From: Malacoraja senta | Lineage: Eukaryota | DNA: 64,000 bases | Direction of reading: 5' to 3' | Assembly: GCA_038087875.1 (NCBI GenBank) | Contig: CM075987.1 | Location: forward strand, 24,120,001 to 24,184,000 | In this document: piece by piece, positions 1-64,000 of the stretch | Position numbering within the stretch: position 1 is the stretch's first letter | How the letters are laid out: each line of letters begins with the position of its first letter | Made by a program: the position numbers and the translations under genes | The notes under the pieces: generated by a model | The model's input: the letters and a program-made list of their open reading frames with translations, nothing else | Told to the model about the DNA's origin: nothing | Database searches by the model: none

Positions 1-228
1 TAAACTAAAAATTAAATTAAATTAAACTAAAGTAAATAAAGATCTTCCTTTATTATGAATTGATTGAGTCAATTTAAATATAATTATTTTAAAAGGCTTT
101 TATTTTTCATTTTCATAAAACTTTAAAAAAAATAACAAATTTCAATATCATGTTTAACTTTTAATACGTTGAATATTCGCAAATGATTATAATTGTCGGA
201 GGCATTTCAAGGTATCTCCTCAAGGTAT

Positions 229-630
229 GCCTGCTTGCCCAGAGTAGGTGAATCGAGGACCAGAGAGCAGAAGTTTAAGGTGAAGGGGCAAATATTTAAT
301 AGGAATCTGAGGGTTACTTTTTAGTAAAAGGTGTTGCATGAATGGAACGAGCTGCCAGATGAGGTCATTGAGGCAGGGACTATATCCAACATTTAAGAAG
401 CAGTTAGACAAAAATGCTGGAGAAACATAGCAGGTGAGGCAGCATCTATGGAGCGAAGGAATAGGTGATGTTTCGGGTCGAGACCCTTCCTAAGAAGCAG
501 TTAGGCAGGTACATGGATAGGACAGGTTTGGAGGGATATGGAGCAAATGCTGGCACTTGGGACTAGTGTAGCTGGGACATGTTGGTCAGTGTGGGCAAGT
601 TGGGCTGAAGGATCTGTTTCCACACTATAA
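229..630 (+). mobile_element. CR1/HER1-like LINE 3' fragment
   Basis: Typical CR1 ORF2 C-terminal DNA (GGGGAAAAGATTTAATAGGAATCTGAGGGG-type, WNELP region) and GGGCTGAAGG..CTGTTTCC tail; 14-bp direct repeat TCTCCTCAAGGTAT at 215-228 and 673-686. Confidence 0.8.
408..490 (-). mobile_element. Penelope pseudo-LTR fragment inserted in CR1
   Basis: Matches the recurrent AAAATGCTGGAG..TTTCGGGTCGAGACCCTTC repeat; flanked by duplicated TAAGAAGCAGTTAG. Confidence 0.7.
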
Positions 631-1657
631 CTAAGTTCGCCTCCTCTCTCCGACGAGAGTTCTGTAACATCCTCTCCTCAAGGTATTTCGCAGTCACTTC
701 CGTTTGAGCACTGGGCTTCATTCCCATTTCTCTCTTGCAATCAGATCACTGAAGATGACAGGAAAGAGGTCGGGTTCATCTAAAATGCACAAGTTTGGGG
801 TTTGATGAAATATTTTCCACACGCCTTTTGGGTACAAACTCTGACAGTACTCAAGAAGTTTGATGGCAAATGAAAAGAGCCTGTTTAATTAGCATCTAAT
901 CCACCATCTTGAAATTTATTCTCTCCACAAAGCTAGCAACGTTGATGGCTGTGTTTATAAGTTCATAGGTTCTAGGAGCAGAATTAGTCCATTCGGCCCA
1001 TCAAGTCTACTCCACCATTCAATTATGGCTGATCTATCTTTTCCTGTCAACTCCATTCTCCTGCCTTCTCCCCGTAACCCCTGACACCCGTACTAATCAT
1101 TGGTTTATGGCTGTTAGTAAGTATCTCAGTGAGACTACCAGCAGAAGGGGGGTTCACTAATAAAGGTGAGAGTTGGATTTATTCAGGAGGTCTCGCCAGG
1201 ATATAGGAGGAGTGGGTAAGCAGTGGAACAGTGATCAATGAACCACTCAGGGGAAAGACCAGAGGAAATAAACCAGTGCTTTTTAAAGAGACACAAGAAA
1301 CTGCAGATACTGTAATGTGATTGAAAAATCCCTCCCCGGATGCTGCCTAACCCGCTGAGTTCCTCCAGCATAGGACATAGAACACAGAACTGTACAGCAC
1401 AGAAACAGGCTCTTCAGCCCTCAATGTCTGTGCTGAACATGATGCGAAGGATGGCACGGTGGCGCAGCGGTTTAGTTGCTGCCTTACGGTGCTTGCAGCG
1501 CCAGAGACCCGGGTTCGATCCTGGCTACGGGTGCTTGTCTTTACGGAGTTTGTATGTTCTCCCCATGACCTGCGTGGATTCTCTCCGAGAACTTCGGTTT
1601 CCTCCCACACTCCAAAGACGTACAGATTTGTAGGTTAATTGGCTTGGTATTAAATGT

Positions 1658-1709
1658 GGGGTCAAGGTAAGAGCGTTCACTTCACAGCCCTGTTTCCACC
1701 AATCTTTCC
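1658..1709 (+). ncRNA. Minimal HDV-like (CPEB3-like) ribozyme candidate
   Basis: P1 GGGGTC/AGCCCT, P2 GGTAAGA/TCTTTCC, P3 GCG/CAC, L3 TTCACTT, GT, short linker, C-CAA joiner. Confidence 0.55.
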
Positions 1710-1832
1710 GCCACCACACACAAGCACAAGAAGCGACAAGACAGACACCATTGTATGCAGATGCCGAGAAGTGTGTTCATCTCCGGATGAACAACTTCTA
1801 ATCTTGTGTGTGTGGACTCGATAAGAAGAAGA
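1658..1832 (+). mobile_element. Short ribozyme-headed retroposon, family A copy 1
   Basis: Imperfect TSD TGGTATTAAATGT / TGGTACTAAAGT; ends in ATAAGAAGAAGA; second copy on minus strand at 27079-27260. Confidence 0.8.
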
Positions 1833-1989
1833 TGGTACTAAAGTAAAAAAATGTTTTTTTTAATTGTCCCTGGTGTGGGTTAGTGCTAATGTGCGGGGAT
1901 CGCTGGTCGGCGCGGACACGATGGGCTGAAGGGCCTGTCCCTAAACAAAAAACTAAAGGACAAATCTTGTCTGCCTACACATAATCCCT

Positions 1990-2370
1990 CTAAGTAAGTA
2001 AGTAAGTAATTTTATTGGCCAAGTATTCACATACAAGGAATTTGCCTTGGTGCTCCGCCCACAAGTAACAACATGACACACAGTGACAGTTACGAACGAC
2101 TCAGAAAACACTAAACATTAATAATAATAAAACATTAATGATAGAACACCATTGATCAAGCATGTGAACCAACAAAATACCAGATCAAAGGGATGCTACA
2201 GATTTTTGGCTGTTGAGTAGATGGATAAAAACTGTGGATAAAAACTGTTTTTATGTCTGGCTGTGGCAGCTTTGACAGTCCGGAGTCGCCTTCCAGAGGG
2301 AAGTGATTCAAAGAGTTTGTGGTCAGGGTGAGAGGGGTCAGAGATGATCTTGGCCGCTCGCTTCCTGGCC
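1990..2370 (-). mobile_element. Rex1/Babar-like LINE 3' end
   Basis: (TAAG)n tail plus reverse-strand 'LFESLPSGRRLRTVKAATARHKNSF' type coding remnant. Confidence 0.65.
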
Positions 2371-3784
2371 CTACATATTCCCTACATATCCATATTCCTC
2401 CCCAAGAGTCTTTTAAATGCCCCTATTGTGTTAAATGCCACGACCATACCACTTTGTGCTTTGCTCAATCCTTTATAGGAGGAAAATTGCCTCTTTTTTT
2501 ACTTCTTTAATTTAGTTTGTACTGCCAAACTAGATTGCTGGGATTTAAGGACTGTTGCACATGGACTCCTAAATTTTAACGCTATTTTTAAATTATTACC
2601 ATTTACAATACATTTTGAAATATCTTTTCATAATCCAGAGAGGAACAAAGATGGTTCTTGTGCGTTGCCACAAAAATGAAACCTTAAAAAACCACGATAG
2701 AGCTAATTTAAAAATAGGGAGGAGATTTTACCACAGCTGTGAAAATGTACTGATATCTCCATCGCCGAAATCTTATGTACAGCAGAACTGTGAATGACAG
2801 AATCAATAACTCTGCTTGCTAAAATGGATGGGTGTAGAAATGCGTCATTCATTCTGAATGCTAATCGCAATGTAGCAACTAGATGTTGTTCCTCTGACTT
2901 CATAGTTCGTAGGAGTAGAAATAGGAGCAGAATTAGGCTATTCTGCACATCAAGTCTATTCCATCATTCAATCATGGCTGATCTATCTCTCCCTCCCAAT
3001 CTCTCTGGCAATCTCCCCATAACCCCTAACACCCGTACTAATAAAAAAATCTATCTATCTCTGCCTTAAAAATATCCATTGACTTGTCCCCCGCAGCCTT
3101 CGGTGGCAAGGAATGTTCACAAACGGAGTACAATGCAAATCCAGCTCCATGTTTTGTGTTTATTGCCCATGAACAAAGATTAGTTTTTGAGCTTTCTCCA
3201 CTTTCCAACACATTACTGTGATAACTGAGGGGGCCTTCACTTGAACTATTAAACTATTAATATTAAACTATTAAACTATGCATGCATGCTTTAATAAACT
3301 TTGAGGTACTGAGGATTGCAAAGAAACAGTTATCATGGAACGTCCATTATTATTTTTTTCAATTCCATAGCTGAAAGCTAACAAAATATGCACATATCAG
3401 GTCAGCAATTGCCAGGTCAGCAATTAATGATTTACAATATCAGCAGAAAGCCAAATGTTTAAGGAGTAGAGACTTGTGTTGATTTTTCTTAATAAGGGAT
3501 TTGTAACTTTTTTTTTGCCAAATGCCCTTGAAATATCAATCAGTAGGTATGAAGGCTTGATTTCACATTCCAGCAGGCTATGAAGAAAATAATTCTCCAC
3601 ATCCCTCAAGAAAAAAAATCAGTGGTCATTGCGACTATTGAAAAGGATTAGAATACAGGACAAGACATTTGTAAATATTTGTGTTTAATGTTTGCAATTC
3701 CATATCATTTCTCTATGACAGTGTGCGTCGAGATAATATTTTATATCCAGACTGTGTTTCATTTTGACCAAAAAGGGATCGTTG

Positions 3785-4050
3785 GCCCGACTTACCCACA
3801 CTGTCCAACATGTCTCATCTACACTAGTCCCCATCTGCCTGCATTTGGTCCCTATCCCTCTAAACCTGTCCTATCCATGTACCTGTTTAATTGTTCCTTA
3901 TACGTTGCAATGGTCCTTGCCTCAACTACCTCCTCTGGCAGCTCATTCCATACACCCACCACCCTTTGTGTGAAAAGGTTCCTTAGATTCCTAGTAAATC
4001 TTTCCCCTTCACCTGAAACCTGTGCCCTCTGGTTCTCGATTCTAGGCAAG
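3785..4050 (-). mobile_element. CR1/HER1 3' fragment
   Basis: ORF 3852..4049 RFTRNLRNLFTQRVVGVWNELPEEVVEA. Confidence 0.8.
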
Positions 4051-4434
4051 AGACATTCAGCAAGATAATCATAGGCAGAAAATATCCAAGGTTACAAATC
4101 GTAACAATAGCAATCACAATACCGCTGTTTTTCATATTTATACGCTCCCCTGAACATGTTACTGTTCAAAATGATGCTTCCCTAGAAGTACGGCTCACAA
4201 TCTGTCCTGACCCGAAACGTTGCCTGTCCATTTCCCTCCACAGATGCCACCTTACACGTTGAGTTCCTCCAGCACTTTGTGTTTTGCTGCTTACATCTAT
4301 ATGATTTGTAAATGCGTGTGCTTCCATGCTTACCATCATTTGAGTCAAATGTCATAGTCATACAGCATGGAAACAAGCTCTTCAGCCCAATTTGCCCGCA
4401 CTAACCAAGATGCCCCATCTAAGCTCATATATTC

Positions 4435-4760
4435 ATAAGTTAAAGGAGCAGAATTAGGCCATTCGACCCATCAAGTCTATTTCACCATTCAATCAGGGCT
4501 GCTGAATCTGTCAAACTACGCCTTAAAAGTATCCATTGACTTGGCCTCCACATCCATCTGTGGGAATTAAATCCACAGATTCACCACATTCTGACGAAAG
4601 AAATTCCTCCTCATCTCCTTTCTAAAGGTATGTCCTTGTATTCTAAGGTTATGGCCTCTGGTCCCAATCTCACCCACTAGTGGAAACATCCTCTCCACAT
4701 CCACTCTATCCATCCCTTTCACTATTCGGTAAGTTTCAGAGGTCTCCCCTCATCCTTCTA
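4435..4760 (-). mobile_element. CR1 3' fragment
   Basis: Reverse of GGATGTGGAGAGGATGTTTCCACTAGTGGG and ..GGTGAATCTGTGG CR1 motifs. Confidence 0.7.
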
Positions 4761-5085
4761 CTCTAATCCCACCTGCCTGCATCTAGCCCAGATCCTTCCT
4801 AGCCTGTCCTATACAGTGGGATAATTCAGTATTGGTTTTGTGTTCTTATTCAAAGCGAATGCCGAACTCTCACGGTTGAATTGATGTGCTAAATCTTTGG
4901 TTATTGCTGGATTTTTTTTTCTCTTTTAGGAGCTACCTCTAGGTGGCATGGTTGCTGGGCACGATGCTGCCACTCGCTTCCCACTGACTCCAACTCATAG
5001 TCAAATGTCCGTTTGCCTTCTGAGGTAAATTCCTCAGGACGATGCCTGCCATCTTTCTTCAGTCAACTCAGTTCCTTATATTTGA

Positions 5086-5230
5086 GGCGGCACGATGGTG
5101 CAACGGTAGAGTTGCTGCCTTACAGCCAGAGACACGGGTTTAATCCTGACTAAGGGTGCTGTCTGTATGGAGTTTGTACGTTCTCTCTGTGACCGCGTGG
5201 GTTATCTCCAGGTGCTCCAGTTTCCTCCCA
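5086..5230 (+). mobile_element. V-SINE 5' part
   Basis: A/B boxes and GGAGTTTGTACGTTCTC core. Confidence 0.75.
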
Positions 5231-5249
5231 TAAATAAAGAAGAAAATAA

Positions 5250-5250
<1 letters not shown>

Positions 5251-5281
<31 letters not shown>

Positions 5282-5306
5282 TCGCACTCGCACTCGCACT
5301 CGGACT

Positions 5307-5352
<46 letters not shown>

Positions 5353-5400
5353 AATATATATGTGAGTGTGAGTGTGAGTGTGAGTGTGAGTGTGAGTGTG

Positions 5401-5481
<81 letters not shown>

Positions 5482-5505
5482 ATAAATATATATATATATA
5501 TACAC
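5251..5505. repeat. Compound microsatellite (CA)n-(CTCGCA)n-(CA)n-(AT)n-(GTGAGT)n-(GT)n-(AT)n
   Basis: Directly visible. Confidence 0.95.
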
Positions 5506-5551
5506 ATAAAAACAATCAATAATAGTGTAAAAAGACAAAACCAATGCCCCC

Positions 5552-5697
5552 AGGTAGGAAAGAGCTGCAGATGCTGGTTTAAATCGAAGGTAGACACAAA
5601 ATGCTGGAGTAACTCAGACTGAAGAAACGTCACCCATTCCTTCTCTCCAGAGATGCTGCCTGTCCCGCTGAGTTACTCCAGCATTTTGTGTCTACCC
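5552..5697. mobile_element. Penelope pseudo-LTR inverted pair (internally deleted)
   Basis: GACACAAAATGCTGGAGTAACTCAG ... CTGAGTTACTCCAGCATTTTGTGTC; flanking CCCCAGGT duplication. Confidence 0.7.
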
Positions 5698-6486
5698 CCA
5701 GGTCTATGTGGTTCAGAGCTAATTTGGAGGTTTAATCCAAAGGCTTCAACATCAAATTCGACCTTTCAAGCCCTTTAAAGGACAATTGAAAATCATGCTC
5801 CTTTGCTGTTTAACAGCGTAATATACTTGAAATGGATAGAACTGTTTGCCTTAAGTTCTCAAATGATTGAAGACTCTCTGTTTACAAAAACAGTTTTGTT
5901 TTTTTACTCCATTGCTATTCCTTTTAAAGAGAGATTATTCTCTCAACCTTTGGCGCACTTTGTGCTATAATTAATAATTAATATACTTACATTTATTAGC
6001 CTGGCACCAAAAAATCACGTTTGAATCACTTCTGGCCTTATTTAGCAACTTGGACAATCATGGGAGACACGTTATGCATTCTTGATTTGATGATGCAAAG
6101 CCATTTTCTTTATATTGAAAAGCCTGTAGCCCCAGAAAGCAAAAGGATGCACCAGTTGGATTCAAGATTCAAGATCCAAGAGAGTTTATTGTCATGTGTC
6201 CCAGATAGGACAATGAAATTCTTGCTTTGCTTCAGCACAACAGAATATAGTAGGCATGAATACAGAACAGATCAGTGTGTCCATATACCATTATATAAAT
6301 ATATACACACATGAATAAATAAAACAGATAAAGTGCAAACCCCCAACTCTCCAAGACGTTAAGCTCATAATTCCTCAGATAGTCGGTGTAACACTGCGGC
6401 ATGTTTGATGAATATCTTGAAACAATCTGCATACTTCTTTGAAACATCTTTACATACGTAAGTGGTACGTCGACTTGCATAACAGA

Positions 6487-6790
6487 CATGGTGGTGCAGT
6501 GGTGGAGTAGCTGCTTTACAGCGCCAGAGACCCGAGTTCGATCCTGACCACGGGTGCTTGTCTGTACGGAGTTTGAATGTTCTCCCCGTGACCTGCGTGG
6601 GTTTTCTCCGAGATCTTCGGTTTCCTCCCACACTCCAAAGACGTACAGGTTTGTAAGTTAATTGGCTTGGTGTAAATATAAATTGTCCCTAGTATGAGTA
6701 GGGTAGTGTAAGTGTATGGGGATCGCTGGCCGGCATGGTCTCGGTGGGCCGAAGGGCCTGTTTCCGCTCTGTATCTCTAAACTAAACTAT
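6487..6790 (+). mobile_element. V-SINE full length
   Basis: Head, V-domain, tail and (AAACT)n end. Confidence 0.9.
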
Positions 6791-7283
6791 ACTTGATTTG
6801 GTTTCTCAAATTTATATCCCCGACAATGCAGATGTTTTATTTGCATGTTTATACTTAAAATTGTATCTCAAGTCCACTCCCCCCCCCCAAGTTTTTCAGG
6901 GTTGTGAAAGGTTGAAAGGTTGGCGGAAGGGCAGTGATTGTTATCATGTTTACGCAGCAGATCAACTTCTGATCCTAAGAAGACCCATCATTGACAAAAA
7001 CTTGATCGTGGCCAGTGAAAAGCACGTACGCAGTCCTTACAGTCAATGCTAAAGCTTTTCAATTTCCTCTCAGTAACCTAGGTTCACAAGCATCCTTCAA
7101 CACTAAGGAATAACTACTTGGGAAGAATTAAACTCACCATTGTACGTTGATGAGATTTGTAAGTCGAGAGGTTACAAAGACATTGACTCCTCTCCTCTCC
7201 CCACCCCACCCATCAGTGCATTTGGTGCATTTGTCAGGCACTTAAAATGTGTGTCCTCCCAACTTCTGCAGAAAGGTGAAAAT

Positions 7284-7381
7284 ATGTGTGTGCGCGTGTG
7301 TACGTGTGTATGCTGTATGTGTGTGTGTGCGTGTGTTTGTGTGTTTGTGTGTGTGTGTGTGTGTGTGTTTATGTGTGTGTT

Positions 7382-7412
<31 letters not shown>

Positions 7413-7461
7413 GTGTATGCGTGTGTGTGTTTGTGTGTGTTTATGTGTGTGTGTTTGTGTT

Positions 7462-7496
<35 letters not shown>

Positions 7497-7660
7497 ATGT
7501 GTGTGTGTGTGTGTGTGCGTGTGTGTTTGTGTGTGTGTGCGTGTGTTTGTGTGTGTGTGTGTGTGCGTGCGTGTGTGTGTGCGTGTGAGTTTGTGTGTGT
7601 GTGCGTGTGTTTGTGTGTGTGTGTGTGTGTGCGTGCGCGTGTGTGTGTGTACGTATGTAT
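7284..7660. repeat. Degenerate (GT)n microsatellite
   Basis: Directly visible. Confidence 0.95.
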
Positions 7661-7674
7661 TTGCATGAGCACGT

Positions 7675-7940
7675 AAAACAGGCGTGAAAACAGGCCCTTC
7701 GGCCCACCGAGTCCGCACCGACCATTGATCACCCGTAAACTAGTTCTATTTTACACACGAGGAATTTACAGATGCCAATTAACCTACAAAAGTGCACGTC
7801 TTTAGAATGTGGGAGGAAACCAGAGCACTTGGAGAAAGCCCATGTAATCACAGGGAGCACGTACAAACTCTGTACAGACAGCATCCATGGTCAGGATGGA
7901 AACCGGATCTCTGGCGCAGTAAGGCAGCAACTCTACCGAT
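7675..7940 (-). mobile_element. V-SINE
   Basis: Reverse complement of SINE consensus (AAACAGGCCCTTCGGCCCAC..AAGGCAGCAACTCTACCG). Confidence 0.8.
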
Positions 7941-8346
7941 AGGTTGTTCCATGTGCCACTAAGCTGCATTGTATTTGTGTAAAACTCAAAGTGATAGAGT
8001 AATGAGGTGGGTCAGGCAGGATGCTGACTGACCCGCTGAGTTACTCCAACACTGTGTTCTACACATGATTCCAACATCTGCAGTTCCTTGTGTTTCCATG
8101 TGTTTGCTTACGTGTGTGGGTATACTTAAAATCTTCAGTTCTGCTGCAAACAAATATTTACTCCCGTCCTTTCAGAAATTGAACTGAATCTACAAAAATC
8201 GTTTCACCCTTACTTTCATATAACGACTGCTGTAGATGCTCATCTTGCCTGCACAGTTCCTTGGCTGTGACGATCTTTCCAGCAGTTTGATCTGTCTGGG
8301 TTGCTGGACAAAATGTGCTTCATAACTGCCTTTATTGTCCTACCTA

Positions 8347-8661
8347 TTTAGTTTAGTTTAGAGATATAGCACGGAAACAGGCCCTTCGGCCCATCGAGTC
8401 CGCACCGACCAGCGACCCCCACACATTAACACTGTCCTACACGCACGCACAAGGGACAATTTTACATTTACACCAAGCCAATTAACCTACAAACCTGCAC
8501 GTCTTTTGGAGTGTGGGAGGAAATCGAAGATCTCGGAGAAAACCCACGCAGGTCACGGGGAGAAGGTACAAACTCCGTACAGACAGCACCGGTAGTCAGG
8601 ATGGAACCTGTGTCTCTGGCGCTGTGAGGCAGTAGCTCTACCGCTACGCCACCGTGCCGCC
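8347..8661 (-). mobile_element. V-SINE full length
   Basis: (TTTAG)n then reverse SINE ending CCACCGTGCCGCC. Confidence 0.9.
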
Positions 8662-9592
8662 CTAATACACTTTTTTTCAGGAACGACTTTATTAATGTTC
8701 CTCTGTAGAGAATTTCATCCACGTTGTCTGATGCTATCTCTTGCCAATATTGCCACATGCTGTGACTGCCCTTTATCATGAGAGGGAAGTTTGGCGGTGA
8801 TGAAGCGCTGTGGTGGGTGAGGGCAGGCGCGTTAAAACATTCAACACCTAGTTAGCTCCATCTTTTCTGTTAATATATATTTGTGCCAGACTATAAGCAG
8901 CATGCCGCCAAAAATATTGACACGTAACCCAAGCAATTTACTGCTTTAAAACTATTTGCTCTTTTGAACAATATTTTCCGTTATTAATTATTCAAAGAGA
9001 TCACGCACTAATCGTTGCAAACTAATAAAATCATCCTTTGCCTGGAAATCTAGATTCAATGTGGGTGGAAGAGTAGTTATGCTCATTGTATATTCTCACC
9101 AGATTTTGACGGCCTCGATTCCAGTTGCGAATATATTTTGCTGGAAAAGCTGATAAGAATCCTGTCACAGGCTCTGAGACATGCCAAACATACTTAGAGG
9201 CAGACAGTTCATAAATAACTCCAAATATGAAGAGACCCTCCAGTTTAGCAACGGATTATGAGTCATATTATACACTCTTAATATTGCTTTTTAAAGAGGG
9301 TCATCGGACATACTTCCCCAAAGCGAATCCAAAACACACAATGCTTGTCATAAGTGCAGGCCACCCACCCAGTAGATGTCAGGGAAAGTAAGCTGGCAGC
9401 AGAGCAAGACTTCAGAGCTGAATGAGGGAAATTGGAGGAGAGAAAGGGAGACAACGAATAACTTCCTCCTTGAAGCAAAGCTGAACACCAACAAATGGCA
9501 GGTATCAATATTTGATTAATGACCCAACCGATAACATTATTATCTACCGATAACAGTTAATGCTACTTATCGTGACAATTGAAACTAACTAA

Positions 9593-9780
9593 GACAGACA
9601 CAAAATGCTGGAGTAACTCAGCGGGGACAGGCAGCGTCTCTGGAGAGAAGGAATGGGTGACGTTTCGGGTCGAGACCCTTCTTCAGACTTCTCCAGAGAT
9701 GCTGCCTGTACCGCTGTGTTACTCCAGCATTATGTGCCTAACTTCAGTGTAAACCAGCATCTGCAGTTCCTTCCTACACA
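9593..9780. mobile_element. Penelope pseudo-LTR inverted pair
   Basis: Minus arm with intact hammerhead motif at 9659-9686, followed by plus arm. Confidence 0.75.
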
Positions 9781-9790
9781 ATTAAAATTT

Positions 9791-10095
9791 ACTGGACAAG
9801 GTAATTCAAGAGCTCTCCTGAGTTTAAAAAAAAATCAAACTCGTGGTAAGCACGTAGAATGTACGTAGCGGGTACGTCGGAGCTCGGGACGTCTCTTAGC
9901 GGCTCGTAACGCTAACGGCAGGTACTCGGGAAACGCGGTAAGCTCGGGAAGACTCGTGAAGATGTTTCAACATGTTGAAAAATGTCCACGAGAGCCCCGA
10001 GTACCTACGAGCGGCTATTACCGTAATTCTCCGAGTTCAAATCAGGGGAAACTCGGGAGAACTCTTGAATTAGCTTGTACAGTGGGACATGCCCT
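9791..10095 (-). mobile_element. Harbinger-type MITE, one end truncated (same family as 22413 and 23085)
   Basis: Reverse-complement match to 23085-23401; right TIR AGTGGGACATGCCCT followed by TAA. Confidence 0.75.
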
Positions 10096-10334
10096 TAAAT
10101 AATCCTTGCTGTAGCTCTGTAATGATGTAACTCACCTGCTGTAATTCTAAACATCATGGACTATTGTACATCTTTTCCACAAATAAAATTTATAAATGAC
10201 AACATTTTATTACGTGCTACATGCATTCTTCTTTAAAAAAAAAAAAAAAACATTCTAAATTCACTCATCAACATGATCAGAAAAGTTACTAAACTATTGT
10301 GAACTTAAAAAAAGTGGATCAAAGGATTATCATA

Positions 10335-11045
10335 GAATTGTGTTCAGTTCTGGACACCATGTTATAGAAAAGATGTTGTCAAGCTGGAAAGGGTACAGAG
10401 AAGATTTACAAGGATGTTGTCAGGGTTAGAGGGTCTGAGCTACAGGGAGAGGTTGAGTAGGCTGGGACTCTATTCCTTGGAGTGCAGGAGGATGAGGGGT
10501 GATCTTACAGAGGTGTAGAAAATCATGAGAGGAATAGATCCGGTAGATGCACATTCTCTTGCCCAGAGTAGGTGAATCGAAGACCAGAGGAGGGTGAAGG
10601 GGAAAAGATTTAATAGGAATCTGAGGGGTAACCTTTTTCACACAAAGGGTGGTGAGTGTGTGGAACAAGCTGCTAGAGGAGGTAGATGAGGCAGGGACTA
10701 TCCCAATGTTTAAGAAACAATTAGACAGGTACATGCTTGGAAACATAGACATAGAAAATAGGTGCAGGAGGAGGCCTTTTTGCCCTTCGAGCCTGCACCA
10801 CCATTCATTGTGATCATGGCTGATCATCCACAATCAGTAACCCGTGCCTGCCTTCTCCCCATATCCCTTGATTCCGCTAGCCCCTAGAGCTCTATCTAAC
10901 TCTCTTTTAAATTAGTTAGGTCGGGTTTGGAGGGATATGGACCAAAAGCGGGCAGGTGGGACTAATGTAGCTGGGACATGTTGGCCAATGTGAGCAGGTT
11001 GGGCTGAAGGGCCTGTTTCCACGCTGTATCACTCTATGACCCTAT
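10335..11045 (+). mobile_element. CR1/HER1 3' fragment with nested inverted CR1 tail (10741-10912)
   Basis: CVQFW..VQRRFTRM..LEGLSY..RRMRGDL coding remnant; (CTATGA)n-type tail. Confidence 0.85.
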
Positions 11046-11694
11046 GACTCTTGTAGGGAAAACTCTGAAAAAGAATGCACATTAAACAGTGTTGGAAGGA
11101 ACTGCAGATGCTGGTTTACACTGAAGATAGACACAAAAAGCTGGAGTAACTCAGCTGGACAGGCAGCATCTCTGGAGAGAAGGAAAGGGGGACATATTGG
11201 GTCGAGGCCCTTCTTCTGACTCACATTAAATTCCGAGCACATTAAATATTGCTCACTTGGTTTGTCTCCTTGCTTATTGACAAAGCAAACTTAGTAACAC
11301 AAACACAGCATCGTACAAATCATTTAAAGTACTATTGCTTCTTTCTGTTTTGTTTTCAAGATAGCTGATATACTTGGCATACTGAATGTTTTCTGCAATA
11401 ACATATGTAGGACTCTCTCTGCAGCATTGCAAAGGACAGAGTTTAGATTAATTAGCGGCAGATAAGATGTTGATTTTGAAACCCATATAAACACAGTAGA
11501 TGGGATAATCCATTACAAAGGCACAGGCCACACAGCCCGACGTGTGTGCAGCAGGAGTCCCAATAAATGCACACTATAAATAAAGAGCTTAATGTGTGAA
11601 ATACAGCGAAGCTTTGTTAAAACAATATCTTCGTGCTGTCTGATTTAGTGGAATCTCAGAGCATTTGGCCAGAATCTGCTCATTTTCAGGCTCA

Positions 11695-12010
11695 CAAGAG
11701 GAATAAATTGGGTAAGCGCACAGAGTATTTTGCCCAGAGTAGGGGAGTCGGGAACCGGAGGACCATAGGGAAGGAGGGGGAGAGATCTGATGTGAATCTG
11801 AGGGGTAACTATTTTAACACAAAGGGTGGTGGGTGTATGGATCGAGCTGCCGGAGGAGGTAGTTGAGGCTGGGACTATCGCAACGTTTAAGAAACATTTA
11901 CACAGGTACATGGATAGGACGGGTTTAGAGGGATATGGGCCAAACGCAGGCAGGTAGGACTAGTGTAGATGGGATATGTAGGCCGGTGTAAGTTGGGCCG
12001 AAGGCTATTC
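11695..12010 (+). mobile_element. CR1/HER1 3' fragment
   Basis: Same 3' motifs as 10335-11045. Confidence 0.8.
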
Positions 12011-12221
12011 CATGATATGTGTTTTGGTGTTACATTCATAAACAAATCACAAATCCCACCTGTGGAAAGCACTCGAGTGGCAGGAACTCTCACTCATCCT
12101 AAGTTCTATTACTGTAATGATTGCCCTTTCTTCCAATTTACTGCTTTTAACTTGTTTGCAATCTGGCAAGCTTAGAAAGTCATTTAAAAAGCTCTTCAAA
12201 GGGTGAGTAGATTTTTTTTTG

Positions 12222-12527
12222 GAGATACAGCAGGGAAAGAGGCCCTTCGGCCCACCAAGTCCACGCCGACCATCGATCACCAGTTCAGGCTAGTTCTCTG
12301 TTATCCCACTTTCTTATCCACTCCCAACACATGGAGATGAACTTCATAGTGGCCGATTAACATACAAACCCGCACATCTTTGGGACATGAGAGGAAACCG
12401 GAGCACCCGGAGGAAACCCACGCAGTCAAAGGAAGAATGTGCAAACTCCACACAGACAGCACCTGAGGTCAGGATCGATCCCGGTTCTCTGGCACTGTGT
12501 GACAGCAGTTCTACCAACTCTGCCAGT
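12222..12527 (-). mobile_element. V-SINE (older subfamily)
   Basis: Reverse SINE motifs, diverged. Confidence 0.75.
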
Positions 12528-12577
12528 GTTTTTTGACACCTAAATCACACAGGTTTACTGGTTTAGGGGAGACATCT

Positions 12578-13002
12578 TTAGTTTAATTTAGAGATGCAGC
12601 GTGGAAACAGGCCCTTCGGCCCACCGAGTCCCTGCCGACCAGTGATCCCCGCACATTAAAACTATCCTACACACTAGGGACAATTTACATTTATACCAAG
12701 CCGATTAGCCTACAAACATGTACGTCTTTGGAGTGTGGGGGGAAACCAAAGATCCCAGAGTAAACCCAATGTTTTAGAAAGAGTCTGATGAAGGGTCTCG
12801 ACTCAAAACGTCACCTATTCCTTCGCTCCATAGATGCTGCCTCACCTGCTGAGTTTCTCCAGCTTTTTTGTCTACCCCAGAGAAAACCCACGCAGGTCGG
12901 GGGAGAACGTACAAACTCCGTACAGACACCACCCATAGTCAGGATCAGACCCGGGTCTCTGGCGGTGTAAAGCAGCAACTCTACCGCTGCGCCACCGTGC
13001 CG
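12578..13002 (-). mobile_element. V-SINE interrupted by a Penelope piece (~12770-12876)
   Basis: Duplicated CCAGAG(T/A)AAACCCA around insert carrying CTGATGAAGGGTCTCGAC. Confidence 0.8.
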
Positions 13003-13190
13003 CACTTTCAAAGTTTAACCACAACTAACCATAGACGATTCAGATTTTCATTCCTGTTAAAAACTTCCCGAGAATTCATTCATGGCTGGCATTAGCTGCT
13101 CTGACTTTTGTGTTCAGTGGAAATGAGATCAGTTGGTTGACTGTGAAAAGAGGTAAGTAGAACATCTTTTATCTTAAGTGCAATGATAAA

Positions 13191-13745
13191 GGGCGGCACA
13201 GTGGCGCAGCTAGTAGAGCTGCTGCCTCGCAGCGTGAGAGACCTGGGTTCGATCCTGCCCTCAGGTGCTGTCTATGTGGAGTTTGCATGTTCTCCCAACG
13301 ACTGCGTGGGTTTTCTCCAGGTGTCACTGTTTCGATACGATACGATGGAACTTTATTTATCCCAGGAGGGAAATTGATCTGCCAACAGTCATAAGATTCA
13401 TGAAACATGAAATTTCCCATCACATTCCAAAGCCATGCTGGTTTGTGGGTCAACTAGCCTCTGTAAATTGTGTGGAGTAGTGTGTAGGATGGAACTAGTG
13501 TACAGGTAGACAAAAATGCTGGAGAAACTCAGCGGGTGCAACAGCATCTATGGAGCGAAGGAGATAGGCAACGTTTCGGCCCGAAACCCTTCTTCAGACA
13601 GTGTATAGGTACAGATGTTCGCCCCCTGGTGTACAGGGAGTGAATGCAAAAGTGAATGATGGATCTAACGACAATGGTGAATCGACAGTCAGCATGGGCT
13701 CGATGGGCCAAAGAGCCTCTGTATCTCTAATCTCTGAACTGAACT
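13191..13745 (+). mobile_element. V-SINE interrupted by LINE tail and Penelope fragments
   Basis: SINE head at 13191, tail at ~13690-13745. Confidence 0.7.
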
Positions 13746-14241
13746 AAAATTTGTCGTCATTCACGTTATTATCACCTTGGCCAAGATTTGTCATCCATCC
13801 CTACTTGCTCCTGAACAAAATGGTTTACTGGAGCTTTCAAAGAGGGGGGTTAATTCTGAAGGGAAGCGGGGGCAATTTCCTTTCCTGGTGGATATCAAAG
13901 AACCAGCTAGCATTTTATAGCAATTTGATAGTTTAATGGTCACCATTACCAATAATGTCTTCTCAACCCATCATTATTTAATTACACAAATGACCCAGCT
14001 GTCCTCGTGGGATTTAAACGTGTCTCTGATTGATAGTTGCAGGAGTCTGCAGGCTAATCTAGTAAATTCACCATTGTGGTAGCCTACCGCTGTTTATTTG
14101 TCCTTTCATCACTCATAATCTGCTGTGCCGTTAACATTTCCTGTTTCCCGGCAATTGGCCTGTCTTATGCTACAAGTTTTGTGCTCTGTGAAGAGTTCTC
14201 TGGTTTTCCAGCCACCTTACATCATTCAGCTGCTGACCAGA

Positions 14242-14663
14242 TCTCCGTGGATTAGTCACCTTGACGTGGTGGAGATGCTTGCGTGGATCTGAGATCCTGA
14301 GAGCGATGCCGTCTGGAGCTATGCTCCTGGTAGGGCCACCCATGGCGGTAAGGTCGAGGGGGAGGTCTCTGACAAAGAGCAATCCAACCAAGACCTCAAC
14401 GGTGGAACAAGCGGAGGACAATGGCTGACCTTAGTGGAGCGTCACAACTGCTGGGAAGGCGGATGAAGGCTGCAGCAGAAAAGGGTCTTCGGTCGTCTTG
14501 GACTCCATGCCACTGGATCGTGACCCAGATCTGTCAAGGGCCGCGGGGTGGCTGTCTGCGCACCAGTCTCCCCACGTTAAACAAAGTCACGCACAGGCGT
14601 CCTCCATATAGGGAATAGCACCCTGGAGACACACATGGTCAGCCATGACCAAAGGGGGCTTAA
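14242..14663 (+). mobile_element. Non-autonomous RTE-derived element, copy 1
   Basis: RTE/BovB/Expander-like 5' motifs (CACCTTGACGTGGTGGAG, GTAGGGCCACCCA, CTGACAAA); possible TSD GACCAGA; near-identical to 55363-55728. Confidence 0.7.
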
Positions 14664-15266
14664 GACCAGAATTGAAGAGCATCCACTGCTTGCTGATATG
14701 ATACACCTGAAACTGGACCATCACAGCTGTCCATCTGGCCTCACTTGGTGAATGTTCCCATTGGTTTAAGGCCGATCTACTCAACTCAGACTGAAAGTTA
14801 TCAAAGACCGACACAAAATGCGGGAGTAACTCAGCGGGTCAGGCAGCATCTCAGGAGAAAAGGAACATCACCTATTCCTTCTCTCCAGAGATGTTGGCTG
14901 ACTTGCTCAGTTACTCCAGCATTTTGTGTCTAAACCATCAGCTGTAGTTCCTTCCAATGCAAGTAATGAAGGACCCTTGGTTGTAGAAACAAGGAACTGC
15001 AGATGCTGGTTAGGGCACAAAAAGAAACAAAGTGCTGGAGTAATTCAGCAGGTCAGGCAGCATCTCTAGAGAACCTAGATAAATTACATTTTGGGCCGAG
15101 ATCCTTCTTCAGAGTCTAAATGTTCTCCGTGTTCTCCCGAGATGATACCCGGCATGTTGCGATACTCCAGCACTTCATGCCCATGTGCGTAAGGACCCTT
15201 GTTTCCTTGTCAAGGTCATTCCCTGTCAAGGTTCCTTGTCAAGGTTTCCCTGTAAGGCAGCAACTC

Positions 15267-15585
15267 TCGCAGCGGTAGAGTTGCTGCCTTACAGCGCTTG
15301 CAGCGCCGGAGACCGGGGTTCGATCCCGACTACGGGCGCTGTCTGTACGGAGTTTGTACGTTCTCCCCATGACCGCGTGGGTTCTCTCCGAGATCTTCAG
15401 TTTCCTCCCACACTCGAAAGACGTACAGGTTTGTAGGTTAATTGGCTTGGTGTATGTGTGACAATTGTCCCCAGTGTGTGTAGGATAGTGTCAATGAGCG
15501 GGGTGATCGCTGGTCGGTACGGACTCGGTGGGCTGAAGGGCCTATTTCCGAGCTGTATCTCTAAACTAAAAACTAAAAACTAAAG
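15267..15585 (+). mobile_element. V-SINE
   Basis: B box, V-domain, tail, (AAACT)n. Confidence 0.85.
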
Positions 15586-15747
15586 TAAACTTCTTGCTCA
15601 TGGTTCTGCTCCTCGCCGACACACAATACTAGGACATTGTTTTGCATGTACACAACATCGGTTAAACCACATTTGGAATATCGTGCATAATTCTGGTCAC
15701 CATACAACAAAAAGGGTGTGCTAGTACAGAAGATATATACTAGGATG

Positions 15748-15989
15748 CTTGAACATTGAATTCTCCCAATTCTGCTAGCCCTTGCTGTCCCCTCCCCTTC
15801 ATCAGCCCTCTGGTTGTCTCCTCCCCTCCCCCAGCCCTCAGGCTCCTCCTCAGCCTTTTTCCTTTTTTCCTTTCTTCTCCCCACCCCCTATCAGTCTGAA
15901 GAAGGGTTTCGGCCCGAAACGTTGCCTATTTCCTTCGCTCCATAGATGCTGCTGCATCCGCTGAGTTTCTCCAGCATTTTTGTGTACCT
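15748..15989 (+). mobile_element. Penelope-like element 3' end
   Basis: LNIEFSQFC-stop (GIY-YIG C-terminus type), pyrimidine tract, hammerhead motif at 15896-15923; 12-bp TSD TATACTAGGATG. Confidence 0.75.
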
Positions 15990-16034
15990 TATACTAGGAT
16001 GTTGTCTGGAATGGAGGGTTTAACACTTTAGACT

Positions 16035-16343
16035 CAACAGACTTTGGAGATACAGCATGGAAACAGACCCTTTGGCCCATGGTCGCGCCGACCAGTGATC
16101 CAGTCTGCGACCAGTGCACTAACACCATCCTACACACTAGGGACAATTTACAATTTTACTGAAGCCAATTAACCTGCAAACCTGTACGTCTTTGGAATGT
16201 GGGAGGAAACCAGAGCACCTGGAGGAAACCCAAGTGGTCACAGGGAGAACGCACAAACTCCATATAGACAGCACCCGTGGTCGGTATGGAGCCTGGATCT
16301 CTGGCGCTTTATGGCAGCAACTCTACCGCTGCACCACCGTGCG
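16035..16343 (-). mobile_element. V-SINE
   Basis: Reverse SINE consensus. Confidence 0.85.
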
Positions 16344-16392
16344 GTTTGAACTCTTAGTTACAAGGAGAGGTTGAAGAGCTTCAGATTGTTCT

Positions 16393-16686
16393 TTTTTTGT
16401 TTTGTTTATTTTATTAGAAGTTAATACAATACAAAACAATACAGTGGCACCTAATTTTAGGTGCCAACTATGTCATAACGTAATGCATTCTATGTACAAC
16501 CTCTAGTTTTATGTTTTTGAAAAGGAGGTAAAAAATAATTTAAAAAAAAGAAAGAAAGAAAAATAGAGAAAAGAAAGAGGAAAAATAAATAGTAGAAAAT
16601 AGGAAAACGTGAAGTGTGTATATAAGAAAAGAAAAAATAGAAAGTAGAAATAGTAGAAAAAGACCCTTAAAAAAGAAATTTTCAAA
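16393..16686 (-). mobile_element. L1/Tx1-like 3' UTR insertion
   Basis: 14-bp TSD CTTCAGATTGTTCT (16379-16392, 16687-16700); minus-strand AATAAA and A-rich tail; class is inferred. Confidence 0.6.
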
Positions 16687-17054
16687 CTTCAGATTGTTCT
16701 AACCAGACCACAGGAGGTTGAGAGGGGGACTTTAGGGAGGTTTATAATGTTATAAAGGAAGAAAGGGGGAAACAGTTGCAGTCTTTATCAAAGGAAGGTT
16801 GATGGCATCCGTTTATGACGAGAGGGGAAATGTTTGAAGGAGATCCGTGAACTAAGTTTCCCACAGAGATGGTGGTGCTTATATGGAACAAGTTGCCACA
16901 GGAGGTGGTAGAGACCAGTACAATCACAGCATTTAAAAAATGTTTGGGAAGGTGAACGGATAGGAAATGAATGGAGGGATGTGGGAAAAATGCATGAAAA
17001 TGGGATGAGAGTAAATAGGCATGTGAGAAGTCAGACAGATTGGTTAGAGTGGAA

Positions 17055-17337
17055 GTGCAGTGGTAGAGTTGCTGCCTTACAGCTCCAGAGACTTGGGTTT
17101 GATCCTGACCTCGGGTACTGTCTGTGTAGAGTTTGCACGTTCTCCCCGTGACCGCGTGGGTTTTCTCCGGGTGCTCAGGTTTCGTCCCACACTCCAAAGA
17201 CTTGCAGGTTAATTGGATTCGGTGAATTGTAAATTGTCCCCAGTGTGTGTGTGGGATAGTGCTGGTGTATGGGGTGATCGCTGGTCAGCGTGGACTCTGT
17301 GGGATGAAGGGCATGCATCTGCGCTGTATCTCTGAAA
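17055..17337 (+). mobile_element. V-SINE
   Basis: SINE consensus. Confidence 0.8.
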
Positions 17338-18094
17338 CTCCTCCATTTTTGTTTACCTGCCCCAAGTTGCCCAGGTTACAGATGCAGAGGGGGAAGTCAC
17401 GGAGATGAACGACACATCTGTTTCCAACCGAGATGCATTTGCCTGATGACAGAATTAAAAATATCCCTGACACACACACGCACGCTGACTTTATTTCATC
17501 AATGACTAAACTGTGAGAAGCCTGAGAATCGTGATTGCCAAGGGTGTTAATTTGACACAGCTAATTGTTGTCTCCTTCCAGCAACTCACGTTCAGAGCTG
17601 GAGTCTATGGGGGTCTATGGAAATTAACTAAAAACTGAACTAAAGTGATCAGAACTAAACTAAATGTTTAACAAGGAACTGCAGATGCTGGAAAAATCGA
17701 AGGTAGACAAAAATGCTGGAGAAACTCAGCGGGTGAGGCAGCATCTATGGAGCGAAGGAAATAGGTGACGTTTCCGGTCGACTGAGTTTCTCCAGAACTA
17801 AACTAAACATGATGGACAAAATGCAGGCGTTTATGTAATCAAAAGGGTTTTCTCATTGTCTCCGAGACTGAGCAGGACACTTGAGAAAGCTCTGCTGGAA
17901 ATGCTCAGTAGGTTGTAGAATGTGCGGCTGAGATGGAACAATGCACGTTCATGCACACAAAGTGTTTATTTGGGATTCAGAATTAACAAGAACGGGCCGA
18001 GAAGGTTTTGGGAGATGGACATGAGCGAGCGAGCGAGACAAGACTCAAGAGTGTTTTGTTGTCATAAGTCCCGGAAGGGACAATGAAATTCTAA

Positions 18095-18318
18095 AGGACC
18101 TGTCCCACTTGGGCGTCATTTGCGCGTCACGCAGATGGCGCGCAAAGATTTTGTACATCCCAAAATCCTGGGGCGCCGCACACGACTGCGCGTCACTGCC
18201 TACGTCACCACGCACCATGCGCGCGTAATGCGGACCATGCGCACATCACGACATGTGCGTTGTGCGTCGTGACGCGTAAATGATGTCGCGTAAATGACGC
18301 CCAAGTGGGACAGGCCCG
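18095..18318. mobile_element. Harbinger-type MITE (CpG-rich, distinct interior)
   Basis: TIR AGGACCTGTCCCACTTGGGCGTCATTT / AAATGACGCCCAAGTGGGACAGGCCC, preceded by TAA. Confidence 0.75.
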
Positions 18319-18678
18319 ACACTTGCTGCAGCACAACAGAATATGTGAATATGTAAACATAGTACATAACGGGAGAAGAGAAAAAAAAAGATACAGGTAA
18401 GCTCAGAACTACTATATTTGAAGATTTTCTGTCGTGCAGCTGGAAAAACGTGGCCACAGGCTGGCGCCATCTTGGATGTTTACCCAGCTTCGCTCTACCC
18501 CGGCATTGCTTCTGTGTGATTGAACAGTTTTACAGGATTTGGCCACCAGCTGATTTCCCCGCATGAGTTTAAGCATTGCGTGAGAAGTGATACTACTACT
18601 GCTCCAGAAATGCAGCACAAAACATTGTCGTGAATCCCTCTCCGTCCGCAGTCATTTACAGAAATCATTACAGCTGTT

Positions 18679-18706
18679 CTGAAGAAGGGTCTCGACCCGA
18701 AACGTC
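18679..18706 (+). ncRNA. Minimal type I hammerhead motif in Penelope pseudo-LTR
   Basis: CTGAAGA-A-GGGTC-TC-GACCC-GAAAC-GTC; identical motif at 56398-56425 and (minus) 9659-9686. Confidence 0.65.
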
Positions 18707-18899
18707 ACCCATTCCTTCTCCCCAGAGATGTTGCCTGTCCCGCTGAGTTACTCCAGCTGTTTGTGTCCATCTTCGGTGTAAAACAGCATCTGCAGGTTCT
18801 TCCTACACAGCGGGTCTCTGATGCCTCTGGATGTGAAGAGCATGTGTTCATCGCTCTTGTCAAGGTATCATAATGGACCATCGTGGATGGCTCACCGGT

Positions 18900-19262
18900 C
18901 ATAGAGTCATAGAGTGATACAGTGTGGAAACAGGCCCTTTTCCCAACTTGCCCTCACCGGCCAACATGTCCCAGCTACACTAGTCCCACCTGCCCGCACT
19001 TGGCCCATATCCCTCCAAACCTGTCCTATCCATGTACCTGTCTATCTGTTTCTTAAACGTTGGGATAGTCCCAGCCTCAACAACCTCCTCTGGCAGCTCG
19101 TTCCATACACACTCCATCCTTTGTGTGAAAAAGTTACCTCTCAGATTCCTATTAAATCTTTTCCCCTTCACCTTAAACCTATGTCCCCTGGTCCTCGATT
19201 CCCCCACCCTGGGCAAGAGACTCTGTGCATCTACCCGGTCTATTCCTCTCATGATTTTATAC
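18900..19262 (-). mobile_element. CR1/HER1 3' fragment
   Basis: ORF 18980..19252 MRGIDRVDAQSLLPRVGESRTRGHRFKVKGKRF..WNELP. Confidence 0.9.
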
Positions 19263-19590
19263 CTGGTCGGCAGGTCCCACCCAAAGGCTCATCGGCCGGT
19301 GGGGCCGGGAGAGAACCGGAGACGTCGGAGGCGAGGAGCACGGGCCGGTAGAGGTTGATCCGGGGTAATACCTCCAGCGCCTTCAAGGTCGGCTGCAGGA
19401 GGCGCCCCGGGACACAAAGATAGCCGGGCGAGGAGAGGAGAGGGACATCAGTTCGCGGGAACTGCTCCAGTACATCGAGCGCGCGGACTTTGGACAATGG
19501 CGACAAAACATGGCAGTGCCCACATCTGCAACATACGCAAAAGGAATTTCACTGAGTAGTTGCATATGTGACAGATAAAGCACCATTGAT
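19263..19590 (+). mobile_element. GC-rich non-coding retroposon with Rex1-like tail
   Basis: CpG-rich body, then GAATTTCACTG..ATGTGACAGATAAA tail shared with Rex1/Babar 3' UTRs in this window. Confidence 0.5.
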
Positions 19591-19783
19591 CACTGACCAT
19601 TGTATCAAGCACGAGATCACCATTTTCTACAGATGCATCCTATTGGGATGCTTCCTATATAGTACGTCACAGCTTGGTATGGCAACTGCTCTGCCCAAGA
19701 CCGCAAGAAAGTGCAGATACTAGTGGATGTAGCCCAATCCAGCAACTTAAGCAACCTCCCTCTCTTGGTTCAGTGACAATAAT

Positions 19784-20827
19784 TAGGTATGTTACAAAAC
19801 TTACCTTCAGTGGCGCTGCAGTTCTGTCACTGCCCGTGTGCGCGACTTTGCCGCCTTTGAGAGGGGGGCGGGTTTAAAATGCAATATTTCGGCAGCCTGT
19901 TCGAAACGATCTTGAACAGGCTAAATAGTTGATGAAGAAAAATCGCTTTGACTGACGTTTTATTAAGTTTATTAAAATTAGCGCTTTATAATTTAATTGT
20001 TGGAGTAAAATTAAAATCATCTTCAAATGCTGTCAACGCCGACAACGGGACGGATTTCACGCACGGGACAAGGCAAGGTACACCGTTTATTTTTTCATAT
20101 AAACTTGCTTCTTAGGATGCCTTTAATAAAAATTTCAAGTTGCGAAAATGTGATTATTTAAATATACCAACCGGCAGTATTTTTCCTGCCGATATTGGGG
20201 TTTCATTCACTGCAACCGCAACGTTCCAAACCAGCGCGTTCCACAAATTCCCACTCGCAAGATGATTTAAATGGCCATTAATTTACAGGAATTAAACACT
20301 AAATTCCTTCCATTTGGCCTATAAATTAATGACAATGAGATTTAAAAATAATGTTATATTGTGAATTATTGTGTGAATGTTATTTGGACACTTAGGCTTT
20401 TTAAAAATGTTAACTTTTTCTTAAGAAATGGATAGATATTTAGATCTAGTAATTGAATTTTGTAATTAGCTACAATTGGGTTACTAACTAATTATATGCT
20501 TTAATTTCAGGTCATCCAAGTAAGATTGTTTCATATTTGTTTCAGAATGCTTCAATCTATAATAACTGAAAATTTCATTAAGTTCTCTTAATTTTTAAGA
20601 AAGTTATGGGCTTTTGACTGTCCTTGATCACAGCTTTTGTGTTAAGTCAATGGAAAAGCAATAGGGAACAAGATGCTAATTTCCGAGTATGAAAATGGCC
20701 ATAACTTTTATAATACTGAAGATATGAAAGTGAATTAGGTGTCAAATTAAACTTCTTTTTATGCTTTATCTGATGGCATAAATTGCAGACTTGATTTTTT
20801 TAATCTCAAAATTCTGTAACATTGCTA
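19784..20827. mobile_element. Putative non-autonomous DNA transposon (~1.04 kb)
   Basis: Imperfect TIR TAGGTATGTTACAAAA / TTCTGTAACATTGCTA; direct repeat CAATAAT on both sides. Confidence 0.6.
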
Positions 20828-21076
20828 CAATAATAACCCACACAACTACTAATTGGGCTAATCTCGTCCCCGCACCTCCAGAGGGTAAAATTATACGCAG
20901 ATTGAAAAGAAGGCTCTGACCATCATTCTTGGGGTGACTGAATTTCAGAAGCTTCCGGTATCTTCTTCCTGGTCACAGACTACAGTCACTACCTCAGATC
21001 ATTAATCAGCAGAACAGGGGCTCTCTCAGTGGAACAGTGACTGTGGCAATCTGGTGGATATGTGGGTGAGCACAAG

Positions 21077-21410
21077 GGCGGCCACGGCGGCGCAGCGGTA
21101 GAGAGTTGCTGCCTTACAGAGCTTGCAGCGCCGGAGACCCAGGTTCGATCCCGACTACGGGTGCTATCTGTGCGGAGTTTGTACTTTCTCCCCGTGACCG
21201 TGTGGGTTTTCGCCGAGATCTTCGGTTTCCTCCGACACTCCAAAGACGTGCAGGTTTGTAGGTTAATTGGCTTGGTATAGGAGTGTAAATTTGAAATTGT
21301 CCCTAGTGTGAGTGCAGGGTGGTGTTAATGTGCAGGGATCGCTGGTCGGAGTGGACTCGGTGGGCCGAAGGGCCTGATAGCGCGCTGTACATGTATCTCT
21401 AATCTAAAAA
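21077..21410 (+). mobile_element. V-SINE full length
   Basis: SINE consensus. Confidence 0.9.
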
Positions 21411-21682
21411 TAGAAGTGTGACAAGTCTCAATTATTTAATCCATGCGTGGAATGTGTGGAGATATTCATGAGCAAAGAGTATCGCAGCTGTCCTAGGTCA
21501 GTGCACAAAAGAAACAGATGAAATAGCAACACCTTAGAGGCACTTAAACAGGGAGGGGGGGGGGGTAGAAGGTGTTGCAGAAAGGGTCCTGAAATGTCAC
21601 CCATTCATTCTCTCCAGAGATGCTGCCTGTCCCGCTCAGTTACTCCAACATTTTGCTTCTATCTTCGAGGGAATAAAGGGGA

Positions 21683-22118
21683 TGTGTGGGAAGGAATTTC
21701 AGATGCTGATTTATACCAAAGACAGACACAAAATTCTTTAGTAACTCAGCGGATCTGGCAGCATCTCTGGAGTAAAGGAATAGGTGACGTTTCTGGTCGG
21801 GACCCTTCTTCAGAATGAAAGTAGAGGGGGTGGGAGGACTGGAGGTAAGAAAAGGCCAGAATGAAACAGGGCCGGCAACAGATAGCCAAGGATGGGTGGA
21901 GCCCATAATGGTCCATTGTTGGCTGGGGAAGCGGTGATAATGAAGGGATATGGGATGCGAACAGTGGAATTGGTTGGACAACTATGGTGGGGGAAAGAGG
22001 GAATGCAGGGGTTGACTTGAAATTAAATAAATCAATATTCATACTGCTGGGTTGTAAGCTGCACAAGCGGAATATGATGTTCTGTTCCTCCAATTTGAGT
22101 GTGGACTCACTCTGACTC
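21683..22118 (-). mobile_element. Penelope-like element 3' end (GIY-YIG C-terminus plus pseudo-LTR)
   Basis: ORF 21746..22120 KLEEQNIIFRLCSLQPSSMNIDLFNFK is a typical PLE endonuclease C-terminus; hammerhead motif at 21786-21813; inverted arm at ~21580-21666. Confidence 0.8.
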
Positions 22119-22412
22119 ACTATTGTCCTTAGTGCGTGGGATAGAATTAGTGCACGAGTGATCGTTGGTCAGCATGGACTCGGTGGGCCGAAGGGCCTGC
22201 TTCCACGCTGTATTTCTAAAACCAGAAACTAAAACTAAACCGGACATAGAATGCAATGTGAAATCTCAAGTGCAACATTTACTACATGTGACTGAGGTTC
22301 CCAAGTTCATATCTGATGACAATGCCTTGAAGTGTTGTTCCTATTGAAAATAACAGAAGCTGTTCATCATATTCGATTATTGATACTTTGTTAGTGAAAA
22401 TTCAGACACTAA

Positions 22413-22719
22413 AGGCGCTGTCCCACTGTACGAGGTAATTCAAAAGTTCTCCCGAGTTTCCCCTGATTCGAACTCGGAGAATTACGGTAATAGCCGTTCG
22501 TAGGTACTCGGGGCTCTCGTGGACATTTTTCAACATGTTGAAAAAACTTCACGAGCTTACCACGTTTCCGTGTAGCTGACGTTAGCGTTACGAGCCGCTA
22601 AGAGACGTCCCGACCTCCGACGTACCCGCTACGTACATTCTACATACTTACCATGAGTTTGATTTTTTTTTTTAACTCGGGAGAGCTCTTGGGTAAACTC
22701 GTATAGTGGGACGGGCCCT
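22413..22719 (+). mobile_element. Harbinger-type MITE
   Basis: TIR AGGCGCTGTCCCACTGTACGAG / CTCGTATAGTGGGACGGGCCCT; flanks TAA / TAG. Confidence 0.8.
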
Positions 22720-22989
22720 TAGTCCACAAAATAAATGTTGACTTGACATGGAAATGACCTTACCATATTCTGAGAAAATTTGGTAAAGTCAAGCTTTTTT
22801 TTGACAGTACATGGGGTACATTGTACCAATACCTCTAAATAGTAAAACATCTTTTTTTTTCTGGCCACTCGATGCATATCTTTATTGAACTTGTGTACTG
22901 ACATGTTTTTGTCTATAAATTAAACACTGGTAATAAAATAATTAATCTGCTCAATCTGAACTAAAATTGAGTGATCAAGAAACGCAGGT

Positions 22990-23627
22990 TTGGTTTATAG
23001 TTTTAGTTTAGTTTGGAGATACAGCGCGGAAACAGGCCCTACGGCCCACCTAGTCCGCGCCGACCAGCGATCCCCTCAAACTAAAATGGCTGTCCCACTG
23101 TACGAGTTCATTCAAGAGTTCTCCCGAGTTTCCCCTGATTCGAACTCGGAGAATTACGGTAATAGCCGCTCGTGGGTACTCGGGGCTCTCGTGGACATTT
23201 TTCAACATGTTGAAAAATCTTCACGAGTTTTCACGAGCTTACCGCGTTTCCCGAGTACCTGCCGTTAGCGTTACGAGCTGCTAAGAGACGTCCCGAGCTC
23301 CGACGTACCCGCTATGTACATTCTACGTGCTTACCACGAGTTTGATTTTTTTTTAAACTCGGGAGAGCTCTTGTATTACCTCGTACAGTGGGACAGGCCC
23401 TTAACACTATCCTACACACACTAGGGACAATTTACAATTTTTCCAAGCCAATTAACCTACAAACATGTACATCTTTGGAGTGTGGGAGGAAACTGAAGCA
23501 CCCAGAGAAAACCCACAGGGTCACAGGGAGAACGCACAAACTCCGTACAGACAGCACCGGTAGTCAGGGTCGAACCTGCATCTCTGGCACTGTAAGGCAG
23601 CAACTCTACCGCTGCACCACCGTGCCG
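22990..23627 (-). mobile_element. V-SINE interrupted by MITE
   Basis: SINE tail 22990-23084, body 23402-23627. Confidence 0.85.
23085..23401 (+). mobile_element. Harbinger-type MITE
   Basis: TIR ..CTGTCCCACTGTACGAG / CTCGTACAGTGGGACAGGCCCT; exact TAA TSD restores the SINE's TAACACTATCC. Confidence 0.85.
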
Positions 23628-24177
23628 CAAGGTGTTTATCTTTCAACAGAAATGCTTTAAAACTGGATCGAATTATTGTTATTCCAATTTCCTATTGTGA
23701 AAGTATTGCCATTCAAAATAGCAACCTTCAAGTACAGCTGTAACATGTTTAGTGTTATTATACTAATTAAAGTTGATTGACCTAAAACTATAACATCTTT
23801 TCCACCTTCACCTGCTAAGTATTTCTAACGTTGGATATATTTCACTTTCATTGAGTGCACCACGAACAAGGAACGTTATTTTTATCTTTGATCTATGTTC
23901 ATCCATAGATGTCAAGAGCATGAAACGTCTACATAACGTTTTGCCAATTGTGCCTCTGGCCTGAAGTCCTTCTAATAAAACATTGTGGATGAAGGAAGGA
24001 GAATTTCAGGCAAAGTCTAAAGAAACTAAAGTTCAAATACCAAATGTTGATAAGTGCTCACAGCAACTTTACAAATCGGGCGATGCAAACCCATAACTTC
24101 TTCTATAACGTGAGTATTTATGACTTGGTGAAAATTCAAGGTGTGTTTAGCAATCCATATCTTAGTTCTGAAGAAGG

Positions 24178-24478
24178 GCAGCAGCATGGTGGTGCAGCGG
24201 TAGAGTTGCTGCATTAGGAGCGCTTGCTGCGCCGGAGACCCAGGTTCAATCCCCACTATGGGTGCTGTCTGTACGGAGTTTGTTCGTTCTCCCCGTGACT
24301 GCGTGGGTTTTCTCCGAGATCTTCGGATTCCTCCCACACTCCAAAGACGTACAGGTTTGTAGGTTAATTGGCTTGGTATAAGTATAAATTGTCACTAGTG
24401 TGTGTAAGAAAGTGTTAATGTGCCGGTCAGCGCGGACTCGGTGGGCTGAAGGGTCTGTTTCCAAGCTGAATCACTAAA
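24178..24478 (+). mobile_element. V-SINE
   Basis: SINE consensus. Confidence 0.85.
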
Positions 24479-24969
24479 TCAAGGAACTTGTATGAATTTA
24501 TTCCACCTATCGACAATGACATCTGTCAGCTGACGTGCCTGAAGTCATCAGCTTTCTTCACAGCTTCATTTCTATGCGTCAAACCTTTGATGCATGGGGC
24601 ATATGTTTAACTCTCTTTCATTTTCATGCCAGCCCATTCTTGTGTTCCATCTGGATTATTTTTCAATGAAAGGAACACCGTCAAAAGACGAGGCCATCCA
24701 AAATGTTTGCATGACTCCTCTTCAACATTTTGTTTTGGCCGAGATGTCTGACATTTCTTTAGTCCAAAAACTTTCCAGATAATGCAGCTGATGATCATAA
24801 TGGAGGAACAGAGCCAAAACATCTCTCTGAAGAGCTTTCAAGTGTTTCATGAGGTGACTGTCCTTAAGAGTGAACCTACTTGGATTAGGGCAGTTTTCAA
24901 ATTGTACGAAGGTTTTTTTGGAGGGATTGATACAATTTATATTGCAATGGAAAGCAATCTATCTCCAGT

Positions 24970-25158
24970 CACGGTGACGCAGCGGTAGAGTTGCTGCCTT
25001 ACAGTGAATGCAGCGCCGGAAACCCGGGTTCGATCCCGATTATGGGTGCTGTCTGTACGGAGTTTGTACGTTCTCCCCGTGACCTGCGTGGGTTTTCTCC
25101 GAGATCTTCGGTTTCCTCCCACATTCCAAAGATGTACAGGTTTGTAGGTTAATTGGCC
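24970..25158 (+). mobile_element. V-SINE 5' part
   Basis: Head and V-domain, truncated. Confidence 0.8.
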
Positions 25159-25160
25159 TA

Positions 25161-25847
25161 TTAATCTTTTCCCTGCACGGGAGACCCGACCTTTCTCTGT
25201 TGGGTCTCCGTTGTCGTTGGGGCCTAGCACCGTGGAGCGGCCTCCAACCGGAACGACCTGGGGCTCCAGTCGCGGAGCCTGCGGACTACTCACCATCGTG
25301 GAGCTGGCCGAGTTCGGAGCGGGCGGAGCTGTGGTGGCGCGCTGCTGCTGCCCGACCCAGGAGATTCGGAGGCTTCAGCCGCAGGTCTGGTGGATGGTAA
25401 CATCGGGAGCTCGCGGGTCCATGGTGGGAGACCGCTTTTCGGAGCTCCCGCAACGGCAGCTACTCCCGCCCGAGTTGCGGGGTTGAGGATGACCTGGAGC
25501 GGGGTCTGGCATCGCCCGGCGCGGCATTGGTGGCCGTGGGACTTGCTGGCGCTACCGGGGGCTACAACATCAAGACCCGGAGCGTGGCCTTGCATCGCCC
25601 GGCGCGGCTTTAATGGCCGCGGGACATATCTACAATCGCCCGCCGGGGGCTTTGACTTTGACATCGGGAGGAGAATGTGGAGTGCAGGGGAGAGATAAGA
25701 CTTTGGCTTCCATCACAGTGAGGAGGAGATTCACTGTGATGGATGTTTGTGTAAATTGTGTTGTGTCTTGGTTCTTTTTACTTGTTTGTATGACTGCAGA
25801 AACCAAATTTCGTTTGAACTTAGGTTCAAATGACAACAAATAAATAT
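25161..25847 (+). mobile_element. GC-rich non-coding retroposon with Rex1-like tail
   Basis: CpG-rich body; stem CCATCACAGTGA..TCACTGTGATGG; AAATTTCGTT..AAATGACAACAAA tail. Confidence 0.55.
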
Positions 25848-26600
25848 CTATCTATCTAACTCCCTCTTAAATATAGCCAATGAACTGGCCTCAACTACCT
25901 TCTGTGGCAGAGAATTCCAGAGATTCACCACTCTCTGTGTGAAAAATGTTTTTCTCATCTCGGTCCTAAAGGATTTCCCCTTAATCCTTAAACTGTGACC
26001 CCTTGTCCTGGACTTCCCCAACATCGGGAACAATCTTCCTGCATCTAGCCTGTCCAACCCCTTAAGAATTTTGTAAGTTTCTATAAGATCCCCCCTCAAT
26101 CTAAATTCTAGCGAGTACAAGCCGAGTCTATCCAGTCTTTCTTCATATGAAATTCCTGACATCCCAGGAATCAATCTGGTGAACCTTCTCTGTACTCCCT
26201 CTATGGCAAGAATGTCTTTCCTCATATTTGGAGACCAAAACTGTACGCAATACTTCAGGTGTGGTCTCACCAAGACCCTGTGCAACTGCAGTAGAACCTC
26301 CCTGCTCCTATACTCAAATCCTTTTGCTATGAATGCTAACATACCATTCGCTTTCTTCACTGCCTGCTGCACCTGCATGCCTACTTTCAATGACTGGTGT
26401 ACCATGACACCCAGGTCTCGTTGTATCTCCCCTTTTCCTAATCGGCCACCATTTAGATAATAGTCTACTTTCCTGTTTTTGCCACCAAAGTGGATAACCT
26501 CACATTTATCCACATTATACTGCATCTGGCATGCATTTGCCCACTCACCCAGCCTATCCAAGTCACCTTGCAGCCTCCTAGCATCCTCCTCACAGCTAAC
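25848..26600 (-). mobile_element. CR1/HER1 ORF2 fragment (RT thumb / C-terminal region), 237-aa open frame
   Basis: WQMQYNVDKCEVIHFG-type, RDLGVMV, LVRPHLKYCVQFWSP, VQRRFTRLIPG, LRGDLIETYKI, FFTQRVVNLWNSLP. Confidence 0.92.
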
Positions 26601-27078
26601 ACTGGCCCCCCTTCATCATGTATCTGTACACTGTGGATGGCTTGATTGTAATCATTTATTGTCTTTCTGCTGAGTGGTTAGCACGCAACAAAAGCATTAC
26701 CTCAGTACACGTGACAATAAACTCAACTCAAATCAACTGGCTGAGTTACTCCAGCACTTTGTGTCCTTTTCGTAAACCAGCATCTGCAGTTCCTTGTTTC
26801 TACCTCGGAGATATCATTGAGCTTGTATGAATCATCTTATTTTTCCTCCATAATATTTCAAGTCAAAAGTTGATTTACTAGAAAAAGCCAGAAAAAGAAG
26901 ATAAACTGGAAAAGAATTGTTCAAATAAGTTGTGCAATTATTAGAAAAATTATAATAATCATGTTTGACTAAAATGTCGATTTGCTTGAAAATCTGGTTT
27001 AGCATAAAAAAAAAGCCATAGAAGCTAGGAACAGGAACAGGGCAGTTGAACATTTGACCCTGGTTCTCTGATCAATAT

Positions 27079-27260
27079 TCTTCTTCTTATCGAGTCCACA
27101 CACAAGATTAGAAGTAGTTCAGCCAGAGCTGAACACACTTCTCGGCATCTGCGTACAATGGTGTCTGTTTTGCGCTTCTTGTGCTTCTTGTGCGAGGTGG
27201 TGGAAAGATTGGTGGAAACAGGGCCGTGACGTGAACGCTCTTTCCTTGACCCCCCCCCCC
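27079..27260 (-). mobile_element. Short ribozyme-headed retroposon, family A copy 2
   Basis: Perfect 11-bp TSD CTGATCAATAT (27068-78, 27261-71); reverse-complement match to 1658-1832. Confidence 0.85.
27202..27253 (-). ncRNA. Minimal HDV-like (CPEB3-like) ribozyme candidate
   Basis: Minus strand GGGGTC AA GGAAAGA GCG TTCACGT CAC GGCCCT GT TTCCAC CAA TCTTTCC; P2 is a perfect 7 bp. Confidence 0.65.
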
Positions 27261-27753
27261 CTGATCAATATGACAATGACCAATTTTACTTTGGAGTCAC
27301 GTTAGTGACTACGTGAAGAAGACCCGTCAGGGCGCATGCGCATCATTACGTCTGACGCATTGGCGCCCGGCAGCAAGAAGACGGAGCTCCTCCTGCAGGT
27401 GAGTAGTTTAGAGCTCCACCAAAGTCGGGGAGACTTTGGAGGAGTTAGTAAAAAGTAGAAAAATTGTTGCTGTATGTTTTTCCCCACAATACAGGAACAA
27501 GGAAAAAATTATCAAGGTGCAGGCGTGCTACGGACAAGGAGAGAGAGAGCTGCGGGAGCGCAGTCTCTGAAAGGCAGCCTGTCACCTCTGGGGAGTCGCA
27601 AGCCGGTAGCGGTGCGGCGACAGACTTGGCACTCCCAAGTGCCCAGCCGGGTACACAGCCAACGCCATTCGGGCATTAGGCATAAGCCAAGTCTGTCAGG
27701 CCCATTGACTCCACAGAGTCGGGCCAGGAGAGTCCCGTACGGGACAGGATACC

Positions 27754-28700
27754 GTGCCCCAGCGGTTATCCAAAAGGAGCAGCTCATACAGGGGCTGCTC
27801 CACCAAGCCACACTCCAGGAGGAGTTGTGCAGGCGGGAGGCCGTGGGGAAGGCTCCGCCGGCAGTGCCTAGTAGAGGCCTGCTTCACAAAGCCACACTCC
27901 AGGAGGAGTTGTGTGGGCGGGAGGCCATGGCGAAGGCGCCACCGGCAGTGCCTAGTAGAGGCCTGCTTGAAAGCACCCTCTTTGCAAGAGGTGAGTGCAG
28001 AAGGGCAGATACGCTCTGACCCTGAGTCCGACGACGACTTCCAAAGGGAGGGCATGCAGCGGCCAGAGCTGACACCGTGTGCAGCACGGTTTGCCCTGTC
28101 GTCGGACGCTGGTGAGCCTCTGGGTGAGGAACTTACCACCAGCATAAATTACCAAGTCTCACATCAGCTACAGGAGCTGACAATGGATGAGACAGTAAGG
28201 AAGCATGAAGCCCCAATCAACTGTGGCCTGTTAAAAGTTCCTGTTGGGAACAGGAAGATTTGGGGCAAGATGGGCATACAAATGAGAGCCCAGGAGGAGG
28301 TGAAGCTCCAGCATATTTTTAAAGTTGCTGGCATCTGGCATAACGAGCTTTGCCAGGATGGTGGATGGAGAGGCCAATGACAAAATTACAACAAAAGGTG
28401 GGGCACTATTGTGGAGTGCCCACTTTGAGATCAACTGCCTCCGCAAGAATGTTTTTAGACCAACCATCAACCCTAAATATGCTTCACTCTGCCAGCCTGG
28501 CACAGTGCAACCGGCAAATCTGTTTGGCGAGGTTTTCGCAAAGCAGGTGAAGGAGCTGGAGGAGGAGGCCAAGACGGTGGGCTTGATTAAGCAGCCAGCA
28601 GCCACATATCCACTAAAGCGGAAGTATCCCTATAAGCGAGGAGACTGGTCCGGGCAACGGACGAGTCCAGCTACGATGCAGCGCAGTTGGCGTTCGGCTG
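27754..28700 (+). pseudogene. DIRS ORF1 (gag-like), frameshifted
   Basis: Overlapping ORFs 27754..28380 and 28325..28828, ..PINCGLLKVP.., EINCLRKNVFRPTINPKYASLC..LFGE. Confidence 0.6.
27793..27968 (+). repeat. 84-bp tandem duplication in DIRS ORF1
   Basis: Two units translating GLLH(Q/K)ATLQEELC.REA..KAPPAVPSR. Confidence 0.9.
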
Positions 28701-28829
28701 TAGCAGCGCCAGGGAAGGTGAGATATCCAGCTCGAGGCCGGGGAAGAATGCCAGGTGGTAAGGAGGTAAGTGGGTCTGGTTCTCATGTAGACAGATCTAA
28801 TGTGATACCTCAGATATGTTTATACTGAA

Positions 28830-30200
28830 GGTTATTGAAGGGTTTCGAATAAAGCTTAATGCAAATTCTGATTTACCCATGCAACATGTTCCAAAAAGGA
28901 GTTTGACTTCAGTATCACTGAACAATTGGAAGTTCAGGTGGAAGTTGCAAGCTTATGTAATAAAGGTGTAATTGCTAACGCAGTTTACCAAAGTATCAGT
29001 TTGTGTCCAATATCTTTCCCAGACCAAAAAAGGATGGGGGATGCAGAATTATACTGGACCTGAATAGTCTTAAACCTTTTTGTAAGGTATAGACATTTTA
29101 AGATGGAAACGTTTGTGAAGGAGATCTTCAAGATGTGGATTCAGTGTCTGTTCATTTGCAGGATAGAAGATTTAAAATTCAGCTGGATGGGGCAATTATG
29201 GCAATACAATGCACTGCCTAATAGTTTGTCTTCAGCTCCTAGAGTGATTACAAAGTTGTTAAAACCTATTCTAGGCATGATGAGAAGTCAAGGGCATGTG
29301 CTCATGGCTTAACTAGATAATATCTTGATTGTAGGACAATCAAAGGAAACAGCTGAAGTGGCAGTTGGTAAAAACTTTTTTTTTTTAAATTGGGCTTCAT
29401 AAGCTATCCAGAGAAATCTAAATTAATACCTGTGACACAAATTGACTAGTTGGGTTCACAATAGACTTAATCAACATGATTGTGACCTTGCCGAGGCAAA
29501 AAAGGGTAGAGCTAATTAAGAGCTGTATCAAGTTAATTGCTGACACACAGCCTTCAATTAGCCAGGTGACGAATCTGCTGGGGAAATTGCTGGCAGCATT
29601 TCCAGCAGTTCAATAGTGGCCACTTTATTATCTACAATTACAAAGGTTAAAGGAACAAGCACTGAGGATACATTGGGGTCATTATAATAGACCTATGCTT
29701 CTATCAATAGAGGCTGTTGCTGATGTACAATGGTGGATTCAGCATGTGTCCACTAGTAGTTCCAAAGTGTTATTGGACCAAGCTTCCATGATTTTGCAGA
29801 CAGATGTCCGAGCACTTGGGTGGGGTGCTACTGATACAAGATCCAGCTGTGGAGACAGATGGACATTGCTTCTGCAAACATGGGTAATTAACCAGGAGTA
29901 TTTTATGGACTCAAGGCTTATGGCACTAACTAAACTAGTTTGCATGTGCAGTTCAAAATAGACAACACTGCAGCAGTTGCTTATATGAATCACATGGGTG
30001 TTTGAGAAAATCAAGCAGGATGCCGCTTCAGGGGTTTTGGTGATACTAAATTGCCCGATTCAACCATGGTTCCCTTTGATGTTACAGATAGCGATCCAAC
30101 CTCCTTTTGCTGATTCCAAACAGTAGGAATTTGCTGGAGCATCCAGTAACGTGTTAAGTTCATCCGTTATGTGATCGTATTGATCTGTTAATTTGCAGGT
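28830..30200 (+). pseudogene. DIRS pol remnant: RT, RNase H, methyltransferase-like
   Basis: FVSNIFPRPKKDGGCRIILDL, HFKMETF, LPNSLSSAPRVITKLLKP, YLDD degraded to *LDN, LQTDVRALGWGA, DNTAAVAYMN, QPWFP. Confidence 0.85.
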
Positions 30201-30208
30201 TTTTAAGA

Positions 30209-31183
30209 ATGCCTTACATTGGTCGAGGACTTTCTAGGCCAACGGTGGATATACTCACTGCAGCCTGGAGAAAGAGTACTCAAAAGCAGTATATGACTTA
30301 TGTAAAAAAATGGGAACAATATTGTGTTCAAAAGAATATTCAATATGATACTGTAGTTATTGAAAATGTGTTAGAGTTTTATCCACACTTTATTATGATG
30401 AGGGTCTTAGCTATAGTGCTATCAATACAGCTAGAAGTGCTTTGTCGGCATATCTTGTAATAGGTACACGGACACAAAGTATAGGTTCTCACCCTCTCAT
30501 ATCTAGGTTGATGAAAGGAATCTTTAATTCCAAACCGCCTAAGCCTAGGTATATGGTAATCTGCGATGTAAGCGTTGTTCTTAACATGCTTTGTCATTGG
30601 GTCCCTGTCACGTCTATAACTTTGTTAAAATTAACCATGAAATTGGCTATGCTAATGGCATTGGTGTCAGTACAGAGAGTGCAGACTTTGCAAAAACTTC
30701 AGTTAGATAGAATGGAAGTGACTACAGAGAATGTTCTGTTTTATATTTATGACCTGCTCAAACAAAGCAGGCCAGGTGTGACAGGATTTAAGATTGTGTT
30801 CTCAGCATATCCTACAGATCCATCTTTATGTGTAAGGACACATTTCTTACATTACATTGAAGCCACAAGGGCTTTAAGACAAGAAGAAACAGGATTATTT
30901 GTCAGTTACAAGAAGCCAACATAAAAGAGTGGCAGTTCAGACTATCTCCACGTGGTTAAAGCAAGAGTTGGTTCAGGCAGGAATTAACGTTTATGTGTTT
31001 ACATCTCATTCCACTAACGCAGTAGCAACATCCGCGGCCAGGGCGATGGACATTCCCATCGACCATATATTAAAAGCCGCAGGTTGGAAAAATGAACTTG
31101 TGTTTCAGCAATACTACCATCGGCCGATTGCTGATGGAGGGCTGTTTGCCCACTCAATATTGAGTGCTGTTGCTATTGTTTAA
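30209..31183 (+). pseudogene. DIRS tyrosine recombinase, frameshifted
   Basis: WRKSTQKQY, HPLISRLMKG, LVSVQRVQTL (catalytic R), LKQSRPG, HSTN (HxxR degraded), AAGW, FQQYY (catalytic Y). Confidence 0.88.
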
Positions 31184-32107
31184 AGTCTGTTTTCAATACT
31201 GTTTAATTCTGTTTCGTTTGTTGCCCTAAATTAAGAGGGTTTATTGGTTGTTTTATGACCAAAAATAAAACTGTTTTGTTTTTGCATGATATGCAATGTC
31301 ATGTTTACAGCATTATTGATGATACTCAGTCAATCGATGCAGTGAGAAGCCGGGATTTTGATCTGCGGCATAAAAATCACAGAGCTTTAAAATCTTCACG
31401 TAGTCACTCACGTGACTCCGAAGTAAAATAGTAAGATTAAACAAGAACTTACCAGTTTGAAGTTTGATCTTTATTTTATGAGGAGTTACGTTGGTGATTA
31501 CGAGCCCGCCACGCCCAACCCTCTTTCATAGAAAAAAGGTCATAATGGTAGTTCTCATGTTGATCATCTTAATATGTTACTTCAATTATTGTGTTGTCTG
31601 TGATTTCATACCGCTGCTTTGAAGATTGACGCGCATGCGCCCTGACGGGTCTCCTTCACGTAATCACCAACGTAACTCCTCATAAAATAAAGATCAAACT
31701 TCAAACTGGTAAGTTCTCGTTTAATCTTACTATTAATACCCAGTTCCAACTTTCTCCCCCATACCCCTCAATGCTGCAAACTGTAAGAACAATATTTAAG
31801 AACAATCTTTTTTGAATATATTTCCTGATTTGGCTGTGATACTAGTGGTGACAATCACACTTTAGCTAAATAGAAAATCCCAAAACACTTTAAATATTCA
31901 AAATGTATCAATATAATTTGATTTGAGCCGGGTACGGGAGTGAACAGATTTTGTGGCACTTGTATGATTACATAGATGATGTCTGCACTCTCTTGAGCTT
32001 AGATGAATGAGAGGTGATTTCATTGAAATGTAATCTTTTTCTGGTGCTCCATGGGGCTAGATGCTGGGTCAGGTCTGGGGTGCAAGCTGTGGTACAAGAT
32101 GAGGGGA

Positions 32108-32436
32108 GGGCACGGTGGCGCAGAGGTAGAGTCGCTGCCTCACAGCGCCTGAGACCCGGGTTCAATCCTGACTACGGGTGCTTGTCTGTACGGAGTTTGT
32201 ACGTTCTCCCTGTGACCTGCGTGGGTTTTTCCCGGGTGCTCCGGTTTCCTCCCACACTCCAGAGACGTACAGGTTTGTTGGTTAATTGGCTTCGGTAAGG
32301 ATTGTAAATTGTCCCCGGTGTGCAGGATAGTGCTAATATATGGGGATCGCTGGTGGGCGTGGACTCAGTGGGCCAAGGCACCTGATTCCATGCTGACTCT
32401 AAACTAAACTCAACTAAACTCAACTAAACTAAACTA
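32108..32436 (+). mobile_element. V-SINE full length
   Basis: SINE consensus plus (AAACT)n. Confidence 0.9.
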
Positions 32437-32997
32437 ATCCACCATGATCTCACTAAATGCCCACTGGAGACTGAATAACCAACCTGGTTCCCTTTACGAT
32501 CATATGCAATCCTAGACTTTGCACTATTAATTACTCCTGACTAATTACTCCTTTCCGTCCCAAATTACTTAAGTCCCTGGTGCACCTTACCTTTCCAAAC
32601 CACTGCTTCTCCAAGGTTTCTCCCAAGCTGGTGTAAAAGTTATGATTTAGGATCAGAAGAACCCTCTAAAAAAAAACGCATTTATCTGCATTTCGTATGG
32701 CATACTTTGATCAAAGATATGTAAAGAGGAATTACAGCAACCATTTAAATGGTGATTTCCTAACTTTAACAGTCAATGTGCTGCCAAAGTTTGTTGCTAG
32801 GCATTTATGAGCCACTCTAATTAACCACTAACTGACCTCAGCATTTTACAAGCAACTAAAATTACCTGGATTTGTCGAGGAAGGCCACTTCTCAATAGTG
32901 TTTAACCTCAACAAGTGGGGTTAAACAGAACTGCATCAGCTGCGAAACATTCACACTGTTTTGTAGTTAGAACACCTTTGTTCAATAAACTGGAAGA

Positions 32998-33168
<171 letters not shown>

Positions 33169-33689
33169 ATTTATAGATTATTTATAGATGAGGAATATTG
33201 ATCGAATAAAGTGCAGTAAGTATGAAACCAAATTTATTTCTGCAACTTCTGACCTTAATCGAGTCATTTCACTGCAATTCATTGCCAGTCAAAGGGTCAT
33301 AGAGTGATGCTGCGTGGAAATAGGCCCTTTGTCCCAACTTGCCCACACCGACCAACATGTCCCATCTCCATCACTCTGAAGAAGGGTCTCGACCCGAAGC
33401 GTTGCCCATTCCTTCTCTCCATAGATGCTGCCTCACCCGCTGAGTTACTCCAGCATTCTGTGTCTACCTCCCATCTACATTAGTCCCACCTGCCTGCGTT
33501 TGGCCCCAATCCCTCTAAAGCTATTTTTTCCATGTACCTGTCTAAATGTTTCTTAAACGTCAGAAGGGCACAAATTGCTGGAGTGACACAGCAGGTCTGG
33601 TAGCATCCCCAGAGAACATGGATAGGTGCCATTTTGGGTTGAGAGTGCAACCAAGGACAGTCGACAGAAAATGACCATCTCTGAGGGTA

Positions 33690-34060
33690 GTGTTCAACAG
33701 TGTTCAAGAGCCTGATGGTTACTGGGAAGGAACTGTTCTTGAACTTGGTAGTCCCAATTTTAAGTCTCCTGTACCTTCATCCTGATGGCAGTAGCAAAAT
33801 GTGATCGAGACCAGGTTGGTGTGGATCTCTCATGATATTGGCTGCATTTTTGAGGTAGACCATCCTCTAGATCCTGTTGATGCTAGGAAGGTCAATAACT
33901 CTGATGGACTGGGCAGTGTCCCCCACCCTCTGTTCCTGGGCGTTTGAGTTGCCAGACCAGGCCTTGATGCAACCAGTCACTATGTTCTCTGCCATATACC
34001 TCTCGAAGTTTGATGGAGTATTGGTCAATATACTGACACTCCTCAAATTCCTCGGAAGTG
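33690..34060 (-). mobile_element. Rex1/Babar ORF remnant (old)
   Basis: ORF 33867..34067 SNFERYMAENIVTGCIKAWSGNSNAQE. Confidence 0.7.
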
Positions 34061-34441
34061 GTGGCATCCTTCCCTATGTCGACAAAATCACCTTGTGTGT
34101 CACAGTCTCCCCATCGCTTCTAATGAAAGGTCATCGATCTGGAAATCCTCACCAATCTTCCACTTCCACAGAAGCAGCCAACCCCTGCTGAGAATCTCCA
34201 GCATTTTCTGCTCCCGTTTCAAAGTTACAGCACCTAAATTCAATTTGATCTATTCCCTTCAGTATTGAAGTACACTCCTGGCCAAGAACTATGATACGCA
34301 ACTGCCCCCCAGCTACCGCCACCGGCGACCCAACTCACTAAAACCAACCACAAAGGCTCTCCTGAGTAGGTGCCAACCCCAATTTTCTCAGCTTTGACTA
34401 AAAGTGCGTGGGCATTTCAACTACGAATACTCTCCACTCAT

Positions 34442-35320
34442 AGTCAAGTCAAGTCAAGTCAGTTTTATTCGTCACATTGCACATAAAGTGCAGTGAAATG
34501 AATTTGCCAGCAGCGGTACAATGAAAAAAGAACACACAATACACAATAAAAATTTAACACAAACATCCACCACAGCATTCATCATTGTGGTGGAAGGCAC
34601 AAAATGTGGCCAGTCCTCCTCCATTTTCCCCCGTGGTCGGGACCTCAACCCTCCGCAGTCGCCGCTGCGGGCGTCCAGATGTACAGACAAGGTAAGTCCA
34701 GGTAAGTCCTGAATCGGTGCCTCCTCACCGGAGACTGCGGCTTCAAGATGGTGTAGCCGCAGGCCAGCGGTCGAAGATTTAAAGTCCCCGCCGCGCCGCA
34801 GCCAGAAGCACCGTGGACCGCAGGGCCGGTGGTTGGAGCTCCACTCCAGGGATCCCCGGCGAGGGACCCCACTCCGGATGGTAAGTCCGCTCCGCGCCCG
34901 CGGTAGAAGTAGGCCGCGGGCCGGCGGTCGGAGCTCTTCTCCTCCGGGGTCCCCAACGAGGGATCCCAAGCTCCGGACGCCGCGCCAGCTGGAGCTCCGC
35001 AGACCGCGGCTTCAGGCTGCCACAGGCCAGTGAACGGAGCGCTCCCCTCCGGCGACCCCCGGCGAGGGCTCGCCCGTTCCGCGACGAAAGAGTCCTTGCT
35101 GCGCCCGCGGCTGAAGCCCCGGGCGCGTCTCCGGGAAAGGCCGCACCGATCCTCTATGTTAGGCCACGAGGGGGGCAACATGGAAAAAGTCGCCCCTCCG
35201 TGGAGGAGGTGACCGAAGCAGTTTCCCCCTTACCCCCCTCCCCCACACCACCTCCCACACAAGACACACAGAGAAACATTAAAAAACACACATTGGGACA
35301 AACAAAAAAAACAAAAAGTG
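34442..35320 (-). mobile_element. GC-rich non-coding retroposon with Rex1-like tail
   Basis: (GTCAA)n tail, TTTATT..GTCACA..CAGTGAAAT, stem CCACCACAG..TTGTGGTGG, CpG-rich body. Confidence 0.6.
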
Positions 35321-35446
35321 TAGACTGATTCACTACAGTGTTACTTTCATGATCAATAAGAAGGTCTTCAACGTACTGTTCTTATCACCCTCCTTAGATC
35401 TGCAATAGACTGCATTCAGCGTGCCCATCTCCACTCGGTCACTTGG

Positions 35447-35870
35447 GACGGCACGGTGGCGCAGCGGTAGATCTGCTGCCTTACAGCACCAGGGGCTCGG
35501 GTTTGATCCTGACTATGGGTGCTGTCCGTGCGGAGTTTGTACATTCTCCCCGTGACTGTGTGGGTTTTCCCCAGGAGCTCCTGTTTCCTCCCACTCTTCC
35601 AAGATGCACAGGTTTGTAGGTTTAAGAAAGAACTGCAGATGCTGGAAAAATCGAAGGTAGACAAAAAAAGCTGGAGAAACTCAGCGGGTGAGGCAGCATC
35701 TATGGAGCGAAGGAATAGGCGACGTTTCGGGTCGAGACGCTTCTTCTGAAGAAGGGTCTTGACCTGAAACGTCGCCTATTCCGTCGCTCCATAGATGCTG
35801 CCTCACCCGCTGAGTTTCTCCAGCTTTTTTGTCTACCTTCAGGTTTGTAGGTTAATTGGCTTTGGCAAAT
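35447..35870 (+). mobile_element. V-SINE interrupted by Penelope inverted pair (35623-35839)
   Basis: TSD CAGGTTTGTAGGTT at 35609 and 35840. Confidence 0.8.
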
Positions 35871-36349
35871 TGAATCTGAAACCTACACCCTATTTTCTTC
35901 ACAATGGAATGCTCTTATACCATGTGATAAGTTTATAAGTTCACACGTCATAGGAACAGAAATAGGCCGCTCGGCCCATTGAGTCTACTCCGTTATTCAA
36001 TCAGGGTTGATCTAACCCCATTCTCTCAACCCCATTCTCCCGGTAACCCTTGGACACCCTTACCAATCAAGTCACCAAACTGGGTCTCAAAGTTAGTGTC
36101 TCTAAACTCACATGTGTTCCTGCTTTGTGAAGGAACACAACACGGTTTCAGCTTGCAACAATGCATCCTTTACAGAAGGGAATGACTCTCAACTGATGGC
36201 AGTAGCTAGGACCACAATATTAAAAAATACACTACATGGTACATTCAGTTCTTAAAGGATAAATTACATTTACACAGATTGCCCTTTTGTTCCAGTGAGT
36301 TTATAGCTGTTAACTATGTTCATTGTTCGTTCAATGTCGTACAAGTAGA

Positions 36350-37245
36350 TTCCTTGGAGTCAACATCACCAACAACTTCTCCTGGACCACCCATATTGAA
36401 GCAACGACCAAGAAAGCGGAACCAATGGCTCCACTTCCTTGGAAGGCTTAGGAAGTTTGGCATGTCCCCGACAACTCTCACCAACTTCTACAGATGCGCC
36501 GTAGAAAGCATTTTATCAGAATGCACCACAGCTTGGTTTGGGAACAGCTCCATCCAAGACCACAAGAAATTGCAGCAAATTGTGGACACAGCCCAGATCA
36601 TCACCAATCCATTGACTCCATTGGATTGGTGAAGTGGACAAGGGGATTATGGACTGGACTTTGTGCCTCCCCCCACAGTGGGAACCATTGTGGGGGGATG
36701 TTTTTATGTTTTATGTTAAATTTCTTTAATGTTGTGTCTATTTGTGCTGCATGGCAAGAACAAATTTCACTGCACCATTTGGTCTATGTGACAATAAATG
36801 TCCTTTGTCCTTTGTCCTTTGTCCATTTGTACCTCACACTGCCTCAGCAAGGCCAGCAGCATAATCAAGGACGAGTCGCACCCTGGCCACTCCCTCTTCT
36901 CCCCTCTCCCAAAAGTTATAGAAGTGTGAAAACCCACACCTCCAAATTCAGGGACAGTTTCTTCCCAGCTGCTATCAGGCAACTGAATCACCCTACCGTG
37001 ACTAGAGAGCGGTGCTGAACCACTCTCATGGTGAAACCTCAGACTATCTTTGATCGGACGTTACTGGCTTTACCTTGCACTTAATGTTATTCCCTTTTCA
37101 TGATTCTAAACACTGTAAATGGCTCGATTGTAATCATGTCTTGTTTTTCCCCTAACGGGTTAGCACGCAACGAAAGCTTTCCACTGTACCTCGGTACACG
37201 TGACAACAAACTAACTGAACTGAAAAAAACTGAACTGAGCTGAGC
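36350..37245 (+). mobile_element. Rex1/Babar LINE 3' fragment, interrupted at ~36622-36826
   Basis: LHFLGRLRKFGMSPTTLTNFYRCAVESILS..AWFGN; YRSVKTHTSKFRDSFFPAAIRQLN; (AACTG)n tail. Confidence 0.85.
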
Positions 37246-37454
37246 TGAGCAACGTTACTCCAATATACTATGCACAAATGGCAATCTCTATTAAAGTCAG
37301 AACACAACCACAATGGTATGTTGGTTTTAGATAAGGTATAGGAATAAAGAAGTAAAGATCAATTTATACAATGTTTATCAAAAATATTGTAAATTCAAAA
37401 AATCCTTTCAAATGATCAAACCACCACATCATATGTGTCTAAAAAGGGTTAGAG

Positions 37455-37660
37455 TAGCTCAGCGGGACAGGCAGCATCTCTGGATAGAAGGAATGGGTGA
37501 CGTTTCGGGTCGAGACCCTTCTTCTTCGAGTCTGAAGAAGGGTCTCGACCCGAAACGATACCCATTCCTTCTCTCCAGAGATGCTGCCTGTCCTGCTGAG
37601 TTACTCCAGCATTTTGTGTCTATCTTCAGTTTAAACCAGCATCTGCAGTTCCTTCCGACA
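37455..37660. mobile_element. Penelope pseudo-LTR inverted pair
   Basis: Arms meet at CCCTTCTTC..CTGAAGAAGGG. Confidence 0.75.
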
Positions 37661-38072
37661 CGCCACATCATATGGTTGGTGAATCAATTATTATGTTCTG
37701 GGTTTGTTTTTTTCCTACGGATTAAACATTGACTGAAGTAAAGGCATCTCATAAATTAAACATCACCAGATTCAGCTGTCCCACAGTCAGGTCTGCATGA
37801 CTAAGCAAAACGCTGCAATACTCCACACTGTGAGAACTCTAAGAGACAGGTTACATAGTTTAGTCAGTGCCAAATCAAATGCACCACCTTTAAGTATCAA
37901 ATAAAGATCCTTCAACCGCATTCCAGGAACATTTCAGAAACCCAAACTCAGCAGACAAAATCGAAAGAGTTGATGCTTTTGAGACAACCCCATGGCCTGC
38001 TAAAGATTTCAGCCACTTATTTAATGAACTACTTTTTTTTTTTTACAAAAACAGAAAATGCTGGAAGAAGTG

Positions 38073-38355
38073 TGGCACGGTGGCACAGCGGTAGAGTTGC
38101 CAGGGACCCAGGTTCGATCCTGAGTACGGGTGCTTGTCTGTGCAGAGTTTGTACGTTCTCCCTGTGACCGCGTGGGTTTTCTCCGGAATGCTCTGGGTTC
38201 CTCCCACACTCCAATGGCGTACAGTTTTGTTAATTTGGCTTCGGTAAAAATTGTAAATTGTCCCTGGTGTGTAGGATAATGCTAGTATACGGGGATCGCT
38301 GGTTGGCGCAGAGCTCGGCGTGGCCTGTTTCCATGCGGTATCTCCAAACTAAACT
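38073..38355 (+). mobile_element. V-SINE
   Basis: SINE consensus. Confidence 0.8.
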
Positions 38356-38579
38356 GTTGAAAGAGAAACGAGCTAATGTGTCTGGTCAGGGACCTTTCCT
38401 TTATAATCATTTCATAACAGAAAAATATGAAAATAAAGTCTGTATTACAAACAGTGACCATTAATCTATGGGGCTAACAGGAAGCACCAATTTTGTTCAA
38501 TAATGTGATTTGCAAATGAAAATTACCATCTTTATTTGGATTATTTGAAAGGTGGCTTAGTTCATAGCGCTGTGGTTGA

Positions 38580-38810
38580 CTCTGGGTAAAATACTCTTGT
38601 GCATTCACCCAATCTATTCCTCTCATGATCTTATACACCATAAGATCACCCCTCATCCTCCTGCGTTCCACGGAATAAAGTCCTAGCCTGCTCAACCTCT
38701 CCCTATAGCTCAGGCCCTCGAGTCCTGGCGACATCCTCGTAAATCTTCTCTGCACCCATTCCAGCTTGACAACTCTTTAACTATTACAGGGTGACCAAAA
38801 TTGAACACGA
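38580..38810 (-). mobile_element. CR1 fragment
   Basis: ORF 38474..38755 QRRFTRMSPGLEGLSYRERLSRLGLYS. Confidence 0.85.
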
Positions 38811-40384
38811 TACCAACATTCTTGAAGTTCTAGATGGTATTACCGGGCAAAGCATTTGCAGCTGCATTTATCTGGAAGTGATAATTCCCTCTGTCCCTGG
38901 CGATCCTTTGTGATTTTCAGTTAGTTCAATGCACTCCGTGTGACGTCAAGGAATAGAGTGCCCACGAAACACCAGACACTTAGTACTTTGACAAAGTCCC
39001 AGTGCAGCACTAAAAAACCCATGCTCCGTTATTATCTGCCACTCTGTACACGCCATCCCAATACATGGGAAGCACTGGCAGCTCCCATTCCGAGTGGAAA
39101 ATTGTCCAAGTTAGTCGCAACCAACAAAACAGAATGAACTCAACCCAGCCACATGTCAGTCCACACTAGATCAGCTTCAAATATAACGCAATGTGCCATC
39201 AATTACACGGGAAGTTGCCAAATCGTGGGCAAAATAACTCAATTACCGATAGACACAAAATGCTGGAGTAACTCCGCGGGTCAGGCAGCATCTCTGGAGA
39301 GAAGGAGTCTGACGTCTGAAAAACGTCACCCATTCCTTCTCTCCAGAGATGCTGTCTGACCCGCTGAGTTACTCCAGCCTTTTGTGTCTATCTTCGGTGC
39401 AAACCAGCACCTGCAGTTCCTTCCCACACACTTAATTCCAGAGTTGAGGTGAAAATGACTGTCCTTTGAATGAACATGGAATAAAGGACCTTGAGTAAAA
39501 ATAAAATCATTGGGATGACTCCTGCCAAGCTTAAAGAAGGATTCTTGGAGGCCAACCATATCCGCTCGTTGCAAGAGTTGCTCAGGGCAGCAATACCTTC
39601 CTGCCTCTTAAATGGTCACTGCATGGTTGGAAGTGGGAATGTCACAGATGATAGCAACTTTCAATTCCAAATGCAATTCCACTGTAATAATTTAGCCACC
39701 TATTTTGTTACATCACGCAAAATCAGGGGAACTGTGTTATCAGAGAGTACAACTAAAGGTGAGACTTTTGAAGAAAATCACCTCTGCCATTTCAAGTAGG
39801 AGTTAAAAAATAAAAAAAAAACCATGGTGTTATTTGAGGAAAAGCAAAAGGATTTTCCTGGCTTATATCTATCCCCACAATCACCAGCATAATTGTGATT
39901 GCCTGCATCTTGTTATGTTCATAAGATTATAGGATCATAAGTGATAGGAGCGGTATTAGGCCATTTGGCCCATCAAGTCTACTCCACCATTCAATCATGG
40001 CTGATCTATCTCTCCCTCCTAACTCTATACTCCTGCCCTCTCCCTATAACTTCTGACACCTGTACTAATCAAGAATCTATCTATCTCAACTTGGCCTGGT
40101 GTGATTGCTTAGATAGCGTAGGTAGGTAAAGATGTTGTGACGTATTTTCAGGTTAGATCCTCATGCCGTTTGCTAGACTTAGCCTGGTGGTTGACAGGGA
40201 GAGCTTTGTCATTTCTTTCAGAAGCAGTCCCAGAAAACCAGAAAATAATTTGATCCCAAATCTTGATCCATCATCCCGAAAAGAAGGAAAGAGTTGTGAC
40301 AAAACCCTGGCTCTGTCATGACCAGGTTTCAGCACGTTGCCTAATGCTTCTGCACGACCCTCCATTTGAGACAGGAGGGTTGAG

Positions 40385-40850
40385 GCCATAACCAGGAATG
40401 AGTGGGTTAACATGTGATAAGTGTTTGACAGCACTGGGCCTCTACCCGTTGGAGTTTAGAAGGATGAGGGGGATCCTCATTGAAGCTTACAAAACAGTGA
40501 AATGCCTGAATAGGATGTCTGTGGAGAAGATGTTTCCACCAGTGGGAGAGTCTAGGACCAGAGGCCATAGCCTCAGAATTAAAGAATGTTCCATTAGGAA
40601 GGAAAAGAGGAGTTTCTTCAGTCAGAGGGTGGTGAATCTGTGGAGTTCATTGCCACAGAAGGCTGTGGAGACTAAGTCAATGTATATTTTTAAGGCAGAG
40701 ATAGATAGATTCTTGATTAGTATGGGAGTAAGGGGTTATGGGGAGAAGAGAGGAGAATGGGGTTAAGAGGGAAAGATGGATTGAATGAATGGTGGCGTAG
40801 ACTTGATGGCCCGAATGGCCTTATTCTGCTCCTATCACTTATGAACTTAT
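40385..40850 (+). mobile_element. CR1 3' fragment
   Basis: ORF 40398..40766 LGLYPLEFRRMRG..FFSQRVVNLW; (CTTATGAA)n tail. Confidence 0.88.
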
Positions 40851-41174
40851 GAACAACAACTGACAGCAGTTGATTGTGAGTTGCTCCTCTACAATTGTGG
40901 GGCCAACAGAAGGGTTTGAGAAAGACAATAACGTTTCTGGTCAATCTGTGAATTGGAAACAAGCAGAGTGTTTATCCAAGAGGAAAGGGAGAAGTTAGGT
41001 GGACCGTAGACATCTGGTTTATTAGATAGGGAACACTTATCATACGTAACAAATCATATTAAATCAACTGATAAAAGTTGCCTATAATAGAAAAGTTGGA
41101 GTTATAGAACAATGTGTTCGATCTGGAGGATATTTAGCGCTAGTCATTAAGCTTTAGAGAAATAGATCAATGTG

Positions 41175-41440
41175 TCATAGAGTTTTACAGTGTGGAAACA
41201 GGCCCATCGGGTCAACTTGCCCACACCGACCTACATGTCCCACCTACATTAGTCCCACCTGCCTGCGCTTGGCCCATATCCCCCTAAATCTGTCCTACCC
41301 ATGTACCTGTCTAAATGTTTCTCAAACATTGTGATGGTACATGCCTCACCTACCTCCTCCGGCAGCTCGTTCCATACACCCACCACTCTTTGTGTGAAAA
41401 AGTTATTCCTCAGGTTCCAATCAAATCTTTCCTCCATCAC
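41175..41440 (-). mobile_element. CR1/HER1 3' fragment
   Basis: ORF 41249..41440 FFTQRVVGVWNELPEE. Confidence 0.85.
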
Positions 41441-42778
41441 CTACTGAAAGCACAACAGGCCAAATAGCATCAGTCTATCCATGGTCCTCCTGACCAGAAT
41501 TTATATTCCAAATATTTAGTCTCTAAGCCGATACCAGATTGAGTTTAAAGCAATAGCGTTGCAGGAGGTTAAGGCATTACATGGTTCAGTATGTTTAGCA
41601 TCGTCTTTTTGTTTTTCAATAGAATACTGTCTGCTCTCAATTATTTTCTATCTTAATGCAGACTCACAGAAGGAATACCTTTTAGCAAGTGAATTATTTA
41701 TATGTTGCTGGGAATTTTGGCAAGTGCACAGTTCCACTTTCAGTATTACTGTAAGTGCCACACCGATATTTTACACAAATCAACCTGTTTTCAGTGCCAG
41801 CAAACATCATAATTAACTACGTGCCATTTAGTGCATTTGGGAAAATATTGCTGTTCTGGTAAAATGGTTAGTTGCTGCCTTCAGTTACAGAATGTTCTAA
41901 TTAATTATAGCCTTGAGTGCCGATATTTCAGAGAGATAATTGAAGTCTTTCTTAAATGTTTCCTGAATGTACAGAAGAACTTCCTGAGTATAATTGCTAT
42001 TGTTGATATTTGGCTCAGTCCCGATCCCGGATCATATACCCACATTTCATGAAACGTCTTGTTTCCAATAAGTAACAGTGAGACTCAAAAGAGTCGTGCA
42101 CAACTTTTTCTAATAGAGGCAGAAATGTTATATTGTTATAATAGACCATACAAGAAGCTAACTTGATGACAAAGCATCTATGTTAAGTCATTGCCTGGGC
42201 TCAGCTTAAGTGCATTCTGCGTGCAGCAAGTTATGAAATCAATGCAAACTGAATGTTCCAGATACTGTACATAGAAGCTGAAAGAAGCTTAGTGCTATTT
42301 ACAAATCGAAGTTAAAACTCTTGGCATTAATTCATCAAGGTATTTTCAGGTCATCTCTGATTATCAATGGCCCTCAACAATGGCCCTCAATTGCTCACTT
42401 CTTCCTACTTATAGTTTGAAAGATTCTGTAACTTTTCTCGTAATTGCATTTGACTTCAAACAGGTTGTTCCTAGATTGCGCCCAATCTAGAAAGATTTGC
42501 ATTCGTAAAGCATCTTCCGTAATCAAAATGCTTCATAATCAATGACGTACTTTGAGGACGCAAGGAACTGCAGATGCTTGAATCCTGAGCAAAGCACAAA
42601 GTGCTGGAGGACTCAGCGGGTCAAACAGCATCTGTGGAAAGAATGAACAGGTGACGTTTCGGGTCGGTACGCTTCTTCTGACTGATGGAGTGGGGGGGGG
42701 TGGGGAGAAAGTTGGAAAAGAGATGTAGAGGCAACGCAAAGAGTAGAAGCAGGAACAGGTCACTTCGCCCCGCAAGAC

Positions 42779-43256
42779 CTCCTCGTTTGATTGCAACCTT
42801 GTCATGGTTGGGGAGCTTGTGGGTCTCAGTGACTCCTAGAGCTATGCCAGCAGGAGATTCGTCTCTTGTTAGGGTCTCCCATGCTGGACAGGTCGAAGGG
42901 TAGAGGCGAGACGAAGAGCGATCCACTGGTCCTCCAGGTTGGAAGTTGAGCACAGGGCTAACAACCCTGTCTCGTAAAACACATATGTGACGGAAACAGC
43001 AACTGAAGGAATCAACACTACTGGGCGTGATGGACTTCCAGGGCTTTCGACAGATGCTAGGATGAATGTACAGCATCCCAAGAATAGTCCTGCACTGGAC
43101 ACCGGAAGGGAAAAGGAAAAGAGGGAGACCCAAAACCATGAAAACAATGGACCTGACCTGGGGTAATGTCCAGAAGCTAGCCCAGAACAGACAGGAGTGG
43201 AGGACCTTTGTTGCTGCCCTACATGCCAGGAGGCATAATAGGCAGTAAGTAAGTAA
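42779..43256 (+). mobile_element. Bipartite non-autonomous RTE element (5' UTR fused to 3' end)
   Basis: RTE-like 5' UTR; WTPEGKRKRGRPK..LTW..LAQNRQEWRTFVAAL RTE C-terminus; (TAAG)n tail; TSD GCCCC(G/A)CAAGAC. Confidence 0.8.
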
Positions 43257-43292
43257 GCCCCACAAGACGGTTATTTCATTCAATGTGATCAT

Positions 43293-43607
43293 GGGGCGGC
43301 ACAGTGACGCAGCGGTAGAGTTGCTGTGTTAAAGCGCCAGAGACGTGGGTTCGATCCCGACTACGGGTGCTTGTCTGTACAGAGTTTGTAATTTTCCCCG
43401 TGACCTGCGTGGATTTTCACCAAGATCTTTGGTATCCTCCCACAATCCAAAGATGTGCAGGTTTGAAGGTTAATTGGCTCGGTATGTATAAATTGTCCCC
43501 AGTGTGTGTGTAGGATAGTGTTCATGTGTGGGGATCATTGGTCGGTGTGGACAAGGTCGGCCGAAGGGCCTGTTTCTGCACTGTATTCCTGAACTAAACT
43601 AAACTAA
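43293..43607 (+). mobile_element. V-SINE full length
   Basis: SINE consensus. Confidence 0.88.
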
Positions 43608-43639
43608 TCTGCCTCAGGTCTCAAGCCGCATCTCCTCCT

Positions 43640-43990
43640 CTGTGCAGGAAGGAACTGCAGATGTGGTTCACACCGAAAATAGACACAAAACGCTGGACTA
43701 ACTCAGCGGGCCAGGCAGCATCTCTGGAGAAAATGAATAGGTGACGTTTTGGGTCGAGACCCTTCTTCAGACCTAGAGTCAGGGGAGAGGGAAATCAGAG
43801 GTATGGAAATGTACAGAACAAACAGCTGGCAATGATGACTCAAGGAAGGTGGAGCCCACAATGGTTCATTGTTGGCTGTGGAAGAGGTGGTAATGAAATA
43901 GGGTGGGGGAGGGACGGAGAGAGAGGGTCAGCAATATTCATACCGCAGGGTTGTAAGCTGCCCAAGCAAAATATGAGGTGTTGTTCCTCT
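43640..43990 (-). mobile_element. Penelope 3' end
   Basis: Reverse EEQHLIFCLGSLQPCGMNI remnant plus pseudo-LTR. Confidence 0.75.
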
Positions 43991-44054
43991 TCTGTGCCAG
44001 TTCTGTGAAGCCCTCCATTCCCTGTTCTTTCAATTTATCTTTAATTATAAGTTC

Positions 44055-44445
44055 TTGTTCATAAGTGATAGGAGCAGAATTAGGCCATTTGACCCATCAA
44101 GTCTACTCCGCCATTTAATCATGGCTGATCTATCTTTCCCTCTCAAACCCATTCTCCTGCCTTCTCCCCATAACCCCTGACACCCGTACTGATCAAGAAT
44201 CTTTCAATCTCTGCCTTAAAAATAACAGACAACATATCTGGACAGAAGGAATGGGTGGCGTTTCGGATCAAGACCCTCTCCACAGCCTTCTGTGGCAATG
44301 AATTCCACAGATTCACAACCCTCTGACTAAAGAAATTCCTCTTCATCTCCTTCCTGAAGGAACGTCCTTTCATTCTGTGGCTATGGCCTCTGGTCCTGGT
44401 CTCTCCCACTAGTGGATACATCCTCTCCACATCCACTCTATCTTT
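44055..44445 (-). mobile_element. CR1 3' fragment
   Basis: ORF 44143..44448 DRVDVERMYPLVGETRTRGHS. Confidence 0.85.
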
Positions 44446-46499
44446 CACTGTTCAGTATCCTCAATGATGCAACGTCCAAAACTCTTTGCGAAAGAATTAC
44501 AGAGATTCACCTTCATCGTTGAGAATAATGGGAATTGCTTCAAAATCTGGTGAATTTTCTGGGATGCATCTGTTATTGTCACCACCGTTTCACTTAGAAC
44601 CTTTGGATTCAGCCCATCAGGTTCAGGGATTCTGTGGTTCAGGGATTGATTGGCTTTGTGTCCCATTAATTTCTCCAGAGTTCTTCTCTTTATTAATATT
44701 AATTAGTTTAAGTTCCTCATTCGCGTTTGACATTTGGCTCCCAACAGTTGTGGTATTTCATTTACGTCAACTGTTGTGACGACAGCTACTAAACAGTTGT
44801 TGGATATCGCAGGCATTTCCTTATTCTCAACTAGAATTCCTCTCAGATGCTAATGGACCTAAATTAAAGTACTTCTTTTTTTTCATAGCATAAATCCCCA
44901 TCATTCATTTCCAGCAGTAACTTTAAATATAAGTATCTAATTAATGACTTGTTGGGAATATAAAATAGTCTTTCTAAGTTCACATAAAGCTATTCATAAG
45001 TTCATAAGTGATAGGAGCGGAATTAGGCCATTCGGCCCATCAAGTCTACTTCACCATTCAATCATGGCTGATCTATCATCCATAATACCACCATCATATC
45101 TTTCATAACTATTTCTGCTCTAACAAGCCCCAGTTTTTCCACAATAAATCTCTAACAATAAATAATTCTTCACATCCCTGGTGTGAACTTAGTGAGTCTC
45201 TCTCCTGTATCTTTTCATAGGTTCATAAGTGATAGGAGCAGAATTAGGCCAATCGGCCCATCAAGTCCACTCCGTCATTCAACCGTGGCTGATCTATCTT
45301 TCCCTCTGAACCCTATTCTGCTGCCCTCTCCCCATAACTCTTGACACCCTTACTAATCAAGAACCTATCAATCTTAAAAACCCACCTTAAAAATATCCAT
45401 TGACTCGGCCTCCACAGCCGTCCGTGGCAATGAATTCCACAGATTCACCCCCCTCTGCATGGCTTCGTCATCCTTCTTGAAGGAAGGATTCCAAAGTTTG
45501 TAATGAGCAATATGCATGGATTTAGATCTATCTTTTGCTTTGCATCCGATGCCTATTACCTAACTGCTCCTTTAGCTGATAGTCTTTTTAAGTATTTGTG
45601 CATTGGAATATAATACTGCTGCAGGTTTTACCAGACAGCATGCTTAAAGCGTCTCGCGTTTCTTTTTCAAGAAAGCTCTTCATCTGTCGATGGGTTTACT
45701 CTGTCAACCTGTTTGTGACCTTTTTAAATCCGCTGCATAATTAGCCAAGGTCTTTCCTTCAGTGTCAACTGCAGATGCATCTTACACCCTAGTGCTGATT
45801 ACTAAAACGCGGTGAGAAAAGTCATTGTGCCAACATCAATGCCCAGGGGATATCATTTCTCACAAAACCCATAAGATCCATTAATCACTATCCTCAGCTT
45901 TCTGTTTCTTTCCCAGTCTATCCACCCTGCTGCCTTCCGCGAAAACTTGTGTGCCCTCAGTTTATCGTACGTGGAAATAATCAACTCCTCTTTTAGAACA
46001 AAGAAGATCTTCCGAATGTCCTTTAAAAATGTGTTCATTATTCACTGAGAACTACTGAACGTGACACGCTATCCTTGCCTTTGACAATTCCTTGCCGTCT
46101 ATCAGCCATTAGCCAACGTTGAAAAGTTAAGCAGACTGCAGGGGCTGGAAATGTGGAATAAAAATGGAAAATGAGTTGAGTTTAGTTTATTGTCACGTGT
46201 ACTGAGGTACAGTGAAAAGATTTTGTTGCGCGCCAATCAGTTAAGGAAAGACAACACATGGTTACAATCGGGACGTCCGCAGTGTACAGATACATGATGA
46301 AGGGAATAACGTGAATAAAAATGCAATCACCAAACGAGGGGTGCCTGGACTTGGGGTGACCGTGAGATTAGGGTGAAGAAGTGCTGTTATCTGAGAGGAT
46401 CATAATTCTGGAGGTGATTGCAGAGACAGGGAAAGATAATCTCGTGGAGAGAGGTGAAAACAAGGGAGGACATTTTAAAAAGAGCAAACTGTACTATAA

Positions 46500-46860
46500 C
46501 TAGAAGATAGACACAAAATGCTGGAGTAAATCAGCGGGACAGGCAGCATCTTTGGAGAGAAGGAATGGGTGATGTTTCGGGTCGAGACCCTTCTTCAGAC
46601 TGATGTCAGGGGAGAGGGAGATACATAGATAAGTAAGTGCAAGGTGTGAAACCAGGACAAAGGGGATGGGGATCCATGGAAACTGTCGAATAGATCATTG
46701 TTAGCTGGGAGAAGGTAACAACAAAGCAAACAGAGATGACATGTAGTCGGAGACAGTCAGATTGGTCGGAGAACTGGGAAGGGGGAGGGATGGAGAGAGA
46801 GGGAAAGCAAGGGTTACTAGAAGTTAGAGAAGTCAATGTTCATACCGCTGGGGTATAAGG
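46500..46860 (-). mobile_element. Penelope 3' end
   Basis: Reverse PSGMNIDFSNF-stop plus pseudo-LTR with hammerhead motif. Confidence 0.75.
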
Positions 46861-47459
46861 AGTCACTCCAGGTCAGTAATCCCAAAGACGATGGTTAAGC
46901 AAGACATGGCATGAGTTAGGACAAGGAAGACAGATTTTGGATGTTTTCAATCTTATAGCCTTTACGAAGATGTTGCCAGGATTTGAGAGCCTGAGCTCCC
47001 GGGACAATTTACAATCTTTACCAGAGCCAATTAACCTTCAAACCTGCATGTAGTTGGAGTGTGGGAGGAAACCGGAGTTCCTGAGGAAGTGATTTGCTTT
47101 GAAGGAGTGAGGATTCCAGCGGTAAGGTTCCACAGGAGAAGTTGGTGCCATTCTCGTAAGCAAAGGTTGCAAGGAGAATTGATGGGCCTGAAGATCAGGA
47201 TATCATTTGAAGAGGGAATCTGCTTCCGTTTGCATGTTGGTAAAGTTCCAAGAGCAGAGACTTAAAATCTTTGGTCAAAAGATGATTGCGGTGATAATCT
47301 TTCAATGTATGTAGCTCTTATGATTGGAACTCAGTGCCTCTAGGGGTTGCAGAAGCAGCATCATCAATGTTTTCAGAACAAATTGGATTGGCATTTGTGT
47401 GGAGGGTAAGGGGAAAGAAAGGTGCATTGGAACCAATGGAATGACTCTACAAGGACGTT

Positions 47460-47737
47460 TAGTTTACTCCACCGAGTCCACGCCAACCAGCGATCCCCAC
47501 ATGTTAACACTATCCTACACTAGGGACAATTTTCATTCACACCAAGCCAATTAAGCTACAAACCTGTACATCTTTGGAGTGTGGGAGGAAACCGAAGATC
47601 TCAGAGAAAACCCGCGTGGTCACGGGGACAACGTACAGACTCCGTACAGGCAGCACCCGGAGTCGGGATCGAACCCAGGTCTCTGGCGCTGAAAGCGCTG
47701 TAAGGCAGCAACTCAACCGCTGCATCACCGTGCCGCC
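47460..47737 (-). mobile_element. V-SINE
   Basis: Reverse SINE consensus. Confidence 0.85.
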
Positions 47738-47740
47738 ACT

Positions 47741-48113
47741 ATACCTCAGCATAATCAAGGACGAGTCACTCCCTGGCCACTCCCTCTTCTCCCCTCTCCC
47801 ATCGGGTAAAAGGTACAGAAGTGTGAAAACGCACACCTCCCGATTCAGGGACAGTTTCTTCCCAGCTGTTATCGGGCAACTGAATCATCCTACCACAACC
47901 AGAGAACAGTGCTGGAACTACTCATTTGGTGAACCTTGTACTATCTTTGATCAGACCTTGCTGGCTTGACCTTGCACTAAACGTTATTCCCTTATGATGT
48001 ATCTATACACTGTAAATGGCTCGATTGCCATCATGTATTGTTTTTCCGCTGACTGCACAGCACGCAACGAAAGCTTTTCACTGTACCTCGGTGAACTAAA
48101 CTGAACTGAACTG
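47741..48113 (+). mobile_element. Rex1/Babar 3' end
   Basis: IIKDESLPGHSLFSPLPSGKRYRSVKTHTSRFRDSFFPAVI; (AACTG)n tail. Confidence 0.85.
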
Positions 48114-48679
48114 ACATGGAATCAATGGGCTGAATTCCCACCTTCTGTGGTATAACATTCTACAATGCTAACAAGCTGTTTAATCTTCCTATCCCTCTCT
48201 GCATCACGTTATTATATTATCACCCTTAAATCTGACAGAATCAATATTCCTGAGGCATACCTTATTTTGGTTCATGCTGTAATTCAATAAAGCATTGCAG
48301 TACTTTATTTTGTCTGCCAGAGGAACAGAATTATCTGGCAGAGATGCAATAAATATTCATATGCAGGTATGTTCCAGCTTATAGATGCTATTTCAAATTT
48401 GTGGGTGTTTCACATCCACATTGAGACTGGACTTCTCCTCCATTTGCACTGGAAAGCAAGTAAAAGGTCCACGCAATCTAATCTCGACCCTCCTCCATTC
48501 TAGAGACCAAAATCTGAATTCCTGCAGAAAGAAAATTGCTCATAATTTGCCGTAGGAATGAATCGAATGGCATCTGCTATTAGTTAGAGTTGCTGTAATA
48601 CTTTTAAGTTTCTAATTTTTTTTGTGTGGCAGGTTGGTTGCAATGTGAGTTAATGATGTTACATTGAGAGAAACCAGGC

Positions 48680-48733
<54 letters not shown>
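48680..48733. repeat. (CT)n microsatellite
   Basis: Directly visible. Confidence 0.9.
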
Positions 48734-48736
<3 letters not shown>

Positions 48737-49254
48737 CGGACTCGGTGGGTCAAAGTGCCTGTTTCCCCGCTGTATCTCTAAACTAAACCACAATTCTTAA
48801 TTTTGATTGATTAAGGATACATTTTATTCCTCGTTGATTTATTCAGACGCCATTGACTCTTTAGTGAAGTCTCATTCACAGAAATATGTGGTAACGTCTC
48901 AGCTATTTCGACCTGCTTACGTTTAATTTGTTTATAATGTTCCTTGTTATGTTAATGGCATGATCTTGGGTGGCACGGTGACACAACTTCTAGAGTTGCT
49001 GCCTTACAGCTTCAGTGAGCCGGGTTCGATCCTGACCTCTGGTTCTGCGTGTGTGGAGTTTGCACGCTCTCCCTGTGACCACACGGATTTTGCCCCCAGT
49101 GTGATGCTTTCCTCCCACATACCAATGATAATTGCTCACAGTAACTTGCCCCTAGTGTGCAGGTTACTGTACCATCTGGGAGGAGTTGATAGGAATGTGG
49201 CTAGTATAATATGGGTTAGAATTGGATTAATTTAGCCCAATGGTCCTTGCACAC

Positions 49255-49810
49255 TTTAGTTTGGTTTAGTTATGTTTAGAGTTACAGTGCAGAAACATGC
49301 CCTTCGGCCCACTGAGTCCGGGCCGACTACTGATCCCCATAGACTAATTCAATCCTGCACACTGGGACAATTTTTTTATTTTTTATTACCGAAACCAATT
49401 AACCTACAAACCTGGGGTAGGCAAAAGTGCTGGAGAAACTCAGCGGGTGCAGCAGCACCTATGGAGCAAAGGAAATAGGCAACGTTTCGGGCCGAAACCC
49501 TTCTTCTGAGTCTGAAGAAGGTTTTCGGCCCGAAACGTTGCCTATTTCCTTCGCTCCATAGATGCTGCTGCACCTGCTGAGTTTCTCCAGCACTTTTGTC
49601 TACCTTCGATTTTCCAGCATCTGCAGTTCCTTCTTAAACCTACAAACCTGCATGTCCTTGGAGGGTGGGGGGGAGGGGGAAAACCAGAGCACACGGGGAA
49701 AACCCATGCAGGACACGGGGAGAACGTGCAAACTCCGTACAGGCAGCACCTGTAGTCAGGATCGAAACCCGTGTCTCTGGCGCAGTAAGACAGCAACTCT
49801 ACTGCTGCAT
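49255..49810 (-). mobile_element. V-SINE interrupted by Penelope inverted pair (49415-49636)
   Basis: TSD AACCTACAAACCTG at 49401 and 49637. Confidence 0.8.
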
Positions 49811-50489
49811 CTGTCCATGACACTATGATCGTAACATTTTTTTCCACGCTAGCCTGAAAATTCAACAAAGAAATCGAAAGCGAGCATAACTTTCGAGCAG
49901 TATTAACATACCTCTCAATAAAGTGAGCTACGTTACATCAATCAAACCGGCCCAACACAGGCCAATACACAAAATACATATTCCAATCAGAATTATCCCT
50001 CGGAGACTCTAAACTGCAACTGAACCTCTCTGTGTTCTGGTCAAAGGAAATGGGGTAAGGTAATGTATTGGCACTGCAATGCAAATTTTAAATTCCACAA
50101 TGTGCTGCGGGATCATTGCCCAGTAAAACTGAAGATTGGTTAGCTGCTGAAAGTGCCAGCAGACACAATTAAGAGCTTTGGTTTCTTGTAGCAGCTGCAC
50201 AATTACCTGCCGCTCTCTAGGGCCTGTACTCCATGTGGTTGTCAGTGTGTACCTATTAAAAACTGATACATATCGTGTTGTGCCGTTATAATGACACTGG
50301 CACTCACTACCTTCACAAGAGAATGTTTTTGGAGTTAAACAGAACCTTTCCCCGCACATTCCTCACCTGTTGCAACCCAGATCTAAAAGCCTCCAGGTTA
50401 TAGGCCATGCAGTCCTTCACCTAAACCTAAACCGTGTTAGAATGTGCGGTACATTTAATGAGATTGTCACCATTTCAAAGTCACAATTA

Positions 50490-50985
50490 GAGTCCTACAG
50501 TGTGGAAACAGGCTCTTTGGCCCAACTTGCCCACACTGACCAACATGTCCCATCTACACTAGTCCCACTTGCCTGCATTTGGTCCATATCCCTCTAAACC
50601 TGTCCTATCCATGTACCTGTATAATTACTTCTTAAACGCCACCTCAACTACATCCTCTAGCAATTTGTTACATACACCCACCAACCTTTGCGTGAAAAAG
50701 TTACCTCCCTCTTCACCTGGATCTTACGTCTTCTGGGTTGCGATTCCCCTACTCTGGGCAAGAGACTCTGTGCGTCTACCGGATCTATTCCTCTCATGAA
50801 TTTATACACCTCGATAAGATCATCCCCTCCTTCTCCTCCTGCACTCCAAGGAAAAGAGTCCCAGCCTGCTCAGACCGTCGAGTCCTGGCAACACCCTTGT
50901 GAATCTTCTCTGCGCCCTTTCTGACTTTACAACGTCTTTCCTATAACATGGTGCCTGGAACTGGACACAACACTCTAATTGCGGC
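50490..50985 (-). mobile_element. CR1/HER1 3' fragment
   Basis: Reverse CR1 motifs. Confidence 0.8.
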
Positions 50986-51863
50986 ATTTGGCGGCAATTG
51001 GGAGCAACCTTGCGTCCTTTTCATTCTGGTTTCCAAGTGCAGTGGCATTTTGCAGCGGCATTTTGCTGCGATGACAAAACGTTCATCCTGCTGGTCATGC
51101 ACTGGATGTCGCTTTGACACGGTAATACAAGGAACCGCAAATGCTGGAATTCTGAGTTAAAAACAGAACGTTAGAGCAATTCAGCAGGTCAGGCCACATC
51201 TGTGGAGGGAATGGACAGGTGAAGTTTCGGTTCGGGGTAGACAAAAATGCTGGAGAAACTCAGCGGGTGAGGCAGCATCTATGGAGCAAAGGAATAGGTG
51301 ACGTTTTGGGTCGAGACCCTTCTTCAGACTGATGTGGAGGTGGTGGGGGGGGGGGGGGGGGAAGAAGAAAGGAAGAGGCTTCAGGGTGTTTCTGCAAGGG
51401 ACCCGTTACAACCATCTCGGCAGGTAAGTGAAGAAGGGAAAATAAAATTACTGTGCAACTTAAAATTTTCAGGACTAGGAACGAGAGATTTCTGTATTTA
51501 ATGGTATCAAGGGGTATGGTGGAAAAAGGCAGCCCCATGGGTAAAGGAACAAATTAATTATTGCGGAACATGTTCGAGAGGCTGTGCCCATCTCCTCTCT
51601 TTGCATTCAGCTGTGAATTACCTGGACCGGTTGCTGTTTCAAGCACATGAATGGCTGTGGAAACCTCACTGGTAATAAACAGTACATTCAATTTGAAGCA
51701 ATCACTGTCCCAATGGATCATCAGAGTCCTTGGTTGAAGATGCGGGATATTTTAATATTTTTAGTTTAGTTTTTAGTTTAGTTTAGAGATGCAGTGGGGA
51801 AACAGGCCCTTCCCCCCACCGAGTCGGCAGCGACCAGCGATCCCCGCGCATTAACACCACCCT

Positions 51864-51932
51864 GGCCCCATAGCAGAAGCGTCCACGTCGCTGGGGGCTG
51901 GAAACTGGAAGTATCCCGAGCTAATTCTGCTA
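51864..51932 (+). ncRNA. HDV-like (CPEB3-like) self-cleaving ribozyme candidate
   Basis: P1 GGCCCC/GGGGCT with G1.U wobble, P2 TAGCAGAA/TTCTGCTA (8/8), P3 GCG/CGC, L3 TCCACGT, P1.1 CC/GG, P4 GGA-AGTA-TCC, J4/2 CTAA. Confidence 0.8.
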
Positions 51933-52060
51933 CCACCGTCATCTATTGCGACAAGTGATGGCTCCCGCATTGATTGTCGCCGGAAGTTTGCGTCCTTTTC
52001 TGGACGGACGATGACAGCGATGTCAACATTTGAAACATGGAAGATCGACACGGAAGAAGA
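51864..52060 (+). mobile_element. Short ribozyme-headed retroposon, family B
   Basis: TSD ACACCACCCT / ACTCCACCCT; ends in CGGAAGAAGA; inserted antisense in a V-SINE. Confidence 0.8.
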
Positions 52061-52721
52061 ACTCCACCCTACACACACACGAGGGACAATTTTACATTTA
52101 TACCCGTCCAATTAACCTACAAACCTGCACGTCTTTGGAGTGTGGGAGGAAACCGATGATCTCGGAGAAAACCCACGCAGGTCACGGGGGGGGGGAGCGT
52201 ACAAACTCCGTACAGACAGCACCCGTTGTCAGGATCGAACCCGGGTCTCTAGCTCTGTAAGGCAGTAGTTCTACCACTGCACCACCGTGCCGTACATCCC
52301 ATTTGTACTCAACTACACAATTATCACAGAAAGCAATAAACTTTTGAATCAGAGTTCTTGAATTTCCTTATCGTCTTGACGATGGAATTATGAGATTAGC
52401 AGATATTATAGTGTTGCCATATAAATCCTTAAACTTTGAAACCAGGCTAATATTTGAGAGCTTAACTATATGGCCTCAGCGGCATGTTGCAAATGATCCT
52501 CATTTCTAGTGAGCCTGTACGATTCCTGGACCAGCTGCATTTAGCTCGTTGCACATTGCAATGAATAAAAGAACGTTATTTAACATTTAAACATAAACTC
52601 AAAGAGCACCTCATCTTCCAACTTCCTCGCAAACATTATCAAAAGCAGAAAGTCTGAAATACTAATTATTTATGAGAGCTTTTAGATGTTTTAGATACCT
52701 TTTAAAACTTAAAAGTAGAAT

Positions 52722-52996
52722 TTTAGTTTGGTTTGGATTAGAGATACAGTGCAGAAACAGGCCCTTCGGCCCACCGAGTCCGTGCCGGCCAGCGATCCCC
52801 GCACACAAACACATCCGACACACACCAGGGACAATTTACATTTATACCAAGCCAATTAACCTACAAACCTGTACGCCTTTGGAGTGTGGGAGGAAACCGG
52901 AGCACCCGGAGAAAACCCACGCAGTCACACTGAGAACGTACAAACCCGGGTCTCTGGCGCTGTAAGGCAGCAACTCTACCGCTGCGCCACCGTGCT
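52722..52996 (-). mobile_element. V-SINE (internal deletion)
   Basis: Reverse SINE consensus. Confidence 0.85.
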
Positions 52997-53344
52997 GAAT
53001 TTAAAATAAATTCACTTCATTCTGTAATACCTTGTAAATGCCCGTATACGTCAGAAGCTTTCAGAGACATGTAAAAATTCTTACACCTTTTGCAGGTGTA
53101 TTAAGGGGAAAGTGGTCCCTCAGAAAATCTTTGGCTGGGTCGTCAGTGTGTACTCCATAACACTACTCAGGATACCTTAGCCCAGTGAAATGAAAGACCT
53201 AGATCGAGTGGACATAGAACGGATGTTTTCTGGAATGGGAGAATCTAGAACCAGCAGGCAGAGCCTTAGAACAGCCTCAGCCTCAGCCTACAGAGAGATC
53301 AGCGGTAGCTGATGGAGCTACCAGCGGTAGCGGTAGAGAGGCCC

Positions 53345-53650
53345 AGCGGTAGAGCTACTGCCTTACAGTGCCAGAGACCCGGGTTCGATCCTCACTACGG
53401 GCGCTTGTCTGTATGGAGTTTGTACATTCTCTCCCTGTGACCTGTGTGGGTTTGCACCAAGATCTTCTGTTTCCTCCCACACTCCAAAGATGGACTGGTT
53501 TGTTGGTTAATTGGCTTGATATAAATGTACAAAAAATGTCCCTGGTGTGTGCAGGGTAGTGTTAATGTGTGGGGATCGCTGGTTGGCGGGGACTCGGTGG
53601 GCCGAAGGGCCTGTTTCCACACTGCATCTCTAAATCTAAAACTAAAACAA
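53345..53650 (+). mobile_element. V-SINE
   Basis: SINE consensus. Confidence 0.85.
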
Positions 53651-55362
53651 AATGGTAATTTGCTCCATATGACAATAAATGAGCTCAGCTTCTAATATGC
53701 TATTTGAACCGACGTTAAAGAATAAAAAGAATAAAAGAATATCACCATCTATATCACCGTCTACATCTCTCATTTCCCTTTCCCCTGACTCTCAGTCTGA
53801 AGAAGGGTCTCGACCCAAACATCACCTATTCATTTTCTCCAGCGATGTTGTCTGACCCGCTGAGTTACTCCAGCTTTTTGTGTCTATTTTCGATTTAAAC
53901 CAGCATCCGCAGTTCCTTCCAAAACATTAACAAATAGGACTGGACATTTTTGGTCATTGGTGGCTGGATGACTTCTATTCTTTAATGTTAGTTAAATAGC
54001 TTATTAGAAGCTTATTAGGAGCGAGTCAAGTCGACTCTGTTGTCATATGGAGCAAATGACCATTCTGATTGATTATTCCCCTTATTAATCTCATTATTGA
54101 AATTGCATTGCACAAATTCAACAGACATTGAACCACGAGTGTCCCCCAGCGCGTGGAAGAAAATAAAGTAATGAACTCCGTTAGAAATAGGCCCACCTGG
54201 ATACTATTGCCAGAAGTGAAAACACTTGCATTGCTTCAAGTAAAGGGTTGCAATCGTGAAATGAAAGGATGTAGGGGATAAATACACCTCAGGCTCTTTA
54301 GGTTTCCTGTCTAGCTACCCCTATTACATTGGAGTCATGATTTATCCTCAGTCAGAGTTGGCAATCCAGTCAAAACAGTCTGTCTAGTTCATATACTATG
54401 GAAGATGACCCATTCACAGAAGACTGTGTGTATTTCCTTGAACGAAATCCGGCAAAATTCCTAGAAATTGGCTCTTTCTTTTTTATTTGGAATATTCTTC
54501 CTGCCAATTTGTGTAATACCTTCACGACCAAGCCAATCACTAGGTTTCAGCCAAAAGTATGTGGGAATTCTTGATAGTACCTAAATAGCAAAAGGCCTGG
54601 ATAGAGTGGATGTGGAGAGGATATTTCCACTAGTGGGAGAGTGGGCTATGACCTCTTTGTCCTAGATTCTCCCACCAGTGGAAACAGCCTCGCCACATCC
54701 ACTCTCTAACCAGGCCGTATTTCTGTTCCATTCGGTTATTATTTTTGTGCAGGAAGGAACTGCAGATGCTGGTTTACACCGAAGATAGACACAAAATGCT
54801 GAAGTAACTCAGCGGGGCAAGACAGGCAGCATCTCTGGAGAGAAGGCATGGGTGACATTTCGGGTCCTTACCCTTCCATATCTCTAGTCTCCCTCTCCCC
54901 TGACTCTCAGTCTGAATTAAAGGAATTAAAGGGCATTCCTTCAGGAAGACATGTGGAGGAATTTGTTTAATCAGAGGGTGGTGAATCTGTGGAATTCATT
55001 GCCACAGAAGGTTGTGGAGGCCAAGTCAATGGATATTTTTAAGGCAGAAATAGATCGATTAATTACCTATTCCTTTTCTCCAGAGATGCTGCCTGACTCA
55101 ACGAGTTACTCCACAATTCTGCATCTACCTTCAGTGTAAACCAGCATCCGCAGTTCCTCCCTACACAATACCATTTTAATTTCATTTTTATGCACGCTCT
55201 TGGAGTATTTTTGCAGTCTGAAGAAGGGTCTCAACCTGAAATGTCACCCATTCCTTCTCCCCAGAGATGCTGCCTGTCCCGCTGAGTTACTCCAGCCTTT
55301 TGTGTCTGTCTTCGGTTTAAACCAGCATCTGCAGTCCCTTCCTACACATACTAAGCATGTTC

Positions 55363-55773
55363 TTCTCCGTGGATTGTTCCTTCGTCGTGGTGGAGAAGCT
55401 TGTGTGGTCCTGAGATCCTGAGAGCGATGCCGTCTAGAGCTATGCTCCTGGTAGGGCCACCCATGGCAGTAAGGTCGAGGGGGAGGTCCCTGACAAAGAG
55501 CAATCCAACCAAGACCTCAACGGTGGAACAAGCGGAGGACGATGGCTGACCTTAGTGGAGCGTCACAACGGCTGGGAAGGCGGATGAAGTCTGCAGTAGA
55601 ATAGGGTCCCCGGTCGTCTTGGATTCCATGCCACTGGATCCTGACCCAGATCTGTCAAGGACCGTGGGGTGGCTGTCTGTGCACCAGTCTCCCCACGTTA
55701 AACAAAGTCACGCACAGGCGTCCTCCATGAGAGGACAATCATACTCGTTTCGAGTGACCGCCGATGATGATGA
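55363..55773 (+). mobile_element. Non-autonomous RTE-derived element, copy 2
   Basis: Near-identical to 14242-14607; (GAT)n tail; possible TSD CATGTT. Confidence 0.75.
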
Positions 55774-55844
55774 ACCATGTTACTGGCACTCACATCCAAT
55801 CGTGTATTCGGCCTTCAAACAAATTGCAGTGGTTGTCACATTTA

Positions 55845-56223
55845 AGGGCCTGTCCCACTTTCCCGAGCTGCTCGTGAATTCTCCCGAGTTTTCCCCTTGA
55901 TTCAAACTCGGAGAATGTTCGTGACGGGCCGTAGGAGTCCGTAGATATATCGTAGCGGCTCGTTATGTCAGCCGTAGGTACTCGGGCCATCAGGTAAGTC
56001 GGGACGGTTTTTCCAGCATGACAAAAAATGTCCACGAGTAAAAAGCTAGTAGTGAGGAGAAAGATTGCAACATTTAATGCCCCGAGTACCCACGGCTGAC
56101 ATAACGAGCCGCTACGATAAATCTACGGACTACTACGGCCCCGTTACGAACATTCTCCGAGTTTGAATCAAGGGGAAAACTCGGGAGAATTCGTGAGCAG
56201 CTCGGGAAAGTGGGACAGGCCCT
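55845..56223. mobile_element. Harbinger-type MITE with ~145-bp inverted arms
   Basis: TIR AGGGCCTGTCCCACTTTCCCGAGCTGCTC / GAGCAGCTCGGGAAAGTGGGACAGGCCCT; exact TTA TSD. Confidence 0.88.
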
Positions 56224-57790
56224 TTACTGTTTTAATTAAAATGTGAATTGCTGTGGCATTCGTGGAAGGCTGAGATAGACATCTCAATAGCATCATCAGT
56301 TAAATATGCCAGGTATGTCTCAGTGATAGCATTTTGATTCTCACAATCAGAAGGCATTGGGTCCAAATCTGATTCCCAAGACCAGAACACCCACTGCCTG
56401 AAGAAGGGTCTCGACCCGAAACGTCACCCATTTCTTCTCTCCAGAGATGCTTCCAGTCCCACTGAGTTACTCCAGCATTTTGTGTCTATCTTCATTGCTG
56501 GATTATTGCTGTTTCTGTCTTTGAAATGAATCTTTATCTATGTCCATGCTGATAAAGAAATTTAACAGATTCCTATTCACAAAGTTAGAGCAGCTATCTG
56601 GGATTAACATTTATCTCCGAAACCAATAGCAAAATGAAAGGTAATTAGATCATCACCAAATTGCTGCTTGGAGCTCCTTGCAAATGTACAAAATGTCCCA
56701 TCACAGTACATTCCATACATTCATTACTGTAATTGCATTTCAAAATTTATCATAGTGGAACATCCACTGACATTTTTTTAACCGATTCACTGTAATATTT
56801 TCACACCACGGCAAGCAACTGCCTCTGTGGTCATTTGACATCATCTTCCTGCTAAAGAAAAGTGTTTAGCCTGAAGTTACTTATGTGGGGAAGAAGAGGT
56901 TGAGAGACATAAGGTGATCTGAACTCACATGACTGAAGCTCTTTGCGTGATGTTTGATATGAAGAAGTTCCCATATGTAGTATATTTTATACCCGGTGCT
57001 ACTTTCTTTCTGTTAAGATTTTTCACCTTTTCATTAACTCACCCCATTGTAAGTACGAGCAGAGAGAATGAATAGGTGATCGCTGGTCGGTGCGGAGGGC
57101 TGAAGGGCATGTTTCCGCGGTGTTTCTCTAAAGTCCAAAGTAAATCCCAAAGACGTGTGAGTTTGTGGGTTAATTAGCCTTGGTAAATTGCCACTAAGAT
57201 GTCGGGGAAGAATGCAAAAATGGGATAACATAGAATAAGTGTGGATGGGAGATTGATGGTTGCTATGGACCCTGTGGGCCAAAGGGCCTGTTTCCATCCT
57301 CTGTCTTTCAATCAGACTATCAAATGGCATTGATTCCCTTTGAAATCATGAAACAGTTAGCAGGAAATCGAGGACATAAACCTTGTTTACTGCACTGAGG
57401 ATGATCTTAGAGTGATGCCTTTCTCTGACAATTCAGAGAGACAGACTCATCATTTATGCAAAGTTAGATTCAACTTTTGATGCATTCAATTGTGGAGTAA
57501 AAATCCCAATGACAAGAATAATAGCAAAACAGTCAATCAAAATGCTTTTATGCGTTCAATACCTAATTCAGCATTATTTGATAAAGGTCACCTCATTAAT
57601 TATCTCTAGTTTGTTTCTGGGAAATGATCACATTTTATTTCTTACTTCATTTAGGTTGGTAACATTAACACTTTAATTTTGATCAAAAGAATTCTGACGT
57701 TAAATTGCTGAAAATCGTACTTTCTTCATGAGGTGTAAAATTAGACTCGATGAAAGCCGTTCTGATACGGTGTCTGTATCATACGCACTG

Positions 57791-58035
57791 TGCACGGTGG
57801 CGCAGCGGTAGAGTTGCTGCCTTGCAGCGCCAGAGACCCGGGTTCGATCCTGACTACGGGTGCTGTCTGTACGGAGTTTGTACCTTCTCCCCCTGAACTG
57901 CGTGGGTTTTCTCCGAGATCTTTGGTCTCCTCCCACACTCCGAAGGCTTGGTATAAGTGTAAAATTGTCCCTATTATGTGTAGGATAGTGCGGACTCGGT
58001 GGGCTGAAGGGCCTGTTTCCACGCTGTATCTCCAA
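57791..58035 (+). mobile_element. V-SINE (internal deletions)
   Basis: SINE consensus. Confidence 0.8.
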
Positions 58036-58134
58036 ATTTATGGCAGCCGTTACCTGGGATACTTGCTCATTTTAGGTAGAGGCACATCTGCATCTCTTCC
58101 CCAAAGAGTAGGCAGATTAGACTTTATGGATCGA

Positions 58135-58580
58135 CCGTGGAAACTGGCCCTTCGGCCCACCGAGTCTGCGCCAAGCACCCCGTACACTAACGCTATCCGA
58201 TATACAAGGGGATATTTACAATTTTACCCAAGCCAATTAACCTACAAACCTGTACGTCCTTAGGGTGTGGGAGGAAACCGGAGCACACGGAGAAAACCCA
58301 CGCAGGCCATGGGGATATAGACACAAAACGCTGGAGTAACTCAGCAGGACATGCAGCTTCTCTGGAGAGCAGGAATGGGTGACTTTTCTTGTCAAGACTC
58401 ATGGTCTTGACCCGAAACGTCACTCATTCCTTCTCTCCAGCGATGCTGCCCGTCCTGCTGAGTTACTCCAGCGTTTTGTGTCTCTCTTTGGTTCAAACAA
58501 GCATCTGCAGTTCCTTCATACACACAAGACTTGGGGAAAATGTATAAACCAGTAGTCAAGATCGAAACCGGGTCCCTGGC
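58135..58580 (-). mobile_element. V-SINE interrupted by Penelope inverted pair (~58315-58525)
   Basis: Reverse SINE motifs either side of the pseudo-LTR arms. Confidence 0.7.
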
Positions 58581-60205
58581 ACACTGTGTATTGATTGACA
58601 TAACAATCTGCCCACACACACATCCAAACACTTTGCCCAACTAATGTCCCTTCCAACAGAGCAGATGCTATGACACAAGCTACAAATGAATGTGCACATA
58701 CGTCAAATGGGCACCTACGACTGAGCTAAAGTTTATAGTTAATAGGTGACGTCAAAGTTCTGGTGAGTGTGCAAAGATTGGCAGAGGGAACAATACCAAA
58801 AGAATGGGAGCTTTTAGAATTAAGACAACACGTTCCAAATATTACATCTATTTGTTTTTTGGAAACAAGAGCTTGGCAAACATTGTGATTCCAGCATTTA
58901 GAATAACAGAAGGTTTGGCCTCAGTCAGATTGGATGGGCTATTTTGATATGGATAGGGGGTGGCAGCAGGATACTGCATGCTTATGAAGGATGGGCACGT
59001 TAGGTGCCAGAAAGCATTTGTTTTCCGAATTGTTGGCTTCTGGGCCATTTGCTGGCTATGGATCCTCTGCATTGCTTAAACAGAGGGTTTGGAAGCAAGC
59101 ATTCACATTTGGAAAGGAAAGGATGCATGCCATTTCGCCGCAATTATGAGTTATGACCACACTTCTGCTCATCCACCCCGCTGCATCTTCCTATGCAGCT
59201 CAACATTTGATGGCAGTTCCTGTGAACCACTCGGCAGTGTTTAGCTACCCTGAAGGTGCAGTTCTGGTCACTCCATTGCAGGAAGAGTTTGGGGAGGGTT
59301 CAGAAGAGGTTCAACAGAATGCTGCCCGGATATCAGCCATAAGGATGGGCAAACTTGGATTGTTTTCTCCGGAGCGTCGGAGGCTGAAAGAGTGACCTGA
59401 TAGGAGTATATAGAATTCTGAGAGGCATAGATAGGGTAGACAGTCAGAACTTTTTTCCCAGCGTGAGAGAGGCAAAGTTTTAAAGGAGATGTGCGGGGCA
59501 GTTTTTTCTCAAAGAGTGATAGATGCCTTGAACATGCTGCTAGGGGTGGTTGCACAGGAGATTAGTTTAATGTTGGCATGAGGAACTGCAGATGGTGGTT
59601 TACAAAAAAACACATAAAATGATCCGAAACAACACCTACCCATATCCTCCAGAGATGTTAAATATCCATGTTCTCCAGAGATGCTGCCTGTCCTGCTGAG
59701 TTACTCCAGGTTTCTTGTGTCTGCCTTGGACCGACAGGACTCATCGACAGTCGTTGGTCCAAGAAAAGTCAGCAGCAACGTATCCATTTCCCTCAGTAAT
59801 CGGTTGAGTGAGATTTCTGGAAAGAGAATCAAAATTGTTTTGCTTGATGTGCTCAGGGAAGAACTTCATGTTGAATTAAGACGACAATTTCTTGTCCGCA
59901 ACTTTCCTTTCCTGATGTTTCAACGAGATTGAGCCAAAATCTACATGAGGGCTTCCAAGTGTGTGATTGTGATAGTGGCTACGCATCCAGTCCGTGCCAA
60001 GTTGAAGCTGCGTGAGGTTCATTGACAGCCTGGAGCAAGTGGGGATGGTCTCCTTTATAAGTGCATGTTGAAGGACAATGGAGGACCCTGCGTGGGAGGG
60101 GGGGGGGTCCGCTGTGGGGGAGGGGGAAGAACAATGGACAATGGGGGCCCGGCGTTGGAAAGAAGGAGGGGAGGGGGACAAAGGAGGAGCCGGTGTACTT
60201 TGTAA

Positions 60206-60799
60206 AAGGCCTGTCTCACGGGTCTGCGGTCTATGGCGGCGAAACGGGAGGAATCTGCCGCCATAGACCGCGCACTCGTGAGAAAGTACAATTCCCGGGC
60301 CGTGCGGCGGTGTTCCGAACACCGCGCGGTGCTAAAATAAAATCGACAATGTCCAAAACGTAATACTCACCGCACAACCTCCACCAGTGATGCACGAGTG
60401 CGGCACGGCCGCTCGCACGGGCCGCCGCCAGTATGGCTCGAGCGCCGTGCGTCAAACCTCCACTGCCACAGCCTCCGCCAGTGACGCACGTGCCGCCGCC
60501 AGTGAGGCATGTGTGCTGCACGGCCGCAGGCACAGCCACCGCTACAGCGCCGCGATCAGGAAGGCCGCCGCCACAGTCACGTGCTGGTGAGTCACGTGCG
60601 GCGGGCCGACGTCATCGCAGTCGGCCCGCCCTTTTTTTACTTACCGCAAGCACGTGGGACCCGCCGTGTTTGAATTAACTCGGCCCCTGCGCAGCATCCG
60701 TGCGGCGCTCCGGTGGATAGGCTCGACGCTATCGCCGTCCTCGCTACCGGCGACGCCGCGCTTCACCGCCGATGACCGCAAACAGGTAAGACAGAGCCT
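60206..60799. mobile_element. CpG-rich Harbinger-type MITE inserted in a Rex1-like tail
   Basis: Imperfect TIR AAGGCCTGTCTCACGG / GGTAAGACAGAGCCT; flanks TAA / TTA; host reads ..TACTTTGTAA|CTTTGTCAGCGC.. Confidence 0.6.
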
Positions 60800-61476
60800 T
60801 TACTTTGTCAGCGCTGTTTAAGTGGCCACTATTTGTATACCCTGTGTCTGCAAGCAAATAACTTATCTGTGCCGTGTCACATGTGTCAATAAAGTCTTCC
60901 ATTCCATGTTGTTGCTATTGTTTACGAGACAGTTAATATGACGATTAATAGCCACTGTGAGAAACAATATTACTTAAAATCTTTCAGGGCTTTACCCTGA
61001 GCCATACTATCTACTTTATTAAAATATCTGAGTTATATCACCGCAAGCTCCCATTTGTTATGAAAAAAAACAATTTTCAATTAAATTATCCATATTTTAT
61101 GTAAGAAAGTGCTTGTATATCAAATGTCCTGTAAGGACCTTTGGGACATTAGAATGACTTGAATAGTGTTAAGAAATTGATGTGTTTTGTTTACTGTGGT
61201 CTTGGATGAAAAATTGGTGGCTTCAAGACTCAGTAGATTTTGCATCTCTGAATTCTGACTCGGTCACGAGCTACCTGCTGAATTTGTGCCCACCTTTACT
61301 GGAGACATGAAAGCTACGGACAGCACAGAGAATGGGCAGTGATCATTCTCAGGGTGCATGTCCGAGATGGCACTCAGCCAAGGGTTTGGCTTGCTAGATG
61401 CCAATGGGTTTTCGAAAAGTTGGATAACCCCAACACTGGATGCAGGTTATGGGACACAACAGAGGAGTGAAATTGT

Positions 61477-61806
61477 GGCACGGTGGCGCAGCAGTAGAGT
61501 TGCTTCCTCACAGTGTCAAAGACCTGGGTCCGATCCTGACTACGGGTGCTGTCTGTACGGAGTTTGTACGTTCTCCCTGTGACCGCCTGGGATTTTCCTG
61601 GCTGCTCCAGTTTCCTCCCAGGCTCCAAAGACGAACAGGTTTGTGGGATCATTGGCTCTGGTATAATTGTAAATTATCCCTAGAGTGTGTAGGATAGTGT
61701 TAATGTGCGGGGATCGCTGGTCGGCGCGGACCCGGTCGACCAAAGAGCCTTTTCCTGGGCTGTATCTCCAAACTAAACTAAACTAAACTAAACTAAACTA
61801 AACTAA
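61477..61806 (+). mobile_element. V-SINE full length
   Basis: SINE consensus plus (AAACT)n. Confidence 0.9.
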
Positions 61807-62417
61807 ATTTAAAAAAACCTTCTTATTTGCCTTTATACGGTCATTCCTTTCACAGGGATGATCCAGATTGGAACCTGTCATTATTTAATTGGCAATTTAC
61901 CGTGGTATAGTAATTGAAAACAGTTTTAATCATTCACAAATGCATGGATATTTATAATTTTTGGTCACAATTCGTACATATATCATAAATTGCCTTGAAT
62001 GTCCACGAACAAACCCTGCGTGATTGATATTTTGAATGCACGCATGCTAAATTTGGTCGAAACACCATATTCTCCACATGGACCAAATAGAGAGATGGAA
62101 TTCAGCAATTTAAGAAATAAATTGTAACTCATCAAAACGCTATGTTTAATTTAATTCATTTGGACCGACAAAACTCAGGTGATCTCAGATTTCAAAAACT
62201 CTAGTTTTGAGAGTACGACATCATTACCTTTCTGGGAAATAATGACCTGCTTCTGGCGAGTTTTGAATAACTGGAACATCGTAATATTGTTTAACGTTAA
62301 CCTCATTGACCAGTCATCCACCTCCAGTTCTTTGCGTTCAGAATATTTTTCAATGGATCAGGTTTTAAACACACGCTGGACATTTGCTTTGGCCTAGCTT
62401 TTGCTTTCTCAAACCTA

Positions 62418-62695
62418 GGTGGCACAGGGGTAGAGTTGCTACCTTACAGTGCCAGAGACCCGGGTTCGATCCTGACTACGGGTGCTATCAGTACGGAGCT
62501 TGCACTTTCTCCCTGTGACCTGCGTGGGTTTTCTCCGGGTGCTCCGGTTTCCACCCACACTCCAAAGATGTGCAGGATTGTAGATCTGAAGAAGCGTCTC
62601 GACCCGAAACGTCACCCATTCCTTCTCTCCAGAGATGCTGCCTGTCCCAATGAGTTACTCCAGCATCTTGTGTCTATCTCAGGTTTGTAGGTCAA
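62418..62695 (+). mobile_element. V-SINE 5' part with Penelope insertion (62584-62679)
   Basis: TSD CAGG(A/T)TTGTAG. Confidence 0.75.
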
Positions 62696-63554
62696 TTTGC
62701 ATTTTCCCACTCAGCATTTAAAATGGCATTTTAAAATGCATTCAAGATGTTGGAATAAACTGCAGGCTGACTCAAGTAAGAATGAATTGAGTGATGAGAG
62801 TTGAGCAACTTTATATTTATTTTGCAGTGTGATGAAGAACCTCCACAGTGCAACACAACTCTGACAATGTTGTTTACAATGGAGACACAAGGAACTGAAG
62901 ATATTGTTTTACAAAAGATAAACACAAAGTTCTTGGAGTAACTCAACGGGTCAGGCAGCATCTCTGGAGGACATGGATAGGCGACGTTTTGGGTCGGGAA
63001 CACTTCTTCCTTTGCTTATATTAAATTGAATTGAATTGAATTGAATTCTTTGCTTGCATACCCAAATACTTGCCCATAAAGGGTGACAAAGTTACAAATT
63101 CCCCACCATGCGCCAGTTCCCCCGTTGTTCTTCCCCCTCCCCCTCCCTCACGGCAGCCCCCCATGCTGAGTCCTCCATGGTTCTTTCCCTCGGCAGTGAT
63201 GTCCTCACTTCCACGTGGTCCGACCTCGTCTGGTGGTCGACGCCATTATTGACCGGCGCAACGACCTCTCCACTAACGCTGCCGGGTCCTCTCCGTGGTG
63301 CCGACCCAGGCCCCAGCCACGGGCTCCTTCGGCCCAGGGACCGTTATAAAGTCTACAAGGAGGGAAGGTGTTGAAAGCAGCAGTCCCACGTGCTACATAG
63401 CTTGCTCCAGATAAATTGGGGCTTAAAGACATTGTTAACACTATGTGAAGGAGGGGTGTTGCAGCATTAACCATTTTATTTTTTACTGGATTTGGTAATG
63501 TTTCATAATGCAGGCAATGAAGTATCAAAATGAAAGAAAAACATATTTCCTTTC

Positions 63555-63865
63555 ATGTGATAGGAGAAAAGTTACGCCATTTGGCCCATCATGTCTACTC
63601 CACCCTTCAATCATGGCTGATCTATCTTTCTCTCTCAACCCCATTTCTCCTGCCTTCTCCCCGTATCCCCTGACACCCGCACTAATCAAGAATCTATCGA
63701 TCTCTGCCTTAAAAATATCCATTGACTTGGCCTCCACAGACTTCTGTGGCTGTGAATTCCACAGATTTGCCACCCTCTGACTAAAGAAATTCTGAGGCTA
63801 TGGCCTCTGATCTTGGGCTCTCCCACTAGCGTAAACATCCTCTCCACATCCACTCCATCCAAGCC
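63555..63865 (-). mobile_element. CR1 3' fragment
   Basis: ORF 63525..63773 NLWNSQPQKSVEAKSMDIFKAEIDRFL. Confidence 0.85.
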
Positions 63866-64000
63866 AATATGTTTCACATTGGTGAGCAGAACATGCAATG
63901 TTTGTTTTGAAAGAACAAATGAATAAGGCCAGACTGGATTAGGTGTGCGTGTAATTATGGCCAAACCGTGAGTGTTTTTTGTCAGTACATTGTGAAACTG

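Follow-up and report, generated by a model that had tools for sequence, protein, structure and literature searches.

The window analysed here is a stretch of 64,000 nucleotides from Malacoraja senta (assembly GCA_038087875.1, contig CM075987.1, positions 24,120,001 to 24,184,000), and all positions given below are counted from its first letter. We looked at a unit of 175 bp located at 1658-1832 on the forward strand, which we named copy 1 of family A. Direct reading shows that the unit opens with GGGGTCAAGG, its GGGG being at 1658, and closes with GACTCGATAAGAAGAAGA at 1832, the terminal GATAAGAAGAAGA (1820-1832) forming a tail made of a short (AAG)n repeat. It is flanked by an imperfect target site duplication (TSD) of 13 and 12 nt, with TGGTATTAAATGT on the left (1645-1657) and TGGTACTAAAGT on the right (1833-1844), the two copies differing by a mismatch and by the absence of one base. 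The sequence hosting the unit, also on the forward strand, is an interspersed repeat, presumably a V-SINE, of which 31 other copies were found within the window. Its left part (1449-1657), comprising a tRNA-like head, A- and B-box-like words visible by eye and a conserved body, aligns with these 31 copies, and its right part (1862-1942) aligns with 19 other copies of the window. ARAGORN called no tRNA in the host region between 1400 and 2000. A stretch of 17 nt rich in A and T, AAAAAAATGTTTTTTTT, lies between the right TSD and the right part of the host (1845-1861) and is absent from the intact host copies. In the five intact copies that were compared, the two halves of the host are contiguous and read ...TGGTATAAATGT-AAATTGTCCC..., with TGGTATAAATGT present once. 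Since these copies are uninterrupted at the insertion point, the host SINE already existed when the 175-bp unit inserted into it. An earlier note on this DNA had described the unit in the same way, as an insertion into a SINE with an imperfect TSD of ~12-13 bp, younger than its host and starting, right after the TSD, with the first G of a ribozyme helix P1; indeed, P1 as parsed below starts at 1658. The contigs of four runs were also aligned to positions 1000-2600. This region is nearly all repeat, none of the contigs listed spans the insertion, and the apparent joints seen in them derive from other host SINE copies.

A second full-length copy of family A is present in the window on the reverse strand (27079-27253). 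It is 90% identical to copy 1 over the whole length, the two being separated by one indel in their linker region. Copy 2 is flanked by a perfect 11-nt duplication, ATATTGATCAG, which was read directly on the reverse strand at 27261-27271 for the 5' side and at 27068-27078 for the 3' side. Seven extra G are found on the same strand at its 5' junction (27254-27260), ahead of the canonical GGGG.

To look at family A across the genome of the skate (1.94 Gb), we used the 175-bp copy as the query. This search gave 2014 first-look candidates, 40 of which were scored. All 40 scored matches were full length, starting at query position 1-3 and ending at 172-175, and 27 of them covered exactly 1-175. Thirty loci were fetched, and 27 begin with GGGG beside unrelated flanks, mostly with duplications of 10-12 nt. 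Three pairs of fetched loci have their flanks in common and are duplicates. Exact-word counts in the genome are 1174 for the 5' 21-mer and 711 for the 3' 19-mer (tail included), the reversed controls giving 0. The exact 5' word is present in 16 of 60 copies anchored by their 3' end, and capture-recapture gives a rough copy number of ~4,400. Without nested inserts, the copies measure 114-192 bp. Family A is also present in related species, in the runs of six coded organisms.

For a census of the 5' ends, we took from contig C1 the first 60 sites carrying the exact 3' 19-mer, a choice independent of the 5' end, and aligned them by script and by eye. The same G start was found in 48 of them, and none extends upstream of this base (G1). 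Among the 48 copies starting at G1, 41 are clean, the head is internally deleted in one, a point change falls within the first four bases in four, and two are probable. As for the others, five are devoid of 5-10 nt, several of them with microhomology, five have deeper truncations (at 89-92 in three, near 62 in one and at 141 in one), one is a LINE 3' end and one, which carries a nested insertion, is unclear. Among the 51 copies with a recognisable head, a simple script detected in 35 a duplication of at least 8 matching bases directly next to the 5' end. The earlier note had proposed a mobile unit with fixed boundaries, and this is borne out, well beyond what chance would give, by the second full-length copy, the 40 full-length matches and the 48 G1 starts; the histogram of the 60 ends displays neither scattered 5' ends nor any upstream extension.

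The first 52 nt of copy 1 (1658-1709) are predicted to form an HDV/CPEB3-like ribozyme devoid of the P4 helix, on the basis of a match to the Rfam family RF00622, of a segment parse and of covariation with LINE ribozymes. In this parse, P1 is formed by 1658-1663 with 1686-1691, J1/2 is at 1664-1665, P2 is formed by 1666-1672 with 1703-1709, P3 by 1673-1675 with 1683-1685, and L3 lies at 1676-1682. Next come GU, a P1.1 strand (1692-1693), a linker at the place of P4 (1694-1698) and the J4/2 segment (1699-1702, CCAA), the first base of which, at 1699, is the putative catalytic C. The catalytic-C motif of HDV-like ribozymes is CNRA. P4 is dispensable in these ribozymes and P4-less forms are active, minimal P4-less HDV-like ribozymes having reportedly been described by Riccitelli in 2014. 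In the commonest form of family A, P1 (GGGGUC/GGCCCU) has six pairs, the first being a G-U closing pair at G1, J1/2 is AA, P2 (GGAAAGA/UCUUUCC) is paired at 7 of 7 positions, P3 (GCG/CGC) has 3 bp with a 7-nt L3, UUCACGU, the P1.1 strand is GU, and J4/2 C-C-A-A is located directly before the 3' strand of P2. The TSDs of family A copies abut the first G of P1. Copy 2 has intact P1 and P2 and one C-A mismatch in P3. Copy 1 shows three broken pairs, at 1668, 1684 and 1686, the break in P1 being C-A at 1663/1686, and the contigs of the four coded organisms mostly hold the pairing letters at 1684 and 1686. With these broken pairs and ~8% divergence from the commonest form of the family, copy 1 is, judged from its sequence, an old and dead copy.

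When the whole window was scanned with Rfam at gathering cut-offs, no match was obtained. A permissive scan of 601 bases (1400-2000) detected RF00622 (CPEB3_ribozyme) at the 5' end of copy 1 with 17.5 bits and an E-value of 0.07. When applied to 20 copies that are less decayed, the same model matched all of them at the same place, their 5' end, with 20.6-31.9 bits, all below the gathering cut-off of 35 bits. One family A copy reached 36.3 bits, which is above the cut-off.

We also searched the genome as a whole with RF00622. Among 59 scored matches, 51 had an E-value of 0.001 or less and 39 were above the cut-off, the best reaching 64.2 bits, and the same search gave 0 matches in 14 control genomes. 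The heads of LINEs related to the partner of family A score 40.7-64.2 bits for a cut-off of 35. One intact relative, found in C4 with a frame of 1008 aa, carries at its 5' end a match of 40.7 bits (E 3.6e-9) that includes a P4 stem and lies ~60 nt before the ATG of an ORF that would open with an AP-endonuclease. Its product matched Exo_endo_phos over residues 33-70 as a fragment only (24.0 bits against a cut-off of 24.5), and Protein Atlas, queried with the LINE N-terminus, returned Exo_endo_phos-type clusters only and no clade name. Seven top RF00622 matches are located 2.05-2.10 kb upstream of LINE mid-ORF matches, and two are located ~3.1 kb upstream of C-terminal LINE matches. These distances indicate that the related LINEs are ~3.1 kb long, with a ribozyme head and a single ORF. 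Their open frames reach 1008-1014 aa, the ORF stops ~30 nt before a short repeat tail, and the layout appears to be RTE-like, the LINEs of the RTE clade having one ORF of ~1000 aa with the AP-endonuclease ahead of the reverse transcriptase, no ORF1, very short UTRs, a length of about 3.2 kb and a short repeat tail.

Twenty LINE heads were fetched and fall into at least four types, which differ in the sequence of P1, P2 and P4. In seven copies of type I, GGGG at G1 directly follows unrelated flanks. The covariation test included 17 sequences, 15 of them distinct, which are repeat families of one genome and from which the structure itself was derived. We observed that 90.9% of the cells pair, versus 39-45% when partners are slid by 1-3 columns, that 13 of 25 pairs have changes on both sides, and that none of 500 shuffles reached the observed values. 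Across types, 4 of the 7 pairs of P2 have both-side changes, with 96% of cells paired, and three double changes separate the P2 of family A from its counterpart in the type-I LINEs (GGUAGAA/UUCUACC). The P4 helix is absent from family A, which has the five nucleotides UUCCA versus P4 stems of 5-8 bp in the LINE types, and J4/2 is CCAA in family A versus CGAA or CUAA in the LINE types. The P4 loop of the type-I LINEs also contains the word ACCAA that family A has ahead of the 3' strand of P2, and an alternative alignment is possible in which the real J4/2 would be deleted from family A and ACCAA would be this P4-loop word. Altogether, the ribozyme that the earlier note had placed at the 5' end, with G1 as its first base, holds up as a predicted HDV/CPEB3-like fold: RF00622 matches 20 of 20 copies, below the cut-off, and the related LINE heads pass the cut-off and covary.

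The 5' module could instead be a disabled relic of a LINE ribozyme, which lost P4 and does not cleave, the uniform 5' end then resulting from a transcription start at G1, for example through an internal promoter overlapping the ribozyme (a sharp 5' end is equally expected from a fixed transcription start). The absence of P4, the scores below the cut-off in all 20 copies and the CCAA sequence of J4/2 are consistent with this. So is the nested-only folding of the 52 nt, which is unfavoured (z +0.60, 142 of the 200 shuffles being at least as stable) and does not recover P1 and P3; in this fold, the 5' strand of P2 pairs with the linker UUUCC, a possible misfold. Moreover, a dual promoter and ribozyme is documented in L1Tc (Pr77; PMC3383444). 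However, P2 is paired at all seven positions through the three double changes that separate it from the LINE ribozyme, and P1 retains its G-U closing pair. An unconstrained relic is not expected to preserve the pairing of P1 and P2 in the commonest form, and this counts against a relic. In addition, no tRNA, 5S or 7SL head was found, and P4-less HDV-like ribozymes are reported elsewhere (PMC10879173). We therefore consider a relic unlikely, and the 5' end of family A is most likely set by self-cleavage of the putative ribozyme.

Another explanation is that the resemblance to HDV and CPEB3 ribozymes comes from chance or composition, the head having some other role such as that of a protein-binding site. 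Copy 1 alone would leave room for it, with an E-value of only 0.07 in the 601-base scan, but the match at the same place in 20 of 20 copies, the homologous P4-bearing heads, which score up to 29 bits above the cut-off and are not detected in any of the 14 control genomes, and the drop to 39-45% of paired cells in the slid-partner controls make it very improbable.

Downstream of the predicted ribozyme, copy 1 carries on the forward strand a linker rich in CAC/CAAGAAG words (1710-1759), the length of which varies among copies, as seen from the copy lengths and from the indel between copies 1 and 2. It is followed by a LINE-derived 3' module (1760-1832) made of an ORF end, a ~30-nt 3' UTR and the tail. 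Thirty LINE fragments, the 3' ends of which read ...DAEKCVQLWLNNI-stop, then TCTTGTGATGTGGACTCGATAAGAAG, align collinearly with this module, their last ~14 codons, ~30-nt 3' UTR and (AAG)n tail corresponding to the last ~73 nt of family A. At the anchored locus L064, the upstream continuation is coding sequence ending in ...EHLLKCPQLENQCTAADLAAYNEDAEKCVQLWLNDI-stop, and where family A has its linker and ribozyme, the LINE reads coding sequence. A genome search with the L064 peptide gave ~45 matches at 73-99% identity and a much larger family at ~50-55%. The 3' module contains a 14-bp hairpin (1767-1799) of 6 + 8 bp, with its loop at 1782-1785 and an inner stem formed by 1775-1781 with 1786-1792. 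In copy 1, this hairpin has a minimum free energy of -22.5 kcal/mol and a z-score of -3.32, none of 200 shuffles being as stable, and in a consensus-like copy the z-score is -1.81. It is likely to be the recognition site for the LINE reverse transcriptase. At 1780/1787 in the stem, copy 1 has U-A versus G-C in the family, a rare variant to which little weight should be given.

That the family A copies would be ordinary 5'-truncated LINE insertions or DNA-level duplications, with a truncation hot spot as their common 5' end, is refuted, despite the five census copies devoid of 5-10 nt, the five cut deeper (three of these at 89-92) and the segmental duplicates with common flanks (L009/L011, L025/L026 and L079/L080): the 5' 100 nt do not correspond to LINE 3' sequence, the LINE having coding sequence there, and the flanks differ among most copies, which carry independent target duplications of their own. 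Random LINE truncation had already been dismissed in the earlier note, rightly so since, in the LINE whose 3' end provides the last ~73 nt of family A, this end is not preceded by the 5' 100 nt of the family.

As for the partner LINE itself, all the copies examined are degraded and 5'-truncated, the longest being ~1.05 kb. In C1101 and L100/L099, the truncation always falls close to the YADD motif, ~1.05 kb ahead of the 3' end. A mid-ORF protein search gave few partner-family matches, all with short frames, and C-terminal and mid-ORF protein searches, upstream walks and the ribozyme pattern did not retrieve a full-length partner LINE. The upstream walk on C7, tried as a route to a full-length element, was rejected because it is not LINE and its apparent upstream homology consists of other repeats. 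No autonomous LINE with the exact family A ribozyme was found either, 12 of 12 exact 17-mer matches lacking the usual next base being family A. Between the partner and the ribozyme-headed related LINE family, the protein identity is only 50-56%. Family A may have arisen as a chimera or, equally possibly, by internal deletion of one LINE.

We propose, with a probability of about 0.7, that family A, including copy 1, is a SIDE-like, non-coding and non-autonomous non-LTR retrotransposon consisting of a 52-nt ribozyme head, the self-cleavage of which would free the element RNA, a variable linker and a LINE 3' end; its genome-wide full-length matches and the ends common to 48 of 60 3'-anchored copies point to such an element. 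In its life cycle, a family A copy would be transcribed by read-through within a longer host transcript. The ribozyme (P1, P1.1, P2 and P3, with no P4) would cut 5' of the first G, giving an RNA that starts at G1. The protein of the partner LINE would bind the 3' hairpin and the tail and nick the target, and target-primed reverse transcription would proceed to the extreme 5' end of the RNA, leaving target duplications of 10-13 bp. Full-length reverse transcription would account for both the sharp 5' end and the target duplications. The composite anatomy, the ends, the copy number, the LINE homology of the 3' module, the covariation of the fold with LINE ribozymes of this genome and the G1 start of related full-length LINEs are observed here, whereas the self-cleavage of the P4-less form, the co-transcription and the identity of the mobilising protein are what we infer. 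We also considered a classical Pol III SINE. No match to tRNA, 5S or 7SL was detected in 1400-2000 with Rfam at E-values up to 10, nor any tRNA with ARAGORN, and this identity was rejected because family A is devoid of such a head; only its size makes family A similar to a SINE.

LINEs with a ribozyme head, and short elements parasitising them, are already known in insects and trypanosomes, and family A adds a vertebrate example. What is unusual in family A is the thousands of copies and the 52-nt P4-less head. The R2 SIDEs and R2/R1 hybrid SIDEs of Drosophila (Eickbush & Eickbush 2012, PMC3414825) have a 5' HDV-like ribozyme and a LINE 3' end and are mobilised in trans by target-primed reverse transcription. 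Like family A, they associate a ribozyme with a LINE 3' end, and their ribozyme differs from that of the LINE mainly by compensatory changes. According to the same source (PMC3414825), they occupy fixed rDNA sites in few to tens of copies, whereas family A is dispersed in thousands; their partner is R2 or R1, whereas that of family A would be a ~3.1-kb single-ORF AP-endonuclease LINE; and their ribozymes were shown to cleave, whereas that of family A is a sequence prediction and has no P4. In trypanosomatids, L1Tc and the non-autonomous NARTc (also TbRIME/SIDER) have in common a 5' HDV-like ribozyme that frees the element RNA from co-transcripts (PMC3185411, PMC4035085). The likeness to family A lies in a dispersed LINE having a short derivative with a 5' HDV-like ribozyme. 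In contrast, L1Tc and NARTc belong to another LINE clade and another host kingdom, and the 77-nt head of L1Tc is also a promoter.

RTE and baggins elements have 5' HDV-like ribozymes and no promoters of their own, according to a review (PMC6765202) that cites Ruminski et al. 2011. The related LINEs described here are similar to them in having a 5'-terminal ribozyme, ~60 nt, one ORF with the AP-endonuclease first and a length of ~3.1 kb. The present heads differ from the insect examples in that they would be CPEB3-like, CPEB3 being the best Rfam family. The minimal HDV-like and theta ribozymes of microbiomes and phages have P4 reduced or absent (PMC10879173). These are bacterial or phage ribozymes located beside tRNAs, whereas family A has a eukaryotic retroelement head, and they are alike in the double-pseudoknot core. 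HDV-like ribozymes as a whole have only six invariant nucleotides in common (PMC8256844), a published statement that runs counter to the closeness to the CPEB3 ribozyme described below. As regards annotation, SINE finders based on tRNA, 5S or 7SL would overlook family A, and the Rfam cut-off misses the P4-less form.

The most striking point, as far as predicted structures go, is how closely the LINE heads match the CPEB3 ribozyme model of mammals. The ribozyme of the mammalian CPEB3 intron (RF00622) and the LINE heads have the same fold and nearly the same core, AGCGUUCACGUCGCGG(C/A)(C/U)CCCUGU, with J4/2 CGAAU in the LINE types, which score 45.8-64.2 bits against the cut-off of 35. They differ in that the CPEB3 ribozyme is single-copy and lies within an intron of CPEB3, whereas the LINE heads are multi-copy and located at retroelement 5' ends. 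Family A is more distant from it, having no P4 and scoring mostly below the RF00622 cut-off. In this genome, the ribozymes of the CPEB3 model located at retroelement 5' ends belong to at least four types that covary. In the open-access literature, we found no paper on HDV-like ribozymes in cartilaginous fishes and no title or abstract deriving the CPEB3 ribozyme from a retroelement, which is partly a weak negative. We tentatively suggest that the mammalian CPEB3 intronic ribozyme may be a domesticated 5' ribozyme of this RTE-like LINE lineage, or of its short derivatives, and not a mammalian invention. In that case, family A would also show that this type of ribozyme can dispense entirely with P4 within a mobile element of eukaryotes. 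Such a domestication would give a testable origin for the CPEB3 ribozyme, with a retroelement 5' end captured in an intron, and the heads of the related LINEs could serve as its missing outgroups. By our own count, LINE type L139 matches 51 of the 60 Rfam CPEB3 consensus positions 19-78, P4 stem included.

We looked for HDV/CPEB3-type ribozymes in the genome containing the window with the CPEB3 model (Rfam RF00622), and a first look yielded about 102,000 rough candidates. Among the loci L124-L143, fetched from this genome, ribozymes matching the model fell into at least four sequence types, with scores of 45.8-64.2 bits. The P1, P2 and P4 sequences differed among these types, as did the sequence downstream of the ribozyme. 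Types II-IV were defined by ribozyme sequence, without a link to any LINE or short family.

In two LINE copies, L123 (minus strand of G000:C4:35489300-35490500) and L134 (G000:C8:937595-937728), which are full length in other respects, the complete ribozyme is preceded by three or four incomplete tandem repeats of its opening ~26 nt (GATCAAGGTAGAAGCGTTCACGTCGC). The borders of these repeats coincide with the GATC common to both P1 strands, an arrangement suggestive of 5'-end slippage or template jumping. Surplus G residues were found at the 5' junction of some family A copies: in copy 2 (window 27079-27253, minus strand), seven of them (27254-27260) separate the target duplication from the canonical GGGG, and L033 and L057 also carry surplus G at this place, which may reflect non-templated addition or slippage. 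Among the 60 copies of contig C1 chosen by the exact 3' 19-mer, three (L050, L078 and L085) were 5' truncated at element positions 89-92, at points no more than 3 nt apart and immediately 5' of CACCATTGTATGCAG. This clustering could reflect either a hot spot for truncation or a second start.

Copy 1 (window 1658-1832, plus strand) was found in a 100% identical version on a second contig (L001, G000:C5796:81925-85099). Because the flanks are also identical to those of the window insertion, this locus is probably a haplotig or a duplicated assembly piece; no empty allele of the insertion was seen there. The rare linker variants of copy 1 (G after P2', CAAGCAC) recur in a family A copy at G000:C11:24249166-24249200, about 127 kb from the window, a sequence likeness hinting that copy 1 belongs to a small subfamily. 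The hairpin variant of copy 1, GTTCATC/TCCG, was found in one other copy, without the compensating change. Copies of the SINE interrupted by copy 1 lie very densely in the 64-kb window, which holds 31 others at 70-90% identity. Between the right target duplication (1833-1844) and the remainder of this SINE lies an A7-TG-T8 stretch (1845-1861), which is missing in five intact copies of the SINE.

Many short matches to family A linker words of the CACACAAGCAC type were detected on both strands at window ~7340-7620, suggesting a tandem or microsatellite-like array. In addition, a word search located three exact 3' 19-mers on the plus strand of contig C1 (G000:C1:245574633, 245578963 and 245583293) spaced by exactly 4,330 bp, so that the element or a LINE tail is part of a tandemly repeated unit there.

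What the first reader, a model, noticed from the sequence alone, without database searches (positions are those of the whole stretch)
27079..27260. Second family: minimal, P4-less HDV-like ribozyme with CPEB3-type L3 (minus strand)
Seen: the minus strand reads GGGGTC AA GGAAAGA GCG TTCACGT CAC GGCCCT GT TTCCAC CAA TCTTTCC. P1 is 6 bp with G.U, P2 is a perfect 7 bp, and L3 is TTCACGT. The GT after P1 matches human CPEB3 as I recall it (single-pair P1.1), and P4 is reduced to a few nucleotides. An 11-bp perfect TSD brackets the element. The 5' end carries extra Gs (about 11 against 4 in the other copy), possibly untemplated addition or slippage. Caveat: P3 has a C.A mismatch (GCG/CAC) in both copies.
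Basis: partly seen in the sequence, partly recalled or inferred. Interest (0 to 1): 0.8.

Follow-up and report, generated by a model that had tools for sequence, protein, structure and literature searches.

The report
Self-cutting RNA heads short retroelement
A short mobile element present in over a thousand copies in this genome begins with a stripped-down HDV/CPEB3-type self-cleaving RNA fold that most likely cuts the element's transcript free at its exact first base; the copy in this window is a decayed one.

Summary
Window 27079-27260 (-) is one copy of a ~175-nt non-coding, SINE-like retroelement. It has 11-bp target-site duplications and a GATAAGAAGAAGA tail.

- **Abundance:** at least 998 genome copies carry an exact 20-mer of its head, and 255 carry an identical 52-nt head.
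- **Fold:** the first 52 nt match a minimal HDV-like ribozyme in register: P1 6 bp with a G1·U wobble, P2 7 bp, P3 3 bp, L3 UUCACGU, a one-pair P1.1, and a 6-nt linker in place of P4, followed by CCAA.
- **P3 mismatch:** the C·A mismatch is CpG decay of individual copies. 23 of 30 sampled copies have perfect GCG/CGC.
- **Extra Gs:** they are private to this copy. 81 of 100 sampled 5' junctions start with exactly GGGG.
- **Covariation:** a sister family in the same window (51864-52061, with P4) differs by six compensatory pairs in P1 and P2.
- **Rfam:** CPEB3 is the only model that matches. Intact copies score 33-34 bits against a threshold of 35.

Best reading: self-cleavage of read-through transcripts defines the element's 5' end, and a LINE copies the RNA in trans. 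Cleavage is untested, no RNA data were available, and the LINE partner was not found. I rate it a new variant of a known kind.

The parts
27261..27271 (.). Target-site duplication, 5' side of the element (ATATTGATCAG)
   Evidence: Read directly. The script found an 11/11 match directly abutting the element.
27254..27260 (-). Seven extra G residues upstream of the family's normal first base. They are private to this locus.
   Evidence: The family starts with GGGG in 81 of the first 100 junctions listed. Contigs of other runs diverge at 27253. The duplicate of this locus on an unplaced contig (L002) has one G fewer.
27202..27253 (-). 52-nt P4-less HDV-like ribozyme motif. Coordinates: P1 27248-27253 with 27220-27225; J1/2 27246-27247; P2 27239-27245 with 27202-27208; P3 27236-27238 with 27226-27228 (the A at 27227 is the decayed base); L3 27229-27235; P1.1 is C at 27233 with G at 27219; linker 27213-27218; J4/2 CCAA 27209-27212, with the candidate catalytic C at 27212. 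Predicted cleavage is 5' of 27253.
27092..27201 (-). Non-coding body. It holds the ACCACC motif (27196-27201), which is also found after the ribozyme of the sister families, a long-range stem, and the hairpin TTCAGC-TCTG-GCTGAA (27118-27133).
   Evidence: An intact copy folds at -53.6 kcal/mol, z -2.23. The ACCACC motif is seen.
27079..27091 (-). 3' tail GATAAGAAGAAGA, a (GAA)n-type tail with no poly(A)
   Evidence: The sister family has the same kind of tail.
27068..27078 (.). Target-site duplication, 3' side (ATATTGATCAG)
1658..1832 (+). Second, older copy of the same family. It has 4 Gs, three changes in the 50-nt head, and imperfect 12-13 bp duplications at 1645-1657 and 1833-1844.
   Evidence: It is 89.9% identical to an intact copy. 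Rfam CPEB3 scores it 17.5 bits.
51864..52061 (+). Copy of the sister ('first') family: a ~194-nt element with a P4-bearing CPEB3-like ribozyme and the same kind of tail. It serves here as the covariation partner.
   Evidence: Rfam CPEB3 27.7 bits. The genome search gave 2013 first-look candidates.

Best explanation
The locus is a dead copy of a young, high-copy, non-coding SINE-like non-LTR retroelement. The first 52 nt of its RNA are a minimal HDV-like self-cleaving ribozyme: a double pseudoknot of P1, P1.1, P2 and P3, with P4 replaced by a 6-nt linker.

Proposed mechanism:
1. A source copy has no promoter of its own and is transcribed as part of a longer host or read-through transcript (inferred).
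2. The ribozyme folds and cleaves immediately 5' of G1. The upstream RNA is discarded and the whole ribozyme stays on the element (inferred from the family anatomy and from what is established for R2, L1Tc/NARTc and RTE ribozymes).
3. A LINE-encoded endonuclease/reverse transcriptase acting in trans starts target-primed reverse transcription on the (GAA)n tail next to the 3' stem-loop. It copies the RNA to its 5' end and leaves 7-13 bp target-site duplications. The footprint is shown; the enzyme is not identified.

In this copy, seven extra Gs were added at the 5' junction or arose by slippage. A CpG-to-CpA change has since broken the middle pair of P3.
For: **Family and retrotransposition footprint**
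- The genome search gave 2315 first-look candidates. The 40 that were scored are 95-100% identical to the window copy.
- An exact 20-mer of the head occurs 998 times, against 0 for the reversed control.
- The exact 52-mer occurs 255 times, against 0 for the control.
- The script found duplications of 7-13 bp (median 10) in 26 of 30 loci, which is 23 of 27 independent insertions.
- Mean pairwise identity of 27 copies is 97%.

**The 5' end coincides with the predicted cleavage site**
- Of the first 100 junctions listed, 81 have exactly GGGG before TC and unrelated sequence upstream (counted by eye).
- Contigs of four other runs lose likeness at 27253 and at 27078/27079.

**Fold**
- On 26 natural copies (13 of each family), 96.6% of pair cells are standard pairs, against 30-54% when the partners are slid by 1-3 columns.
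- Six pairs change on both sides: 2 in P1 and 4 in P2.
- G1·U is present in 20 of 20 distinct rows, and the P1.1 C-G pair in 20 of 20.
- The J4/2 C is invariant.
- A strict descriptor hits 20 of 30 family loci and 12 of 30 sister-family loci, and nothing else in 289 kb.

**Rfam**
- CPEB3 is the only model that matches: 34.4, 33.1 and 27.9 bits on intact copies, E 3e-6 to 4e-4.

**No alternative way to define the 5' end was seen**
- No tRNA-like head is present.
- No A box or B box with up to 2 mismatches lies inside the element.

**P4-less HDV-like ribozymes can be active**
- A paper on phage theta ribozymes describes minimal forms lacking P4 that cleave in vitro. It prints one with the same layout: P3 GCG/CGC, a 7-nt L3, a 7-nt linker, then CUAA (PMC10879173, passages).
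Against: - No cleavage assay and no RNA evidence exist. No listed run was on record as RNA, and only contigs could be laid.
- No Rfam model reaches its gathering score: the best is 34.4 against 35, and there were 0 hits at gathering thresholds in the window. No other HDV-type Rfam model appears at E up to 10.
- Nested folding gives no signal: z +0.5 to +0.7.
- A competing nested fold of -10.6 kcal/mol pairs the 5' strand of P2 with the linker UUUCC.
- The covariation rests on essentially one contrast between two families, plus a few copies of a third.
- The window copy itself has a broken P3.
- The autonomous partner was not found.
- Nothing is known here about how source copies are transcribed.
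Confidence: 0.72

Rival explanations
1. The 5' end is set by transcription initiation at G1, either from an internal promoter that overlaps the head (as in L1Tc Pr77, which is both promoter and ribozyme) or from an external promoter at one or a few master loci. On this reading the HDV-like fold is auxiliary or no longer catalytic.
For: - The first 77 nt of L1Tc/NARTc are reported to be both an internal promoter and an HDV-like ribozyme (PMC3383444, abstract in the listing).
- The element starts with a G run, as many transcripts do.
- No cleavage data exist here.
Against: - No A box or B box with up to 2 mismatches and no tRNA-like head lies in the element.
- A promoter does not explain six compensatory pair changes that keep P1 and P2 between families, nor the invariant G1·U and J4/2 C.
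- An external promoter would not travel with the copies, yet two or three families keep the same architecture at their exact 5' ends.
Confidence: 0.12
2. The fold is real, but after P4 was lost it no longer cleaves. It persists as a structured 5' cap-like element that protects the RNA or binds the reverse transcriptase.
For: - R2 protein is reported to bind a pseudoknot within the R2 ribozyme region (PMC6765202, passage).
- A competing nested fold exists.
- The family scores below Rfam thresholds.
Against: - Without cleavage, copies would carry 5' flank from their source loci. Instead the sequence upstream of GGGG differs in every junction listed, apart from a few duplicated loci.
- The family amplified to over a thousand copies after P4 was lost, and kept a precise 5' end.
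- P4-less forms are active in other systems (PMC10879173).
Confidence: 0.08
3. The motif is a chance resemblance in a repeat and has no structural meaning.
For: All Rfam scores are below threshold. Nested-fold z-scores are not significant.
Against: - The descriptor gives 0 hits in 20 shuffles.
- Covariation and slid-partner controls favour the fold.
- The Rfam E-value is 3e-6 on intact copies.
- Three families carry the motif at the same place in the element.
Confidence: 0.02

Closest known systems
HDV-like ribozymes at the 5' ends of non-LTR retrotransposons and their non-autonomous derivatives (R2 and its SIDEs, L1Tc/NARTc, RTE, Baggins)
   Same: - The ribozyme sits at the exact 5' end of the element, and cleavage upstream of G1 keeps the ribozyme on the released RNA.
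- The elements depend on co-transcription.
- Short non-coding derivatives are mobilised in trans.
- A review notes hundreds of intergenic copies with conserved downstream and varying upstream sequence, and states that some non-autonomous SINEs use HDV-like ribozymes (PMC6765202, passages; PMC3414825 and PMC3383444, abstracts).
   Different: - P4 is absent here.
- Insertions are dispersed, with 7-13 bp duplications and a (GAA)n tail. They are not rDNA-specific like R2.
- No autonomous element carrying the same head was found.
- The core sequence is of the CPEB3 type.
Minimal (P4-less) HDV-like ribozymes: the metagenomic drz-Mtgn set and phage theta ribozymes
   Same: - Same reduced architecture of about 50 nt: P1, P2, a 3-bp P3 of GCG/CGC, a 7-nt L3, a short single-stranded linker in place of P4, then C-N-A-A before the 3' strand of P2.
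- Members of that class are reported active in vitro (PMC10879173, passages).
   Different: - Those are described from gut-phage genomes, often just downstream of tRNA genes, and the paper calls them so far limited to such phages.
- This one heads a eukaryotic retroelement with over a thousand copies.
- L3 is UUCACGU here, against UUCCCGU in the printed example.
Mammalian CPEB3 ribozyme (Rfam RF00622)
   Same: - It is the only Rfam model that matches.
- Intact copies share a run of 19 identical bases with the Rfam consensus: the last base of the 5' strand of P2, then P3, L3, P3', and five bases of the 3' strand of P1. GU follows P1 in both, which fits a single-pair P1.1.
- The sister families also share the P2 sequence or near-identical versions of it.
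   Different: - Scores are below the gathering score.
- There is no P4.
- P1 and P2 sequences differ in this family.
- It is a dispersed repeat, not a single conserved intronic locus.
- The same P3/L3 type also occurs in a phage minimal ribozyme, so the likeness may be convergent.
Stringent-type SINE/LINE pairs, and Rex3/RTE-type LINE tails
   Same: - A 3' stem-loop is followed by a short tandem-repeat tail rather than poly(A), and the element is flanked by target-site duplications.
- Rex3 is described as ending in a stop codon, then (GAA)2, then GATG repeats (PMC6274825, passage).
- This element ends TAA GAA GAA GA.
   Different: - There is no Pol III (tRNA, 5S or 7SL) head.
- No GATG repeats are present.
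- A partner LINE with a matching 3' end was not found.

Membership tests
HDV-like self-cleaving ribozymes (general class) | Nested double pseudoknot: P1, P2, P3 and P1.1 complementary in the canonical order | tested here: met
   96.6% of 388 pair cells are standard pairs on 26 copies, against 30-54% when partners are slid. The descriptor hits intact copies only.
HDV-like self-cleaving ribozymes (general class) | G1·U wobble closing P1 at the cleavage site | tested here: met
   G·U in 20 of 20 distinct rows.
HDV-like self-cleaving ribozymes (general class) | Cytosine in J4/2 just upstream of the 3' strand of P2 (the catalytic C) | tested here: met
   C42 followed by CAA is invariant in the 26 aligned copies. 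Its catalytic role is not testable here.
HDV-like self-cleaving ribozymes (general class) | P4 helix | tested here: not met
   Only 6 nt (UUUCCA) lie between the P1.1 G and the J4/2 C. P4 is dispensable in the minimal subclass (PMC10879173).
HDV-like self-cleaving ribozymes (general class) | Covariation supporting the helices | tested here: met
   Six pairs change on both sides, 2 in P1 and 4 in P2. A third family adds a C-G to U-A change in P2. This amounts to few independent lineages.
HDV-like self-cleaving ribozymes (general class) | Site-specific self-cleavage 5' of G1 that depends on the J4/2 C | not testable with these tools
   Indirect evidence only: 81 of 100 listed junctions start at G1.
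Minimal (P4-less) HDV-like ribozymes | P4 replaced by a short linker, with all other elements kept, in about 50 nt | tested here: met
   52 nt with a 6-nt linker. The layout is the same as the example printed in PMC10879173.
Theta ribozymes (phage subclass) | Located in a Caudoviricetes genome, typically just 3' of a tRNA gene | tested here: not met
   It is a dispersed repeat in a 1.94-Gb eukaryotic assembly. No tRNA adjoins it.
CPEB3 ribozyme (RF00622) | Covariance-model score at or above the gathering score of 35 bits | tested here: not met
   22.4 bits for the window copy, and 27.9-34.4 bits for intact copies.
CPEB3 ribozyme (RF00622) | Single conserved locus in an intron of the CPEB3 gene | tested here: not met
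   At least 998 dispersed copies. The gene context of this copy was not examined.
CPEB3 ribozyme (RF00622) | Characteristic P3/L3 sequence, with GU after P1 | tested here: met
   Identical to the Rfam consensus in intact copies.
SINE-like non-autonomous non-LTR retroelement | Short, non-coding, high copy number, target-site duplications, defined 3' tail | tested here: met
   The element is 175 nt, too short to encode the proteins needed for retrotransposition (read directly).
SINE-like non-autonomous non-LTR retroelement | Internal Pol III promoter (tRNA-, 5S- or 7SL-derived head) of canonical SINEs | tested here: not met
   No tRNA-like structure. No A box or B box with up to 2 mismatches in the element. 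5S and 7SL likeness: no Rfam hit at E up to 10.
SINE-like non-autonomous non-LTR retroelement | A partner LINE that shares the 3' end | tested here: inconclusive
   None found in five LINE regions or by three pattern searches that excluded SINE bases. The search was far from exhaustive: 159,857 RT candidates exist.

The most novel reading that the evidence does not exclude
The mammalian CPEB3 ribozyme, said to be unknown outside mammals, descends from this lineage of retroelement 5' ribozymes. At least three families in this genome carry its P3/L3 core. Two of them also carry its P2 or a near-identical version and a P4. They would supply the missing outgroup and show that the intronic ribozyme is an exapted retroelement head. 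The P4-less family would also be the first natural minimal HDV-like ribozyme with an identifiable job in an animal genome.
Probability: 0.25. Interest if true: 0.85.

Novelty: new variant of a known kind. Interest (0 to 1): 0.62.

Why it matters
HDV-like ribozymes that free retrotransposon RNA from co-transcripts are known. Two things here are not, as far as my searches of the held library show.

1. **A natural P4-less form at work in a eukaryotic mobile element.**
   - The family kept amplifying after P4 was lost. That is a natural experiment on the minimal catalytic core.
   - It also gives the minimal class a eukaryotic context. The class has so far been described from gut phages (PMC10879173).

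2. **A set of sister families whose cores are nearly identical to the CPEB3 ribozyme.**
   - The origin of the CPEB3 ribozyme is open because no outgroup is known (PMC8233481, passage).
   - If the likeness is homology, the question becomes directly testable by comparative genomics.

The 52-mer is also a compact, naturally validated candidate for ribozyme engineering.

Key older papers could not be read, and no supplementary files were opened. Prior description elsewhere therefore cannot be excluded.

Tried and rejected
**RNA evidence**
- No RNA holder was listed.
- The four runs laid were contigs only, and two of the three guessed to be RNA were flagged as probably DNA. Nothing can be said about expression, strand or cleavage.

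**Partner LINE: not found**
- The RT family search gave 159,857 candidates and its loci were not issued.
- One LINE with ORFs of 341 and 1271 aa (L091) shows no likeness to the element's ends. Neither do the 3' regions of four other RT-bearing LINEs (L096-L099).
- A 3'-end pattern that excluded SINE bases gave 501 hits. Those listed were almost all a sub-family of the sister element.
- The stricter version gave 22 hits. 21 have this family's body, and one shares only the last ~27 nt.
- The ribozyme end plus ACCACC, followed by non-SINE bases, gave 2 hits. Both are deleted copies of this family.

**Further families**
- The core preceded by a base other than A gave 62 hits (the reversed control gave 42). 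29 of the 30 examined are mutated copies of the two families.

**Other dead ends**
- Nested MFE folding is uninformative for a pseudoknot.
- Earlier findings of this scan returned nothing.
- The protein atlas call on the LINE ORF gave no useful taxon, so the organism's class was not established.
- The three papers I asked for by PMC id (PMC3308841, PMC3256349, PMC3159031), taken from a reference list as Ruminski 2011, Webb & Luptak 2011 and Webb 2009, are not held. I did not try Riccitelli 2014, which was seen only as a reference without a PMC id.

**Rejected readings**
- A tRNA-derived SINE head.
- The C·A mismatch in P3 as a family trait.
- The eleven Gs as a family trait.

Full report
**1. 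What is in the window**

The minus strand of 27079-27260 reads, from 5' to 3': eleven Gs, then TC AA GGAAAGA GCG TTCACGT CAC GGCCCT G TTTCCA CCAA TCTTTCC, then a 110-nt body, then the tail GATAAGAAGAAGA. A perfect 11-bp direct repeat, ATATTGATCAG, brackets it at 27261-27271 and 27068-27078. A second copy lies at 1658-1832 (+). It starts with four Gs and has three differences in the 50-nt head.

The head, allowing 3 mismatches, occurs twice in the window and never in 100 shuffles. A minimal-HDV descriptor that I wrote requires:
- P1 of 6 bp opening with G·U;
- J1/2 of 0-4 nt;
- P2 of 6-7 bp;
- P3 of 3 bp;
- a 7-nt L3 with C at its third position;
- a G after P1;
- a 3-30 nt linker, then C plus three bases, then the 3' strand of P2.

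With one P3 mismatch allowed, it hits only 27253-27202 (-) in the 64 kb and gives nothing in 20 shuffles.

**2. It is one copy of a large, young retroelement family**

The window lies in a 1.94-Gb assembly of 6182 contigs. A DNA search with the element found 2315 first-look candidates. The 40 that were scored are all 95-100% identical.

Counts from exact patterns:
- A 20-mer of the head (with one loosely specified base 15 nt upstream) occurs 998 times, against 0 for the reversed control.
- The full 52-nt head occurs unchanged 255 times, against 0.

In the 30 loci fetched:
- A script found target-site duplications of 7-13 bp (median 10) directly abutting the element in 26. That is 23 of 27 independent insertions, because three loci are duplicates of others.
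- Mean pairwise identity of 27 non-redundant copies is 97%. This sample is the set most similar to the window copy, so it is biased towards young, full-length members.

The element is about 175 nt, too short to encode the proteins needed for retrotransposition. It ends in a (GAA)n-type tail with no poly(A). Its body folds into a long stem enclosing a hairpin (-53.6 kcal/mol, z -2.23). Contigs of four other public runs, under two coded organism labels, match only between 27078/79 and 27253 and run on into unrelated sequence at both ends. This sets the family's borders independently.

**3.

*P3 mismatch.* The 3' strand of P3 is CGC in 23 of 30 loci, CAC in 6 (the window locus counted twice through its duplicate) and TGC in 1. 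In the laid contigs the base at 27227 is C on the plus strand in about nine-tenths of the summed depth. The C·A mismatch is therefore recurrent CpG decay of dead copies, and the family's P3 is a perfect GCG/CGC.

*Extra Gs.* I counted the first 100 junctions listed by eye:

| G run before TC | Junctions |
|---|---|
| exactly four Gs | 81 |
| five | 6 |
| six to eight | 3 |
| three | 4 |
| two, or a point-mutated run | 6 |

The seven additional Gs at 27254-27260 are private to this locus. Its duplicate on an unplaced contig has one G fewer, so the run length is itself unstable or uncertain. Extra 5' nucleotides of this kind are what one expects from reverse transcriptase reaching an RNA end, or from later slippage. 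I cannot tell which.

**4. The fold**

Numbering from G1 (27253):

| Element | Nucleotides | Sequence / note |
|---|---|---|
| P1 | 1-6 with 29-34 | GGGGUC/GGCCCU, wobbles at 1·34 and 5·30 |
| J1/2 | 7-8 | AA |
| P2 | 9-15 with 46-52 | GGAAAGA/UCUUUCC |
| P3 | 16-18 with 26-28 | GCG/CGC |
| L3 | 19-25 | UUCACGU |
| P1.1 | C21 with G35 | one pair |
| linker | 36-41 | UUUCCA, where P4 would be |
| J4/2 | 42-45 | CCAA, with C42 in the place of the catalytic cytosine |

Duplex energies are -8.1 kcal/mol for P1 and -7.4 for P2. The nested P1+P3 part evaluates to -9.5.

Ordinary nested folding cannot represent the pseudoknot. It gives no signal (z +0.5 to +0.7). Its best structure (-10.6) pairs the 5' strand of P2 with the linker UUUCC. 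I record this as a possible misfold.

**5. Covariation from a sister family in the same window**

Rfam's CPEB3 model also hits 51852-51931 (+) at 27.7 bits. It gave 2013 first-look candidates, has the same kind of tail and duplications, and has a real P4. Its majority reads GGCCCC AUA GCAGAA GCG UCCACGU CGC GGGGCU GG-P4-C UAA UUCUGC.

I aligned 13 natural copies of each family, which put the helices in register. Counting the pseudoknotted structure on that alignment gave:
- 96.6% of 388 cells are standard pairs, against 30-54% when the 3' partners are slid by 1-3 columns.
- Six pairs change on both sides, two in P1 and four in P2. One more changes on one side (C-G to U·G).
- G1·U is present in 20 of 20 distinct rows, and the P1.1 pair in 20 of 20.
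- The unpaired cells in P3 are decay.

The shuffle control for 'pairs with a change on both sides' is uninformative (433 of 500 shuffles reach six), because the two families are two blocks. In effect the evidence is one deep contrast with six compensated positions.

A third, rare and old family turned up in a search for the canonical CPEB3 core. It reads GUAGAA GCG UUCACGU CGC GACCCCU GU, then a P4 (CAAGUU...AACUUG), then C UAA UUCUAC, followed by UACCACC. This adds a C-G to U-A change in P2. All three families have ACCACC right after the ribozyme.

**6. How it most likely works**

*Shown:*
- the retrotransposition footprint;
- the precise and uniform 5' end;
- the conserved and covarying fold at that end;
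- no tRNA-like head, and no A box or B box with up to 2 mismatches inside the element.

*Inferred:* source copies are transcribed as part of longer RNAs. The ribozyme cuts 5' of G1 and so defines the element's first base while staying on it. A LINE enzyme then copies the RNA by target-primed reverse transcription from the tail.

This is the mechanism established for R2, L1Tc/NARTc and RTE elements. A review states that some non-autonomous SINEs use HDV-like ribozymes, and that hundreds of intergenic copies with conserved downstream and variable upstream sequence have been seen (PMC6765202, passages).

The main argument that the P4-less form is still active is indirect. Without cleavage, new copies would carry flank from their source locus. 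Yet the sequence upstream of GGGG differs in each junction listed, apart from a few duplicated loci, and the family reached over a thousand copies in its P4-less state.

Loss of P4 is compatible with catalysis. Minimal HDV-like ribozymes without P4 cleave in vitro. The example printed in that paper has the same layout: P3 GCG/CGC, a 7-nt L3, a 7-nt linker, then CUAA (PMC10879173, passages).

The window copy itself, with a broken P3 and extra Gs, is best regarded as dead.

**7. What I could not establish**

*Cleavage and expression.* No run on record as RNA held the stretch, and only contigs could be laid.

*The partner LINE.* It was not found among five LINE regions examined or by three pattern searches built to exclude the short elements. 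The last of these also shows that no longer element shares this head and then diverges right after ACCACC. The tail TAA-GAA-GAA-GA recalls the Rex3/RTE tail described as a stop codon, then (GAA)2, then GATG repeats (PMC6274825, passage). That is a lead only.

*The organism's class.* The genome has no match within one mismatch to a 25-base canonical CPEB3 core. That fits a non-mammal but does not prove it.

**8. Comparison with what is known, and novelty**

By function it belongs with the retrotransposon 5' HDV-like ribozymes. By architecture it belongs with the minimal P4-less class, which the paper read here describes as so far limited to gut phages (PMC10879173). By sequence its nearest relative in Rfam is the CPEB3 ribozyme:
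- Intact copies score 27.9-34.4 bits against a gathering score of 35.
- They share 19 consecutive bases with the consensus.

It is not a member of RF00622: the score is below threshold, there is no P4, and it is a dispersed repeat.

[quoted passage not shown] Three retroelement families with its core, two of them with its P2 or nearly so and a P4, are therefore a lead to its origin. But the same P3/L3 type occurs in a phage ribozyme, so convergence on a favoured core is a serious alternative. I put homology at about one in four.

In the held library:
- No paper contains the phrases 'CPEB3-like ribozyme(s)' or 'CPEB3 ribozyme-like'.
- The searches listed no P4-less example in a eukaryotic retroelement.
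- Three foundational papers were asked for by id and are not held. Riccitelli 2014 was seen only as a reference and was not tried. No supplementary files were opened.

**Verdict:** a real feature and a new variant of a known kind, of moderate to high interest.

Noticed in passing
window 51864-52061 (+): Sister family of ~194-nt elements with a P4-bearing CPEB3-like ribozyme head. P2 (GCAGAA/UUCUGC) and P3 are identical to the Rfam CPEB3 consensus, and L3 is UCCACGU. It gave 2013 first-look candidates and has at least two sub-families that differ near the 3' end. This copy carries a TG insertion between P3 and the 3' strand of P1, and sits inside another repeat.
   Followed up: partly
L092:1-361 (-) and L093:1-361 (+): A third, rare and decayed family with a CPEB3-like core: GUAGAA...UUCUAC as P2, L3 UUCACGU, and a 6-bp P4 stem CAAGUU/AACUUG, again followed by ACCACC. 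In layout it is the closest of the three to the mammalian ribozyme. Three genome hits share the same 25-mer.
   Followed up: partly
5' junctions of the family (listing; loci L004-L030): The base just before GGGG is T in 55 of the 81 junctions that have exactly four Gs (C in 15, A in 11). In the loci checked, this T belongs to the target-site duplication, and the target often continues with G. This points to a target preference or to microhomology joining at the 5' junction.
   Followed up: partly
window 27286-27365, 1560-1657, 52080-52290 and many other sites: A different, very abundant repeat flanks or hosts the ribozyme-headed copies. It contains ...CTCCAAAGACGT... and, in copies such as 1512-1522 and 52231-52241, a good B box (GGTTCGATCC). 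It looks like a tRNA-derived SINE. Its depth in the laid contigs is as high as that of the element studied.
   Followed up: no
L002 (unplaced contig C5796) against window 27068-27271: The whole locus, flanks included, is present a second time on an unplaced contig with 10 rather than 11 Gs. It is probably an uncollapsed haplotype or an assembly duplicate. L016/L019 and L020/L021 are similar duplicate pairs.
   Followed up: no
window 5304-5520 and 7545-7778: A cluster of below-threshold microRNA-family hits on both strands (mir-3149, mir-297, mir-1277 and others, 28-62 bits against thresholds of 75-100). They are most likely a palindromic or simple-repeat tract, not genes.
   Followed up: no
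window 41821-41914 (+): ARAGORN calls a 94-nt tRNA-Thr (GGU). This is unusually long, so it may be an intron-containing gene or a tRNA-derived repeat.
   Followed up: no
L091 (G000:C1:107522800-107530300, minus strand): A LINE with open frames of 341 and 1271 aa. The 1271-aa frame length recurs in about ten of the best RT matches, which suggests a recently active family. It is unrelated to the ends of the ribozyme-headed elements.
   Followed up: partly

What the first reader, a model, noticed from the sequence alone, without database searches (positions are those of the whole stretch)
51864..51932. CPEB3-like HDV ribozyme forming the exact 5' end of a ~200-bp retroposon
Seen: GGCCCCA TAGCAGAA GCG TCCACGT CGC TGGGGGCT GG AAACTGGAAGTATCCCGAG CTAA TTCTGCTA has every element of the HDV nested double pseudoknot. 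These are a 6-bp P1 opened by a G.U wobble, a perfect 8-bp P2, a 3-bp P3, L3 CC able to pair with GG (P1.1), a short P4, and a C-T-A-A joiner placing the catalytic C at 51921. The predicted cleavage site (5' of G51864) coincides with the edge of the 10-bp TSD. Knowledge, recalled and to be verified: the mammalian CPEB3 ribozyme reads ..ACAGCAGAAGCGUUCACGUCGC..CGAAUUCUGCUG, so P2-P3-L3 here is almost the same sequence, with a compensatory C-G to U-A change. HDV-like ribozymes are known at the 5' ends of R2, RTE and L1Tc/Ingi elements. Inference: self-cleavage generates this element's 5' end.
Basis: partly seen in the sequence, partly recalled or inferred. Interest (0 to 1): 0.92.

Follow-up and report, generated by a model that had tools for sequence, protein, structure and literature searches.

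The report
Self-cutting RNA heads a jumping element
The flagged 69 bases are the front end of a roughly 195-base mobile DNA copy and fold like the hepatitis-delta/CPEB3 self-cutting RNA; several other mobile-element families in this genome start with the same design, which hints at where the mammalian CPEB3 ribozyme came from.

Summary
Window 51864-52059 is one decayed copy of a ~194-bp non-autonomous retroposon family, here called "S". The two DNA searches gave about 1,800-2,000 first-look candidates. Duplicated target sites abut its first base.

Its first 67-69 nt have every element of an HDV-like double pseudoknot. The only Rfam family they match is CPEB3 (RF00622). The window copy scores 27.7 bits, below the cut-off of 35, because it carries a private 2-nt insertion. 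Of 20 other copies, 13 reach the cut-off.

The same genome holds at least six more families headed by this ribozyme type:
- One is an intact ~3.1-kb endonuclease plus reverse-transcriptase LINE that is RTE-like by architecture. It scores 64 bits and shares the 3' end motif of S.
- Across families P1, P2, P3 and P4 change by compensatory substitutions, while L3 and the catalytic C stay fixed (92% of cells paired; 18 of 23 pairs covary).

S therefore most likely uses self-cleavage to set its 5' end, as already described for RTE, R2 and L1Tc elements. The kind is known.

What I did not find in print is CPEB3-type sequence in multicopy retroelements. This suggests the mammalian ribozyme was co-opted from such an element. 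Cleavage itself is untested, and no RNA data were available.

The parts
51853..51863 (+). Upstream target-site duplication (AACACCACCCT), part of the older host SINE
   Evidence: It matches 52060-52070 at 10 of 11 bases. In one search, joints 51863->52073 occur in contigs of all four runs laid; these are host-SINE copies that lack the insert.
51864..52059 (+). One copy of the ~194-bp non-autonomous retroposon family 'S'. The 3' boundary is uncertain by 2 nt.
   Evidence: 40 of 40 scored matches at 92-93% identity, from 2012 first-look candidates; alignment of 30 loci shows sharp ends..
51864..51932 (+). HDV-like (CPEB3-type) ribozyme domain; predicted cleavage is 5' of G51864
   Evidence: RF00622, 27.7 bits; model R1, 32.7 bits, E = 9e-7 in the whole window; covariation across families.
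51864..51869 (+). P1 5' strand (GGCCCC)
   Evidence: It pairs with 51894-51899, and G51864.T51899 is the wobble.
51871..51878 (+). P2 5' strand (TAGCAGAA)
   Evidence: It pairs with 51925-51932. In one search, helix 2 is 95.5% paired and 6 of 7 pairs change on both sides.
51879..51891 (+). P3 (GCG/CGC) enclosing L3 (TCCACGT)
   Evidence: Most L3 columns are at least 90% conserved over 60 sequences.
51892..51893 (+). Two extra bases (TG) between P3 and P1, private to this copy; they probably harm the fold
   Evidence: absent from 28 of 29 other copies. table 4: 'left out 2' at 51892 in all four runs.
51894..51899 (+). P1 3' strand (GGGGCT)
   Evidence: register fixed by the covariance model.
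51900..51901 (+). GG of P1.1, pairing with CC 51883-51884 in L3
   Evidence: The other families have one G here and TTC in L3, so the second pair is a two-sided change.
51902..51920 (+). Linker where P4 would be; no convincing helix
   Evidence: -1.2 kcal/mol, and 74 of 200 shuffles fold at least as well.
51921..51924 (+). J4/2 (CTAA) with the candidate catalytic C at 51921
   Evidence: C at this column in at least 90% of 60 sequences; the third position (A) is invariant and the fourth is A in at least 90%.
51925..51932 (+). P2 3' strand (TTCTGCTA)
52047..52059 (+). 3' terminal motif GACACGGAAGAAG; the family form is GACACGAAAGAAGAAG
   Evidence: The motif GAC(A/T)CGA(A/T)AAGAAG also ends the autonomous LINE (family A) and family E.
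52060..52070 (+). Downstream target-site duplication (AACTCCACCCT)

Best explanation
Window 51864-52059 is a decayed copy of a short, non-coding, non-LTR retroposon family ('S') with no recognisable RNA polymerase III promoter. It is copied into the genome by the endonuclease and reverse transcriptase of a LINE that is RTE-like by architecture.

The element has no promoter that I can recognise, so I infer that it is transcribed as part of longer host or read-through transcripts. Its first ~67 nt fold into an HDV-like nested double pseudoknot of the CPEB3 sequence type. The parts are a 6-bp P1 closed by G1.U, a 7-8-bp P2, a 3-bp P3, a 2-bp P1.1, little or no P4, and a catalytic C in J4/2. This fold cuts the transcript just 5' of G1.

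The cut frees an RNA that begins exactly at the element's first base. The LINE enzyme recognises the shared 3' end motif and copies the RNA by target-primed reverse transcription, which leaves 9-14-bp target-site duplications.

Shown here:
- the family, its sharp ends and its duplications;
- the fold elements and their covariation across families;
- the same ribozyme at the first base of an intact LINE;
- the shared 3' motif.

Inferred:
- that cleavage happens;
- co-transcription;
- which LINE does the copying.

The window copy has two extra bases at the P3/P1 junction and is probably a poor ribozyme, or none, today.
For: 1. Family and ends.
- 40 of 40 scored genome matches are 92-93% identical to the window copy. 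38 start at base 1 and 2 at base 2.
- 30 aligned loci lose all similarity exactly upstream of GGCCCC, and their duplicated target sites abut it.
- In 30 loci chosen by the last 85 nt only, 20 start at base 1 and 27 within the first 4 bases. One starts at G1 with an internal deletion, and none extends upstream. A crude script found duplications in 16 of the 30.

2. Ribozyme model.
- RF00622 is the only Rfam match in 51700-52300.
- 20 of 20 other copies match it, 13 of them at or above the cut-off (I gave that of the 29 other copies I held).
- Model R1, built from 30 ribozymes of other families and containing no S sequence, finds 30 of 30 S loci at 20.7-41.4 bits.

3. Other families.
- RF00622 on the whole genome gave 51 matches among 59 scored candidates. 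39 are over the cut-off, and the best scores 64.2 bits.
- The 30 loci returned fall into families A to E. A seventh family, F, turned up by chance in three loci.

4. Covariation on 67 rows (63 distinct).
- 92.0% of cells are paired, against 78.4% in shuffles (0 of 500 reach the observed value) and 33-50% when partners are slid.
- 18 of 23 pairs change on both sides. The covariation score is 0.339 against 0.147 (0 of 500).
- P2 was not part of the aligning model, yet it is 95.5% paired and 6 of its 7 pairs covary.

5. Autonomous relative.
- Family A is a ~3.14-kb element with one 934-aa frame that carries Exo_endo_phos and RVT_1 domains.
- Two full copies are 98.2% alike over 3142 bp. Both have duplications abutting the ribozyme's first bases, and both end in GACACGAAAAGAAG.

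6. Youth.
- The last 85 nt are 98-100% alike in all 40 scored matches.
- 14 of 49 distinct S loci keep every P1, P2 and P3 pair plus L3, the GG and the C.

7. Literature.
- A 6- or 7-bp P1 is normal for HDV-like ribozymes (passages in PMC4908430 and PMC3774820).
- Ribozymes of R4, L1 and RTE elements cut at the 5' junction (passage in PMC3774820).
Against: - No cleavage assay and no RNA 5'-end data exist.
- The window copy scores below Rfam's cut-off (27.7 against 35) and has a 2-nt insertion at a junction that has no spacer in the other families.
- P4 is not supported for S.
- A sharp common 5' end would also arise from a fixed transcription start, so the ends alone do not prove cleavage.
- Alignment A3 was fitted by a model that contains P1, P3 and P4, so counts for those helices lean towards the structure. 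Only P2 is free of this bias.
- The pair of columns 1 and 37 is confounded, because in families S and E column 1 is flanking DNA (21 unpaired cells there).
- Differences among copies of one family are post-insertion decay. The covariation therefore rests on about seven families, not on 63 independent sequences.
- The body of S shows no similarity to family A beyond the ribozyme core and about 14 terminal bases. The true parent and the true helper LINE are not identified.
- 'RTE-like' rests on architecture only, not on a tree.
Confidence: 0.85

Rival explanations
1. The fold is an inherited relic. S descends from a ribozyme-headed LINE and keeps the sequence, but its RNA 5' end is set by a transcription start at or near G1, for example a promoter within the element, and cleavage plays no part.
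For: A sharp 5' end fits a fixed start as well as a cut. P4 is missing and P1 has 6 rather than 7 pairs. The first 77 nt of L1Tc/NARTc act as both promoter and ribozyme (abstract of PMC3383444), so the two roles can coexist.
Against: - ARAGORN finds no tRNA-like head in 51600-52400.
- Rfam finds no tRNA, 5S or 7SL match there at E up to 10.
- The family is young, and the ribozyme helices are fully intact in 14 of 49 loci.
- S differs from its relatives by two-sided changes that keep or improve pairing: P1, and the added second P1.1 pair. That argues for selection on the fold in the S lineage itself.
Confidence: 0.08
2. This particular copy is a working ribozyme that now serves the host locus, for example by cutting a host transcript that runs through 51864.
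For: All core elements are present in the copy. The mammalian CPEB3 ribozyme shows that such a sequence can be kept in a host intron (passages in PMC10274809).
Against: - The copy carries a private 2-nt insertion at the P3/P1 junction.
- It is about 7% diverged from other copies, while those differ from one another by 1-2% over the last 85 nt.
- It sits inside another SINE.
- No evidence of conservation or transcription was obtainable.
Confidence: 0.04
3. Chance look-alike: a GC-rich stretch that happens to permit an HDV-like drawing.
For: The nested MFE fold is no better than shuffles (z = -0.26). HDV-like motifs have few invariant bases, so false drawings are common.
Against: - The Rfam and R1 model matches.
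- The same design heads seven families, with compensatory changes.
- It sits at the first base of each family whose ends I could define: S, A and E.
Confidence: 0.01

Closest known systems
HDV-like self-cleaving ribozymes at the 5' ends of non-LTR retrotransposons (RTE, R2, R4/Dong, Baggins, L1Tc/ingi). The source is Ruminski et al. 2011, which is not held and which I did not read; it is cited through passages in PMC3774820 and PMC5786205. The R2 work is PMC3774820.
   Same: The ribozyme occupies the first bases of the element. The predicted cut is at the 5' junction, and the presumed role is release from a co-transcript. The autonomous member here (family A) has the single endonuclease plus reverse-transcriptase frame and ~3.1-kb size typical of RTE. 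P1 of 6-7 bp and a variable or absent P4 are as described for R2 ribozymes.
   Different: The sequence type is that of the mammalian CPEB3 ribozyme, and no other Rfam family matched. The element in the window is a ~194-bp non-coding derivative present in roughly two thousand candidate copies, not a LINE.
Mammalian CPEB3 ribozyme (Rfam RF00622)
   Same: Against Rfam's consensus as printed by cmscan, S shares 24 of 26 consecutive positions, from the end of P1 through J1/2, P2, P3 and L3 into the 3' strand of P1. It also shares 10 of 11 positions of J4/2 plus P2'. The 7-bp P2 core is identical on both strands. Family A scores 64 bits. Family C shares the P1 5' strand and the start of P4 with the consensus.
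   Different: - It is multicopy and sits at a retroelement's 5' end, not a single conserved copy in an intron of CPEB3.
- P1 has 6 pairs, not 7.
- L3 has C where CPEB3 has U, and there is a second G after P1. This gives two G-C pairs in P1.1 instead of G-C plus U-U (the CPEB3 state is from a passage in bioRxiv 10.1101/2022.09.22.508989).
- J4/2 reads CTAA, not CGAA.
- P4 is lacking.
- The window copy is below the family cut-off.
Ribozyme-bearing non-autonomous derivatives of LINEs: R2 SIDEs (PMC3414825, abstract), NARTc of L1Tc (PMC3383444, abstract), and bipartite non-autonomous LINEs of RTE, Ingi and R2 (PMC5786205, passage)
   Same: A short element that keeps the LINE-type 5' ribozyme and a LINE-type 3' end. 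It has no coding capacity, has target-site duplications, and depends on a LINE in trans.
   Different: No parent LINE with the same body was found, so derivation by internal deletion is not shown. It is dispersed in the genome rather than rDNA-specific, and it lives in what is most likely a vertebrate genome.
Minimal HDV-like ribozymes without P4 (theta ribozymes; PMC10879173, abstract only)
   Same: S has no convincing P4, and families E and F have none at all.
   Different: Those are bacterial and phage RNAs with other core sequences and other contexts.

Membership tests
HDV-like self-cleaving ribozymes | Nested double pseudoknot: P1 and P2 cross, P3 is nested, and P1.1 forms between L3 and the bases after P1 | tested here: met
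   All helices can be drawn in the window copy. Across 63 distinct sequences, 92% of cells are paired and 18 of 23 pairs change on both sides.
HDV-like self-cleaving ribozymes | Catalytic C at the start of J4/2, directly before the 3' strand of P2 | tested here: met
   C51921. This column is C in at least 90% of 60 sequences.
HDV-like self-cleaving ribozymes | Cleavage site at the first base of P1, with a G.U wobble there | tested here: met
   G51864.T51899. The family's genomic 5' ends fall on this G. Family E closes P1 with G-C instead.
HDV-like self-cleaving ribozymes | No spacer between the 3' strand of P3 and the 3' strand of P1 | tested here: not met
   The window copy has 2 extra bases at 51892-51893. 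The family consensus and the other families have none. The feature fails for this copy, not for the family.
HDV-like self-cleaving ribozymes | Mg-dependent self-scission that gives a 5'-OH product | not testable with these tools
   No assay was possible. No RNA run with raw reads was offered.
Rfam RF00622 (mammalian CPEB3 ribozyme) | Score at or above the gathering cut-off of 35 bits | tested here: not met
   The window copy scores 27.7 bits and gives no hit at gathering. Other copies: 13 of 20 reach 35. Family A scores 64.2 bits.
Rfam RF00622 (mammalian CPEB3 ribozyme) | Single conserved copy in an intron of the CPEB3 gene of mammals | tested here: not met
   It is multicopy and dispersed, with target-site duplications. 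It is therefore a sequence relative, not the orthologue. The organism is not disclosed, and I did not locate its CPEB3 gene.
SINE in the strict sense (RNA polymerase III head) | 5' head derived from tRNA, 5S or 7SL with an internal promoter | tested here: not met
   ARAGORN found 0 genes in 51600-52400. There is no tRNA, 5S or 7SL match in Rfam at E up to 10 in 51700-52300.
Bipartite non-autonomous LINE / SIDE | Both ends homologous to the ends of a parent LINE | tested here: inconclusive
   The ribozyme core and about 14 terminal bases are shared with family A, but nothing else is. None of the 30 loci chosen by the 3' end was a LINE.
Non-LTR retroposon (target-primed reverse transcription) | Target-site duplications of variable sequence, a simple-repeat tail, and no terminal repeats | tested here: met
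   Duplications of 9-14 bp were found in 16 of 30 loci by script, and more by eye. The tail is GAA-rich.
RTE clade (for the autonomous family A) | One frame with an N-terminal AP-type endonuclease and a reverse transcriptase, ~3.2 kb, short 3' UTR | tested here: met
   934-aa frame with Exo_endo_phos (33-171), Exo_endo_phos_2 and RVT_1 (492-736). The element is ~3.14 kb.
RTE clade (for the autonomous family A) | Placement within RTE in a reverse-transcriptase tree | not tested
   No reference LINE proteins were at hand.

The most novel reading that the evidence does not exclude
The CPEB3-type ribozyme is not a mammalian invention. It is the 5'-processing ribozyme of an old lineage of RTE-like retrotransposons and their short parasites, and that lineage is still young and abundant in this genome. 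On this reading, the single conserved ribozyme in the mammalian CPEB3 intron is the co-opted 5' end of one such insertion.

The evidence here:
- Seven families share the CPEB3-type core, scoring up to 64 bits against the mammalian model.
- Helix sequences that are free to vary are nevertheless identical to the mammalian consensus: the P2 of S, and the P1 5' strand and P4 start of family C.
- No other HDV-like Rfam family matches.
Probability: 0.45. Interest if true: 0.85.

Novelty: new member of a known kind. Interest (0 to 1): 0.7.

Why it matters
The mechanism is already established: an HDV-like ribozyme trims a retroelement RNA to its exact 5' end. So the element as such is a new member of a known kind.

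Two things go further.

1. This genome shows a whole radiation of ribozyme-headed elements. It includes an intact LINE, at least two families of ~180-195 bp (S and E), and four further ribozyme groups (B, C, D, F) whose full extent I could not define. The 64-kb window alone holds three ribozymes. The families form a natural mutational series of one ribozyme:
- P1 of 6 or 7 pairs;
- P1.1 of 1 or 2 pairs;
- P4 long, short or absent;
- J4/2 reading CGAA, CTAA or CCAA.
This could be tested directly for activity.

2. The sequence type is that of the CPEB3 ribozyme. The papers I read treat that ribozyme as a conserved, mammal-specific intronic RNA (passages in PMC10274809 and bioRxiv 10.1101/2022.09.22.508989), and in the passages I saw none of them names a source for it. 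A retroelement source would make that origin testable by comparative genomics.

Tried and rejected
- **RNA evidence.** The look-up of sequencing runs listed no RNA holder. All 24 runs are kept as contigs, so 5' ends, strand and expression could not be examined.
- **Read laying.** I used it instead on four runs from four studies (coded organisms A, E, F, G). It showed only three things. Contigs of all four cover the element. Contigs lacking the TG at 51892-51893 make up about 38-80% of the depth at that place. Some host-SINE contigs join 51863 to 52073 without the insert.
- **Parent or helper LINE of S.**
  - The body of S has no similarity to family A beyond the core and the tail.
  - A search with the last 85 nt returned only S copies, 30 of 30.
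- **More copies of family C.** The search found only the five I already had (6 candidates), and that call could cut no more loci. No family C consensus could be made.
- **Plain MFE folding.** It is uninformative for a pseudoknot.
- **MAFFT alignment A1.** It put the 3' strand of S's P1 one column out of register. I replaced it with the model-guided alignment A3.
- **Earlier findings of this scan.** There is nothing on this genome or this sequence. Four unrelated notes mention CPEB3.
- **Taxon.** The atlas search of the LINE protein gave only 'Eukaryota, commonest Chordata'. The organism stays unknown. My impression that the host SINE looks like those of cartilaginous fishes is recall only.
- **Literature.** Eight searches found no paper that ties the CPEB3 ribozyme to RTE elements, other transposons or non-mammalian vertebrates.
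  - One search was badly framed and useless.
  - Ruminski et al. 2011 (PMC3308841) is not held, and it may contain relevant RTE ribozyme sequences.
  - Subscription journals and repeat databases (Repbase, Dfam) were not searchable.
  - Automatic Rfam-based genome annotations may already list these hits without comment.

Full report
**What is in the window**

Its parts are:
- P1: GGCCCC (51864-69) with GGGGCT (51894-99), closed by G51864.T51899.
- P2: TAGCAGAA (51871-78) with TTCTGCTA (51925-32).
- P3: GCG/CGC around the 7-nt loop TCCACGT.
- GG (51900-01), able to pair with the CC of that loop.
- CTAA (51921-24), directly before the 3' strand of P2.

The 11-nt target-site duplication is AACACCACCCT (51853-63) against AACTCCACCCT (52060-70). 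It ends at the base before G51864. The insert lies inside an older SINE. Contigs from four runs of four studies include copies of that SINE that join 51863 to 52073 without the insert.

**It is one copy of a family**

A search of the window's own 1.94-Gb assembly with 51864-52064 gave 2012 first-look candidates. All 40 that were scored were 92-93% identical. 38 began at query base 1 and 2 at base 2.

An alignment of 30 loci with 60-nt flanks shows similarity beginning abruptly at GGCCCC and ending at ...GACACGAAAGAAGAAG. Duplicated target sites of variable sequence lie on both sides.

The top hits of a full-length query favour full-length copies. I therefore drew a second sample with only the last 85 nt of a near-consensus copy (1776 candidates, 40 scored, all 98-100% identical). 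The 5' starts of the 30 loci returned were:

| Start position | Loci |
|---|---|
| base 1 | 20 |
| base 2 | 4 |
| base 3 | 2 |
| base 4 | 1 |
| base 7 | 1 |
| base 46 | 1 |
| G1, with an internal deletion | 1 |

None continues upstream. Two pairs of these loci are duplicates of each other. A crude script found duplications in 16 of the 30.

The family, here called S, is about 194 bp long. It is young: copies differ by 1-2% over the last 85 nt. The window copy is an older, more diverged member.

**The window copy is damaged**

It has two extra bases, TG at 51892-93, between P3 and the 3' strand of P1. 28 of the 29 other aligned copies lack them. Contigs that leave them out make up about 38-80% of the depth there in all four runs laid. 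Consistent with this:
- Rfam at gathering thresholds reports nothing in the window.
- In the sensitive mode, 51852-51931 matches RF00622, the mammalian CPEB3 ribozyme, at 27.7 bits against a cut-off of 35. E is 3.2e-5, and it is the only one of 4227 families with E up to 10 in that 601-nt stretch.
- I submitted 20 of the 29 other copies I held. All 20 match RF00622, and 13 reach the cut-off, with a best score of 40.6.

**P4 is weak**

The 19 nt between the GG and CTAA fold only into a 3-bp hairpin of -1.2 kcal/mol, and 74 of 200 shuffles do as well. The corresponding part of family A folds at -6.9 kcal/mol with z = -9. S is better described as having little or no P4, like families E and F below.

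**The same ribozyme heads other elements**

RF00622 run on the whole assembly gave 51 matches among 59 scored candidates. 39 are over the cut-off, and the best is 64.2 bits. The same search rings in 0 of 14 control genomes. The 30 loci returned sort into five families:

| Family | Loci | Notes |
|---|---|---|
| A | 12 | Nine continue for at least 1.5 kb at 93-98% identity |
| B | 3 | Shared similarity of only ~120 nt in the three copies |
| C | 5 | Old (80-88% alike); shares the P1 5' strand and the start of P4 with Rfam's CPEB3 consensus |
| D | 4 | Its own P2 (AGAAGGA/TCCTTCT) and a short P4 |
| E | 6 | ~180 bp, no P4, duplications abutting its first G, ends in ...GACTCGATAAGAAG |

Two 9-kb fetches show what family A is: a ~3.14-kb element with a single 934-aa frame carrying Exo_endo_phos, Exo_endo_phos_2 and RVT_1. 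The two copies are 98.2% alike over 3142 bp. Each has a 10-12-nt duplication abutting the ribozyme's first bases, and each ends in ...GACACGAAAAGAAG plus GAA repeats. By architecture this is an RTE-like LINE. I made no tree.

A sixth non-S family, F, appeared by chance at second sites in three loci. Its P3 is ACC/GGT instead of GCG/CGC.

S, A and E share the terminal motif GAC(A/T)CGA(A/T)AAGAAG. This is my reason for thinking that an A-like enzyme copies S. The body of S is otherwise unrelated to A.

**Covariation**

Differences among copies of one family are decay after insertion and say nothing about structure, so the test must be between families. The steps were:
1. I aligned the 30 non-S ribozymes (A2).
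2. I built a model with P1, P3 and five pairs of P4 only (R1).
3. I searched all 60 loci with it. It found every S copy (30 of 30) although it contains none. It also placed the 3' strand of S's P1 in the right register, which MAFFT had not done.

The result is a 67-row alignment with 63 distinct rows. Its counts are:

| Measure | Observed | Control |
|---|---|---|
| Cells forming a standard pair | 92.0% | 78.4% in shuffles (0 of 500 as high); 33-50% with partners slid |
| Pairs with a change on both sides | 18 of 23 | shuffle mean 13.2 (2 of 500 as high) |
| Covariation score | 0.339 | 0.147 (0 of 500 as high) |

P2 is a pseudoknot helix that the aligning model did not contain. It is 95.5% paired, and 6 of its 7 pairs covary.

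Caveats:
- P1, P3 and P4 counts lean towards the model.
- The pair of columns 1 and 37 mixes real pairs with flank bases in S and E.
- The effective sample is about seven families.

L3, the G after P1 and the J4/2 C and A's are conserved throughout.

**How S differs from its relatives**

- P1 has six pairs. Passages in PMC4908430 and PMC3774820 say that 6 or 7 is usual.
- L3 reads TCC where the others and the CPEB3 consensus read TTC, and two G's follow P1 where the others have one. Together these changes add a second G-C pair to P1.1. The CPEB3 ribozyme has a G-C pair plus a putative U-U there (passage in bioRxiv 10.1101/2022.09.22.508989).
- J4/2 is CTAA, as in family B, against CGAA in A, C and D and CCAA in E.

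**Mechanism**

The best reading is the established one for RTE, R2, R4 and L1Tc elements. The element is transcribed within a longer RNA. The ribozyme cuts at the element's first base. The freed RNA is reverse-transcribed at a nicked target by a LINE enzyme that recognises its 3' end.

The element has no tRNA-like head and no tRNA, 5S or 7SL match, so it is not a polymerase III SINE. It resembles the ribozyme-keeping non-autonomous derivatives described for R2 (SIDEs; PMC3414825, abstract), L1Tc (NARTc; PMC3383444, abstract) and RTE (bipartite non-autonomous LINEs; PMC5786205, passage).

Cleavage, co-transcription and the identity of the helper are inferred. I put the reading at 0.85 for the family, and much lower for activity of this particular copy.

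**What is new**

The kind is known.

In eight literature searches I did not find that the CPEB3 sequence type occurs as the 5' ribozyme of multicopy retroelements. The papers I read describe it as a highly conserved mammalian intronic ribozyme (passages in PMC10274809, PMC8256844 and bioRxiv 10.1101/2022.09.22.508989).

The evidence here:
- The mammalian model scores up to 64 bits on a LINE.
- No other Rfam family matched at E up to 10 in the window stretch, or at E up to 1 at the ribozymes of 20 other loci. From recollection, Rfam also holds HDV and several other HDV-like families.
- Helix sequences that vary freely between families here are identical to the mammalian consensus in some families. 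Examples are the 7-bp P2 core of S and the P1 5' strand of family C.

This points to common descent. The simplest direction is from retroelement to host intron.

Limits on this reading:
- The organism is undisclosed, so 'outside mammals' is my inference from the repeat landscape.
- Ruminski et al. 2011 and the repeat databases could not be consulted.
- Automatic annotations may already hold these hits.

Noticed in passing
window 27201-27254 (-) and 1657-1710 (+): Two more CPEB3-type ribozymes of the P4-less family E lie in the same 64-kb window, scoring 51.3 and 39.0 bits with model R1. That makes three ribozyme-headed elements in 64 kb, so the genome-wide number is probably very large. The rough first-look count of 102,231 is not a copy number.
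   Followed up: partly
L041:1574-1695 (-): One family A LINE copy starts with four extra tandem partial repeats of its own first ~26 nt (P1 5' strand to P3 3' strand) ahead of the complete ribozyme. This may be template switching or slippage at the RNA 5' end during reverse transcription.
   Followed up: no
L010:3095-3149 (-), L016:860-914 (-), L039:1849-1903 (+): A further P4-less ribozyme family (F) was found by chance beside unrelated hits. Its P1 (GGGGTGG/CCGCCCT), P2 and P3 (ACC/GGT) are all fully compensated relative to the other families.
   Followed up: partly
directly after the P2 3' strand in families S, B, C, D and E (window 51932-51937 in S): The bases that follow the ribozyme read (A)CCAC(C) in five of the families, but AAACAC in the autonomous family A. 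Function unknown. It could be a trace of common descent or a signal used after cleavage.
   Followed up: no
window about 51750-52290: The insert sits in an older, very abundant SINE with a (TTTAG)n-like end. Contig depth there is 10 to 100 times that of the S element in all four runs laid. ARAGORN calls no tRNA in it.
   Followed up: no
L020:2510-2645: A long, near-perfect hairpin matches several unrelated miRNA models on both strands, far below their cut-offs. It is probably an inverted-repeat transposon, not a miRNA.
   Followed up: no

Follow-up and report, generated by a model that had tools for sequence, protein, structure and literature searches.

The flagged stretch is very probably a dead copy of a promoter-less, SINE-like retroelement. 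In this element, a CPEB3-type ribozyme head is followed by a short body without coding sequence, and the 3′ end carries the terminal box and (AAG)n repeat of an RTE-like LINE. The observations behind this reading are the exact 5′ ends and target-site duplications of the elements, their copy numbers, the covariation of their helices between families, partner LINEs in the same genome and a match to the CPEB3 model. Two such families, A and B, occur in the window (the whole 64,000-nt stretch of Malacoraja senta DNA that was analyzed).

The copy at 51864-52059 is a mutated member of family A, a non-autonomous retroelement of ~193 nt, and has 93.4% identity to a near-consensus copy (L005). It has these features:

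51853-51863: upstream target-site duplication copy, AACACCACCCT, abutting the element's first G
51864-52059, + strand: family A non-autonomous retroelement, starting GGCCCC, delimited by genome-wide full-length matches
51864-51931, + strand: HDV-like (CPEB3-type) ribozyme head of family A, from RF00622 (27.7 bits), model R1 (82.6 bits) and a structural parse
51879-51891, + strand: core GCG-TCCACGT-CGC
51932-51937, + strand: ACCACC directly after the 3′ strand of P2, also found in families B and E
52045-52059, + strand: 3′ terminal box and purine repeat, TCGACACGGAAGAAG in this copy and GGACACGAAAGAAGA(AGA)n in the family form
52060-52070: downstream target-site duplication copy, AACTCCACCCT

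The two duplication copies (51853-51863 versus 52060-52070) are 11 bp long and differ by one mismatch. The parse of the head gives P1 GGCCCC/GGGGCU with a G1.U pair, P2 AGCAGAA/UUCUGCU and P3 GCG/CGC, with UCCACGU as L3 and CUAA as J4/2. Two extra nucleotides (TG) are inserted after P3, before the 3′ strand of P1. Hence, judging by its letters, this copy is probably catalytically dead. The flanks of the insertion read on as one repeat across both sides, and we take this repeat to resemble a tRNA-derived SINE of sharks and rays. None of the 15 window ORFs scanned (of 20 with at least 150 aa) has a Pfam domain, and no host gene was recognized in them.

Family B is represented by two copies in the window:

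27261-27271: upstream target-site duplication copy of the first B insertion, ATATTGATCAG on the minus strand, with the same 11 letters at 27068-27078
27254-27260, − strand: seven additional G, flanked by the upstream duplication copy and the element's GGGG
27078-27253, − strand: family B non-autonomous retroelement with the tail ...GGACTCGATAAGAAGAAGAA, from genome-wide matches and model R1 (55.0 bits)
27202-27253, − strand: its ribozyme head, without the P4 helix and with P3 CGC mutated to CAC
27068-27078: downstream target-site duplication copy of this insertion
1658-1832, + strand: second, more decayed family B copy, 89.9% identical to the family B copy L037 (model R1, 43.5 bits)
1658-1709, + strand: ribozyme head of the second copy, with several changes

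The seven extra G at the 5′ junction are possibly an untemplated addition. All three window copies (one A, two B) carry fold mutations.

The first-pass annotation had placed a ribozyme-headed element at 51864-52060, and all the features it named (the HDV fold with its GCG-TYCACGT core, CCACC just downstream and the duplication) are present there. It had also described two families with different bodies and one design; the three window copies of families A and B do share their head and tail design, and the 11-bp duplication of the A copy agrees with the 10-13 bp given for the target site. The terminal end it described is present as well, but the letters TCGA that it read there are a mutated form of the family's TGGACACGA.

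The motif GCGTYCACGT occurs twice in the window versus 0.08 expected, and 1 of 100 shuffles reached two; chance is an unlikely cause of these occurrences. With Rfam gathering scores, there were zero matches in the window. With permissive thresholds, CPEB3_ribozyme (RF00622) was the sole HDV-type Rfam family with matches in the window, at 51852-51931 (+, 27.7 bits), 27202-27262 (−, 22.4 bits) and 1646-1709 (+, 17.5 bits), all three below its gathering score of 35 bits. A purpose-built model of the fold (R1) gave 82.6 (A), 55.0 (B, minus) and 43.5 (B, plus) bits at the same three copies.

We searched the 1.94-Gb assembly with full-length queries, which biases the apparent rarity of 5′-truncated short copies, and found at least 2012 first-look candidates for family A and at least 2337 for family B. 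All 40 scored A matches span the 197-nt query from end to end; one is the query locus, and the other 39 have 92-93% identity. All 40 scored B matches are near full length, mostly at 95-96%. The head was at the expected 5′ position in 30 of 30 fetched A copies and in 30 of 30 fetched B copies. Among distinct loci, 25 of 29 for A and 21 of 28 for B have a duplication of at least 8 bp that abuts the first G (at most one mismatch); the script behind these counts missed at least the window's own B copy, in which the extra G separate the duplication from the element. Family A starts exactly at the cleavage-site G of the HDV-like fold and ends with GGACACGA plus (AAG)n; the tails of A and B copies are (AGA/AAG)n of variable length.

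As the first-pass annotation had stated for pol III A/B boxes, this pattern was found on neither strand of A or B and in none of the three window copies; moreover, ARAGORN found no tRNA-like fold at these three copies. Hence, the A and B elements are SINE-like in size and copy number only and are not classical pol III SINEs.

Near-identical family A sequence is also present in public sequencing runs with six organism labels from ten studies. Contigs of four public runs aligned to an A copy as 182, 92, 30 and 4297 pieces, their loose ends cluster at the first base and the tail of the element, and no internal LINE/SINE junction was found among them.

Two groups of matches were rejected. Family C, in which the first 61 nt of an A-type head lie inside a 1.15-kb repeat, was considered as a LINE fragment and is AT-rich, non-coding and without a tail. 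Metagenome matches to AGCGTYCACGTCGCGG (at least 118 stretches) reached 29.3 bits at best with R1, and none resembles a retroelement head; we took them as chance matches in GC-rich DNA.

Using RF00622 over the whole genome, we scored 59 candidates, with 51 at E ≤0.001, 39 over 35 bits and a best score of 64.2 bits, whereas 0 of 14 control genomes had a match. Eleven fetched loci revealed further families (D, E, F and G). The scores with RF00622 are:

Family D, head of an autonomous LINE: 59.7-64.2 bits
Family E: 59.7 bits
Family F: 39.2-51.4 bits
Family G: 48.2 bits
Family B variants: 37.4-43.7 bits
Family A, near-consensus copy: 37.2 bits
Family B, near-consensus copy L037: 33.1 bits, below the 35 cut-off

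The heads of A, B, D, E, F and G matched no other HDV-type Rfam family. These RF00622 matches are dispersed and multi-copy, not a single orthologous CPEB3-intron locus.

We aligned families A and B plus one family C row over the 22 pairs of an HDV-type double pseudoknot and found 93.1% of cells paired, versus 33-54% with the partners slid. P1 has G1.U in 12 of 12 distinct rows and is 100% paired; in two of its pairs, both partners differ between A and B. The same holds for four of the seven pairs of P2, which crosses P1 and is 94% paired. P3 (3 bp closing the 7-nt L3) is also 94% paired. In this alignment P4 is found only in A, and B has a 5-nt linker in its place. The C21-G35 pair of P1.1 is invariant, and the second pair is Watson-Crick only in family A. 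The covariation consists mostly of differences between two to six families, so it represents few independent events, and two of five measures in the shuffle tests of the fold were reached by many shuffles (223/500 and 500/500).

Every P1, P2 and P3 pair is intact in near-consensus copies of A, B and D. Families A-G have six versions of P1 (GGCCCC, GGGGTC, GGGGCC, GGGGATC, GGGGGTC and GGGGGCC), six of P2, each pairing with its own 3′ partner at six or seven of seven positions, and four P4 hairpins. In every near-consensus copy that was parsed, the 3′ strand of P2 is preceded by CNAA (TGAA in the decayed F copy L203); we assume that this J4/2 C is the catalytic C.

These pairing data bear on a different reading of the conserved 5′ ~66 nt, in which their main role is that of an internal promoter or of a module for protein binding or translation (like Pr77) and the G1 ends reflect transcription initiation rather than cleavage. 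There is a precedent, as the first 77 nt of L1Tc/NARTc are described as both promoter and ribozyme (PMC3383444, PMC3185411). However, P1 and P2 are kept paired by compensatory changes across families that differ in sequence, which argues for selection on RNA structure and not on DNA promoter sequence. In addition, a translation role fails to explain the kept fold in the short elements because they have no ORF. Hence, we regard a mainly non-ribozyme function of the head as quite unlikely; a dual promoter role of the Pr77 kind may exist beside the ribozyme.

We found that the candidate partners of these ribozyme-headed short elements are RTE-like LINEs of ~3.1 kb with a single ORF (endonuclease plus reverse transcriptase), a ribozyme at the 5′ end and a terminal box and repeat matching those of the short elements. 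The first-pass annotation had proposed either an Ingi/Vingi-like or an RTE-like partner and a search for an autonomous LINE with a matching head and 3′ end; the search yielded three types (D, E-type and H-type), all RTE-like and not Ingi/Vingi. RTE-clade LINEs have a single ORF (apurinic-type endonuclease and reverse transcriptase), no ORF1, a length of ~3.2 kb, very short UTRs and 3′ short tandem repeats. The partner LINE has the single endonuclease and reverse transcriptase ORF, the length and the (AAG)n tail, and so is RTE-like by architecture. The first bases of D and of the E-type LINE form a CPEB3-type ribozyme, whereas the H-type LINE has a different HDV-like core. Eleven of the 51 RF00622 matches lie directly upstream of a same-strand ORF match of the LINE lineage.

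The family D LINE L193 has the ribozyme, ~30 nt, ATGATG and then one long frame (~100 nt from the 5′ end, roughly 1000 aa) with the Pfam domains Exo_endo_phos, Exo_endo_phos_2 and RVT_1. Its ORF has one in-frame TGA, where two other D copies read GGA, and a 2-nt deletion. Two D copies have a TAG stop ~30 nt before the tail (...CAAAGACACGAAAAGAAGAAGA or ...GACACGAAAAGAAGAAGA). Three full-length D copies have 9-12 bp duplications, with ~3.14 kb between them. In a protein search of the genome, D copies had 93-98% identity and more distant LINE subfamilies 48-57%; the frame is open over 1008 aa in one D copy and over 1014 aa in another.

The E-type LINE (L207/L208) belongs to the 57% subfamily, was seen as a single copy with the E ribozyme and has a 5′ end that is short by ~10 nt. 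Its duplication is GCATCTGTAA and its 3′ end is AAGGACACGAAAGAAAAA; this 3′ end (L208) is like the family A terminal box at 15 of 17 positions.

The H-type LINE (50% subfamily) ends with AACGGACTCGAAGAAGA(n) or GGACTCGAAGAAGA(n), and the last 46 alignment columns of family B match its end at 33 positions. Six H-type copies start at GGCTGC with unrelated upstream DNA, and L205 and L214 are short by one or two first bases. We had considered L205 as truncated inside a ribozyme and rejected this, as five more copies start at GGCTGC, at a different HDV-like head. With its first ~95 nt, the H-type LINE matched three further Rfam families of HDV type, all below threshold (21.9-26.1, 21.3 and 14 bits). 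Drawn by hand, its head would have P1 GGCUGC/GCAGCC, P3 ACC/GGU, L3 UCCCCGU and P2 AUACAGA/UCUGUAU. Since the head of family B differs from that of the LINE sharing its tail, family B reads as a mosaic of a CPEB3-type head (no P4) on an H-type tail, with the partner assigned from the tail alone.

The same terminal box is present in L201, a distant relative (51% protein identity) in a contaminant contig that ends with GGGATGGACACGACGATGATGAT. Hence, the box is a feature of the lineage. Protein relatives at 48-64% were found in aphids, psyllids, moths, crabs, sea urchins, one starfish, amphioxus, notothenioid fish and Anolis, on contigs that are often 3.0-3.4 kb. Searching genome and viral contig collections with the LINE protein alone gave zero relatives, and an alignment-based search of contig collections found three contaminant contigs, all 5′-truncated. 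A young L1-like LINE (L061; ORF1 of 341 aa, ORF2 of 1269 aa) was rejected as a partner, as it has neither a ribozyme nor a (GAA)n tail.

From these parts, a life cycle can be proposed. A copy, having no promoter of its own, would be transcribed inside a longer host or read-through RNA. The ribozyme would then cut immediately 5′ of G1, producing the exact 5′ end of the element. Next, the LINE reverse transcriptase would recognize the 3′ box and repeat, and by target-primed reverse transcription it would insert a copy of the RNA at a nicked target, with the 9-13 bp duplication as the trace. In this cycle, we infer the self-cleavage, the co-transcription and the assignment of each short element to the LINE subfamily that moves it.

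Family F resembles the mammalian ribozyme even in the freely varying helices. It is an old, low-copy family with five matches that are 83-88% alike over ~100 nt. Taken together, its copies have GGGGGCC/GGCCCCU as P1 (L203/L190), GU as J1/4, CGAA as J4/2, CAGAUUCU...AGAAUCUG (CAGAUUC.../...GAAUCUG) as P4 and AGCAGGA/UCCUGCU as P2. Relative to the Rfam CPEB3 consensus, P1, the P4 stem and J4/2 are identical, as are six of the seven P2 pairs, and the seventh is changed on both sides. One F copy (L190) has 18 consecutive consensus positions (GGCCCCUGUCAGAUUCUG) and, by hand count, agrees at 52 of 61 aligned positions. Hence, the similarity goes beyond structurally forced positions, which the first-pass annotation had made the point to check: family F shares P1, P4 and six of seven P2 pairs while other families differ.

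The five F copies are on contigs C1, C3 (two), C8 and C10, and CPEB-type ZZ exons are on C2259, C2128, C15 and C17; no CPEB-type ZZ-domain exon was found on any contig bearing one of the five F copies. As a separate observation, the genome has a CPEB2-like last exon that matches proteins of nine cartilaginous-fish species at 99% identity and proteins of bony vertebrates at 95-97%. This narrow margin agrees with the shark-type SINE that seems to surround the A copy, and we treat the genome as that of a cartilaginous fish.

We lean toward the view that the mammalian CPEB3 ribozyme is the domesticated 5′ head of an RTE-like retroelement. In an early mammal, the CPEB3 intron would have received an F-like element, which then lost its body and tail, with the self-cleaving head kept. 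Common descent of the CPEB3 ribozyme and the retroelement heads, as such, has a probability that we put well above one half.

Convergence on a constrained fold would account for the resemblance differently. A very long time separates cartilaginous fish from mammals, the window A copy (27.7 bits) and the near-consensus B copy (33.1 bits) are below the Rfam cut-off, and HDV-like ribozymes are said to have only a few invariant positions (PMC8256844). However, the unconstrained helices do differ among families A-G, in the six P1, six P2 and four P4 versions; even the P3/L3 core is different in the H-type LINE head (ACC/GGU with UCCCCGU). Family F nevertheless has the Rfam consensus in P1, the P4 stem, J4/2 and six of seven P2 pairs, including the consecutive run in L190, and the heads of A, B and D-G match CPEB3 but no other HDV-type Rfam family. 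Since other families of the same genome vary P1, P2 and P4 freely, convergence is unlikely.

Under common descent, the transfer could also have gone the other way, with a retroelement lineage capturing a host ribozyme, as similarity of sequence alone gives no direction. However, according to PMC8233481, mammals are the only group in which the CPEB3 ribozyme has been found, and other animals reportedly have RTE elements with HDV-like ribozymes (PMC3774820). In addition, the LINE lineage has its protein relatives (48-64%) in insects, echinoderms, amphioxus, fishes and a lizard, and the F copies share no contig with a CPEB-type ZZ-domain exon. Hence, we consider capture from the host very unlikely and prefer domestication of the retroelement head.

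Domestication from retroelements has been put forward, in general terms, for conserved vertebrate ribozymes including that of CPEB3 in a review (PMC7761336). We found no published link of the CPEB3 ribozyme to RTE elements or cartilaginous fish in the full-text literature searched, and an earlier description is possible. Here, sequences that reach the CPEB3 threshold head LINE and SINE-like families of a non-mammalian vertebrate, and one family matches even in the freely varying helices. The general idea of that review thus becomes a specific, testable hypothesis of descent. If domestication is true, the fish families are the missing outgroups for the pre-mammalian history of the CPEB3 ribozyme, and in any case they are natural sequence variants for functional work on it. 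Given the putative self-cleavage, an HDV-like ribozyme can take the place of a pol III promoter at the 5′ end of a short vertebrate retroelement with a high copy number, and thousands of potential self-cleavage sites are thus spread through host transcription units.

Non-LTR retrotransposons terminated by HDV-like ribozymes (R2, R4, RTE and Baggins) were reportedly described by Ruminski et al. in 2011 and by Eickbush and Eickbush in 2010. As in those elements, the elements here begin with the ribozyme, whose cleavage, predicted in our case, sets the 5′ end of a co-transcript; the LINEs found here are single-ORF, ~3.1-kb and RTE-like. In contrast to those elements, heads here reach the Rfam CPEB3 cut-off, high-copy short non-coding derivatives carry the head and the host is a vertebrate. 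That HDV-like ribozymes occur at the 5′ ends of R2, R4, L1Tc and RTE elements is described as established (PMC3774820, PMC8256844). Schistosoma non-LTR elements and RTE elements are also described with twister-variant ribozymes at their 5′ ends (PMC8501958, PMC7761336); these likewise use a self-cleaving ribozyme for 5′ processing, but one of another class.

Short derivatives that keep the autonomous head and 3′ end have precedents. NARTc/SIDER with L1Tc (Pr77) in trypanosomatids and the R2 SIDEs in Drosophila are non-autonomous derivatives described as keeping the 5′ HDV-like ribozyme and the 3′ end (PMC3383444, PMC4035085, PMC3414825). Those belong to the ingi and R2 clades of other hosts, and R2 SIDEs are rDNA-specific, whereas thousands of copies of the present elements lie dispersed over the genome. 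In mammals, MAR4, RTESINE1, Bov-A2 and RTE1-N1_LA are short elements made of RTE 5′ and 3′ ends, with the head listed as '5′-end of RTE' (PMC3747384, Table 1). They share the RTE head and RTE tail with our elements, but no ribozyme is mentioned in that table; here, the head is an HDV-like fold, and family B joins the head and tail of two lineages.

Compared to the mammalian CPEB3 ribozyme (RF00622), the heads share the P3/L3 core GCG-UUCACGU-CGC, J1/4 GU and J4/2 CGAA. Family A differs in its flipped P1 (GGCCCC/GGGGCU), J4/2 CUAA and full two-pair P1.1, and family B differs in having no P4. The mammalian ribozyme, stated in PMC8233481 to be absent outside mammals, is one conserved intronic locus, whereas these are heads of multi-copy, dispersed retroelements. 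Hence, HDV-like ribozymes on RTE LINEs were already known, and what is new here is their vertebrate SINE-like derivatives and the sequence-level tie to CPEB3.

We found that part of an A-type ribozyme head also occurs inside a larger repeat, family C, at three fetched loci.

L057:2737-2800, minus strand, A-type ribozyme part of family C
L062:1353-1416, minus strand, A-type ribozyme part of family C
L063:1346-1411, minus strand, A-type ribozyme part of family C

The host repeat is AT-rich, non-coding and at least 1.15 kb long (1507 first-look candidates in the genome), and it holds the first 61 nt of the A-type ribozyme, with 5 mismatches, ~960 nt within its length. The usual P2 3' strand is replaced by TTACCGTT, which pairs instead with AACGGTAA, immediately 5' of the cleavage-site G. 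At a copy of family F (old, low-copy CPEB3-type heads), an unrelated repeat begins ~38 nt past the ribozyme.

L188:200-470, minus strand, repeat of at least 270 nt after the family F copy (5916 first-look candidates in the genome)

At the 5' junction of the family B copy, 7 additional G (window 27254-27260) separate the target-site duplication from the element's first G, and the duplicate contig L031 shows the same junction.

Beyond this genome, our RNA model of the fold scored one metagenome stretch at 29.3 bits.

L085:5985-6045, intergenic, with GCGUCCACGUCGC core

This core is the same as in the families here and is accompanied by a 7-bp P2-like pairing; a ribosome-binding site and ATG lie directly downstream. 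Drawing the fold of this stretch yielded no convincing P1. The stretch could represent either a minimal HDV-like ribozyme or a match arising by chance.

Elsewhere in the window, spurious sub-threshold microRNA matches cluster at 5300-5520 and 7545-7780 because of (GT)n/(AT)n microsatellites. Two long, near-perfect hairpins (39279-39361 and 49473-49545) gave sub-threshold mir-515 and mir-722 matches and may be inverted-repeat transposon remnants. ARAGORN made one call, probably the head of a tRNA-derived SINE.

Window 41821-41914, tRNA-Thr(GGT)-like fold, 94 nt

Among LINEs, the L1-like family of L061 looks recently active, since many RVT_1 matches in the genome score identically and contain open frames of 1271 aa.

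G000:C1:107523000-107531200 (L061), young L1-like LINE, ORFs of 341 and 1269 aa

The H-type RTE-like LINE begins with a putative ribozyme head.

L205:194-290, H-type 5' head
L213-L217, 3' ends of loci, H-type 5' heads

This predicted head is of a distinct HDV-like type (P3 ACC/GGU, L3 UCCCCGU, long P4). Hence, as modeled, a single LINE lineage of one genome carries two coexisting ribozyme flavours. Compared with known ribozymes, the H-type head matches HDV_ribozyme, HDV-F-prausnitzii and drz-agam-1, all three only below threshold.
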